Shown here: positions 1-47,988 of the stretch, in pieces | Position numbering within the stretch: position 1 is the first letter of the stretch | Layout of the letters: each line of letters starts with the position of its first letter | NCBI GenBank assembly: GCA_023334545.1 | Contig: JAADVB010000144.1 | Span: forward strand, 1 to 47,988 | Source of the DNA: Salisapilia sapeloensis CBS 127946 | Taxonomy: Eukaryota; Protista; Oomycota | Reading direction: 5' to 3' | Length of the DNA stretch: 47,988 nucleotides | Translations under genes and position numbers: made by a program | The notes under the pieces: generated by a model | Databases searched by the model: none | What the model was told of the DNA's origin: nothing | Seen by the model: only the letters and a program-made list of their open reading frames with translations

Positions 1-680
1 ACACCAAGCTAGGAATACAAAAACAAGTGATCGTTCATCTTCAAGTAAGCCATAGGGGAGCGATCTTCGAGAAGACTTCCAGACACGCCTGCTGCTCGAA
101 ATGCGCACATCTGAAAAAGCGCGCGAAACAGTCGCTTCACTTGGTGAGCTCTTCGCTTTACTTGCGCTAGTGAGCTCTTCGCTATTATATCGGAACAGGC
201 ACAGTCCAGTGGTGGACGAAATAGTTGAGTGGTATTTTCGACCCGCACTGTACCCGTCCCAGCAAAACAGCGAAAAGCTCAATGTTGCAAGTAAATCGAA
301 TGACACTTCAATCTGAAGGACTTCGGACGATCAACCACGATACGCTCGACATTGTTCCCACCAAGACATGACAGAGGAACGGCAAATACATGTGAATAGG
401 AATAGAAAGGCGGATAGCGATGTGAGAGTAGGACGAACGGCCAGAGACTTCTGCATTCAATCCTATTACAGTTCTTGCGTGTTCCTTCATATAAAGCCTA
501 ATATACCTTACAGAATATCCGGTTTTCCGCTGGACGAACGTGGTCCTAGAGCCTATACGAATTCACCTTCCTGCTCGACTCCAGTTAGACCCTACGCCTA
601 TTCAGGATACCACCAGATGGGATCCGCTGGCAGTGGTAACCTCGGAATCTTCTCGTGGTGGCAAATATATCCATATTACA
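1..680 (-). CDS. Probable 5' part of a spliced gene running off the window edge; product unknown
   Basis: A minus frame is stop-free from about 330 to position 1 (IEVSFDLLATLSFSLFCWDGYSAGRKYHST...FVFLAWC) and is preceded by a ttcag acceptor-like site. It lies head-to-head with OTC, like other pairs here. Start and upstream exons are not resolved. Confidence 0.3.
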
Positions 681-725
681 TTTCAAATCTAACCTTAAAT
701 TCAAAGTAAAATCCAAGCAACAAGC

Positions 726-1880
726 ATGGCCGTCTCTCGCTTCCTCTCGTTTGCCCGCCCGCATGCGCGATCGACGTTTACTACGCGCGCATTTTCGTCT
801 GCGAGTAGCAGCTTAGGCTCTCTACAAGGTCAGAACTTTTTGTCGACGGAGCAATTGAGCCCGGACGAGTTCAAAGGCCTCATCGCCCAGGCGCAAGCCT
901 ACAAAACTACGTACAAGGACCCGGTGCAAAAACTCACCGCGCCCAAGCCATTGATGGGAGAAGTGTGCTCTATGATCTTCCAGAAGCGTAGCACTCGCAC
1001 GCGGCTTTCGAGTGAAATTGGCATGCAAACTCTCGGTGGTCAAGCGCTGTTCCTTTCTTCGGACGACATTCAGTTGGGCGTGAATGAGTCAATGAAAGAC
1101 ACGGCGCTTGTGCTCTCTCGCATGAACAGTATCATCCTTGCTCGTGTGAATAAGCATTCTGACGTGAAAGAACTGTCGGAGCTAGCGACGGTGCCAGTGA
1201 TCAACGCACTATGTGACAAGTACCATCCATTGCAAGCGTTGGCGGATTATATGACCGTGAAAGAGCACTTTGGCTCGTTCGAAGGACTTACGATGGCGTG
1301 GGTAGGCGACGGAAATAACGTTTTGCATGATTATATGCTTGCGGCGCCGAAAGTTGGTACGGACATGAGCTAGCTTTATCGTAATTGCATCATACTTATT
1401 CATCTTTTCACGCCGGTAGGTGCGAATATCCAAATTGCTACGCCAAACGGATACAAACCGGATGAAGGAGTGTTGGCGGAAACGATGCGTCTCGCGAAGC
1501 AAGCTGGGACGTCCGTGGTCATGACGACGGACCCGATTGAAGCCGTGAAAGGTGCGAATGTGGTGGCTACGGACACGTGGGTGAGTATGGGCCAAGAGTC
1601 GGATGCTCAGCAGCGTATCGATGCTTTTGAAGGGTACCAAGTGACGAAGAAGATGCTGGAAGGAGCTGCGAACGATCACATCTTCCTCCACTGTCTTCCG
1701 CGCCACAAGGAGGAAGTAGATGATGAAGTATATTGATTCCATTTTATTTAGATTTAGGATTAGATAGACTAACGTATGCTCTAGGTCTTTTATTCGGACA
1801 AATCGCTCGTCTTTGACGAAGCAGAGAATCGTCTATGGACGGTCATGTCCGTGTACGCTGCTTTATTGGGTAAATTCTAG
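726..1880 (+). CDS. OTC: Ornithine carbamoyltransferase, mitochondrial (3 exons: 726-1356, 1420-1727, 1785-1880)
   Basis: Motifs KRSTRTR, HPLQALAD, WVGDGNNV, DTWVSMGQE, FLHCLP and EAENR. Arg/Ser-rich N-terminal presequence without acidic residues. Introns 1357-1419 and 1728-1784 are GT..AG and restore the frame; CTAAC branch site in intron 2. Confidence 0.97.
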
Positions 1881-2089
1881 GGAGAGAAAGGCCTGAAAGG
1901 AACCGAATGAAACGGCATCACATCTCATTTTAAAAAAGAGTTTCACCAAGTACTTGTTCATCATGTTAGCATGGGCGCATCCCATCCATCGACGGTCGTT
2001 TCATCCATAATTTTGATCAAAAGACCAGTCACGAATCTAGTGCGTAGGTTGCAACAGTCACATTAGACACTTGAAGAGTTGGTGACAGC

Positions 2090-5000
2090 ATGGCGGATGA
2101 TGCTCCTGCCAGTGATAAGCAGGAGGTAAATCCTCTTAAGTACATCGAGCAACGCGTTACGACGGCATTTGGTGGTGCTGGGAATGCCAAATTTGCAGCC
2201 AAATACGCGACAGAGAGCAACGAGTACGTTTCATACGATAGGACCTGTTCTCTTCATCTTTTGAACGCTTTAAATGTCACTGTAGGAACTGTCTAAAAGA
2301 GTTTATCGAGTTGGAAGATGTGATGATGCTTGTGTTTTCAGGAGATAATGTCGTGGCGTCGACCAAAATGCCATCGTCACTAGCGAAAGGGAAGACGATT
2401 AGTTTTACTAAAGTCCACAAGACACCGATAACGGCTAGTAACTTGCTTACCGACATGGTTGTGAATGAATTGACTGGGAATAATGTCGAGCATTTGGAAC
2501 GTGTCGTGGCCGAGCTATACCTTCCTCTCTTTTCCAATACGACGAATCAAGAAGGATGGGGAGAAGTTGCATCGAAGGAAGTGGTCGATAAATTCCATTC
2601 GTACATGGCAAATGTCAGTATCTTGAATGGTGCGACGAAAGGCGAGACGTGTTTACCACTTCCACCTGTGGATGGCAATGCTGCAAATTTAAGTAACAAG
2701 ATTTCGCTTTTAGAAGGATCGATCATTACGTGGACGAAACAGATTAAGAATGTGTTGAAGCAAGATCCGGAGGATTTATTAAAGCAAGGTATGCACCCGA
2801 CACCGGATAAAGAAATTGAGTTCTGGGTAACCAAAGCTGCGAATTTGAACTCGGTCTTTGACCAACTACAATCCAAAAAGGTTCGTAAGATCCTTACGGC
2901 ACTTGATCGATCCAAGAGTACATATTGTACGACGTTTGCTCGGTTATGTAAAGAAGTGTTTACTGCCCGTATTGAAGCGAATGATAATGTCAAGTACTTG
3001 CGGACGTTGGAAGAGTGGTTCATGCGTCTGAATAATGACGATGACTTCCCAGGGCTCACGGAGCTCTTTAAACCGATGCTACATATCATTCTTCTCATTT
3101 GGAAGAACTCGAAGCATTATAATACACCTGCTAGACTCGTTGTGCTCATTCGTGAAATATGCAATTCTCTTATAGAACAATCACGCAAGTACGTGAGTGG
3201 AGAGCTCATCTTCTCTCTTATTGAACAGGAAGAAGCTGGACAAGCAGTGGAACAACTCAAGACAACGTTGGAAGTCTGTAGTAACTTTAAAAGCACGTAC
3301 TTTGAATATAAGGCAACAGCAAATGCCGAGTGTCCGTCAAATCCATGGCGTATCCAAGGAAATGCTCTCTTTGCACGATTGGATTCGTTCTTAGAACGAT
3401 GCCATGACATTTTGGACTTGACACAGACGATCGTCCAGTTCAGCAAGTTGTCCAAGATTGAAGTTGGAGGTACGAAAGGCAAGTCACTTACAATGAGTGT
3501 CCAGCAGATCCACTCGGACTTTACTGACGCCGTGAACACGTTTAAAGTCGTGTCGAATGACATTATGGACGTCGGTGCTTCTCGATTTGATGATAACTTT
3601 TACGATTTTCGTTGTAAGATTAAAGAGCTTGAGCGTCGTCTGGGGTCTGTATTGACGCAAGGCTTTGACGATAGCTCGACCATCTTTGGTCGTTTCAAGC
3701 TCTTGGATTCGTTCGAAGGGCTACTTAACCGTCCGATCATTCAAGATGAACTGGAGAAGAAGCACGTTGCTCTCGTCCAAAGCTATGGACAAGACCTCAA
3801 GGTTGTGCAAGAGCTCTTTCTGCATAGTCGAGACGCACCTCCGATCAGTTGGAACCTCCCGCCTGTGGCTGGTGCACTGATGTGGTGTCGAGGCTTGATG
3901 GAACGCATTGAGCATCCGATGAAGAAGCTGAAAGAGTTGAATCAGAACGTGATGGAACGAGAGGAAGCGAAAGAAGTGTATAAAGTGTATACGACGATCA
4001 TAGCGTCGTTGCAAGAGTATGAGAATCAAAAGGTAGAAGAGTGGAGTCGAGATGTCGAGTCATCTTCCCAAGCGAAACTCAAGTTACCATTGCTCATTCG
4101 CAACAGTCAAACGAAAACGTTACGCTTAAATTTCGATCCGGCACTAGAAAAGTTGCTTCGAGAGATCAAGTACTTGCGTTTGATGAATATTGATATTCCA
4201 TTAACAGCGTTACAGATTTCAGAGAAAGAAGAGCTCTTCCGTCAGTATCGAAGTGACTTGGCATACATCGTCGGACCATACAATACGATGATTGAAGGCC
4301 TGCATCCGCTTGAAGAACCGCTTGTTCGTCGTCATATCAACGCAATTGATGCATGCGTCGGACGTGGCATTAATGACCTCAATTGGAATAGCTCTGGCAT
4401 CGAAACATTTATTGATGAGTGTCGTAAGGCAGTGGAGAATGCGAGTGAAATCGTGAGCAACTTGCAGGAGAATCTGAGCACGATCCAAGAGACGTTGAGC
4501 GCGTGGAATCACCCGCTGTTGGAACGACAGTCCAAGCCAGTCGCAGTGAATGAGCAAGAGCGACAGCATAAGAGCTATATTGTTCAACGCACTTTGAAAG
4601 TACGAGAAGGCGCGACGGAGATCCATCGTCGACTCAAGCAATCTCATACGAGCATCACTGGTGTCAATAGTGCCCAATGGAAGGGATACGTGGACTATGT
4701 GAATAACATTGTGGTATCTGGCCTCGCGCAAGCCATCAATGTCTCCCTCGAGTACCTTGCCAAACAGTTGGATCCACATGTAGGAGGCGGACACTCTGGC
4801 GAACGTGCCGCTGGTTCGAAAGGAGATCGTCTACCGATGCTTGAGATTAAGTTGGATTTAGTCGGCAAACGCGTGCAATTCAATCCGCACGTTGGTGAGA
4901 ATAACGGCAAAGGGCTGCGTGACATTGTCCAGCATTGGATCAACTCATTCTTTAGCATCGCAACGGTCGTCAAGCGCCTTGATTCGGACGAAGGTGGTAG

Positions 5001-8000
5001 TTACTTGCGAGAAATGCAGGCAGATATGGGCGTTTGTATGAACCTCGCGGTCATCAGTGACCATTTGCATGTGAACGAGAGTATGTTAGAAGAGTTCAAA
5101 TCACGATATGATAGCTATGCGTACTTGTGGGAGTCAGATATGACGACTGCATTTCAAGAGTTTCTTGAAAGTGCCAAGTATAAGACGGAGAACGAGACGG
5201 ACATGTTAGATTTGGACAAGTTCAATGCTGAAATGACCAAGTACGAACACATCGCTAGTGAAATCGATAATCTAGTCACACCTACGGACATTGGATGGCT
5301 GCGTGTCAACTCTCAGCCGATTAAAACGGCGATGCAGTCATGGGTTGGCAAGTGGATTTATCAGTACACTTTGTACCTTCATGAACACGTCGTGACGAAA
5401 CTACGTGACTTGCATGAGTTCATGGATACCGTGACGACAGGTCTAGATGAAGAGGTACATGAGAAGAATAAGGAAGCACTGATGCGTGTGATGACGCACA
5501 TACGTGACGTTCGGAAGAAGATGGAGTCTACGAATGAAGTCTTTGATCCGTTGCGAGAAACTGTTCATTTGCTTCGTAACCACGGCGTTAATGTCGAAGA
5601 CACCAAGGTCGCAGACAACTCTGTGCAAGATTACTTGGAGACAGCTCCGATGCAGTGGGAAGGTATAGTAAATAAAACGTTTAAAAAGAAGGAAGAGATC
5701 ATGCCACTCCAAATGTCTGAGGTCGAGTCGATTAAAGAGGATCTAGAGTCCTTCTACCTGGATATGCGCAAGTTTCGTAACGAGTTCCGATCGAACGCAC
5801 CGTTTGGTTTCCAAGGATCACCGGAAGAAGCGTATCATCAGATTGATGAATTTTCATCTGCTTTGAATGCAAAGATCGCTCAAGCGAAACAATTCAATGA
5901 GTTGGAAGAACTGTTTGAGCTACAAGTATCCAAGTATCAAGAGACGACGGATACGTTGTACGAGTTACAGCAAGTGAAGAAATGTTGGGATCTAAAAGAC
6001 CTTGTGCTTGGTACGTTTGAAGACTGGAAGTCAACACTCTGGACGAACATCCAGACGGATACGTTGGAGACACATGCACGTGCGTTTATGAAACAGCTCA
6101 AAATGGAAGCGAATGAGAATCAGATTATTAAACAATGGCAAGTGTATAAGGACATTGAACAGTTGGTGAAGAACATGTCGACGGTGTTGCCATTGATTAA
6201 CGACTTGCATTCTGAAGCGATGCAAGATCGACATTGGCGTGCTCTTTCGAACATTTGTAAAGTCAAAGCGATTGATCCGAAGGATCCCAAGTTCTCTTTT
6301 GCCGACTTGCTCAAGTTAAATCTACATTTGCATGTGGATGATGTCGGAGAGATCATCGAAACTGCGAATAAAGAGCAGAAGATTGAAAAGAAATTGACGA
6401 TGATTGAAGAGCTATGGCAGCGACTGACCCTAGAGTACGTTCCACATAAAGATTCTGGTACTTATGTGGTGAAACCTTCGGAAGAAGTGGTTGAGTCATT
6501 AGAAAACAATCAATTGGAGCTACAGACGATGATCGGGATGGGTAAGTTTGTCGAGTTCTTTAAAGACCGAGTCTTGGCGTCACAAAAGTCACTTGGACAT
6601 GTGGAAGAAGTATTGAAAGAGTGGGTATCTGTGTCTAAGCAATGGGCTTCATTAGAAAGTATCTTTCTCAGTTCTCCTGATATTCGGAATCAATTGCCGG
6701 ATGACACACGGACGTTCGAAACGATTGACTCAAACTTTAAAGATTTGATGAAGAATGCTATCCTAGAACCGAATGTCGTTTTATCCTGTTCCGTCGATAG
6801 TCGATTGGAAGCACTCAAGGAGATGACAGCGAACTTGGAAAAGTGTCAAAAGTCATTGAACGAGTATTTGGACAAGAAGAAGAAGATCTTCCCTCGCTTC
6901 TACTTCGTCTCGAACGTTGCTCTATTAGAGATTCTATCGAATGGTAATAATCCGAAGAAGATCATGCCGTTCTTAGGAGATTGCTATGACTCTCTCTGCA
7001 ATCTTATCTTTGAAGACGACTCTCCGAATACTGCCCATACGATGGTTGCAAAAGATAAAGAAACCGTGCGTCTACCAAAGATATTTGTTATGAGCGGAGC
7101 CGTGGAAAGTTGGCTGAACGATTTGACTGAGGCCATGCGCTATTGCATTCGAAAGGAGATGCATGACTCGATTGAGACGGCTGCGAATTGGGACGTCGAG
7201 AAACCTCGGCATCAGTGGCTCTTCGACTACCCTGCTCAAGTCGTTTTAAACGCAACGCAGATCTATTGGACGGAAGAGACCGAGTTGGCGTTGGAAGAGT
7301 TTGAAAATGGGCAGGAAGATGCTGTGAAGAGGTACCTTGGCGTATGCAACCAACGATTGGAGCATTTGATCAATCTCGTATTAGGTAGTTTGACAAACGC
7401 CGATCGATGTAAAATCATTGCACTCATTACTCTGGATGTGCATTCACGAGATGTTGTCAAGAAGTTGGTTGATGAAAAGGTAGAAGGACCACTAAGTTTC
7501 CTGTGGCAACAACAGCTCCGATTCATTTGGCGCCCTGAGAACTGGGACGTTGACATTCGAATCACAGACTTCCGATCCAAGTACTCGTATGAATGGATTG
7601 GAAATACTGGTCGTCTAGTGATCACTCCGTTAACGGACAGGTGCTATATCACGCTTACGATGGCTCTTCGACTCTTCCTCGGTGGAGCACCCGCTGGTCC
7701 GGCTGGTACAGGAAAGACGGAGACAACGAAAGACCTGGCACGTGCCATGGCGCTATGCTGCTATGTGTTCAATTGCTCCGATCAGATGAACTATCAGACC
7801 ATGGCAGATATCTTCCGAGGTCTATGTCAAACGGGTACTTGGGGCTGCTTTGATGAGTTCAATCGCATCAACATCGAAGTGTTGAGTGTCGTCGCGACAC
7901 AGGTGAAGACGATTCTAGATGCAGTTGTACTTAATGCCGTACCGGCGAATCGTGAGCCAGAGTATCAATCAATTCCAGCCGGAACGCCACCTGTCGTCGT

Positions 8001-11000
8001 CGGAGAGTTTGAGTTCATGGGCACATCGGATCGTATTACATTGATCCCGACGTGTGGTTTCTTCATTACGATGAACCCCGGATACGCCGGTCGAACGGAA
8101 CTTCCAGAGAATTTAAAAGTGCTTTTCCGATCTTGCGCGATGATTCGTCCGGATCTGCGTCCGATTTGTGAGAACATGCTCATGTCGGAAGGTTTCCAGC
8201 AAGCACGGACACTTGCCATTAAGTTCGTAACCTTATATCAGCTCAGTGGTGAGCTTCTGTCGAAGCAGTTCCATTATGACTGGGGTCTCCGAGCCGTGAA
8301 ATCCGTACTTCGAGTCGCAGGTATCTTGAAACGAGCGGAGCCTGACGTGGAGGAAGACAAGGTGCTGATGCGTGCTCTGCGTGACTTTAATACGCCTAAG
8401 ATTCCACAGCATGATACGCCGATCTTCCTACGTTTAATCAACGACTTGTTCATCGGTGTCGAAGTCGCACCGAAAGTGAATTTAGATTTACGAGAGAAAA
8501 CAGTTCAAGTGTGTAAAGAGAATAACTTGCAGCACGATGACTCATTCGTGCTCAAAGTGTGTCAGCTACAAGAGTTGATGGATGTCCGTCACTCTGTCAT
8601 GCTACTTGGTCCTGCTGGATGTGGCAAAACGACGACGTGGCAGGCGTTGGCCAAGTGCTGGAACTTGGGCCATGAAAAGAAAGTCTGCGTGTATGAAACG
8701 TTGAATCCGAAGGCAGTGACGTCGGATGAGTTGTACGGGTACATGACGTTATCCAAGGACTGGAAAGATGGCGTTCTGTCGATCATCATGCGTGGTATGT
8801 CGAAAAATTATTCGGAGCAAGGGTTCTACGAGTCTCAGTTTTACAAGTGGTCGATTTTGGATGGTGACATTGATGCCGTGTGGATTGAAAGTATGAATAC
8901 CGTGATGGATGATAATAAAGTCCTGACACTTGTGTCGAATGAACGAATTCCATTAAGTGATGCCATGCGTATGGTCTTTGAGATCAATTCGCTCAAGAAT
9001 GCGACACCTGCGACTGTATCTCGTGCCGGTATCCTGTTCATTAATGAGTTTGACATTGGATGGAGACCTTTCGTCGAGTCATGGATTGCTAAGCGAGAAG
9101 ATGAGATCGAACGAACATACTTGCCTGGACTCTTTGACAAGTACATTGATACGACGGCAGATCTTATGCGCAAGGGGTACAAGCAAGTGGCTCCAGTTCG
9201 GTTGATCAACCAAGCATCGACGATTTGCTACCTGTTGGAAGGGTTGTTTGCGACGATTCCGACGGAAAAGAAGAATCCAGAAGTGATCGAATCTCTCTTT
9301 GTCTTCTGTGCTACTTGGGCTTTCGGAGGTCCATTGATCTCGGACAAGAGTGTCGATTATCGTAAAAACTTTCACGAGTTATGGGTATCAACATTTACGA
9401 ACATCAAGTATCCAAAGGAAGGTCTTTGTTTTGACTATTTCTATAACCTCGAATCAGGTGAATTTGAAAGTTGGAATCAAAAGGTTCCGTCGTACGTGCC
9501 ATCAGCGATTGGAAATGGACCAGGTGAAACACCATTCGGATCGATTGTCATTAGCACCAATGATACAGTGCGTATGAGGTATCTAGTTGAAACGCTTGTG
9601 TCGAGACAACGACCGGCGCTACTGGTCGGTGGAAGTGGAACAGGAAAAACGACTATCCTTAAGAACTTTTTACGAGATCTGGATGAAGACATGCTGTTTT
9701 CTACGATCAACATGAACTACTATACGGACTCGTACAAGCTTCAGCAGCAGCTCGAGTCAGTGATTGACAAGCGATCAGGTCGCATGTTTGGACCACCAGC
9801 GACGAAGAAATTGATCTACTTTATTGATGATTTAAACCTTCCGTACATTGAGGAGTACGGGACACAAAACGCTTTAGCTTTGCTCCGTCAGCACATGGAC
9901 TACAGGACCTTGTTTGATCGTACGGACTTGGGTTTCCGAAAAGAGATTGTGGATGTTCAGTACCTTTCTGCGATGAATCCTACTGCTGGTTCCTTTATCA
10001 TTGACGAACGACTGCAAAGGCATTATGCGTTGTTCGCGTGTCTGATGCCAGGTGTAGAAGACTTGCGGACGATCTACGGTTCTCTCGTCAAAGGTCATCT
10101 TGAGAATAGCGGCTTTAACGCGACGATCAGTGCAAGCTACGAGTCCTTCGTCAACGCGTCGATCATGCTGCATGAAGAAATGGTAACCAAGTTCCTCCCG
10201 AGTGCTACAAAGTTCGTGTACAACTGGAACATGCGCGAGCTTTCGAACATTTTCCAAGGCTTTACACGAGCAAAAGGATCCTTCTTCCCATCAGTGCTTA
10301 GCACTGCTCGTCTTCTAGTACATGAATGCACTCGTGTGTTTTCAGATCGACTCGTGACAGAAGAGGATATTGCCAAGTTCCATGAACGTATCAAAGAGAT
10401 TTTCAAAAAAGCACTTCCAGAGGTAGATCAACCATCCCTGTTTGACGAAAAGCCTCCGAATGATGAAGCTGGTGTGTCTGTTAATATCTTCACGACCTTT
10501 GCGACACAAGTAGCGGGTGTCGATAGTGCCTACTTACCTGTCCCAAGTATGCTCAAACTGCACAAGGTGCTTGTGGAACAATTAGATGACTATAACACCA
10601 AGTACTCGATGATGAATCTCGAGCTCTTTGACAATGCTATGGAGCACGTCACACGTATCTGTCGAATCATCGGTAATCCAGGTGGGAATGCCATGCTCAT
10701 CGGTGTAGGTGGTAGTGGTAAACAGTCTCTATCTCGCTTAGCTGCCCACATCTGTGGCTTTGACGTCCGTCAACTTGCTATCACATCCAACTTCCGCATC
10801 GAAGACTTGAAAGAGAACTTGGCAGAAATGTTTAAGATTGCAGGTATCCAAGGCGTTCCTCTCGTGTTCCTGATCACGGATTCCCAGATCGTAAATGAAC
10901 GCTTCTTGGTTTATATCAACGATATGCTATCGTCTGGATGGATCCCCGACTTGTTCCCGAAAGAAGACATTGATGCACTCTTAGGCTCGTTGCGTGGAGA

Positions 11001-14000
11001 AGCCAAGGCGAACGGTGTGCCTGATGCGCCAGATGCGTTAATGGACTTTTTGCTCCTACGCATTCGTCAGAACTTCCGTATCGTCATGTGCTTCTCACCT
11101 GTGGGATCGGTCTTCCGTGTACGTGCTCGAAGGTTCCCAGGTCTTGTCAATTGTACTGTCATTGATTGGTTCCATCCATGGCCAAAGGAGGCACTTGTAC
11201 GTGTCGCCTCGAGCTTTATTGAAAAGATGGAGGACGTAGGCGATGCACCTTTGCAACAAAGTTTGGCGATGCATATGGCTGATGTTCACATCTCAGTGAC
11301 GGAGATGAGTAAAAAATACTTTGAAACCCAACGCCGGTACAATTACGTGACGCCCAAGAGTTTCTTGGAGCTCATTAGTTTCTACGAAGTCTTGTTAAAA
11401 CATAAGAAAGAGGACATTCAGCGTCAGATCAATCGTCTCGACGACGGACTGTCGACCTTACGAAAGACATCGGCGGACGTCGCTGAGTTACAAGTCGATT
11501 TGAAACATACTATGGCCAAGGTAGCAGAGAAGCAGGCTTCCACGGATGTGTTGCTGGAGCAGATTGGTCGAGAGAAAGCCGCAGCACAGATCCAGGAAGA
11601 AAATGCGAATGAAGAAAAGGTAAAGGCAGAGGCGGCGAGTGATGCAGCTGCGAAGCTTGCGGCGGAAGCAGAGACGGAACTGAGTGCTGCGAAACCTGCA
11701 ATGGATGCCGCTGCTGCTGCTGTCGATTGTCTATCCAAGGCAGCTATTACGGAATTAAAGAGTTTACCGAAGCCTCCTGCAGGTGTAGATAACGTAACGA
11801 AAGCATGTTTAATTCTAGTCGAGAAAGAGTATAAGAACCACAAGTGGGATCGAGCGAAGAAGATGATGAATAATGCAGGTGCGTTCTTAGAAGCGCTGAA
11901 AGTGTTTAAAGGAGAAGATATTCCGGAAGCAGATATTGCACGTATCGAACCGTTGATAGCTGATCCGGAATTCACGGCGGAGAAGATGACGTCAAAGAGT
12001 TTTGCTGCAGCAAACCTTTGTTCATGGGTCGTGAACATCTATACGTTCAATCGTATCTATGTACGTGTGAAGCCACTGATGGATGCACTCGAAGCGTCTA
12101 AGCAAAGCAAGGCAGAAGCCGAGGAGCAACTAGCTAAGGTCATGGCACAAGTGGCAGAAGTCCAGAAACGACTGCAAGCGTTGGCTGATACGCTTCAGGA
12201 AGCGACGGAGGAGAAGCTCAAGGTGGAAGAGATGAAGGAAGCTTGTGAGAATCGATTGATGCTAGCTGGAAAGCTTGTGAATGGTCTTGCGAGTGAAAAT
12301 GAACGATGGGGTGTTGAAATTGAACAATTGAAAAACTCTGGTGTCATGGTCGTTGGCAACTCACTTCTCGCAGCAGCGTTCGTTTCGTACATTGGTGCGT
12401 TCGACCAGTCTGTGCGAAAGGAGTTGTGGCAAGAAACGTGGTATCCGGACTTAGTTGCGAAGAATATTCCTATCACGGAAGGCATTGATCCGTTAACCAT
12501 GTTGACGAGTGAAGGGAAGAATGCCAAGATGATGAGTGAAGGCTTACCGGCCGATCGAATTTCGATTGAGAACGGAGCGATTATTACGAGTTGTAAGCGC
12601 TGGCCTTTGGTCATTGATCCACAGCTGCAAGGCATCAAGTGGCTTCGTGAGAAGGAGAAAGATCGTGGCCTTGTCGTGATGCAGTTGAATCAAAAAGACT
12701 GGTTGCGGAAGATGGAGTCGGCGATTGTGAATGGCACAGTTATCATCATTGAGAACTTGAATGAAGACATTGATGCGACACTCGACCCTGTGCTTGGTCG
12801 CGCAGTCTACAAGAAAGGATCCAACTTGTTCCTAAAACTTGCTGGTGAAGAAGTGCAGTATGATCCTAACTTTTTCATGTACTTACAGACCAAGTTATCG
12901 AATCCGCATTATAAGCCAGAAATAGCTGCGCAATGTACGCTGATTAACTTTATTGCGACAGAGAGTGGTTTGGAAGATCAGTTGCTTGAGAAAGTAGTAA
13001 AGAAGGAGCAGCCAGAGCTAGAGCAACAGAAGCAAGATCTTGTTTTAGCGTTCCAAAAGTTTAAGATTGATCTCGTTGAACTTGAAGACCAGTTGCTCGA
13101 ACGTCTTGCAAATGCACCGGATGACATTCTTAGTGATGTACCGCTGATTGAGAGTCTAGAGGAGACGAAGAAGAAGGCGACGGACATTTCGATTTCAGTG
13201 AAGAAGAATCAAGAGACGGAGATTATTATTAATAACACAAGAGAGCTATATCGACCTGTAGCAGCAGAAGGAGCGATGCTTTACTTTTTACTCACGACAC
13301 TCAGTGCTATTGATCACATGTATCGCTACAGTCTCGACTCGTTCATCACGTTCTTCTACAATGCCATCGACCGAGCTGTCGTAAGTGACGTACAAGCTGA
13401 GCGTATGCTCAACCTTCGCGAGTCACTTCGAATCACGATCTACACGTGGGTTTCTCGTGGTCTCTTCGAAGCACATAAGCTCATCTTCTTAGCTCAGCTC
13501 ACGTTTAATCTCATGAGACGAGGGATCTTGGGTGACGATTATCGTGTACAGGAAAGCTACATGCAGTTCCTCTTGCGTGGTCCGAGCAAGACACCGACGG
13601 GGGAGTTGGAAGCGAATCCGATCGAATGGCTACCGAACGCTCAATGGGTAGCTATCAACGGTCTCGCTGCCTTGGAAGAATTCCAACGCATGCCACAGGA
13701 CATCAAGGAAGCGTCTTCACGCTTCCGAGAATGGTACAATCATCCGATGCCGGAAGCGGAGAAGTTGCCGTTGGATTGGGCGGCATTGGATCGAACACCA
13801 TTCTTAAAGATGCTCGTCGTTCGCTGCATGCGTCCAGATCGTATGACTGTGACCGTGAAAGAGTTTATTCGTCAAGTTCTACCGAATGGAAGCAACTACT
13901 GCGACTGTGACTCAGCGTTGAACTCGATTCAGGTGATGGATAGCTCGTACTTGGACTCGACACCAACGACGCCACTCTACTTTATCCTCTCTCCTGGTGC

Positions 14001-15753
14001 AGATGTTGTCGGTGGAGTCGACAAGTTGAGTGTCAAGTACGGATTCGAACGAGGTGTGAGTTACCACAACGTTTCCATGGGTCAAGGGCAAGATGTGTTT
14101 GCCATGGATCGTCTTGAAGTAGCACATCGAAACGGACATTGGGTCATTCTGAATAACATTCATCTCATGCCTCGGTGGCTTATCGCTCTCGAGAAAAAAC
14201 TGGATGAATTTGCTCTCGAAGGTTCGCATAAGAACTTCCGTCTCTTTTTAACGTCCGATCCATCGAACTCGATTCCGATCGGTGTACTAAATCGATGTAT
14301 TAAGCTTACGAATGAACCTCCTTCGGGATTAAAAGCGAATCTCAAGCGTGCGTTCGTAAGTTTCTCGAAAGAGTACATTGATGAAGCAGAAGGAAAAATT
14401 AAGTCGATCCTCTTTGGACTCTGTCATTTCCATGCTGTGCTTATGGAACGGAAGATGTACGGTCCACTCGGTTATAACATGATGTATCCCTTCTCGCTCG
14501 GAGATCTACGTGACTCTTCTGTGTGTTTGCAGAATTACATGGAGAATTCAGCAGGTGGTAAGATCCCGTGGGCTGACCTTCGCTATATCTTTGGTGAAAT
14601 CATGTATGGTGGACACATTGTCAATGATTTTGATCGACTCATGGCGAACACGTATCTGGATTACTTTATGCGAGATGAATTGTTGGATGAGATGGAGATG
14701 TTCCCGTTTGTTGAAGATGAAAAAGGTCCGTCGTTCATGAGTCTTCCTCCGTCGTCCTATGACAAGTATCTCGAGCACATTGAGACAGAGCTCAAGACCG
14801 ATTCGCCACTAGCCTTTGGGCTACATCCGAATGCTGAGATCGACTTCCGGACGACACAGAGTGAGAACTTGTTCCGTACGTTGATGGAGCTGCAGCCACG
14901 AGATGCAAGCGCAGGAGATGCCGGTATGAGTCCATTGGACCTAGCCAAAGCAGCGGTTGAGATGGTCATGTCTCGAGTAGGTGAAAAGAAGTTTGATTGT
15001 GATGAAATTGCTCGTGGGTTAGAAGAAGTTGGGCCGTATCAGAACGTTTTCTTACAAGAATGTGAGACGATGAATGTGCTACTAGCCGAGATCGTACGCT
15101 CTTTGAATGAACTTCAACTTGGCTTCGCAGGTGAATTGACCATGTCGGATGCCATGGAAAGTATACAAGAAGCACTTTTCCTCGACCGTGTGCCAAAGTC
15201 ATGGGAAAAGCTCGCGTTCCCATCACTACGTCCGCTTGCTTCGTGGTTGACGAATCTCGAACAACGTCTACAGCAATTGGATGAATGGACGCAGAATCCG
15301 ATGGATATCCCTCGCGTGACCTGGCTGTCAGGTCTCATCAACCCACAGTCCTTCCTCACGGCCATCATGCAGGTAACAGCGCAAAGGAACCAATGGGAAC
15401 TCGATAAGCTCGTCATTCAGACGGACGTCATGAAGCGCAAGGCTGGAGAGATGGACGCTTCTTCACGTGATGGAGCGTACATCTACGGTCTTTCGCTCAT
15501 GGGAGCGCGATGGGACGTTATGAACAACACAGTGGATCGATCGAATCCTCGCGAGATGTCGTGTCCGATGCCAGTGATCAACTGCAAAGCTGTCGCAGCA
15601 GAGAAGCTCGATGTCAAGGGATGCTACGTGTGTCCGTGCTACAAGACCGAGTCACGTGGTCCGACGTACGTCTTCTCTGCACAGCTTCGATCCAAGTCCT
15701 CACCAGCGAGGTGGGTGCTAGCAGGCGTCGCATTGGTCATGGACGTGGTTTAA
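2090..15753 (+). CDS. Axonemal outer-arm dynein heavy chain, beta-type (Chlamydomonas ODA4 / DNAH9-11-17-like); exons 2090-2223 and 2286-15753
   Basis: The 4480-aa ORF has four P-loops (GPAGTGKT, GPAGCGKT, GGSGTGKT, GVGGSGKQ), CFDEFNRI, a stalk coiled coil and C-terminal RGPTYVF...WVLAGVAL. Intron 2224-2285 joins an upstream ATG exon in frame. Beta-type assignment comes from remembered AAA1 and C-terminal sequence. Confidence 0.96.
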
Positions 15754-15815
15754 ATAGAATTTAAATGCAATAAGAGACAAAGAATTTATCGCCAACATGC
15801 GTCTATCTATTTACA

Positions 15816-16863
15816 TCATTGGCTGGTCATGTGCTGCTGCCACAGCTTTAAGCTTCCATGTGCGGAAGGCGTCAATTCACTCCTGTGTGATTGCAGTGCG
15901 ACATCAGAAAGTATACAAAACTAATAGATAGCATCATATACCAGAAGGTGGATGGGAGTTTGTTCTCAAGTAAATCCTTGGAATCGATCATTTGTAAATG
16001 AACCGATTCGTACTGGTCTGCTGGTCCGTCTTGGTACAGTTGCTGAATTTGATCTGCCGTCTTGGGCGTGTCCATCGCAAAAGCTGTTGCAGCAAAAAAT
16101 CAATGCACGCACTGTCATGAATTATAAGGTATAGGTTCCTACCTAGACTTGGAGTGGAGCTGATGCCTTGGTAGACGACACCGAGAAGTAGTGGTGGGCT
16201 TATGTCTTTTGGTGCAACGTTGATTTCTTCATGTACTTCGTTTAAAATGGACTGAAACACTTCATTTGTCACAGCTTCTTCCATCTTGTCTTTGCTCTTA
16301 CTCTCGGAGTCATCCAACTTGGACAATAGTTCTGGTGTCAAGCTTATGTGCTACTCATGCCACGCGCTTAGCTCTGTATGATCATTCCTGGTACATACAT
16401 GATATACCTCTGGCTCTGGATGACCACCAGGTGTGTCATACATTCGCTGGTAAGTACCCACATGATCGCTTCGTCGGATGAGCGGTAGATATCCGTCGGA
16501 GGTGCAAAGGAGACCTGAGACTCCCAGCTTCCTAGACACGTAGGCATATTCATCTTCAGCTCCTTTCGCAGCTTCCAGTAATTCATCCACTCTAGACGAA
16601 CAGCATGTACCAAGGTACGTCTTATAATCTGTAAGTCCACATCGAAGCACAATATTGTCTCCTTTAGAAGAAGCATCCTTTAGACGAAGTTTGGTCGCGT
16701 TAAACAAATGGGATGGCATCGACTGCCATACTCGATCCATGTATTCCTCATCCTCCTTTTCACTCAGACCTTGACGTAGGATCCTATTATACGACGCAGA
16801 CAATTGGACATGTACATTTTCTCGTGTACGTGCAGGAGAGAGCGATTGAATTGTCCATCCCAT
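15816..16863 (-). CDS. NUDT22: NUDT22-like Nudix hydrolase (UDP-glucose pyrophosphatase-like), multi-exon
   Basis: Segments GLTDYKTYLGT, KLGVSGLLCTSDG, DTPGGHPEP, FQSILNEVHEEIN..PLLLG and a spliced last exon (SELTPSAHGSL) match the human NUDT22 pattern from memory. Start codon approximate. Confidence 0.82.
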
Positions 16864-17050
16864 GAGTTTTTTCAATTGCATGTTAAAAATCAAATTAGTA
16901 GTCCAATCTTATTCGAAACGTATCACATAATAGCAAATGATATATTTGTTTCGAAGAAAGAAACGAATGACGAAGCGACATATAGTATAAGTTACTCGGC
17001 GATGCCTCCAAAAGACACTTCACAATCAAATACAAAGAAACGGAATTAAA

Positions 17051-18167
17051 ATGCAGAGCATGTTCCACGGTGTACGAGAGTACTTGACGCCCGTACTGAC
17101 GGAATCTTCCTTTGAGGAAAAAGGTCGGTTGACGCCAGAGGAATTTGTCGCAGCAGGCGACTTGCTCGTCTACAAATGTCCAACATGGCGATGGTAGAGT
17201 CCAGCATATCTGGAAGAGAATGCTGTCTCTAATGACACTAAATGATCATATCTCGATAGGGAGAGTGGTGAAAAGGATTCCATGCGTCCATACCTTCCCG
17301 AAGATAAGCAATATCTTGTCACTCGAAACGGTATACCTTATTAAGCGCCCATTCTCTCGATCATGCCATAATTCTGTCATTCAGTCCCATGCCGTCGTCG
17401 AGTCAATGCCCTCGACTTGAACTACCAAGCTGAACAAGCTGTGGACGATGAAGACGACTGGATTGCAGCTTCTTCCTACGCCAGTACAAACATTGCAACG
17501 GACACGAGTGGTAGGAATGATCCAACCCATCAGTATCATCTCTCTTCTAAATGCCTATCTAGATCCTACTACACGTCTAGAGCATATTTCTCTCGATGAT
17601 CAGGAACCGACGGATTCGAATCCGATGAGTAAGAGTGGAGGAGGCATTCTAGATAACATTGTGGACGAGTACGCTGGTGGGTCGAATGCTCCGCCGGATC
17701 TGAGTTCGTTCGAAGAGGATAACTTGGTGGAAGATGATGCAACGTTGGGTGCTTCAGGATCTTACCTGGTAGCGACAGAGCCAGGGGAGAATGACGATTC
17801 GATCTTGCACACACGTACGTACGATCTATCGATTACGTACGACAAGTACTATCAAACACCTCGCATGTGGCTCTTTGGGTTTGATGAAGAGAATAAACCA
17901 TTGAGTAAAGATGCTGTGTTCGAAGACATTATGCAGGACTATGCGAATCAGACGGTGACGATGGAACCACATCCACACCATCCGTCGCTTGTGCATGCAT
18001 CCATCCATCCATGCCAGCACGCTGCCGTCATGAAGCGCATCGTAGACAACATGCGCGGTGGTGAGTCCGGTCATGAACTACGAAGCGACCAATACCTCTT
18101 CCTCTTCCTCAAGTTCATCCAGTCGGTCGTACCGACGATTGACTATGACTACACGATCGAAGTCTAA
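17051..18167 (+). CDS. ATG3: Autophagy E2-like conjugating enzyme ATG3 (4 exons)
   Basis: Spliced N-terminus [39 protein letters not shown], then [36 protein letters not shown] and the catalytic HPC. Introns 17194-17259, 17331-17384 and 17484-(17562 or 17580). Confidence 0.96.
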
Positions 18168-18363
18168 TACATTTCTTTTGTTTGCCTCTTTCAAAATCTT
18201 TTCTTTGGTATGTTGGTACGTTTATGGTACGAATCGACTAAAGATTGACAAGCTATCACAACAGAAATAAAATCTATCTGTAGCTCCTGGTCTGGCAGAG
18301 GTGACTGCTCATTATTGCTTCCTCTCTGCTTAATACTAGATTCTCCCAGATCCTTCATTGAGT

Positions 18364-19261
<898 letters not shown>

Positions 19262-19365
19262 GTTTCGTCCATCCCTCCCAATCTGGAACGTGCCTGTGAC
19301 CATTTCCATTTGCATTTTCAATTAAGCTATGAACAGGCGTCTTAGGAGATCTCTTTACTTGTTTA

Positions 19366-20082
19366 TCATCCTTCTACCCTATCGTCTGACGACGTCGAGA
19401 GCTCTTGGCTATCCAAAAGCTCTTGCACCCACTCGCCAATCACATTCTGCTTCGTTGCCAAATAGTGCGCGTAGTGCGTGTGGAGACACTTGACGGAATC
19501 GAACCGACGGATGCCAGCGACACCGACGTCTCGCAATGGGAATGTCCATTGCCGTCGCTTGACCAGCTCCAAGTCGTGCTCGGTCATCGATTCCCATCGC
19601 TCTCGTGCATATGCTTCATGGCATGCATCCATGCGCTACAGATACTTGAATGAAAATGCATCAATGTGCATAGTACAAATGGCATACCTTTTGCTCCTCT
19701 GGGTTGCTTCGAAGACGCTCTTGTAGTCGAAGGACGTACCCTTGGTCTTCCAGCACCGAGACGCGGGCTTTAAGTTCCTTCGATACGAGCCAGTAGATTG
19801 TCGGAAACGGCTCTACTTTTGCTCGCTGCTTAGCTTTGTACCTACGATAGCAATGTGCTGTTATGATGGGCGTCCTTTGCTGGTAGACATTGGAAAGCCA
19901 TACGCGTCTTCGCAATTGCGAAGTGGATAGAGTTGTGCGACGGCTGGTACGACTTCATCAGTCATGGTTTTCGTCCATGCACTTATACACATCAAGTTAT
20001 TCGGTACGAAACCCAATTCTTCCTCTAAAAGCTTCCGTTCATCCTCACTCACTTGGCAGACGCGACCTTCATGACTTTCCAT
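19366..20082 (-). CDS. DUF501 family protein (3 exons; introns 19842-19903 and 19636-19687)
   Basis: Family motifs PFPTIYWL, VSVLEDQG and GVAGIR...VKCLHTHYAHYL...N.IG. Both introns are GT..AG and join the three ORF-track fragments in frame. Confidence 0.85.
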
Positions 20083-20213
20083 GTCTGGTTGTCAACGCTT
20101 CGTGCTGATTATATTTTTCTTTTTCTTTACTTTGTTCTGAGGACATATCGTACTTAAATGAACTTGAAGAGATCTTGGACAGTCGCGACCGTTGATAGAT
20201 TGGCACAAGCACC

Positions 20214-22985
20214 ATGGACCCGATGCAAATGCTCGATATGAAGACTCGGACTGGTGTCTCGAGTGAAGATGCAGAAGCCTTTGCGAATAAGATGGATATG
20301 GTCATCTTGCTATGCTTTATTGTTTGAGTTCGAATCTAAAGATAAAAAGTAGATTTCTGAGGCGATGGAGCAGATCAAGGCAGGTACGTTTGATCCGAAC
20401 AATTGCAAAATCCCTGGGTACAAGACTCCAGAGGAAGAGGCAAGAGAACGCTTGGAGCGTATGCAAAAAGAAGAAGAGCGTTTGAAACGGGAGCAAGCAC
20501 GTAAGGAGAAAGAAAAGAAAGAGGAGAGAGAGTTATGGTGGGGTCGAGCGAAGCTTCGATACTCTGTCACGGAAGACGATGGCGAGAACGCCAATGTAGA
20601 AAATCAAGCAGCTACTCTCACGAATGACTATGCTTCCTATCGAAATCGCATTTTGGCAGCATATAAAGCTCGTGACGCAAATGACTATTCATCCTGGGAT
20701 CAATGGGAGCCTCAAGACCCAGCTACCAGAGCTGAGAAAGAAGAGATCGAGACACAGGCTGAGAAACAACGAAATCGAGAGTTTGAAGCAAACAATCCAG
20801 ATTTTTGCAGCCAGTTTCGGGAAGACATGAACAAGAGGCAGGTATCACAAAAAGAAAAGGAACGCAAAGCTGAGCGTACGTTTGTCATTTTTCATACTCC
20901 CTAAAGCTAGTTAAACACCTTCCGATAGAATCGAAGCTACAAGGTAATCGGTGCTTTAAGAAGAAAGAGTATGGGAAAGCTATAGAAAGTTATATGAAGG
21001 GTCTGAAAGAATCCAATTACCATATCGCTATCTTGACCAACATAGCCCAGTGTCATTTGAGACGAGAGGCTTATGAAGACTGCATTGAATTTGCTACTCG
21101 TGCACTATTCATTCAGCCAGACCATGTAAAAGCACTTTCACGCCGAGCAGCTGCGTGGCATCGACAGGGAAATCTGGACAAAGCTGCTGCAGACATGCAA
21201 CGTGCACTAGCTATTGCTCCAGTAAATGCAGATATTATTGAGCAGCATTCGCTCATTGTCGGAGATTATGATGATGCAAAAGCATATGATGAACTACAGC
21301 TTCAGCTAAAAGGGAAAGAACACAAGGATATAGCTGCGCAAATACACTTTGCTCGTGAAGTATGGAAACGTATTGATGGTGAACACCAAGGCGACAATGC
21401 CACAATTACGTCATTTGGGCTGTATGAATTGTTACATCCCTTCTTACGCAACAAAGAGATCTTGACATTGTTTCGGACGTCAGGAGAACTGACGAAGATG
21501 TGTGATCGCATCGTCACCATGTCAAATACCACGAATTTCGACTCTGAGCAGCAGTATGTACTCGGTATCTTGCTTCAAACTATCGCCATCGTTATACAAG
21601 ATAACGCGAGGAACCAATTGATTGCCTATCGCCACGATCAGCTCCGACTGGTAATGATACAATTGCTTGAAAATGTGGATGGCGGTGGCGAAAGTCAGGA
21701 CGCATCAGCAATGTTGGCTTGGCATGAATATGTGTTATCGTTTTGGGAGTCTGCAATCGATAGCAAGTCATGGCGCTGTCATCTTGTCAAGTCCTTAAAG
21801 GCTATGCATACATTGTCGAGTATTCTCGCCAATACTGCTATTCCTTCGACGTCTGCAGTTCGAAATACGCTTCGAAAGGTAACAAGCATTATCTTTAGTC
21901 TTAGTGGAAGTGATCAACGTGGTCAAGCTTTCCACAATACAGAAACAGTTTGGCTTGCATCTATCGTAAACGTCATGAAGAGCTTAAAACCAAGTTCGGT
22001 TATACTATGCAACGTACTTGGAGTGGCAACAAATCTATCGACTACTGAAAGTGGTCGACAAGCTCTTCTGATACCAGACCAAGAAGCACTGCGTATCGGA
22101 ATGGTCCAGCAACTCGTACGAGTCATCCACAATTTCCAGAACCTGTTGGCAGCATCTCAAATTGACAAGTCTTCCGCCAAGTTTAGACAGTCGGTGCAAA
22201 ATACTGAAAGAGCTCTAGCTGCGTTGCTAAACTTTACGCACAACGATACAAATGGAATCGTTCGTCAAGCGCTTGCAGAATCTTCCATCGTAACAGCGGC
22301 TACCACAGTGATGATACACACAAGTCAATCGAATCTGCATGAGTTTCTAGTTGTGGTTAGTCGAAGCCTCAGTCTTCTTTGTCGCTTACACGCCGTAACT
22401 TTGCTTTCAGGCAAAGTTACCGATGGAAACTTGAACGAGACCAACAGTTTGGTAGCGACTTCACTACTTGATACACTAGAACACGTTACTCAGCAGGTAT
22501 TGCTATTCCAAGAATGCAATCCAACTCAAGCAAATGACGTGTGGCAACTATTATCGCATCTTTGGTGTCACATTGCCTGGACTTCCAATGCAGCGTGCGC
22601 TCGAGAATATCTTCGAGAGAAGAATACGGTAAAGTTGATGTTCCAGCTCATCTACTTAATTCATTCTCAGAAGGGATACCGAAGCCAAGGAGATGATGGA
22701 GCACGTGAGCGTGTGATTGGAAATATCATGAAGACGCTGTTTGCTTTTGTATCGGACAGGGATAAAAAGGATACTGATGTGTTTTCGCGAGCGACGAATG
22801 TGGAAACCTTGGTTAATGTACTACAGTTCTTACCAAGAGGAGGAGCGAGGAAGAATACCGCAATCTTACTCGCCAAATTGTGCCAGAACGATGAAGGTAT
22901 TAAGGATAATGTGCGCCGCCTACGTGGCATCGAGATCATGCATTCTGTCAGCCAAGAGATACAGGATATTGACTCAACGAAGTAG
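20214..22985 (+). CDS. TTC12: TTC12-like TPR + armadillo protein, probable axonemal dynein assembly co-factor (3 exons)
   Basis: Introns 20301-20352 and about 20876-20928 give KLQGNRCFKKKEYGKAIESY (TPR1), then two more TPRs and ARM-like helices. C-terminal RKNTAILLAKLC...RRLRGIEIM resembles the human TTC12 C-terminus from memory. Confidence 0.75.
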
Positions 22986-23045
22986 GCCAAGTGCTAAACG
23001 ACCCAAATAAGCTCCAAAGATACTATTTGTTTTATCATTCTATCT

Positions 23046-24355
23046 TTATTCTAGAAGTTGACCTTGCATTCCGACCACGATAGCGCAGCTACTCGACGTG
23101 GATTAAACTTTTATGTTAATATCATTCATTCTTTGGACATCTGGGTATACCTAGTAAGAAGGGAGAATGGTTGCATGTACGAGATGATAAACTTGTCTGT
23201 CGTTCCAGCCTAAATAAAGTTAAAAGCTCGATTCTCACTGGAAATACGTCGAAGATTATCTAGAAGCACTTACTTCTTCTTTTTCCACTTTTAACAAGGT
23301 ACTGTTCGTCTTTGGACACTGGATGTCCACCATGGGATTGATAAATTTCTGCAGCATCCGGAGAAGTTTATTAAGCTTTTGAAAGTACAGCATAGAGCAT
23401 TCTACCTGGACGACGCACTGGTAAGTTTCTGGATTCATCTCTGATCGGTTCGATCGACTCCGAAATGCTTGTAGCCGCTTATAAGTTGATTGAGTCTATG
23501 TCTTTCGTTTGTGCATACTGACTGGAGAGGCTATTTGCAGACTTTACCTCGGGACAAAATTTAACAATAAGGTCCTGCTTTCGTCCTTGTTTGACAATGC
23601 TGAACTCAACTCGAGCACCACTTGTGCCTGCATGGATCATGTATTTCTTCGATTCGTCTGTGGGTACCATGGACACTTTCCCTGCACTAGACGAGTCTCT
23701 CCATTTGCTCGCAGCATTGTCTTCCACACTATAATCACCGTACAAACTCGCTTTTACATGATAAAATAACTTCTTTAGTTCAATATGCTACCTGAAGCGA
23801 AACTTGGGCTTTCCAACTCTTTTACGAGCAAACAGGAAATTGTCCACTTGATCACGATGGACTTGAGGAACAAATACACGAAAGAACTTGTTACTGTATC
23901 GAGCGTCAAGCAGCTTCATATGTCCGTATCATCAAGATGAGCAGCTTACTCCTTTACATAGATCACAAAGATGTCGATACGTACTTCTTCTGTGTTTCCA
24001 ATCTCCATGACCAAGACGGATAAACTTGACGGCATGTATTGGACGAATGCCAACCGACCTTGGCAGTTGTTACATTCCTACGCACAGGTGTTATTGCCCA
24101 TTACTCTTGTATCTACAAGGGTGAAATTCATACATCATCGTCTTGTATTTTGGCAGCAGAGCTACTGGACGTTTTTGCCAAGCTTTCTTCCTTTCCACCT
24201 CCAGTGACTGTGGTCGTTGGGTTTGTCGGAGATACTGCTCGATCTTCGATAGATTTGGGAGATTCATATTTCGTCCTGATAAGAGCATAATATCAGCACA
24301 TTTTCGTAGCGCTTGGATACAGCAGCAAGTACTTGGAGCTTGAGAACATTGGCAT
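23046..24355 (-). CDS. Multi-exon protein with a divergent Tubby-like C-terminal domain
   Basis: Several GT..AG introns can be chained in frame. Segments NFLFARKRVGKPKFRFS and TDKFIISYMQPFSLLTSCAIV resemble Tubby FLLAGRKR and FTMDYxYPL..QAFAI. The canonical NKxPxW and SVKNFQ motifs were not found. INR+FPR lies just upstream. Confidence 0.45.
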
Positions 24356-24383
24356 GCGTTCGTACAAGGAGCGTATTCTACTA

Positions 24384-24397
24384 AAAAGCTAAAATGA
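24384..24397 (-). promoter_or_regulatory. Oomycete INR+FPR core promoter element
   Basis: The minus strand reads TCATTTT-AGC-TTTT, a full match to TCATTYBNNNWTTY, about 30 nt upstream of the Tubby-like ATG. Confidence 0.7.
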
Positions 24398-24469
24398 ATT
24401 CCCAAGCGCCGTCCTCAATCTCACGCAGTCGAATAGACACTCGATGTCCTATTTCAGGAACCTGATATA

Positions 24470-25867
24470 ATGACGTCGATGCCGACAATCGACGCAGTGT
24501 ACGAGGCTCTTCGGGATGCCATTTTCGATGGCAACACTGCACGTGTCAAGGAACTGCTCCAAGAGCACGCACAGGATATTGACGTCGATTATATGGATCC
24601 TGGTGGCCAAACATTGTTGCATCTGGCTAGTTTCTGGGGTCGGTCTGACATTGTCAAAGTTCTTTTGGCAAAGGGTGCTAATACTAAGGCGAAGAACTCG
24701 GCCGATTGCACTGCATTGGATTTGGCAACGCATTGGGGTCACACCGTGGTTGCAGAACTGTTGAAGCAACGTGGAGGTGCGAGTGTGTGGGAAGTCAAGG
24801 TGAAGCAATTACAGACCGAGCGAGAAGCGTTGCGGATACGAGTAGAAGCGTTGGAAGAATCCATTCGTGTAAAGGATGAACGGAATGCAGATTTAGAAAA
24901 ACAAATACAAGATTGGCATAGACAGTTTGAAGAGGAGAAAAGTGCACATGGATTGACAGCTTCTAGTCTAGCAGAGGTTCAACTCGCGCGACAGGAGCTT
25001 GTCATCCAAGTTGCCAATGTTTCCAATCAACTCGAGCATACTCGAGATTTAAAGGATGCAGCACTCATCGCGCAGTCCAAAGCCGAAGTCGCTCGAGATC
25101 AGATGCAAAGAGAGCGCGATGAAGCTATAGAGCATCGCAATGACGCTTTGAAAGCTTTAGAAGCTAGTGTGACAAGACAAAATGAGATCACTTACGATTG
25201 GCGACGAGCCGAGACGGCCGCTGTCATGGCAGACTCGCAGCGAAACGTTGCTTTCATAGAGCGTGATCGGACACGCGAAAAGCTACAAGCAGCATTGGGG
25301 GACGTTGTGTGCTTAACTAGCCGCTTGGATGTCGCCGAGAATGAATTAATGCGACTGAAAATGACATTGGCTGAGCCTTTGTTCGAGCTTCGGAGAGAAG
25401 ATAATGCTCGGAGAAGGCTAGAACGTGCATTGGAAGCAGCTCCATCGCAGCGACCTGTGACTGTTATGCCAGTTATGGACCATAAGCCTCGAAAGACGCG
25501 AGTAGGTAGGAAAGAAGAACAGAATGAAGTGAAACTCGAGGTCGTGAAACCACGCGACCAGTACTCTTTAGCAGCGCGCGAGTTTGGTCGTAAAGTTCGT
25601 GAAGAGGAGATGAAGAAGAAGAAGAATCGAAAATCACGCTTAGACACGGCCGAAGCAAGGTTCCTCGCGAAGGACAATGGAGGGGAAGAAGAAGAAGGTG
25701 TCACGACCGTGGTACTTTCGAACATGGAAGCATTTGAAGCAAGTCAACATGAAAAGTGGGCAACGTTGGAAAAGGACCGATTCCATCAACGACGGAGTGG
25801 TCGGGAAGTATCAAGTAAACCATTTGTGTCTGCTATTGACGGCCATCTACCAAATGTCCACGGATGA
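24470..25867 (+). CDS. Ankyrin-repeat plus long coiled-coil protein
   Basis: 465-aa ORF with ankyrin consensus (GQTLLHLASFWGRSDIVKVLLAKGAN, TALDLATHWGHTVVAELL), followed by about 200 aa of heptad-rich helix. Confidence 0.88.
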   Translation: MTSMPTIDAVYEALRDAIFDGNTARVKELLQEHAQDIDVDYMDPGGQTLLHLASFWGRSDIVKVLLAKGANTKAKNSADCTALDLATHWGHTVVAELLKQRGGASVWEVKVKQLQTEREALRIRVEALEESIRVKDERNADLEKQIQDWHRQFEEEKSAHGLTASSLAEVQLARQELVIQVANVSNQLEHTRDLKDAALIAQSKAEVARDQMQRERDEAIEHRNDALKALEASVTRQNEITYDWRRAETAAVMADSQRNVAFIERDRTREKLQAALGDVVCLTSRLDVAENELMRLKMTLAEPLFELRREDNARRRLERALEAAPSQRPVTVMPVMDHKPRKTRVGRKEEQNEVKLEVVKPRDQYSLAAREFGRKVREEEMKKKKNRKSRLDTAEARFLAKDNGGEEEEGVTTVVLSNMEAFEASQHEKWATLEKDRFHQRRSGREVSSKPFVSAIDGHLPNVHG

Positions 25868-26199
25868 AGATGTGTTGAAGCTAGTGCTCCGTCTTTTGAC
25901 AGAAGAGCGCCAATTACCTAACGTTTTTTCTTTTTCCCCGATCAGACACAGTCCGAATGTAAGAAAGGGAAGGATAATTTACTACGCGACACGAAAGTAG
26001 CTCCGGACTGGAACGACTACAACGATAACCTACAAACTACGAACTACGGATGATAAAGATATGATATAATATTTTATCCGAATCTGCGCTTCGACTCTTG
26101 GTACGTCCTAAGAAAGGTGGATAAATAGTCCTCTTCCGTCGCGAGTCGTAGAATAGCCTTCTCATCCGGTTAGGTTTAAAATCGTCCCTTCGTAACCAG

Positions 26200-26213
26200 T
26201 TGATTGGCCAAAA
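26200..26213 (+). promoter_or_regulatory. CCAAT-box (reverse orientation) upstream of the bHLH gene
   Basis: TTGATTGGCCAAAA resembles the extended oomycete CCAAT motif and lies about 240 nt upstream of the ATG. Confidence 0.5.
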
Positions 26214-26453
26214 ATATTGTCGCATGGCGTAGGTTTACGATACATCCTATTTGTGTCGTCATGACCCATCTTATACACGGTTTCTTTATGAAAACGATGT
26301 TCTGGCTAAATACACTCCCTCGTCCTCAAATTCACTGGCCCAGGTGTTCATTCATTTTTCATCTGGCACAGTCTGCAGCAACTGGTACGAGCGCTACGTA
26401 GTTCGAGGCTAGTTCTGTCTTCTTACCTACTTCATTGATTAGACAACGATAAG

Positions 26454-27491
26454 ATGCTCGCGAATGAGTTTGGATACCACCACGGCTACGACAACAACGG
26501 GCAGCAGCCACCGCAGCCTCAACCGGGAGGAAACGGCGAAAGGAAACTTTTTTCTCTCGATCAGCAGCAGCAACACCACGCGCAAATGCAGCCAGGTCTG
26601 CCGCATCACGGAATGCATGACTTCCAGCACATGGCGGCGCATCACCACGGTCTCCCCGCCCCGCCTCACGCGCAACATCATGCCCAATCTTTTGAGCATG
26701 AACCGCTCATGATGGGCATGCAAGGAGGCCATTTCTACGGCCCTCCTCAAATCGGGTCGCAAATGCTGCATGTGTCCACGGACTACAATTCGAATGTCCA
26801 GTCGAGCAACAGTGGCAGCGGCAACAAGTCGCCGTCTGTTGGATCGAAACGATCTCGAGAAGAATTGAATTTGAAGGAAAAGAAGCGCATGTTTAAACTG
26901 AACAACCGGATTAATGAGCTGAAGGCTTTGCTGGATGAAGCTGGTGTCCAGAGCAAGAAGAACAAGCAATCGATCCTTGATAACACGTTCCACTACATTA
27001 GCATGCTGCAAAGCAATCTCGTGATTGCCAAGCAAAAAGCGGAACGTGCTGAGAAAGATGCCGAAGGACTACGTTCGCGCGACGCCGGGTCATCGTCGTC
27101 GCTCTACGAAGTCTGCTTCCAGCAGAGCTCGACGCCAAAGCTCGTGGTTGACTTCCAAATGCAACCGTTGGCGCACAACAGTGCGTTCGAACGGCATTCG
27201 GGTCTCGCGGTCGGGCAAATGTCGCCTGAAAACATTCGATCCGCCATTTGCAAGGACAAATCCAAGATGGAGGCAGTTATGAAAAAGCTACGGACGACGC
27301 GCCAGCCAGTGTACGAGACGCTCGAGGTGGAAGGTGGTAAGAAAGCGACGATCTTTGCGTCTCCCATCGTCGACGGCAACGGCAACGCTTCGAGCATCGA
27401 CATCTCTTTCTTCCCCGTGTCCGACACGGAGGATACTAGTAGTGAAAAGAGCGACACGAGTCCGTCTGCCGTGGGCGAGTTGGCTGTGTAG
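26454..27491 (+). CDS. bHLH transcription factor with Q/H-rich N-terminus and PAS-like C-terminal region
   Basis: KRSREELNLKEKKRMFKLNNRINELKALL...KKNKQSILDNTFHYISML is a bHLH. FQQSSTPKLVVD...NSAFERHSG resembles the start of a PAS fold. GC-rich codon usage. Confidence 0.85.
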   Translation: MLANEFGYHHGYDNNGQQPPQPQPGGNGERKLFSLDQQQQHHAQMQPGLPHHGMHDFQHMAAHHHGLPAPPHAQHHAQSFEHEPLMMGMQGGHFYGPPQIGSQMLHVSTDYNSNVQSSNSGSGNKSPSVGSKRSREELNLKEKKRMFKLNNRINELKALLDEAGVQSKKNKQSILDNTFHYISMLQSNLVIAKQKAERAEKDAEGLRSRDAGSSSSLYEVCFQQSSTPKLVVDFQMQPLAHNSAFERHSGLAVGQMSPENIRSAICKDKSKMEAVMKKLRTTRQPVYETLEVEGGKKATIFASPIVDGNGNASSIDISFFPVSDTEDTSSEKSDTSPSAVGELAV

Positions 27492-27759
27492 GGTCTGGTC
27501 GATTTTGGCGTCTAGTTTTCCATTTTCGTTTCTCTCGGAGCCGCCCTTGCCCATTCAAGGAGTGCATTTCCAATTCGGAAAGAAGCGCGGCTGTAAAATA
27601 TATCCCGAGACGCGTGCATTCCCGCCTCTTTTCATTGTTGGAGATGAACTCGAATAAAAAAAGCTTTTGCGACTATTGTGCTGCCTTGTTTCTCATCTGT
27701 TGCATCGAGGTCCATGTGGACGAAAGGAAGAAGGAAGGAGCGTGGCAGATGGTCGTCAA

Positions 27760-28427
27760 TTAATCTACTTTGGATCGGAGCAAGTTGTCCACATAGCTTG
27801 AAGGTTGGTGAGTAACTGTGTACGCAACGTCTTGAACGGCACGCCAGGTGGCACCGAGGATACCCCATGCCTGTGGTTGAGCCAGTTCTTCGAATGCTTC
27901 GATCGGATCGTCCGTCTCGGTCATCGAATCATGAACAGCCATTTCGACTTCCCGATGGCGTCGACGCTGAGCTTGTACGAGCTCCCACTGTCGATTTTCC
28001 AACTGGATCTTCGTCTACTGAATAGCATTAGCGTAGGTACATAATGTCGAGCGAGTTCAAGTACCTTGGCAACGACGAGACCGAGGAGACTGCCAACGGT
28101 CATGGCTGGTAAAATGAGTAAGAAGCCAACGAAAGGCTGGGCGAGAGCGACGAAAGCAATCATGCCGACTGCCCAACCAGATACGGCACCTACCATGCCA
28201 AAGAAGAGAGATAGGAAGAGCAAACGACTGCATAAACGCTTTTCCCAAACACGCAACTCGCGTTCTTCCGTCGCTTTTGCTTCTGCATGCATTCTCATTC
28301 GTTCTGCTGTTAGTGCACGACGCTCTAGAGTAGATTCAATCTGTTCCTTCTCTTCTTCCCATTTTCGCTGAAGCTCCTTGTTCACGGCCAACGCAGCATC
28401 TCGCTGCGCTAGGAGCTCTTCCTCCAT
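27760..28427 (-). CDS. Hypothetical coiled-coil protein with two adjacent transmembrane helices (intron 28015-28064)
   Basis: Hydrophobic LLFLSLFFGMVGAVSGWAVGMIAF and FVGFLLILPAMTVGSLLGLVVA. A 50-nt GT..AG intron with a GCTAAT branch site joins the two ORF-track fragments in frame. Confidence 0.7.
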
Positions 28428-28507
28428 AGTCGTGCGTTATACAATACCACTCGAAAGTTATATAATGACACATATTATCACACGAAAGCGGACAACAAGA
28501 CGCGAAA

Positions 28508-30878
28508 ATGGCCGAGGTGGCAGGATGTACCGTGTATTGGCCAGTTGCGTCTTCGTTTCGCATGCGAGACGGATGTAAAGTTGTGGGAAGGCAGTTGAGC
28601 GACCGGACATTTTGTGTGCTGGATGTGGTGAAGGATACTGGTAATGGTATACTCGCTTCATGTGTATCAGACTATTAAAGGACTGATTGGTATGGTTATA
28701 TGTCTAGATACGGATTGCAAAGGGCAATTAGATATCCTAGGTAGCTGCTATCATATATCTCGAGATCATGATACTTCAGAAACGCATCGTAAAGACTCGA
28801 CAACAGTATCACTGGAGGTGATTGTAGAGTCAAAGGAAGCCACATGGCCATGTCGAGTGCGTCTTGTCAAAGGAGACTCTGTACTGCAGGAAGCATGCAT
28901 CTTGGTAGCATTTAAAAGAGAAAAACATGCTATTCAGGCTCTGGTACAAGGAACTAAGAATGCACAGCGAGAATCGGTGTTTACTGCCCCAATCCGTGCC
29001 GTAAGTTCGAACCTTGAAATATTGTCAGTAGCCCATTCTTGATGCGAACAACTTGTGTAGATATATGATAGCTACCGAGAAGTACAAGCTGCTCAAGAGG
29101 AAAAGTCTCAGTCTTCTAGTCGGGGTAGTTTATTCTGTTTACTCGTATCATCTTCAGAAGCTAACGTGCATGCATCTAGCTTCTGCTTTCATAGCTGGAC
29201 AGGTTGGATACTATGGTCTCTTTCTTCCCTTCCACGTTTTTAGTCTAGTTGCAAAAGCCTTGTGCTTGCTTTTGGCATTGGAACTACCATCGTTCATTCC
29301 GTTTGTTGCCGGCAAAAGATTGATGGTAGCTACTTTATCTTTACTACACCTACATGCTCATTCATTACCGTTTTGCCTTTACAGGCCTGCTCTCAAACTC
29401 TCTCTTTATGGCACTGGAAATTAAACACAGTCGCAACAGCTCCGGACCGTCTACGAGCTTGGCATCAGGTCCGACAACAGCGATCACTGCTGCAACACGA
29501 AGGTGCCACGTAGCATATTTTCCACATGCAATTTTCAACTAATCATTAGATTTATACAGTGACAGACATGTTATGTACCTTGGATGACGTTCTTTTTGTG
29601 CTTGTGGACTTTTTCATCGGCTACTTTACAGCCACCTATCTCTTCCCGGTCGTCCACTCCTACTTGACTACAGTTTCCATGTATAATCCACAAGATGCAA
29701 TGCAAAAGATAAAGGGTATTCATTCCAAAAATAGAACTCCACAGTCGTACTTCGGTACACTTCAATCCTATGTGCAATGGCTCATGGACGTCCCTGCTGG
29801 CTTTAAGGTACGACCAATCAATCCACACTACGATAGCAATGTCTGATACAATTTCCATACAGCTTAATCGTCCACTGGCATCCGTTTTGGGTAATGGTAT
29901 CTTGATGTGGCTTGAGCTTTGGCGAAATGTGTACAACCACATCTTCACTATGTGTCAAAGCATCTCTTGTGGCAATAATAAGGTCGTTGACCTTTTGATC
30001 ATGACAAGTGGATTGACACTACAGCTATCTGCTGTGTTCGATGGGCTCGTCGCTGTTACGTGGAACTCATATTGGATCTTCCTCTACTTTGCCAAGTTAA
30101 ACACAGTCCAATTTGGGCTTTTACGATCGCTTTGGCAGCTCTTTCTTGGACGCAAAGTGAACGTCTTGCGACATCGAGTGGACTCGTGCGAGTATGACGT
30201 TGGACAGGTAGGACATACTCGATATCAGATTGGTATAATATACTAATTCTGTTTTGGATAGCTACTACTAGGAACGTTGCTATTCACGATACTGACGTTC
30301 CTCTTGATGACCACGATGATCTTCTTTACTTTCTTTGGATCGATACGACTCGCGCTTTTCGCACTGACGTCTGTGCTCTGGACTCCAATCGTCATCTTGC
30401 GGTCAGTACCACTAGCCACTGTCATGTATAGGCTTCTCTCTCCAGAAACGTTCGCAGTGGATGTAAAGATGGTGAAGCTACATGACATGGATGCCTTTAC
30501 CAAGCAGCTAGTCTTGAAAGACGTTGGTGTAAGCAGACAAGAAGAACGTCATGACTCATCATTGCGACATCAACTCCAGACGTACCACCAAGATGCGATG
30601 CAACCAAACGATTGGGACCCACCAAGACTACAACTATCACCAGTCGCATCTCCCTTCCCTTTCTGCTTTCTAAGGTATCTTTCAAGATAAACTGCTGGAC
30701 GTATTTATTGTGACATGGATCGGATAGAGCATCCAAGTACGCGGCCACACTACGACAGCATTATCGCCTTTCCAACTTTTTCTCGTCCTGGATTTTTGGT
30801 GACTGTCCATCGAGCATACCATATTCATCTCTCTTTCCTTGCCACGTCCAGTCTATCGTCAAAGATAAGAAGGATTAA
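28508..30878 (+). CDS. PIGQ: GPI-GlcNAc transferase subunit PIG-Q/Gpi1, many short introns
   Basis: Spliced WLMDVPAGFK|LN and LWQLFLGRKVNVLRHRVDSCEYDVGQ|LLLGTLLFTIL are Gpi1 hallmarks. N-terminal VYWP...VVG exon starts at 28508; last exon ends at TAA 30876-30878. Internal exon boundaries only partly resolved. Confidence 0.9.
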
Positions 30879-31021
30879 ATCTATCCTTCGTTTCAAGATC
30901 GTTATATCATGTTTATACCAACCGGTGCGATCAGTTTCCCACAAAAATCCACGTACACTAGATAACAATCGATTTGTATACGCTTCAGACTTTTGTGGAC
31001 ACGTGCGGCACTCCCCTCTAT

Positions 31022-31035
31022 TCATTTCGTGATTT
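31022..31035 (+). promoter_or_regulatory. Oomycete INR+FPR core promoter element
   Basis: TCATTTC-GTG-ATTT is a full match to TCATTYBNNNWTTY, ending 23 nt upstream of the desaturase ATG. Confidence 0.75.
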
Positions 31036-31058
31036 GAACACCTTCGTCCTGATCGGCT

Positions 31059-32185
31059 ATGAGTGACTCGACACAAGTGCGTCGTCGCAGGGACGACCTG
31101 GATGCTGTGCCGGATGAGCTCCCTTCCATCCCAGAGAACAATGACCATCCACCATTCCAATGGAGTGAAGTCGTCTGGTACAATGTCATCATCCTCGCAT
31201 CATGGCACCTCGGAGCGCTCTACTCTCTTTTCTTTGTCATGCCATCCTGCACTTGGACACAATTAGCTGTGTTATGGGTCTTCTTCTGGGTCATCTCCGG
31301 CCTAGGCATCACTGCCGGTGCCCATCGTCTTTGGTCTCATAAATCCTACAAGGCGACACTCCCATTACGCTTCGTCCTCATGTTATGGAACGCCATGGCT
31401 TTCCAAGGCTCGATCTTTGAATGGTCTCGCGACCATCGCGTACATCATAAGAACTCGGATACGACTGCCGACCCGCATGACTCTGGTCGTGGCTTCTTCT
31501 TTGCCCACATGGGCTGGGTCATGGTCCGCAAGCACCCCAACGTACGTTACAGATTCCCATGCCAGCAGAGCGTATGTACTGACCATTACTCTTATAGGTT
31601 CGTAAAGAAGGCAAGAAGATCAGCTATGATGATCTACTAGCAGATCCAGTCGTTCATATGCAAAAAGCTCATTACATGAAATTCGTTCTACTCATGTGCT
31701 ACGTCATGCCGACGATTGTTGGACATCTCCTTGGCAGCGCGTGGGCTGGATTCTGGGTCGGTGGCATCTTCCGTCACGTCTGGGTCCTCCACATGACGTG
31801 GATGGTGAACAGCGTCGCCCACTTCTTCGGCTACAAGCCATACGACCCGAAGATCAAGCCTGTGGAGAATATTTGGGTGAGCATTGGTGCCATCGGTGAA
31901 GGGTACCACAACTACCATCACAAGTACCCGACGGACTATGCTACGAGCGAGTGGGGTCTCACGTCCGGTCAATTTAACCCGACGAAGCTATTCATCGACA
32001 CGTGTGCCTCCTTGGGTCTCGCGTACGATCTCAAGAAGAGTCGTACGGCAGCGATGACACGTGAAAAAGTGGCGATGGCGAGACGAGAGCAAGAGATTAA
32101 ACAAGGTCTGGAAGGTGGCAACTCATGGCTCGAACGTGTCGCTGCTCAACTCTTCTTTGGTCGTAGTGAAGAAGAGCTGTTTTAA
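31059..32185 (+). CDS. SCD: Delta-9 acyl-CoA desaturase, stand-alone (no fused cytochrome b5); intron 31542-31597
   Basis: Histidine boxes HRLWSH, HRVHH and HNYHH, plus GITAGA, DPHDSGRGFFFAHMGW, VNSVAH and NPTKLFID. Confidence 0.95.
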
Positions 32186-32220
32186 ATGTTGTCAATACAA
32201 AACCTTTCATTCGAATCTAC

Positions 32221-33834
32221 TTAGGACGATCCGCTTGACATGGATGTACGTGGATCACCATGAATATGATTGCATCGACCACATTTCTTCGAAAATGCTT
32301 TACTGACATAATGCTGGCATCCACAGCAGATGCAATGGACTTCCCATGCGGCTTGTTTCTTCATCTGAATTTGCTGATCGAATGCCGCGACGCCTTCCAT
32401 CGCGTTATCAATCGCATCGTAGAGACACTTGGCAGCATTCGGACGCGGCACTTGGCCTGTCAGGATGTCCTTGGGGGTGAGTTGCTGGCCGTAGAACTTG
32501 GCATTCGTATCCTGACGGCATTTGATGATCGCACCGGATAACGAAATACCGAGGTACAGACCTCGACTGTGGGAGTAGCTCAGATTCGCGTTGAAGCCAC
32601 CTTTCCCAGCTCCAGCCTGAGCACTTGCGTCTCGACCGTACGGTCCGACGGCGACGCTGAGTCCGCCACCGACGTTCACTTGCGTCCGATGGAAGACTTG
32701 CAGCGCGCCTTGGGATCCAAGGATGATCATGAACTCGACGATCTCTCCACCGGCTTCAAAGCCGCCACCGAGACCAGCGGTGCCGATAGCAGATGGAGCT
32801 GACCAGGTACCGTCGTCTAGTTTGCCGATGACAATGCCAGTGCCGACTTTCGCTGTTACAAGGAAGCCGGCTTTCACGACGGTGAGGAAGACAAGGCCCT
32901 GTGCCTTTCGTAGGAAGGACACAGGGATCTGTCTATCACTATCGGCACCGTACTCGTGTCCAAAGAAGTTGCTCAGGATGTCTGCAGCCGTCCGGCATTC
33001 CTTCTCGAGCGTACTCGAGTATGGCATGTGGAACCTCGCTCGTGCTTGATGCGGATTATCTTTATGGCAATTCGCAAATTCAGAATTAAGAGACGTTTGA
33101 TATGGTTCTAGAGCTGGAGCACAGAGTGTACAGACTCTTTGCGGATGTCCAGGAGCATAGTCTTTCGTTGAAATAGCGAGTTGATCTGGTGGCACGAGCA
33201 TACGGATGGGAGAGCATGTATTGCAGACGCTCGAGCCACACTTTCGACACGTGTGTCGGCGATTCTTCATCTCGAACTCGGCACCACAGATCGAGCAATT
33301 GGGACTGTCTGCGTACCTGTTCATGGACATTCTGGAAGAAGGTTTCGCGTCCAGTACGTCCTGCTGACTATCGAAAGTCGTTGCATTCGATGCGATGGAA
33401 GCATTGTCCTGTTGGCTACTGTATTTCCGATGTGCTTTCAATAATTTTTTCCGCTTACGTTCGTCCGGAATGAGTCGAACGAGCTGCGGGAGCATCGCAG
33501 CAAGCATGGAACGACTGCCAAAGTAGTTTTCTAGATGATGATAGAACGTCTTGGCTTTTAGTTCTCCTTGTCCATACTGCTTACAGTCTTGCTTAAAGGC
33601 CGATAGCTTCTCCTGATCGTTCGGGTGCACGCTTTTCACGGTCGCGATCATCCGTTTATATATCGCACCTGCCTCGTCCCCCGTCGCGGCATTTGGGATG
33701 TCGATTTTCTCCTTTGGTTTTTCGGACGTAGTACTAGTCTCCTGTTTCTTGCGTTTAATACTCGCGCCACACTCGGGACAGAAGCGGACGGATGATTCCG
33801 GCCGATGGCCGCACTCTTTACATGACTTTGGCAT
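32221..33834 (-). CDS. Zinc-ribbon + FYVE + SYLF/Ysc84 (SH3YL1-like) protein
   Basis: CKEC..FCPECG; FYVE-type CSIC..RRHTCRKCG..VCNTCS..RVCTLC; SYLF segment KAGFLVTAKVGTGIVIGKL..WSAPSAIG..YSHSRGLYLGISLSG..NAKFYG; C-terminal Cys/His cluster. Confidence 0.9.
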   Translation of the reverse strand: MPKSCKECGHRPESSVRFCPECGASIKRKKQETSTTSEKPKEKIDIPNAATGDEAGAIYKRMIATVKSVHPNDQEKLSAFKQDCKQYGQGELKAKTFYHHLENYFGSRSMLAAMLPQLVRLIPDERKRKKLLKAHRKYSSQQDNASIASNATTFDSQQDVLDAKPSSRMSMNRYADSPNCSICGAEFEMKNRRHTCRKCGSSVCNTCSPIRMLVPPDQLAISTKDYAPGHPQRVCTLCAPALEPYQTSLNSEFANCHKDNPHQARARFHMPYSSTLEKECRTAADILSNFFGHEYGADSDRQIPVSFLRKAQGLVFLTVVKAGFLVTAKVGTGIVIGKLDDGTWSAPSAIGTAGLGGGFEAGGEIVEFMIILGSQGALQVFHRTQVNVGGGLSVAVGPYGRDASAQAGAGKGGFNANLSYSHSRGLYLGISLSGAIIKCRQDTNAKFYGQQLTPKDILTGQVPRPNAAKCLYDAIDNAMEGVAAFDQQIQMKKQAAWEVHCICCGCQHYVSKAFSKKCGRCNHIHGDPRTSMSSGSS

Positions 33835-33898
33835 CCTTCCGTCCGTTTATGGATGAGAAGCGAAAAACGGTAGTAAACTATCCAGAGCATTTCCTAAC

Positions 33899-34652
<754 letters not shown>

Positions 34653-34731
34653 CGACAAAGAGGAACAAGACAAAGGCAAAACGAGAGCAAGACGTTCATG
34701 GCTAGAGTTACTGATAAAAAGAGATAGATGA

Positions 34732-36536
34732 TCAAGATACGTTCGGATGGGTGCGTGCAGTAGCACTTTGTCGGTAGCTAGCATACCCTGGTGGTCGTCG
34801 TTGTCCGATCTGATGGTCATTAATCTCTTTATTAAGCCACGTGATGACCTGTTGGTTGGACGCCAAGAGTTTCTGTCCTTCCTCCAGCTTCTCTGTCAAT
34901 TCCTGCACCTTGTCCTGAAGACGCCCTATCTCTTCATCTTTCTTACTTACTTCCTCCTTTTTCGCTTTCACCTCCTTTTCTTTCGCTTCAACCTCGAATT
35001 GTTTGCCGTCCATTAATTGCTCCTGGTGCTTCATGATCTTAATCTTCTGCTTCATCTTGACCTTTAGACTCTGATTCTCCGTATGAATACGTTCGATAAT
35101 GTCATTGCCCTATATGCTACATGAGTATGACATCGAGTACATGTACTAGATCGCTCTACCTTGTTGATTTCAGAGATACTGAGCTCGAGTTTCTGCTGGA
35201 GACGTTGATGGTTGTCGCGATAGACCTTGAGCGACTCTTCTACCTCCTCATTATGTCGTCGAGCTGCTTGTAGCAAGTCACTCGTCTTATCGATCACCTC
35301 CTCTTTATCCGTCACCTGCTGCTCCAACGCTGCTACTTGTACTTGGAGCTGATGGATCTGTTTCTCCTGATGGAAGCAACGTTCATCTAGTGTCTTATTC
35401 TCCTTTTGCAACTCACTCGAATTCTTCTTCCGTTCGTCTCTTTCCGCTGAAAGCTCTTGGACTTGAGCTTGGAGCTGATCGACTTTCATCTCGCTCTGGT
35501 ACTTGGCTTGTGTCAAGTCCTGGAGCTTGGAAGCTTGCTCTTCAATCGTCTTGCGTAGAGGACTCATCTCGTTTTCATATTTTTCAGTGATACTCTCGAG
35601 CTTATTGCTGAGCTCTGTCTCTCGTTCACGTAAGATCTTCGCTGCCTGTTCTCGTTGTTTATTCATCTCTTCGCCATAGTACACTCGTTCCTTGGATAGC
35701 TCGGTCTCGGATTGGTGTCGAAGAGCTTCTAACTCGTCATTTACTTGCTCTGCATGCGACTTGGTGTATTCCAAGTCACTGGAAGTTGTTCGGAGAGTAG
35801 ATGCGAGCGAGTTCTTTTCTGCATTCACTTGTGCTAATCGTGCTGCCAAGTACGCTTTGATGGCAGCGTCATTGCCTGGTGCGAAAGGGAGGGAGAGGTG
35901 GGTCAATTGCTTGAATTGATTCGTCTCTACGATACTAAAGATGCATTCGCCTCGCTTGTCACATGTATTCAAGACAGCTAGGTAGCTATAGATCTATGAG
36001 TACGATACGTCTGGAAGAAAGGATGGTGGGACGTACCTAAGAGGAGACGGTCCTTGCGACCGGCTAGCGTGATGACTGACTTCTAATCGATTAGGAGGAT
36101 CATTTTCACTCTCTTCTGTGTCTTTACTAGCTCTGTTCATGTTATGCCGTTCACTGTCTTTCAGGCAGCAGTCGAGGAGATCGATGAGGTTGGATGGGAA
36201 AGACGCAAAGTCCACGAGTAGGCGCTGTTGTGCCTTTAATTCATGGAATTGTTCCTCCGAGACACTCCATAGGTACAAGAAATACGGATCCACTCCATCA
36301 TCATCCGTCACTTCCACACGTAGAACTCGTTCTCGCTGACTTTTGCCACTCGATTGCTATCATCATTCATATTAAGTGAAAACAATCCTTTCTAGTGTCC
36401 CACATATGAAACATACGCGAACACCATTTAACACACGTATCGTCAGCTGTGTCAACTTCTCTTCTCGATCCGGATATTGCACCAAGACGTTTAATCGACG
36501 GTCAAAGAGCGGCGCCTCGCGCTCCAATTGCTCCAT
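34732..36536 (-). CDS. SAS6: Centriole cartwheel protein SAS-6, multi-exon
   Basis: Head domain VDPYFLY..SEEQFHELKAQQRLLVDFASFP and FSIVETNQFKQLTHLSL..GND..IK.YLA, a long coiled coil, and NQQVITWLNKEIN. The 3' end is approximate. Confidence 0.92.
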
Positions 36537-36662
36537 CTTGGATAATTCGAATGCAGCTTGTCGGCGCGTTTTTCCGTGCAACCTTCGAGACACATTCGTG
36601 TAACCTAACCGTTATATAAGAGCCAGGGAGAAGAAAGCGACCAGTTTAGCCAGTCCTCGATC

Positions 36663-38141
36663 ATGTCGAGTGTCGAGCCGCATGGACGGCGGTTGGAGTG
36701 TTTCCGACCGCTCGAACGATATCATATGAACTCGGAGCCACTCGATGTTGATGCTCCGTTAGCGTGTGACTGCCACCCGGAACAAGTATTCGAATGCGTG
36801 TTCGCGCCTGCTCAAGATCCATCTGCGTCTGACCTCGTGCTTCTCCATGACAATTACGTCCAACGTCTAGTTAAATGGGGCGAAAAGTATAAGACGAAAG
36901 ACTGGTCTTCACCTCGTGTGTGTCAGAAATGGCGAGAAAATCAATTGAAGTTCCATTTGGAGACCGAGACGAGTGCGACCACGAGTGACGAAGACGATGA
37001 CGTCGATGTGCCGTGGGGCGCGCCACCATTATCGAATAACGTGAAACTAGCGTTTAATAACTTTGCCAGTGCTGCTGAAGCACTCTATACGAGTCGTCAA
37101 TTCGATGCTTTGCTACGTTCCGGCGTCCCACCGCCGCTACGAGGACAAGTATGGTACATGTGCAGCGGTGGCCAGTCGAAACGGGAGACGAGCCCGACGT
37201 CGTATTGTGAGTACTTGACTCAAGAGGTGGCAGATGTGACTCTCCAGGAGATTGAGAAAGATCTACCGCGGACGTTTCCACATCATGACTCGAAGCACGA
37301 GCTACGTCGTCGGAATCTTGAAGAGCTACGACGTATCCTCCAGGCCTACAGCGTTCGGAATCCATCCATCGGGTACTGCCAGAGCATGAATTTTCTCGCT
37401 GCTGTCCTCTTGCATCACATGCGTGAGGAAGAAGCATTCTGGGTCCTCTGCTGTGTCGTGGAAGACCTTCTCCCAGGTTTCCACACACGTAGCATGGCCG
37501 GGAGTCGAGCGGAGCAACGTGTCTTTGCTCAGCTCGTCCGCCAAAAGCTACCGACGTTGTACGCCCACTTGCAACACTTGCATGTGGACGTCGAACCGTT
37601 TACGCTCAAGTGGTTTCTTTGTCTTTTTCTCAATACGCTTCCGTTTGAACCTGTCTTGCGTCTCTGGGATGTCTTCTTCTGTGAAGGCAGCCACGTCCTC
37701 CTGCGCATGGGTCTCGTGCTCTTGAAACTACGAGAGCCATGGATCCTCGCGTGTGAAGAGAGCGTCGATGTGTATGAACTCTTGCGCTTTCCACACGCTG
37801 CGCTCTTGGAGATGACAAAGCCGTATCGAGCGAGGATCTTGTCTAAGGACGAGTGTGTGTGTGATACGCTGCTACGTCTAGCCATGGACCGTACATTCGT
37901 TGGTGGCATCGCATTCGATTGTCTGCATGAACTCCGGAGCTTTCATCGTTTGGCGATTGAAGCGGAGTTTGCAGAAGAGGAAGAAGCGAGGAAGATGAAG
38001 GACGGGTCGGATACTGAATATGACTTTGTCGATGAGTATGAGGGTGATATGTCTCCATCGAAAGTCATTCGTTTCCAAGAAATGTCCGGCCAAGATGACT
38101 ACTTTGTCAACGTCCGATGCGATCGACTGGAGTACATGTAA
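36663..38141 (+). CDS. TBC-domain Rab GTPase-activating protein
   Basis: GVPPPLRGQVW, IEKDLPRT (Arg finger), GYCQSMNFLAA (Gln finger), EEEAFW and WFLCLF..LP...LRLWD. Confidence 0.93.
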   Translation: MSSVEPHGRRLECFRPLERYHMNSEPLDVDAPLACDCHPEQVFECVFAPAQDPSASDLVLLHDNYVQRLVKWGEKYKTKDWSSPRVCQKWRENQLKFHLETETSATTSDEDDDVDVPWGAPPLSNNVKLAFNNFASAAEALYTSRQFDALLRSGVPPPLRGQVWYMCSGGQSKRETSPTSYCEYLTQEVADVTLQEIEKDLPRTFPHHDSKHELRRRNLEELRRILQAYSVRNPSIGYCQSMNFLAAVLLHHMREEEAFWVLCCVVEDLLPGFHTRSMAGSRAEQRVFAQLVRQKLPTLYAHLQHLHVDVEPFTLKWFLCLFLNTLPFEPVLRLWDVFFCEGSHVLLRMGLVLLKLREPWILACEESVDVYELLRFPHAALLEMTKPYRARILSKDECVCDTLLRLAMDRTFVGGIAFDCLHELRSFHRLAIEAEFAEEEEARKMKDGSDTEYDFVDEYEGDMSPSKVIRFQEMSGQDDYFVNVRCDRLEYM

Positions 38142-38164
38142 AACGGATAATAGCAAGCACGAAT

Positions 38165-39244
38165 TTATTTCATTTCTACACTCGAATGGAGTGCCCCGAA
38201 TAAAAAGTCGATCGCCGTGTCGTACACGTGCGTCGGTCGAGACGTATAATGTTCACCTTGTACCTTTTGGATCATACTCGGACCTTTGTACTTATTCGCG
38301 AGCTGTTCGCTATGATGCCCATGGACGTATTTGTCGTCATGACCGGTGAGGAAGAGAGCAGGGAGGAGACAGAACGGAACTAATTCGATCGGACGGATGC
38401 GATCGAGGTCGACGTCCGTACGTTTCTTGACACTCTTCTCGACGAAGATGGTGGCAGCTCGAAAGACTGCGGATGGAACGTCGAAACCTTCTTTCTTGAT
38501 GCTACTCATAAGCTCCTGCACGAGCTTAGTCATGGTCGCGTAGCCGCCATCTAGTACCATCCCTTTAATAGGTTTCTCGATCGATAGAAGCTCGGGACGA
38601 CGAAAGGAGGCAGGAAGACTCTGCAGCTTTTTACGCTGCTTGGCGTCACGTGTGGTGGCAACGACGTTGGCAATGGCTGGGTACGTTCCCATGCTATGTG
38701 CATAGAAGCAGAAGGACTTCACGCTCGGGTCTTTGTCTAGATGCTCTAGTACCGAGTGCAAGTCCGTCGCTTCGTTCCATCCCATGGTCACGAAGAGCCC
38801 ATCGGACTGTCCGGAACCGGAGAAATCAAAGGCAAAAACGGACATGCCTCTGTCGAGAGCTTGGTCTCGAACACGCAAGGCATCGACACGGCTGCCGAGG
38901 TTCGAGTGCAAGTAGACGAGGCATGGAGCTGCCGTGGGCGATGTCGCCGAGGTATCGAATAATTGCCAATAGGAGCACTCGATTTTCAAGTCGCGTTCAT
39001 TGAGCAGGGTCAAGTCTTTCCGACGTGCCTCTTGGCCGTTGTCAAGACCGATGGTCGTGTCACCCAAGTCGGCGACGTCATAGACGCATCGCGGCGGTCG
39101 AATGACCGATGAAATCATGTCGTTGTATGTATCTGCGACATACTTTTGGATACTATCATCACCAGCAGCTCCTTTCTTCTTGAGCTCTTGCTCGAGCTCA
39201 CCTTCTTCAAATATCTCGATTTGCGAGGAACCTCCACTACCCAT
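38165..39244 (-). CDS. Alpha/beta hydrolase, probably N-myristoylated
   Basis: N-terminus MGSGGSS; VYLHSNLGSR, FDFSGSG.SDG, nucleophile elbow AHSMG, Asp in GHDDKYV and His in GEH. Confidence 0.85.
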   Translation of the reverse strand: MGSGGSSQIEIFEEGELEQELKKKGAAGDDSIQKYVADTYNDMISSVIRPPRCVYDVADLGDTTIGLDNGQEARRKDLTLLNERDLKIECSYWQLFDTSATSPTAAPCLVYLHSNLGSRVDALRVRDQALDRGMSVFAFDFSGSGQSDGLFVTMGWNEATDLHSVLEHLDKDPSVKSFCFYAHSMGTYPAIANVVATTRDAKQRKKLQSLPASFRRPELLSIEKPIKGMVLDGGYATMTKLVQELMSSIKKEGFDVPSAVFRAATIFVEKSVKKRTDVDLDRIRPIELVPFCLLPALFLTGHDDKYVHGHHSEQLANKYKGPSMIQKVQGEHYTSRPTHVYDTAIDFLFGALHSSVEMK

Positions 39245-39394
39245 CTCTACTTGTCTTCACGTTCTGCTGGAAGGGATGATGATGACGACGATGCTTCTCG
39301 AATTTTGACCAATCTAACATTCTAAAATTACTTTATAGCCAATGAAATATCTGATATAAATATCACACTTGAATTAGTCATTTCATACTTGAAT

Positions 39395-40082
39395 ATGCTA
39401 TTTGGAGGTACTCGTCGACTATTCCACTCGACGCGACGTGCTGCGTTCATTTTACGCAACCCAGGCGATGCGTCTGTTGCGACAGTGGAAAATGCGGCGG
39501 CGGAAAACATGACAAGTCGGTACGTTTGCAACATAAAAGATGGTTTTGTATGTATGAAGTGGAATCGAATGATCATGCGGATGTAGTCGAGTCATTAGCC
39601 GCAGTGATGGCATGGGCTTCTCGATGCAGCAGGAAATCTTCCGCAAGGATACCCCCGTCCGACTAGACTTTCGCAATCACGTCTACGCATTGACCGTGAC
39701 GCAAGGTCATGGCGAAGTGCGATTGCTCGAGACGCGTGGTGGTGCCGGAGGGAAGGCGCAGGATATCCGAGAAGGATCGACCATTGCACTCAGTGCTTCC
39801 ACTGTCATTGAAGTCATTGCCAAGTCGGACGAGCTGCACGCTGTCAGGTAGATTTGTTTGCGCATACAAGATACGAAGGTGGGCTAAGATTTTTTATGCA
39901 GCGTCATGAACCCTCCTCTTGTCGGCAGCGAAGAGCTAAATGAAGATGGAGTATTCCCAGCAGCTGATGAAGACGGCACGGAACTAAGCAGTTACGACCG
40001 TAGTGCATTGCGTCGATTGATGGACCCTCCAGAGTCGCTGAAAGCAGGCACTCAGCCCATGAAAGATCATCCATTTTTCTAG
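39395..40082 (+). CDS. ectC-like: Ectoine synthase (EctC)-like cupin with mitochondrial-type presequence and substituted iron ligands; exons 39395-39519, 39587-39847, 39902-40082 (188 aa)
   Basis: Two GT..AG introns (39520-39586, 39848-39901) give an open frame: MLFGGTRRLFHSTRRAA-FILRN...TSRRVISRSDGMGFS...DFRNHVYAL..GHGEV...IREGSTIAL...SVMNPPLVGSEELNEDGVFP. This aligns collinearly with remembered EctC IVR...SRRL...DGMGFS...YKNHLEAVY..GEGE...PGT.YAL...CVFNPPLTG.E...EDG.YP. Confidence 0.85.
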
Positions 40083-40498
40083 TCCAGTAGCGTAGACATA
40101 GACATCTTTATGGCAAACGCTCGATTCCAAGTCATACCAAGTGATCTCTACTTTTATGTTCTCTCTTTCTCATACCAAGGTCGGACATCGTCCTATTGGC
40201 AAACTCGCTCTTCAAAGTCGGAGAGTACGTTCTGAATTTCCATGTGCGTTCGTGAAAGGTAGAAGGAAGGATAGAAAGCCATGTTGTTTCACAGACGACT
40301 ACTCAATCTGGATCCACTCGACTCTTATTAGCCTGTCTACATACCATTCTCTGCCATGTAGAACGAGGACTGTCGTGTACAGTTACAACTTGTGATTTCC
40401 TTCCGCGGCTGTATACTACTGGCCATTCTCCTACTTGATTCCAACCTCCAATATCACTTGCGGTCCGTCTCCACCCTGCCATAGCTGGTTTACAAACG

Positions 40499-42559
40499 AT
40501 GGGGAAAAAGACAAAGAGGTTACCACGGGATCGCACATCTACAGCCGCGACACTCTCCGCGTCAACCTGTTCGCCTTCACCGGAAGCATCCAACGACATT
40601 GTGATGCTCGAAGGAGATTCACAACATAGCCCGATCGGACAGTCAGATTTATCCCACAAGATCGATATGTCGATAGAAAATCTCAACTCCGAGCTGGCGG
40701 AAAGCGTGGCAGCGTCTGCCACAACTGACGTGCGATACTATCGACAGTATCCTCACTTTCACGATGTGGATGAGATGAATGCGAGATTACCAGCACCCAT
40801 GAACCGGTGTTCACTCACGTGGTCCAACGTCAGCTACGCACTACAAGCACCTCGTAAAATCTGTCGGAACGTGCCACGAAGAGGCAAGAGTGAGCAGTAT
40901 ATCTTGCGTGATGTATCCGGTCGATCAGCTCCAGGAGAACTAACAGCTATCTTGGGGTCATCTGGAGCTGGAAAGACAACGTTATTGGACATCTTAGCCG
41001 ATCGAGTTCGTAGCAGCAAGTATACCCGAGTGGATGGAAGCATTGAGCTCAACGGACAGCCACGACAGGCAAAGACGTTTCGATCCATGGTGAGCTACGT
41101 ACCACAGGACATGGCATTCATGGGTTCTTTTACCGTACTCGAGACACTTCAGATGGCAGCTGGACTTAGTCTACCTAGCTACGTGCCTCAGATGACACGA
41201 GAGATGCGTGTGCAGGACGTTATCGATGACATGGGACTGCGTAGTTGCGCCCGAACGAAAGTTGGCGATGTCTTTTGCAAAGGTATCTCCACTGGCCAAC
41301 GAAAGCGGTTGGGCATCGCAGTCGAATTATTATCAAATCCTTCTATCCTACTGCTGGATGAGCCCACGTCTGGACTGGATGCTTCCTCTGCATGCAACGT
41401 CATGCATCATTTGGTTCAACTCGTCAAAAGTGGGAAGAACATTGTTTGCACACTACACCAACCGTCTTCTAAGATCTACATGATGCTTTCGAATATTGCG
41501 ATTATGAGTGCTGGTAGACTCGTTTACTTTGGTCCTACTTCCTCTGCTTTGCAGCATTTTGAGCAGCTAAGGTACCCGTGTCCGATGTACTCAAATCCAG
41601 CCGAGCACTTCCTACAGCTCGTGAATAAAGACTTTCACGACGATCTTGATATCGTGCCGTTTGTCGCTGCATGGGTCGACAGTCATGAAGCACACTCATT
41701 ATCTCAAAGCATTGCTGCCGATAAACAACAGTATTGTGGCATCGAACAGGACGTTGTCCATACGCTATCACCTTCTGCAGTGCATCAATTCACAGTGTTT
41801 CTGCATCGTAACTGGGCTAACAATTGGCGCAATCCAGGTGTCTTCTGGATCCGAGTCTTTATGTACGTCATGCTGACGTTTATGGTTGGAACCATGTACC
41901 TTTCAACCAACAATCACATCACGAGCAACGCGATGGTATCTCTACTCTTTTACGTCCAGGCGTTCCTCGTGTTCATGTCAGTTGCAGTACTTCCTGCTAT
42001 CATTGAACAGCGAGCTGTGCTTGATCGAGAGATGCTTAACAACTCGATCAACGTGTTCAGCTACACTATCGCCAATCTCGTAGGTGGCTTACCTGGACTG
42101 ATTGTCATCTCGCTACTTGCAACGACTATCGTGGTCTACCTCGCAGGCGTGTACTCGTTTGGTTCCTTCTTCTTCAATCTACTGCTCTCATTAATCGTAG
42201 CAGAGAGCTTAATGCACGTCATTGGCGCTGCGGTGCCTCATTATATCATCGGCATCGCTGTTGGCGCCGGCGTCTTTGGTATGTTTATGCTGTGTGAAGG
42301 CTTCATGGTGCCTTATAGCTACATCCCTTCCTACTGGATCTGGGGGTACTACTTGGCTTTTCACACGTACTCGTTTCAATCCTTCATGTTCGAGCATTTC
42401 TCTACTATCAATACACCAGAGTCGTGGCAAGTGTTGAAAGAGTATGACATGGAAAACGTAAACGTTGGTAAGAATATGCTGGTGCTTATTGTATATGCGC
42501 TAGTACTACAACTGGTGTTTGGCTTCATCCTCCAGTATTCCAGTCACCGTCGGAAGTAG
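40499..42559 (+). CDS. ABCG (White-type) half transporter, NBD-TMD
   Basis: Walker A GSSGAGKT, signature ISTGQRKR, Walker B LLLDEPTSGLD, H-loop LHQP, and a multi-helix C-terminal TMD. Confidence 0.95.
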   Translation: MGKKTKRLPRDRTSTAATLSASTCSPSPEASNDIVMLEGDSQHSPIGQSDLSHKIDMSIENLNSELAESVAASATTDVRYYRQYPHFHDVDEMNARLPAPMNRCSLTWSNVSYALQAPRKICRNVPRRGKSEQYILRDVSGRSAPGELTAILGSSGAGKTTLLDILADRVRSSKYTRVDGSIELNGQPRQAKTFRSMVSYVPQDMAFMGSFTVLETLQMAAGLSLPSYVPQMTREMRVQDVIDDMGLRSCARTKVGDVFCKGISTGQRKRLGIAVELLSNPSILLLDEPTSGLDASSACNVMHHLVQLVKSGKNIVCTLHQPSSKIYMMLSNIAIMSAGRLVYFGPTSSALQHFEQLRYPCPMYSNPAEHFLQLVNKDFHDDLDIVPFVAAWVDSHEAHSLSQSIAADKQQYCGIEQDVVHTLSPSAVHQFTVFLHRNWANNWRNPGVFWIRVFMYVMLTFMVGTMYLSTNNHITSNAMVSLLFYVQAFLVFMSVAVLPAIIEQRAVLDREMLNNSINVFSYTIANLVGGLPGLIVISLLATTIVVYLAGVYSFGSFFFNLLLSLIVAESLMHVIGAAVPHYIIGIAVGAGVFGMFMLCEGFMVPYSYIPSYWIWGYYLAFHTYSFQSFMFEHFSTINTPESWQVLKEYDMENVNVGKNMLVLIVYALVLQLVFGFILQYSSHRRK

Positions 42560-42615
42560 AGTGCAGAGCTTGACATTGGAATCGATTTGGTCACTTGTAG
42601 ACACGAAAGTGTACT

Positions 42616-43548
42616 CTACAGCTGCTTTTGTCGACGTTTGTGGTCTTGAATGGCTTGCAGAGTCTGCTTTAGCTCCGCCTCGACTGTCGCGAGAGCGTCT
42701 GCATCTAGCGAGTCGAGGTTGTATCCTCGGTACACCATCAGCCGATGAACTTCTGCTTCCGAGTCTTGCAACTCATGTCGAAGCTCGCAAATCTCCTGCT
42801 GCAGCTCTTCTATCTCTTCGCTATCATCTGCACCAGAGTCTTCACTGGTTTTGCTAGAAGACATTTTGCGCAGCAGAAGCGTCGTCGATTGGGAGCCTTT
42901 AGGTAGTAGTAGCTGGAGAACGATGACACTTCCCATGCTGATGCAACCAGCTAAAAGTAGAAAGAAAATTTTGTTCTTGAGAAAGAATGCTGCAATGTCT
43001 TCTAGCTTGGCTTCCGACGATGGAGGCAGAGTGACTACTTCACTCCACGGTCCTTCTGTCTCGGTCGCGAAGATGTTCGGAAGGTATTTTGATCCCTCCA
43101 ACACTTTCATTCGTACTCTAAAATGGGTTTCTACGTCCTGAGGAAAGTCATCGAGGATAGCCATGCTATCAGCAGTCGTTAGTTGGCGATTCGCTGGATG
43201 CCACAGCGCGTCGAAGCCCCAACCATCAACCCATACTTGCAGGTCGTACGTAAAGTAGTCCGAATTCGCATCTAATATCTTTCGCGCTGCACTTGCAGTA
43301 GGATGATCATCCCACGTCGCGACCACTTTGGACGTTGTCGTCTTATGCTCGTCATCGACTGCATACCGTATACGCTCGACGGACAAGTTGTTCACCCGTA
43401 GGTCGATAGTATAATCCTCGCCTAGCAATTGTCGTCGCAGGTTATCCAAGGACGCATCAGTGAATGGAAGTGCATGTAGCACTTGTAAGTAGCTTAATGC
43501 GAGCAAGAAGAAGAAGAAGCGAAGGGCTGCCATAGCTGTCATGTGCAA
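42616..43548 (-). CDS. Type I membrane protein: signal peptide, FN3-like ectodomain, one TM helix, cytosolic coiled coil
   Basis: Hydrophobic N-terminus FFFFLLALSYLQVLHA; FN3-like VVATW...YDLQVW...FRVR...GPWSEVVT; TM IFFLLLAGCISMGSVIVLQLLL; C-terminal heptads. Confidence 0.7.
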   Translation of the reverse strand: MHMTAMAALRFFFFLLALSYLQVLHALPFTDASLDNLRRQLLGEDYTIDLRVNNLSVERIRYAVDDEHKTTTSKVVATWDDHPTASAARKILDANSDYFTYDLQVWVDGWGFDALWHPANRQLTTADSMAILDDFPQDVETHFRVRMKVLEGSKYLPNIFATETEGPWSEVVTLPPSSEAKLEDIAAFFLKNKIFFLLLAGCISMGSVIVLQLLLPKGSQSTTLLLRKMSSSKTSEDSGADDSEEIEELQQEICELRHELQDSEAEVHRLMVYRGYNLDSLDADALATVEAELKQTLQAIQDHKRRQKQL

Positions 43549-44236
43549 GTGTGATGGTAAAATTCGATAATCTTAAGAAGTCGTGGTATGGATTTCAAGG
43601 TCGCAGTTACGTAGCATCGAAATTGTCTGTTCGTTTTCGTCTCTAATGCTATCAAAGGGAAGAGTTTATACATTTGCAAGTACCAAGGCGGTTGAGTGAG
43701 GCTATTGGCTTGATGCGTTATCAACGACAGTCATTCGACGTCTCCTCGCCGTCGCAGGAAGCGATGCGTTGTGAATGTACCGTTGTCAATCGTCTTATGT
43801 TTGCCTCTTGAGGTAGCAGTTAAGGTGTCAGATCTGTTTGGTGGTCTGATGCTGTTTAAATGTTTTCATGTGAAGTGTACTCAGATCCTATCTTCCATCT
43901 TAATGTTGCTATTACTCTTACTCGTTAAATAGCTTTCATACAGTCAAAGGAACGCTTGGAAACCAACAGTTGCAAGAGTATGCTTCCGATAGTCATCTTC
44001 ACGTTGTGGTAGTGGTCCGATCTCCCCATAGGTGCTAAGCATTGGCCAATTTTCGTCATCTCGACAGGAATCCCACGAGCCAAATGAATTATCATTCGCA
44101 AGCATAAATAGATATCAAATAGACAACAAGTTGTATGGTATGCCTACCGAGGTACGATACGGCTGGTCTGACAAGATAATGAGTCGAACTTTTGGCACAT
44201 CCACAGTAAAGGCAAAACGTAACATTGATTCCTAGA

Positions 44237-45884
44237 CTACTCTCGTTTGGAATATCCCGATGAAGCCACAAGGCCGCTTCCTGTCGCTCCATTTAATCGT
44301 GCGTCTCCAGTACTCATTCGATAAATGAGCGAGTCTCTCATTTTTTCCAAATACACTGGTATACGAGAGATCCATGCATATCGATTCGAGTCGGAGAGAT
44401 TGTGTTCGTCCGAGTAGAGCTTGTTCAGCATCATCCGCTTGACCAGGACATACGGCGTACCTCTCTCATCCACATGTGCAGTCAGCAATGCTCTATTCAT
44501 CATAATGAATCGTCAGTTTCTCATGTAATCACACTAGTCGACATGGCATACCCATGCAAGCTATCCTTTCGAATGAATTTTTTGCTCTCGTATGGATGCA
44601 AGTCATCAACATCGACACTGTCCATGACGATGACGACCGAGTTGGCTTCTGCTTTACTGAATACGAGACTATTAAGCTCTGTGGAGGGAACGTATTCCTT
44701 CCTCCACTGCAGCTTGGTCACATTGCGCTGATGCAAATAGTGATACTGCACTTCGTCATAGATATATACATCGTTGACACAGTCCGATGATACTTTAATA
44801 TCTTTATCGTTTTTGGTCAATTGGTCGCAGACAGCACATGCCATCTCTTGCAAATTAGCTCGCTCGAATTTCATGATGGAAAAGTGTAAACAATATTCTT
44901 TCCCAAAGCGATGGAAAGTATCACAGCTTTCATGTGGCTGACTGACGTCGATGTCACGAGTTCTTTCATCTAGAAACAAGCGTGTCATCTCGATTTTATC
45001 ATCTCGCATCGCCAAAATCTGTTGCCGTCTTTCCGTAGGGTCCGTTCCGAGGTGAATGTAGCTCTCCATCGGTAGCATAAGTGTCAAGCGCTGGTCGTGT
45101 CATGTTGTTAGCTACTAGTATGTTTACTTATATAAAGAAGGCGTACAAAGTTATTAACGGGAGCATCAAAAAGCATGGACTTGACTTTTTGTATGGCTGC
45201 TTTTTGCTGAAGAAGTAGATTGTGCATCGTCTGCTGCTCCATCTTCGACCTGGTCAAACGTCTGTGTTCGATCTCTCGTCGGCGTTTCAGCTTTTTCGCA
45301 ACACTTGTTAAATGGCTGTATTGTGCTTTCAAACTAATGATCTCTTTCTCCCGTATATCATCATCCTGTAACTCTTCGTCTTCACTACTGGACGAGTTGT
45401 CAGGTGAAGTGGAGTGGAGTGCTGGCGAAGATGGAGACCTCTCATCCATCAAATTCATCTCATCCTGTCCTACCAAAGAGTTTACAGCCGTGGTGCCAGC
45501 GAAAGTAGCAGCATTCGCAGTATTGGAGAGTGCAAGCTGGTCAACGGAGCTAGAATCACGTAGACCCAGCCAAATATCTTCCAATACATCCTGCACTTCA
45601 TCAGAGAATACGGAAAGCGTCGACGACATCTCTAGTTCCTTATCTAAATAGTCATTCTTATCTGCAGTATCTGCAGCTACTTGTAGCTGGTACTTCATGC
45701 TTCTATTTTCCACATGCATTCCAATGCCAATGCCATTATCACATCCCATCTCCTGTGCTGCTAGTCCATCCTCTTGCGTCGCTCTCGGATGGATCAAATC
45801 CTCCAACTCGGCTTCAATTTGGAGCAGCTCGTCTTCACCTTCAAGAGGAATATCTTCGAGAATTTGCGTGAGTTCGTCCGACAT
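44237..45884 (-). CDS. Oomycete-family protein paralog A (acidic N-terminus, basic coiled coil, START-like C-terminal region; M96-like)
   Basis: Exons joined across intron 45091-45146 and a second intron at about 44490-44550. Shares REKE.ISLKAQY, P.N..R..LM.P.ESYIHLGTD...RRQQIL..R..K and F.RFGK.YC..F with paralog B. Confidence 0.75.
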
Positions 45885-46131
45885 GACTACCGAAAGTAAT
45901 TGACTGCTAAATGTCTTCTCCGGAATCATGTAATGCATGTCTCCCCTGAGACGAAGCCACATGCGTACAATATCATAACTATAAAAGCTAAGAAAGAAAA
46001 AGAAGAAAGACAAGGAGACAAGTAGGTCTTCTTGTTGATTTTCACGTGCCTTAACGCTATACTAGCGCTCCAAACAACAAATAGAGTCGTCGATTTTCAT
46101 TCGACAATAGACGTTTTTAAAGTCAAGTCGC

Positions 46132-47659
46132 TTACCCTAGGTCTTCTGTCGCTAAATCCTTCCATGCTAGCAGATACTTATTCAGCTGATCTTGTGCTAC
46201 GTCCGACAGAATGCGTTCGTTTATGTGGAACTTAACTGTGGTAAATCTTTTCATAATAACTGATGATGTCCCGTCGTCATTCATATGACTTGTCAAGAGA
46301 AGTCCACTCGTATGATCCTTTCGAACGCGTGTTTGTGGTTCATATGGATATAGTTCATCGACGTCAATATAATCGTGTGCTAAGACGACACTGTCGGATC
46401 CGAGTTGAGAAAAGAATACGTTATTCGCTTCCAGTTCAGGGACGTTTTCTTGTGTGTTTTCAGTGCCCATGAGCACTCGTTGATGAATGAACGAGCACTG
46501 GACGTTGTCCAAAGCTTCATATCTAGTACGACAGTCCGAGGAAATGTAAACTAGATACGTTTCATCCATTACTTGATCATACAGGGCAGTGACAACGTCT
46601 TGGATACCAACGTCATCGTACTTGGAGATAACAAAGTTGACACAATACACTTTTCCAAACCGTTCAAACACGTCCGAGTAGGCGTACGGCTTGGATGTTT
46701 CTAACCCTCGTGCCTTTTCTTCTAAATATTGACGCGTGTACTCCAGTTTTTCTTCCCGAATACCTAAAATCTGCTGCCGACGTGCTTGGAAATCTGTACC
46801 CAAGTGAATGTAGCTTTCCGTTGGTGTCATTAATGCCATTCTCTATCTCACGTATGAGCTATGGCACTTGATTTACGACTACTAGAGGACGTACCACATC
46901 GTTGACAGGGGCGAACGACAGCATCGCACGAAAGGTTTCCACGTACACTTGCTGTTCGGAGACTAGTTTCTTTAATAGTTTACGATCACTTTCTGATTTA
47001 AGCTTTTGATCATGATCGATGTCACGACGCCGCTTAAGGACTTTGACGGTGGAGGATAAGTAGTCGTATTGAGCTTTTAGACTGATCATCTCTTTTTCTC
47101 TTAGCATTTCAGTCTCGTCGTCCATCTGATCTTCACTCTCTTCTTCAGACGTGTTGTCCGAAGATGACTTGTACGATCCAATACGGAAGGAATGTACAGA
47201 TGATGTAGGAGCATCGCTAGGAGTGTGTGGTTTAGGGAGAGGAGAGGTTTCGATATTAATACTATCCATACTATTCATCTCAACCTCATCGTCTGTCTGT
47301 AACAGCTCATTCTCGATCATGGACAAGTCTTCACCATCAAGAAACATTTCAGAAGGAAAGCCTTTATCAGCGTATAACGGGTTAAGAGATTCAGCTGTGG
47401 AGTGGAGTCCGAGGTCAATAAGATCATCCAAGTAAGGATCATCGTTGACGCCACTGTCCTCGTCGGGGAAGAGATCACTGAGTTGTGGGAGGCTCTGGTT
47501 GTATCCATCCAGCTCGGACGTGTCTTCCGCTGCCTGCAATGTTGTGTCTGCCGATGCGAGGCCAGTGTCGACACTCATAAGAGCGTCGACATGCTCATCG
47601 AGAGCGACATTGCTGCTATCACCTACGCCAAACACCTCAAGCTCATCCCTGTGATTCAT
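46132..47659 (-). CDS. Oomycete-family protein paralog B (tandem copy of A)
   Basis: Intron 46843-46894 lies at the same position as intron 1 of paralog A. Same conserved blocks as A. The stop at 46132 could be replaced by a further splice. Confidence 0.75.
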
Positions 47660-47690
47660 GCTAGACGAGTACCACTTCTTCCTTGTGGAG

Positions 47691-47704
47691 AAATAGCAAA
47701 GTGA
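47691..47704 (-). promoter_or_regulatory. INR+FPR-like element upstream of paralog B
   Basis: The minus strand reads TCACTTT-GCT-ATTT (YCAYTYY-NNN-WTTY), ending 31 nt upstream of the ATG at 47659. Confidence 0.55.
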
Positions 47705-47988
47705 ACGCAAGTGTTGGTCGTCAGTCGCCTTTAATGGAGTCTTTACAGCTCACCTGGATAAACTATAGAGTCTCGAAAATATCTACTCACAAGCACTTCC
47801 GACCAACACTTCCATCTGACTTCAATCGAGATTGGTAACCGAGGCTTCGAGTGGCTTTTACGTCTACCTACTAAGCTGGAGAGCTGTGTGTGTATTTAGA
47901 GAACTATTACGACTACCCAGATTGAACGATTGCAGCGCACTTTTATCTTATCGGCATAGTTGAGAAGCTCGGATGATTGGAGCAGGAA

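Follow-up and report, generated by a model that had tools for sequence, protein, structure and literature searches.

An EctC-Descended Cupin Protein of Salisapilia sapeloensis and Other Oomycetes That Is Probably Not an Ectoine Synthase

The window, which is the whole 47,988-nucleotide stretch of Salisapilia sapeloensis DNA that was analyzed, contains a nuclear, two-intron, transcribed gene for a 188-residue cupin protein of the EctC family. The list of open reading frames holds this gene only as pieces at 39389–39586 (65 aa), 39612–39851 (79 aa), and 39906–40082 (58 aa). When the + strand segments 39395–39519, 39587–39847, and 39902–40082 are joined, a coding sequence of 567 nt is obtained for the 188 aa. 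The three-exon structure with GT..AG introns proposed in the first-pass annotation was confirmed with RNA. Both intron joints appear exactly in contigs assembled from four public RNA runs, three of which match the window at 100% identity and one at ~96%. The features of the gene and its surroundings are as follows.

38165–39244, − strand: alpha/beta hydrolase of 359 aa, the divergent conserved neighbor (Pfam Hydrolase_4, 33 bits)
39288–39377, no strand: untranscribed gap of ~90 bp, shared divergent promoter region, with zero RNA depth in all runs
39378–39384, + strand: INR-like initiator TCATTTC, probable transcription start (YCAYTYY match and start of an RNA contig)
39395–39519, + strand: exon 1, codons 1–41 plus 2 nt of Arg42, from splicing and RNA contigs
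39395–39445, + strand: codons 1–17, putative mitochondrial presequence MLFGGTRRLFHSTRRAA, Arg-rich and acid-free, ending at the column of bacterial Met1
39520–39586, + strand: intron 1, 67 nt, GT..AG, phase 2, absent from the contigs of four RNA runs
39587–39847, + strand: exon 2, core of the cupin barrel, matching PF06339 with 33 bits alone and aligned with residues 26–71 of PlEctC
39684–39686, + strand: codon of Tyr75, at the position of iron ligand Glu57
39783–39785, + strand: codon of Ile108, aligned with iron ligand Tyr84 (Pl) / Tyr85 (Sa)
39807–39809, + strand: codon of Ile116, aligned with iron ligand His92 (Pl) / His93 (Sa)
39848–39901, + strand: intron 2, 54 nt, GT..AG, phase 2, absent from the contigs of four RNA runs
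39902–40082, + strand: exon 3, encoding the lid segment SVMNPP...GVFP and the C-terminal extension, with the stop codon (Pfam profile positions 106–126)
39960–40079, + strand: residues 149–188, eukaryote-specific C-terminal extension with the tail ...SLKAGTQPMKDHPFF, absent from bacterial EctC
40083–40124, + strand: short 3′ UTR, with the main transcript end at ~40104–40124

The sequence GTCATTTC at 39377–39384 contains TCATTTC, which is an exact match to the oomycete INR definition YCAYTYY (PMC3599244). The longest RNA contig, X1, begins at 39378 and X5 begins at 39388, consistent with the INR-like start that had been suggested from the DNA. There is no ATG between 39378 and 39395, and no FPR element (MWTTTNC) was seen by eye 3′ of the INR. 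The untranscribed gap is bounded by the hydrolase transcript, which ends at 39286–39289, and by the EctC-like transcript, which starts at 39378–39421. On the 3′ side, contig X5 stops at 40104 and is followed by adapter, X2 stops at 40124, and X1 extends further.

In Pythium oligandrum, an ortholog of the hydrolase (52% identity) and the EctC-like gene are likewise arranged head-to-head, and in Phytophthora sojae the two lie near each other. Pythium has the same RabGAP/hydrolase/EctC-like order, P. sojae has it in rearranged form, and Saprolegnia lacks it; a functional link to the hydrolase was therefore set aside as ordinary microsynteny. Neither ectA nor ectB was found among the neighbors or the large open reading frames of the 48-kb window. 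Oomycetes are reported to carry EctA or EctC only, with no bona fide EctB (PMC4987115).

Profile searches were performed with the exons individually, and with the Pythium ortholog P0052 and other orthologs as proxies for the full-length protein. EctC (EC 4.2.1.108) catalyzes the cyclization of N-gamma-acetyl-diaminobutyrate to ectoine. Exon 2 alone matches the Pfam family PF06339 (Ectoine_synth) with 33 bits against a cutoff of 27 (E = 8e-8), profile positions 106–126 follow collinearly in exon 3, and P0052, which is 55% identical, matches with 68 bits. The motifs SRR, DGMGFS, NH, G.GE, and NPPL.G.E...EDG.FP are all aligned with EctC, in agreement with the collinear core described earlier.

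An AlphaFold model was obtained for P0052, standing in for the window protein, with a pLDDT of 81.7 (core >90). The best PDB matches of this model are the EctC structures 5BXX, 5BY5, and 5ONM (E ~1e-9, TM by target 0.67–0.78, 28–30% identity). EctC structures occupy ranks 1–8 and generic cupins appear lower; the assignment to the EctC family rather than to another cupin family is thus upheld by both profile and fold. A search of the ESM Atlas returned generic cupin and EctC clusters only. The matches of exon 2 to P0006, P0011, P0012, and P0015 in the representative search were rejected as chance, being repetitive proteins with summed weak repeats (two were inspected), and a Pfam FHBP_N match on exon 2 (E = 0.055) was likewise dismissed. 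The narrower NCBIfam model NF009806 ('ectoine synthase') has a cutoff of 128 bits. Cafeteria-type (143 bits) and bacterial (191 bits) sequences score above this value, whereas the oomycete orthologs score below it at 71–90 bits and exon 2 alone gives 35 bits.

The window gene belongs to a single-copy orthologous family that is present across the oomycetes. More than 30 oomycete genomes from Saprolegniales to Peronosporales contain orthologs with intact reading frames that are automatically annotated as 'L-ectoine synthase', in the genera Phytophthora, Plasmopara, Bremia, Peronospora, Pythium, Globisporangium, Saprolegnia, Achlya, and Thraustotheca. A literature search for functional work on oomycete EctC-like proteins returned only a brief remark by Harding et al. 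2016 (PMC4987115), who list oomycetes among the eukaryotes with EctA or EctC homologs. The family can thus not be called undescribed, as had first been proposed, and it seems to be unannotated only in the S. sapeloensis genome. The position and phase of intron 1 are common to P. oligandrum and P. sojae, and those of intron 2 to P. oligandrum and Saprolegnia diclina; by this comparison, both introns are placed in the oomycete ancestor.

A phylogenetic tree was calculated from the shared core columns only, with presequence, loop insertion, and C-terminal extension excluded and with a small bacterial sample. The stem that leads to the oomycete clade (100/100) measures 1.05 changes per site, and the clade lies within a eukaryotic clade with four protist EctCs (97/91). 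Homologs also exist in the animals Branchiostoma and Saccoglossus and in other protists. The window sequence groups with Pythium and Phytophthora, apart from the Saprolegniales. In the alignment, the presequence, the loop insertion, and the C-terminal extension are eukaryote-only features common to the oomycete and Cafeteria-like EctC proteins. Because the tree and these three shared features tie the family to Cafeteria-like EctC, domestication would be older than the oomycetes. The first-pass annotation had described a bacterial-derived gene that was domesticated in an oomycete lineage. The gene is indeed old and fully eukaryotic, but its nesting with Cafeteria-like protist EctCs speaks against domestication within the oomycetes. 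On this comparison of sequences, the family is assigned descent from a presequence-bearing EctC of Cafeteria-like heterotrophic stramenopiles and not from a separate bacterial capture.

The 17-residue leader contains four Arg and no Asp or Glu, as had been noted, has a hydrophobic moment of 0.80, and ends exactly where bacterial EctC begins. A comparable acid-free N-terminal extension is present in 21 of 21 eukaryotic homologs, and the motif R-x-(L/F)-H-(A/S/T)-(S/T) is conserved in the leader of most oomycete sequences. The composition and conservation of this short putative presequence make a mitochondrial location of the protein fairly probable. At the other end, the C-terminal extension is partly common to Cafeteria EctC, and its tail is near-invariant across the oomycetes. 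In the P0052 model this extension has low pLDDT and forms short helices.

The iron-ligand columns were read from a HMMER alignment to 5ONM and a column table of 27 sequences. The Glu/Tyr/His triad is intact in all 11 bacterial, archaeal, and protist EctCs. Among the 16 oomycete-type sequences, Glu57 and Tyr84 are replaced in every one and His92 in 15. The residues found there are Y/C/F/Q, V/F/I, and I/V/M/F, respectively, with His kept in one sequence. P0009 has the appearance of an intermediate in ligand loss. From the substrate and product contacts Trp21, Ser23, Arg25, Asn/His38, Thr40, Tyr52, and Phe106, only Ser41 and Arg43 are kept in the window protein. The positions of Trp21, Asn/His38, Thr40, Tyr52, and Phe106 are occupied by Ala/Met, Gln56, Glu58, Phe70, and Met131, in that order. 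Newly fixed in the oomycete clade are Gln56, Glu58, NHV(Y/Q)A, SDELH.VSV.NPP, and the C-terminal ...PMKD(D/H)P(L/F)F. In EctC, single Ala substitutions of the iron ligands leave 5–15% activity (PMC6344544).

Because all three iron ligands are lost, the family is very probably not an ectoine synthase, and the role in ectoine synthesis that had been considered for it was not supported: most substrate contacts are also replaced and the 48-kb window holds no ect pathway gene. A working mitochondrial ectoine synthase could in principle obtain N-gamma-acetyl-diaminobutyrate from unlinked genes, from a host, or from food, and a solitary EctC of Pseudomonas syringae is reported to be functional on plant-supplied substrate (PMC5924519). 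The protein passes the Pfam Ectoine_synth cutoff, its best fold matches are EctC structures, it nests with protist EctCs that retain every catalytic residue, and it keeps Arg25, Ser23, and the NPP lid. However, Glu57, Tyr84, and His92 are all changed to hydrophobic or non-equivalent residues where single Ala mutants already lose 85–95% of the activity, and Thr40, Tyr52, and Phe106 are gone as well. The sub-cutoff NCBIfam scores, the long stem branch, and the reported lack of EctB point in the same direction, and these residues are mostly present in orphan EctCs of bacteria (PMC6344544) but not in the oomycete clade. Such a synthase is therefore considered very improbable.

Loss of the canonical ligands does not by itself prove the absence of metal or of catalysis. 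Cupins can use varied residues as metal ligands (PMC6344544), and an alternative metal site could in principle be formed from Tyr75, His73, and Glu58. The retention of Arg43, Ser41, and the lid motif would be equally expected of an active enzyme that acts on a related substrate.

The gene appears to be maintained. Between the window and the 96%-identical transcript there are 14 synonymous and 6 nonsynonymous differences, which correspond to a dN/dS of 0.13 (p = 2e-5), and 41 columns are invariant among 10 family members. These values clearly indicate purifying selection on the EctC-like gene. The disappearance of the catalytic residues, the apparent disappearance of the pathway partners, and the long stem branch might otherwise be read as the decay of a functionless relic, or expressed pseudogene, of a lost ectoine pathway. 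The conservation data already contradict that reading, which can be given almost no credence. More than 30 species from Saprolegniales to Peronosporales have an intact frame, the introns are conserved and correctly spliced, the dN/dS is low, and the many invariant residues include a C-terminal tail that bacterial EctC does not have.

The same conservation bears on a third explanation, in which the protein has become a metal-independent enzyme for another mitochondrial metabolite, an amino-acid derivative, with the invariant Gln56, Glu58, and Tyr75 as catalytic residues. A strongly conserved new residue set is found at the old active-site positions, the carboxylate-binding Arg is kept, purifying selection is evident, and a new substrate has been raised for orphan EctCs (PMC6344544 and PMC5924519). 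However, position 57 can be Tyr, Cys, Phe, or Gln, and such variation is uncommon at a catalytic position. Neither a candidate substrate nor a pathway neighbor was found. Local synteny accounts for the alpha/beta-hydrolase neighbor, which is missing in Saprolegnia. This new activity is regarded as unlikely, although less so than ectoine synthesis.

The protein may have a binding or sensing role. The reading that is favored overall, with modest confidence, is an EctC-descended oomycete family of mitochondrial, metal-free binding proteins or pseudoenzymes. That the role is one of binding or regulation rather than a new catalytic activity is put at slightly under even chances. Along the oomycete stem, Glu57, Tyr84, and His92 would have been replaced together with most of the contacts (Trp21, His/Asn38, Thr40, Tyr52, and Phe106), and the new residue set would then have been fixed. 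The 17-residue Arg-rich leader would direct the protein to mitochondria, with cleavage near Ala16/Ala17. The mature protein is predicted neither to bind iron nor to cyclize N-gamma-acetyl-diaminobutyrate, and would act as a metal-free small-molecule-binding protein or pseudoenzyme. A carboxylate-bearing ligand may be held in the barrel by the retained Ser41 and Arg43 and the new Gln56 and Glu58, and the flexible conserved C-terminal tail may touch a partner. It is tentatively proposed that, after ectoine synthesis was lost, the oomycete ancestor turned its mitochondrial EctC into a metal-free binding or regulatory protein, with a pocket of Gln56/Glu58 and Arg43 and a docking tail PMKD(D/H)P(L/F)F, that has been kept in every oomycete order.

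Judged by the residue evidence, the label 'L-ectoine synthase' is probably wrong for this family in the dozens of oomycete genomes that carry it, among them those of major crop and animal pathogens; metabolic reconstructions that infer ectoine synthesis from the label would therefore be misled. The oomycete family also provides a clean natural case for the role of solitary EctC-type proteins, in which a dated origin from a pathway enzyme and a complete loss of the metal site are followed by strong conservation. Since oomycetes universally carry the protein and its location is probably mitochondrial, its real function deserves a bench test. The present work is a modest refinement of a catalogued family and not the discovery of a new system.

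The bacterial EctC proteins of known structure (5ONM from Paenibacillus lautus; 5BXX and 5BY5 from Sphingopyxis alaskensis) share with the oomycete family the Pfam family, the cupin barrel, and the C-terminal NPP lid. The P0052 model superimposes on them with an rmsd of 1.5–2.5 Å over ~105 residues. The oomycete family has kept Ser23 and Arg25 together with the DG.GFS loop and the Asn54-His55 motif, but the iron triad is lost and most substrate and product contacts are replaced. Relative to bacterial EctC, the oomycete proteins have gained the presequence, the loop insertion, the 40-residue C-terminal extension, and introns.

The bacterial orphan EctCs (Pseudomonas syringae B728a; Czech et al. 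2018, 2019) resemble the window gene in the lack of ectA and ectB and raise the same choice among a relic, a new substrate, and a side activity. Their residues for binding iron, substrate, and ectoine are reportedly conserved for the most part (PMC6344544), whereas those of the oomycete clade are not; this clade is related instead to a protist pathway enzyme, in a tree with a small bacterial sample.

The closest relatives are the oomycete 'L-ectoine synthase' entries P. sojae PHYSODRAFT_258801, that of Plasmopara halstedii, P. oligandrum Poli38472_010564, and S. diclina SDRG_09148. These orthologs are 37–55% identical to the window protein over the full length and share its intron positions, its residue replacements, and, in part, its gene neighborhood. 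The window copy differs by a 3-residue insertion before Ser41 and by a PFF end instead of PLF, and otherwise in nothing substantial.

The EctC proteins of Cafeteria roenbergensis (MMETSP P0078) and Halocafeteria seosinensis share with the oomycete family an Arg-rich N-terminal presequence, spliceosomal introns, an insertion of 6–7 residues in the hairpin loop that follows cupin motif I, and the C-terminal extension GV(Y/F)P.(V/A)D..G....(Y/F)......L...P.SL..G. The Cafeteria-type proteins are sister to the oomycete family in the tree, or the family is nested among them. The Ect proteins of Halocafeteria are predicted to be mitochondrial, and its EctC gene lies within an ectA-ectB-ask cluster (PMC4987115), whereas the window gene is solitary. 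Cafeteria-type EctC keeps Trp21, His38, Thr40, Tyr52, Glu57, Tyr85, His93, Cys105, and Phe107; the oomycete proteins do not, apart from the single sequence that keeps the His.

The gene at 39395-40082 encodes a transcribed, spliced, and conserved EctC-derived cupin from which the metal-binding triad is gone. The list of open reading frames contains only fragments of it at 39389-39586 (65 aa), 39612-39851 (79 aa), and 39906-40082 (58 aa). The features of the gene are the following:

39395-39519, + strand, exon 1
between 39519 and 39587, + strand, intron 1 (67 nt, GT..AG, phase 2)
39587-39847, + strand, exon 2
between 39847 and 39902, + strand, intron 2 (54 nt, GT..AG, phase 2)
39902-40082, + strand, exon 3

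The joined exons form a 567-nt frame of 188 codons and a stop. Splicing of the fragments to a protein of this length, as proposed in the first-pass annotation, is settled because assembled contigs from four public RNA runs carry exactly both joints (39519|39587 and 39847|39902). Three of these runs, which share one source organism, match the window at 100% identity; the remaining run is from a differently labelled organism (~96%). The longest contig (X1) starts at 39378, within GTCATTTC (39377-39384), whose core TCATTTC fits the oomycete initiator definition YCAYTYY (PMC3599244); the INR-like element placed near 39377 holds. The first AUG in this transcript is at 39395. RNA is absent from 39288 to 39377 in the assembled contigs of the public runs, and the transcript of the divergent hydrolase gene starts beyond this gap. 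Most EctC-like contigs end at 40104-40124. Contig X1 runs on through 40400 plus ~67 nt and nearly reaches 40499, where the ABCG start codon lies; the stretch 40146-40400 is also covered by contigs of low depth. The 3' ends may therefore be alternative, or the transcript may overlap the 5' UTR of ABCG.

On its own, the 86-aa exon 2 clears the Pfam Ectoine_synth cutoff of 27 bits with a score of 33, and exon 3 continues collinearly at profile positions 106-126. Among solved structures, the only meaningful matches to exon 2 were the ectoine synthases 5ONM and 5BXX. The fold was modelled with AlphaFold2 on the closest full-length ortholog (P0052, Pythium oligandrum) using a 42-sequence alignment. 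The mean pLDDT is 81.7, with values above 90 across the barrel; residues 1-25 are disordered, and the last 30 residues, which include three short helices, are of low confidence. The EctC structures 5BXX, 5BY5, and 5ONM head the Foldseek ranking against the PDB (E 1.5e-9 to 3e-8, TM by target 0.67-0.78, rmsd 1.5-2.5 A, 27-30% identity) with generic cupins below. The closest match is therefore not another cupin family, and the assignment to the EctC family stands.

Only 15 of 1.84 billion representatives were matched in an exhaustive HMMER scan, the best being oomycete proteins of 150-200 aa. In word-indexed searches seeded with these proteins, each genome yielded one ortholog; the genera represented are Phytophthora (many species), Plasmopara, Bremia, Peronospora, Hyaloperonospora, Peronosclerospora, Nothophytophthora, Pythium, Globisporangium, Saprolegnia, Achlya, and Thraustotheca. 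Identity of the window protein is 46-55% with full-length orthologs from Pythium, Globisporangium, Phytophthora, and downy mildews, and 37-39% with those of the Saprolegniales. Neither it nor its two neighbours has an entry in the protein collection. The gene described as hidden thus seems to be unannotated in this genome, but the databases already contain its family, of which it is a further member; nearly all oomycete orthologs there carry the automatic name "L-ectoine synthase". "Either EctA or EctC" was reported in Albugo, Saprolegnia, Phytophthora, and Plasmopara, and bona fide EctB in three protists only (Harding et al. 2016, PMC4987115). No study devoted to the oomycete EctC-like proteins was found in the literature. 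Assemblies of Phytophthora fragariae also contain annotated EctC-like fragments of 64-77 aa (P0010, P0047-P0050) with degenerate motifs (QNNVYA) beside the full-length ortholog; these are probably a decayed second copy.

The gene is surrounded by a RabGAP-TBC gene, an alpha/beta hydrolase gene, and an ABCG half-transporter gene. The order RabGAP-TBC (+), hydrolase (-), EctC-like (+) at 36663-40082 recurs unchanged in P. oligandrum (locus L001, 2621-6730); in P. sojae it is rearranged, and Saprolegnia diclina lacks it. Such conservation amounts to ordinary microsynteny and does not point to a functional unit. Elsewhere in the window, an open reading frame at 726-1373 with an aspartate/ornithine carbamoyltransferase N-terminal domain (149 bits) stops just inside the second domain, and the gene probably continues past an intron.

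As established by crystal structures and mutagenesis, the Fe(II) ligands of EctC are Glu57, Tyr84, and His92 in Paenibacillus lautus, the latter two being Tyr85 and His93 in Sphingopyxis alaskensis; the substrate is contacted by Trp21, Arg25, Asn38, Thr40, Tyr52, and Glu57, and ectoine by Ser23, Asn38, Tyr52, Glu57, and Phe106 (PMC6344544). These positions were compared using HMMER alignments to 5ONM and a column table of 27 sequences.

Active-site residues (S. alaskensis numbering) in 11 bacterial, archaeal, and protist EctCs; in the window protein; and in 16 oomycete-type sequences
Glu57 (iron ligand): Glu; Tyr75; Tyr, Cys, Phe, or Gln
Tyr85 (iron ligand): Tyr; Ile108; Val, Phe, or Ile
His93 (iron ligand): His; Ile116; Ile, Val, Met, or Phe, with His in P0009 (basal oomycete-type sequence) only
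Thr40: Thr; Glu58; Glu or Asp
Tyr52: Tyr; Phe70; Phe, Tyr, Leu, or Met
Cys105 / Phe107: Cys / Phe; Ser129 / Met131; Ser / Met, Leu, Ile, Thr, or Phe
His/Asn38: His, Asn, or Thr; Gln56; Gln (invariant)

Arg25, the DG.GFS loop, Asn54-His55, and the NPP lid are retained in all oomycete sequences, and Ser23 in most (the remainder having Thr or Val). Single alanine substitutions of the EctC ligands leave 5-15% of the activity, and bacterial orphan EctCs mostly keep the catalytic-core residues (PMC6344544). With the NCBIfam ectoine synthase model (cutoff 128 bits), oomycete proteins score 71-90, the Cafeteria type scores 143, and a bacterial EctC scores 191. No ect pathway gene was found among the neighbours and other large open reading frames of the window, which are unrelated. 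Ectoine synthesis, one of the functions put forward in the first-pass annotation, is not upheld: with the iron triad and most substrate contacts replaced and scores of 71-90 against a cutoff of 128, a working synthase is improbable, and the residue pattern makes loss of this activity highly likely. A metal-independent enzyme with a new activity is a less likely alternative. Position 57 varies (Tyr, Cys, Phe, Gln), which speaks slightly against its residue being catalytic.

Starting from a presequence-bearing metagenomic fragment (P0014), a search retrieved an EctC of Cafeteria roenbergensis (MMETSP, P0078, 190 aa) together with protist sequences like it. In a MAFFT alignment these share with the oomycete family three features that are absent from bacterial and archaeal EctC: an N-terminal extension ahead of the bacterial Met1 position; a 6-7-residue loop insertion after cupin motif I (EPGQKEGEGK in Cafeteria, ETRGGAGGK in the window); and a C-terminal extension (GVYPAVDDEGKQYHSY...L..PPASLQEGS and GVFPAADEDGTELSSY...L.DPPESLKAGT, respectively). 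Columns entered the maximum-likelihood tree if at least half of the 47 rows were filled, which left these features out. The oomycete sequences form a single clade (100/100) on a long stem (1.05 changes per site), within a eukaryotic group holding four protist EctCs (97/91), with Cafeteria nearest (91/73). The bacterial sample is small, and the tree does not address the bacterial donor. Both introns of P. oligandrum lie at the codons and phases of the window gene; S. diclina has intron 2 only and Phytophthora sojae intron 1 only. These positions agree with an old eukaryotic history. Taken with the tree and the shared features, they mean that the suggested capture from bacteria did not happen in an oomycete lineage. 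The gene descends, within the oomycetes, from a stramenopile-type gene that was already domesticated.

The 178-aa sequence P0009 (from a 974-nt Logan contig) branches as the sister of all oomycete sequences and has Gln57 and Phe85, yet keeps His93 and Phe107; it may mark the order of ligand loss. A further presequence-bearing EctC (P0081 / P0088, ENA) has intact catalytic residues and falls outside the stramenopile-type clade, which hints at a second, independent eukaryotic acquisition. In the bacterial P0058-P0066 (273-282 aa, contigs up to 4 Mb), two complete EctC domains are fused in tandem; both have a WYKHHWEA-type motif and intact iron ligands. These proteins form a clade of their own (100/99).

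All sampled oomycete orders have an intact frame, and 41 columns are invariant among ten diverse members, including most of the tail ...SLKGGSAPMKDDPLF. The 20 differences listed between the window and the ~96%-identical transcript comprise 14 synonymous and 6 nonsynonymous changes (dN/dS ~0.13, binomial p = 2e-5), and none of the six hits a family-invariant residue. The gene is functional, and a decaying relic is therefore very unlikely. The point that seems not to have been described is that the oomycete family as a whole derives from stramenopile-type mitochondrial EctC, has a dead metal site, and has been kept under selection.

The first 17 residues, MLFGGTRRLFHSTRRAA, end exactly at the bacterial EctC start (AFILRNPGD aligned with MIVRNLED). 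As the first-pass annotation had noted, this leader is Arg-rich and acid-free (4 Arg, no acidic residue); it also has a high helical hydrophobic moment. Similar extensions (8-33 aa, 3-7 Arg/Lys, no Asp/Glu) occur in 21/21 eukaryotic homologs, and most oomycete leaders have an R-x-(L/F)-H-(A/S/T)-(S/T) motif resembling a matrix-peptidase site. The Halocafeteria Ect enzymes are predicted to be mitochondrial (PMC4987115). Together these are good circumstantial support for mitochondrial targeting; the leader probably directs import, with cleavage near residue 16-17. A metal-free binding or regulatory role is tentatively proposed for the protein, in which Ser41/Arg43 and the new Gln56/Glu58 would hold a carboxylate-bearing small molecule and the flexible, invariant C-terminal tail could touch a partner. 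This tail distinguishes the oomycete family from bacterial EctC, which lacks it.

Follow-up and report, generated by a model that had tools for sequence, protein, structure and literature searches.

An EctC-family cupin without the ectoine synthase iron triad in Salisapilia sapeloensis and other oomycetes

Oomycete proteins of the EctC family are labelled "L-ectoine synthase" in both UniProt and NCBI. One gene of this family lies in the 47,988-bp contig JAADVB010000144.1 of Salisapilia sapeloensis CBS 127946, the whole of which is referred to as the window. The first-pass annotation of the locus held that the encoded protein appears to have lost all three iron ligands of EctC while its fold and pocket remained under selection, and raised the possibility of a pseudo-enzyme or an ectoine-binding sensor. 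The question is hence what this gene encodes: a working ectoine synthase, a binding protein, an enzyme with a new substrate, or a relic of a lost pathway. A single sentence in Harding et al. (2016) states that oomycetes carry either EctA or EctC (PMC4987115). In the literature searched, no paper links ectoine synthase with "pseudoenzyme" or "mildew", and none describes the missing catalytic core, the conserved tail, or a descent from stramenopile mitochondrial EctC.

Gene structure, transcript and neighbourhood

The EctC-family cupin gene consists of three exons encoding a protein of 188 amino acids (Table 1). The three-exon model is directly demonstrated rather than inferred, since spliced RNA contigs skip both introns in all four runs compared with the region. 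The 5′ ends of RNA contigs fall at 39378–39411, and the contigs splice out of 39518/19. At the other end, the X3 contig terminates at 40142 and the X6 contig at 40140, where the latter continues into AAAAA followed by adapter; an A-run and adapter at this point indicate that the mRNA is polyadenylated.

The X5 and X6 runs, labelled as another organism (B), contain a variant mRNA, which covers 39388–40140, is about 3.5% divergent, and has both introns spliced identically. Its 20 coding differences comprise 14 synonymous and 6 nonsynonymous substitutions, none of them in the motifs discussed here, and the dN/dS ratio between the window gene and the variant is 0.13. Its source is probably the parasite within host tissue, represented there by a sister species or a related strain.

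Table 1. Features of the EctC-like locus, in window coordinates
Feature	Position	Strand	Details
Alpha/beta-hydrolase gene	38165–39244	−	Divergent neighbour of the EctC-like gene
EctC-family cupin gene	39395–40082	+	Three exons, 188 aa
Exon 1	39395–39519	+	Codons 1–41 and two bases of codon 42 (translation); predicted mitochondrial presequence (residues 1–17), then first cupin strand
Intron 1	39520–39586	+	67 nt, GT..AG, phase 2, within the Arg42 codon
Exon 2	39587–39847	+	Cupin core with all three former iron-ligand positions (Pfam PF06339 and PDB alignments)
Gln56-Gln57-Glu58	39627–39635	+	Gln56 and Glu58 stand at substrate contacts Asn38 and Thr40
Tyr75 (TAC), motif NHVYAL	39684–39686	+	At iron ligand Glu57; gapless alignment to 5onm
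Ile108 (ATT)	39783–39785	+	At iron ligand Tyr84 (P. lautus) / Tyr85 (S. alaskensis)
Ile116 (ATT)	39807–39809	+	At iron ligand His92 (P. lautus) / His93 (S. alaskensis)
Intron 2	39848–39901	+	54 nt, GT..AG, phase 2, within the Ser129 codon
Exon 3	39902–40082	+	Last cupin strand, NPP turn, lid, conserved C-terminal extension
C-terminal extension	39957–40079	+	Residues 148–188, in exon 3
Stop codon (TAG)	40080–40082	+	End of exon 3
3′ UTR	40083–40140	+	Poly(A) addition site near 40140

In the window, the EctC-like gene lies between a hydrolase gene and an ABCG transporter gene. The start codons of the EctC-like gene and the divergently transcribed alpha/beta-hydrolase gene are separated by about 150 bp (39245–39394), and the 5′ ends of their RNA contigs by about 90 bp, pointing to a bidirectional promoter common to both genes. 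In Phytophthora, the order is Hydrolase_4, RabGAP, EctC-like, ankyrin, and MYCBPAP, so that the Hydrolase_4 gene is near the EctC-like gene and not adjacent to it; in Saprolegnia and Achlya, the neighbours are Myb and CFAP74. Synteny of the window gene is absent with Saprolegnia and of an ordinary local kind with Phytophthora (Hydrolase_4 close by). A functional gene cluster was considered and rejected, as the neighbourhoods in the window, in Phytophthora, and in Saprolegnia and Achlya share only ordinary local synteny. No ectA or ectB was found in the window or within 6–8 kb of the gene in P. sojae, P. nicotianae, and S. diclina. A scan for bacterial promoters and terminators returned nothing, and is irrelevant to a eukaryotic gene. 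Elsewhere in the window, a single open reading frame of 4480 codons (2311–15753, plus strand) would encode a giant protein.

Homology, fold and the former iron site

The homology to EctC is not a matter of chance, since exon 2 alone scores 33 bits against Pfam PF06339 (Ectoine_synth; gathering threshold 27 bits) and the full orthologue from P. nicotianae (P0001) scores 69.5 bits. Two other full orthologues, P0008 and P0009, reach 87.4 and 86 bits, respectively, and membership in the PF06339 homology family is clear. The more specific NCBIfam model NF009806, "ectoine synthase", has a cut-off of 128 bits; the bona fide EctC P0013 scores 132.7 bits against it, and the full-length oomycete proteins stay below the cut-off, at 71.4 to 95.9 bits.

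In a phmmer comparison with the PDB, exon 2 aligns without gaps to EctC of Paenibacillus lautus (PlEctC; 5onm), with Tyr75 opposite Glu57. A profile of the oomycete family matches the structures of EctC from Sphingopyxis alaskensis (SaEctC; 5bxx, E-value 4e-23) and of PlEctC (5onn, about 1e-21); in this alignment, the GSTIALSASTVI stretch (G-S-T-I-A-L-S-A-S-T-V-I) is gapless against the solved EctC structures. MAFFT alignments yield the same residue equivalences as the profile and phmmer.

The structural comparison was made with the AlphaFold model of the P. nicotianae orthologue, standing in for the window protein, to which it is 51% identical over the full length and 58% over the exon-2 region. 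The core of the model has a pLDDT of about 90. Foldseek superposes it on 5bxx with a TM-score of 0.91 (by target) and an rmsd of 1.8 Å over about 120 columns, at about 30% identity. Membership in the EctC fold, as judged by superposition on solved EctC structures, is thus established via the orthologue model, and given this superposition a register shift is unlikely. The ESM Atlas look-alikes of the same orthologue all fall into generic clusters of cupins or EctC. In the AFDB cluster search, the matches beyond rank 4 are likewise generic cupins, and the rank-2 row pointed to the comparison with Cafeteria described below.

All three iron ligands are replaced. The phmmer, profile, and MAFFT alignments agree in placing Tyr75, Ile108, and Ile116 at Glu57, Tyr84/85, and His92/93. 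The first-pass annotation, which had read the loss from a manual alignment, was therefore correct on this point, as it was on the retention of the fold. The translation also bears out the motifs that it listed, namely NHVYAL with the TAC codon of Tyr75, the retained SRR, GFS, and NH, and the C-terminal KDHPFF. In PlEctC, alanine at any single iron ligand leaves 5–15% of activity (PMC6344544), the corresponding range in SaEctC being 8–23% (PMC4795551), and these single-ligand mutants also lose most of their iron (PMC6344544, PMC4795551). Moreover, Czech et al. found that the iron-contacting residues vary in none of 582 EctC-type proteins, orphans included (PMC6344544).

The losses extend beyond the triad. 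Widderich et al. listed 13 residues that are strictly conserved across 440 EctC-type proteins (PMC4795551). Six of these are kept in the window protein (His55, Gly64, Leu87, Pro109, Gly113, and Glu115), all of them with a structural role or a place in the His55-Pro109-Glu115 network, by which the C-terminal lid is positioned (PMC4795551). The remaining seven are replaced (Thr40 by Glu, Tyr52 by Phe, Glu57 by Tyr, Tyr85 by Ile, His93 by Ile, Phe107 by Met, and His117 by Leu), and every one of them is a metal, substrate, or product residue. Among the five ectoine contacts of PlEctC, only Ser23 is retained, the others being changed as Asn38 to Gln, Tyr52 to Phe, Glu57 to Tyr, and Phe106 to Met; among the six substrate contacts, only Arg25 is retained. 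Ser23 and Arg25 correspond to Ser41 and Arg43 of the window protein, and there is no Trp at position 21. At the exon 1–2 junction (39509–39519 / 39587–39590), the window protein carries a three-residue insertion, E-N-M-T-S-RR compared with E-T/S-RR in all other oomycetes. The insertion is confirmed by spliced RNA and sits exactly at the place of the EctC substrate contact Trp21, beside a conserved intron.

A comparison with bona fide EctC (5bxx/5by5 from S. alaskensis and 5onm/5onn/5ono from P. lautus) thus reveals the same cupin fold and Pfam family, with the lid-positioning network, Gly64, Leu87, Gly113, and Arg25 in common. In contrast, the oomycete protein has Tyr/Ile/Ile in place of the triad, lacks Trp21, Asn38, Thr40, Tyr52, Phe106, and His117, and adds a presequence, a C-terminal extension of about 40 residues, and introns. 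By its Fe(II) triad and its substrate contacts, it does not qualify as a functional ectoine synthase (EC 4.2.1.108). By homology and fold the window protein belongs with EctC, but it falls outside the functional enzyme class. The database label is probably wrong for the oomycete proteins as a group, because the iron site and most substrate contacts are lost, and the residues present make ectoine synthesis by these proteins very unlikely.

Conservation and origin of the oomycete family

About 35 oomycete orthologues were recovered, bearing automatic names such as "L-ectoine synthase", and all of them lack the triad. They come from the genera Phytophthora, Plasmopara, Bremia, Peronospora, Hyaloperonospora, and Peronosclerospora, as well as Pythium, Globisporangium, Saprolegnia, Achlya, and Thraustotheca. 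When exon 2 was compared exhaustively with 1.84 billion representatives by phmmer, 15 matches resulted in total; the window protein itself was not among the entries returned by this or by word-indexed searches. Every tail-bearing match that can be traced to an organism is from an oomycete, and several others are from assemblies without an organism name; the remainder are two ligand-intact EctC proteins and some long proteins in which nothing but short repeats aligned. The small number of matches and the oomycete origin of the traceable tail-bearing ones suggest that the family is essentially restricted to oomycetes.

Position-by-position variation was read from about 20 aligned family members. 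Position 57 is occupied by Tyr, Phe, Cys, or Gln, position 84/85 by Phe, Val, or Ile, and position 92/93 by Ile, Val, Phe, Ala, Met, or Leu, with His in P0009 alone. Since these positions are variable and hydrophobic in about 20 orthologues, they do not form an alternative conserved site; in particular, Tyr75 is not a conserved replacement ligand, as orthologues have Phe, Cys, or Gln there. Nor is any His or Cys conserved, among the 20 members, at the inward-facing positions known from EctC, these positions being assigned from published EctC structures rather than from model coordinates. The exceptional member, P0009 (L002, a Logan contig of SRR17242359), carries the tail and has Gln57 and Phe84 but keeps His92, and is possibly an intermediate in the loss of the iron site.

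The opposite side of the pocket is conserved. Arg25, Gln38, Ser104, Asp31, Asn54, and His55 are invariant in the 20 aligned members; thus, Gln38 (Gln56 of the window protein) is Gln in 20/20, whereas position 40 (Glu58) is Glu in 19 and Asp in one, and Ser23 is replaced by Thr in Peronosporales. The conserved side, formed by Ser/Thr23, Arg25, Gln38, Glu40, and Ser104, is that of the amino-acid head group, while the former metal side is hydrophobic and varies among orthologues. Hence, the proposal that the pocket is under selection holds for its head-group side and fails for its metal side. The conserved Glu58, Asp123, and Glu124 might conceivably provide a new, carboxylate-based site.

The dN/dS ratios are 0.06, 0.16, and 0.19 in three Phytophthora pairs and 0.11 between Saprolegnia and Achlya, which agrees with the purifying selection anticipated in the first-pass annotation; neutral decay is not seen. 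Intron 1 coincides in position and phase with the single intron of three Phytophthora genes, and intron 2 with the single intron of Saprolegnia and Achlya. Therefore, the two-intron gene is older than the split of these orders. The present pattern is one of complementary intron loss: the window gene keeps both ancestral introns, Phytophthora retains only the first, and Saprolegnia and Achlya retain only the second.

The best-conserved part of the oomycete protein is the tail of about 40 residues that follows the lid. Mean pairwise identity among orthologues is 62% in the tail and 81% in its last 17 residues, compared with 55% in the core (barrel), and the conserved end reads PMKD[DH]P[LF]F. 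The pLDDT of the tail in the P. nicotianae model is about 50–56; a value this low may stem from the small depth of the alignment (38 rows) and need not mean real disorder.

The tail is not an oomycete novelty, as had been supposed: an EctC from Cafeteria with intact Glu, Tyr, and His carries the same extension. This protein (P0065, MMETSP) was recovered in a search seeded with the marine eukaryotic EctC P0014. It keeps Trp21, Thr40, Tyr52, Glu57, Tyr84, and His92, and its extension aligns with the oomycete tail without gaps up to an SL-x-G-S motif, where the P0065 record ends. At the other terminus, the presequence motif R-x-[FL]-H-x-[ST] is common to the oomycete orthologues and P0014 (R-S-L-H-T-S). 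Residues 1–17 of the window protein are rich in Arg, Ser, and Thr and contain no acidic residue, and a mitochondrial location is predicted from this sequence. We take these residues to conform to the R-10 pattern R-x-F-x-x-T-x-x-x-x; a mature protein cut accordingly would begin at Phe18, which aligns with residue 2 of bacterial EctC.

The shared presequence motif and tail suggest that the oomycete protein descends from a stramenopile EctC that already bore both. On this comparison of sequences, the loss of the ligands came after the origin of the presequence and tail, and the EctC of Cafeteria and marine stramenopiles most likely represents the direct ancestor lineage. Bicosoecid EctC is mitochondrial, with EctA and EctB alongside (Harding et al., 2016; PMC4987115). 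Stramenopile EctC proteins (Cafeteria P0065, P0014 from a marine metagenome, and Halocafeteria; PMC4987115) resemble the oomycete proteins in the presequence, an enlarged Gly-rich loop, and the tail, but have EctA/EctB companions and keep the six residues listed above for P0065, all of which the oomycete proteins lost. Bacterial orphan EctC proteins, e.g., from Pseudomonas syringae and Burkholderia (Czech et al., 2018, 2019), are likewise encoded by ectC-like genes without ectA/ectB neighbours; however, they keep the iron-contacting residues (PMC6344544), and the oomycete clade does not. In a further arrangement, found in an ENA metagenome, a protein of 273 aa (P0060) joins two complete EctC domains in tandem, each with Glu/Tyr/His intact.

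Possible functions and their implications

With the ligands gone, the fold kept, and purifying selection acting, a pseudo-enzyme or a protein of new function is the right class of explanation, as the first-pass annotation had it. A decaying pseudogene, the relic of a lost ectoine pathway, might be suspected from the loss of catalytic residues in a gene that stands alone. This reading is refuted by the dN/dS ratios of 0.06–0.19, by frames that are intact in about 35 species from at least three orders, by expression as a spliced and polyadenylated mRNA, and by the shared introns, and the C-terminal motif is nearly invariant; we regard it as practically out of the question. A working ectoine synthase, or a hydrolase running in reverse, with alternative metal ligands would be in line with the database name and with the passed Pfam threshold, and Tyr75 and Glu58 are conceivable metal ligands. 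It is nevertheless highly improbable, given that Tyr75 is Phe, Cys, or Gln in orthologues, that no inward-facing His or Cys is conserved, that genuine EctC loses its iron and becomes almost inactive when a single ligand is mutated, that the family stays under the NCBIfam cut-off, and that ectA and ectB are not found nearby. The sensor proposed in the first-pass annotation would bind ectoine or hydroxyectoine in the old product site without catalysis. Retention of Ser41 (Ser23), Arg43 (Arg25), and the GFS and NH motifs speaks for it, but with only one of the five ectoine contacts left, the protein is unlikely to bind ectoine; that contact, Ser23, is itself Thr in Peronosporales, and oomycetes are reported, in the one mention within the literature searched, to carry either EctA or EctC and not the full pathway (PMC4987115). 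A sensor of this kind therefore seems distinctly improbable.

A metal-independent enzyme with a new substrate deserves more weight, although we consider it doubtful. Such an enzyme would use Arg25, Gln38, Glu40, and Ser104 for acid-base chemistry, e.g., cyclisation, hydrolysis, or isomerisation, and its substrate would resemble an amino acid with a hydrophobic side chain; metal-free cupins such as the RmlC-type epimerases are precedents by analogy. In its favour, Gln56, Arg43, and Ser129 do not vary in the family and Glu58 hardly does, and in PlEctC all four positions are turned towards the head group of the substrate; the network anchoring the lid is kept, and purifying selection is strong. 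Conservation of the polar cluster fits metal-free catalysis as well as it fits binding. However, the rest of the pocket varies (Y/F/C/Q, I/V/F, I/V/M/F/A/L, F/Y/L/M, and M/T/L/I/F at individual positions), as is seldom seen in an active site specific for one substrate; conservation is highest in the predicted-disordered tail and not in the barrel; and Phytophthora and Saprolegnia have no neighbourhood of metabolic genes in common.

We favour a binding or scaffolding role that involves the lid and the tail, because the tail is more constrained than the barrel and older than the loss of catalysis. On this view, the protein descends from stramenopile mitochondrial EctC, has neither a metal nor a part in ectoine metabolism, and acts as a binding module; we attach about even confidence to this reading. 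A mitochondrial ectoine synthase, acquired by stramenopiles from bacteria, would have given rise to the catalytically disabled oomycete descendant, which presumably binds no catalytic metal and makes no ectoine. The polar cluster at the mouth of the barrel (Ser/Thr23, Arg25, Gln38, Glu40, and Ser104) could hold a small carboxylate- or amine-bearing ligand above the hydrophobic cavity; alternatively, an Arg25-Glu40 salt bridge might shut the mouth. The lid and the conserved, probably disordered tail would contact a partner protein in the mitochondrion, a role that the ancestral enzyme would have had as its second function and that would have persisted when the ectoine pathway was lost. More specifically, and with clearly less confidence, the selected function might lie in the ancestral tail and lid, which would serve in partner docking or regulation or make the protein an accessory subunit of a mitochondrial complex. 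Such a function would be kept by all oomycetes, and the catalytic stramenopile EctC would already have been moonlighting.

Barrels that serve in binding or dimerisation rather than in metal catalysis are known among the non-enzymatic cupins, including the CENP-C/Mif2 dimerisation domain, auxin-binding protein 1, and the seed storage globulins. CENP-C cupins and auxin-binding protein 1 are found among the weaker fold matches of the orthologue model. These proteins have no specific sequence relationship to the oomycete protein and are analogies only.

These results have consequences for annotation. The genome paper on P. plurivora reports "enzymes for ectoine biosynthesis" predicted by antiSMASH (PMC6152947), and this prediction may rest on the oomycete EctC-like gene. 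Claims about compatible solutes in oomycete pathogens that are based on this gene should be dropped.

For the EctC family, a triad that is invariant in 582 bacterial and archaeal EctC-type proteins is absent from a whole eukaryotic clade, the members of which are strongly constrained. As a natural experiment, the oomycete clade can thereby show which roles are open to the scaffold, lid, and tail of EctC when catalysis is gone. Its likely route is now visible, leading from bacterial EctC via a stramenopile mitochondrial EctC with presequence and tail to the oomycete pseudo-EctC. The oomycete protein is small, soluble-looking, and encoded by a single-copy gene, so that its role is directly testable. 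If the selected function does lie in the tail and lid, major pathogens of plants and animals would possess a mitochondrial component specific to their lineage, and the protein would clearly exemplify how an enzyme can survive in nature on a second function once its pathway is gone.
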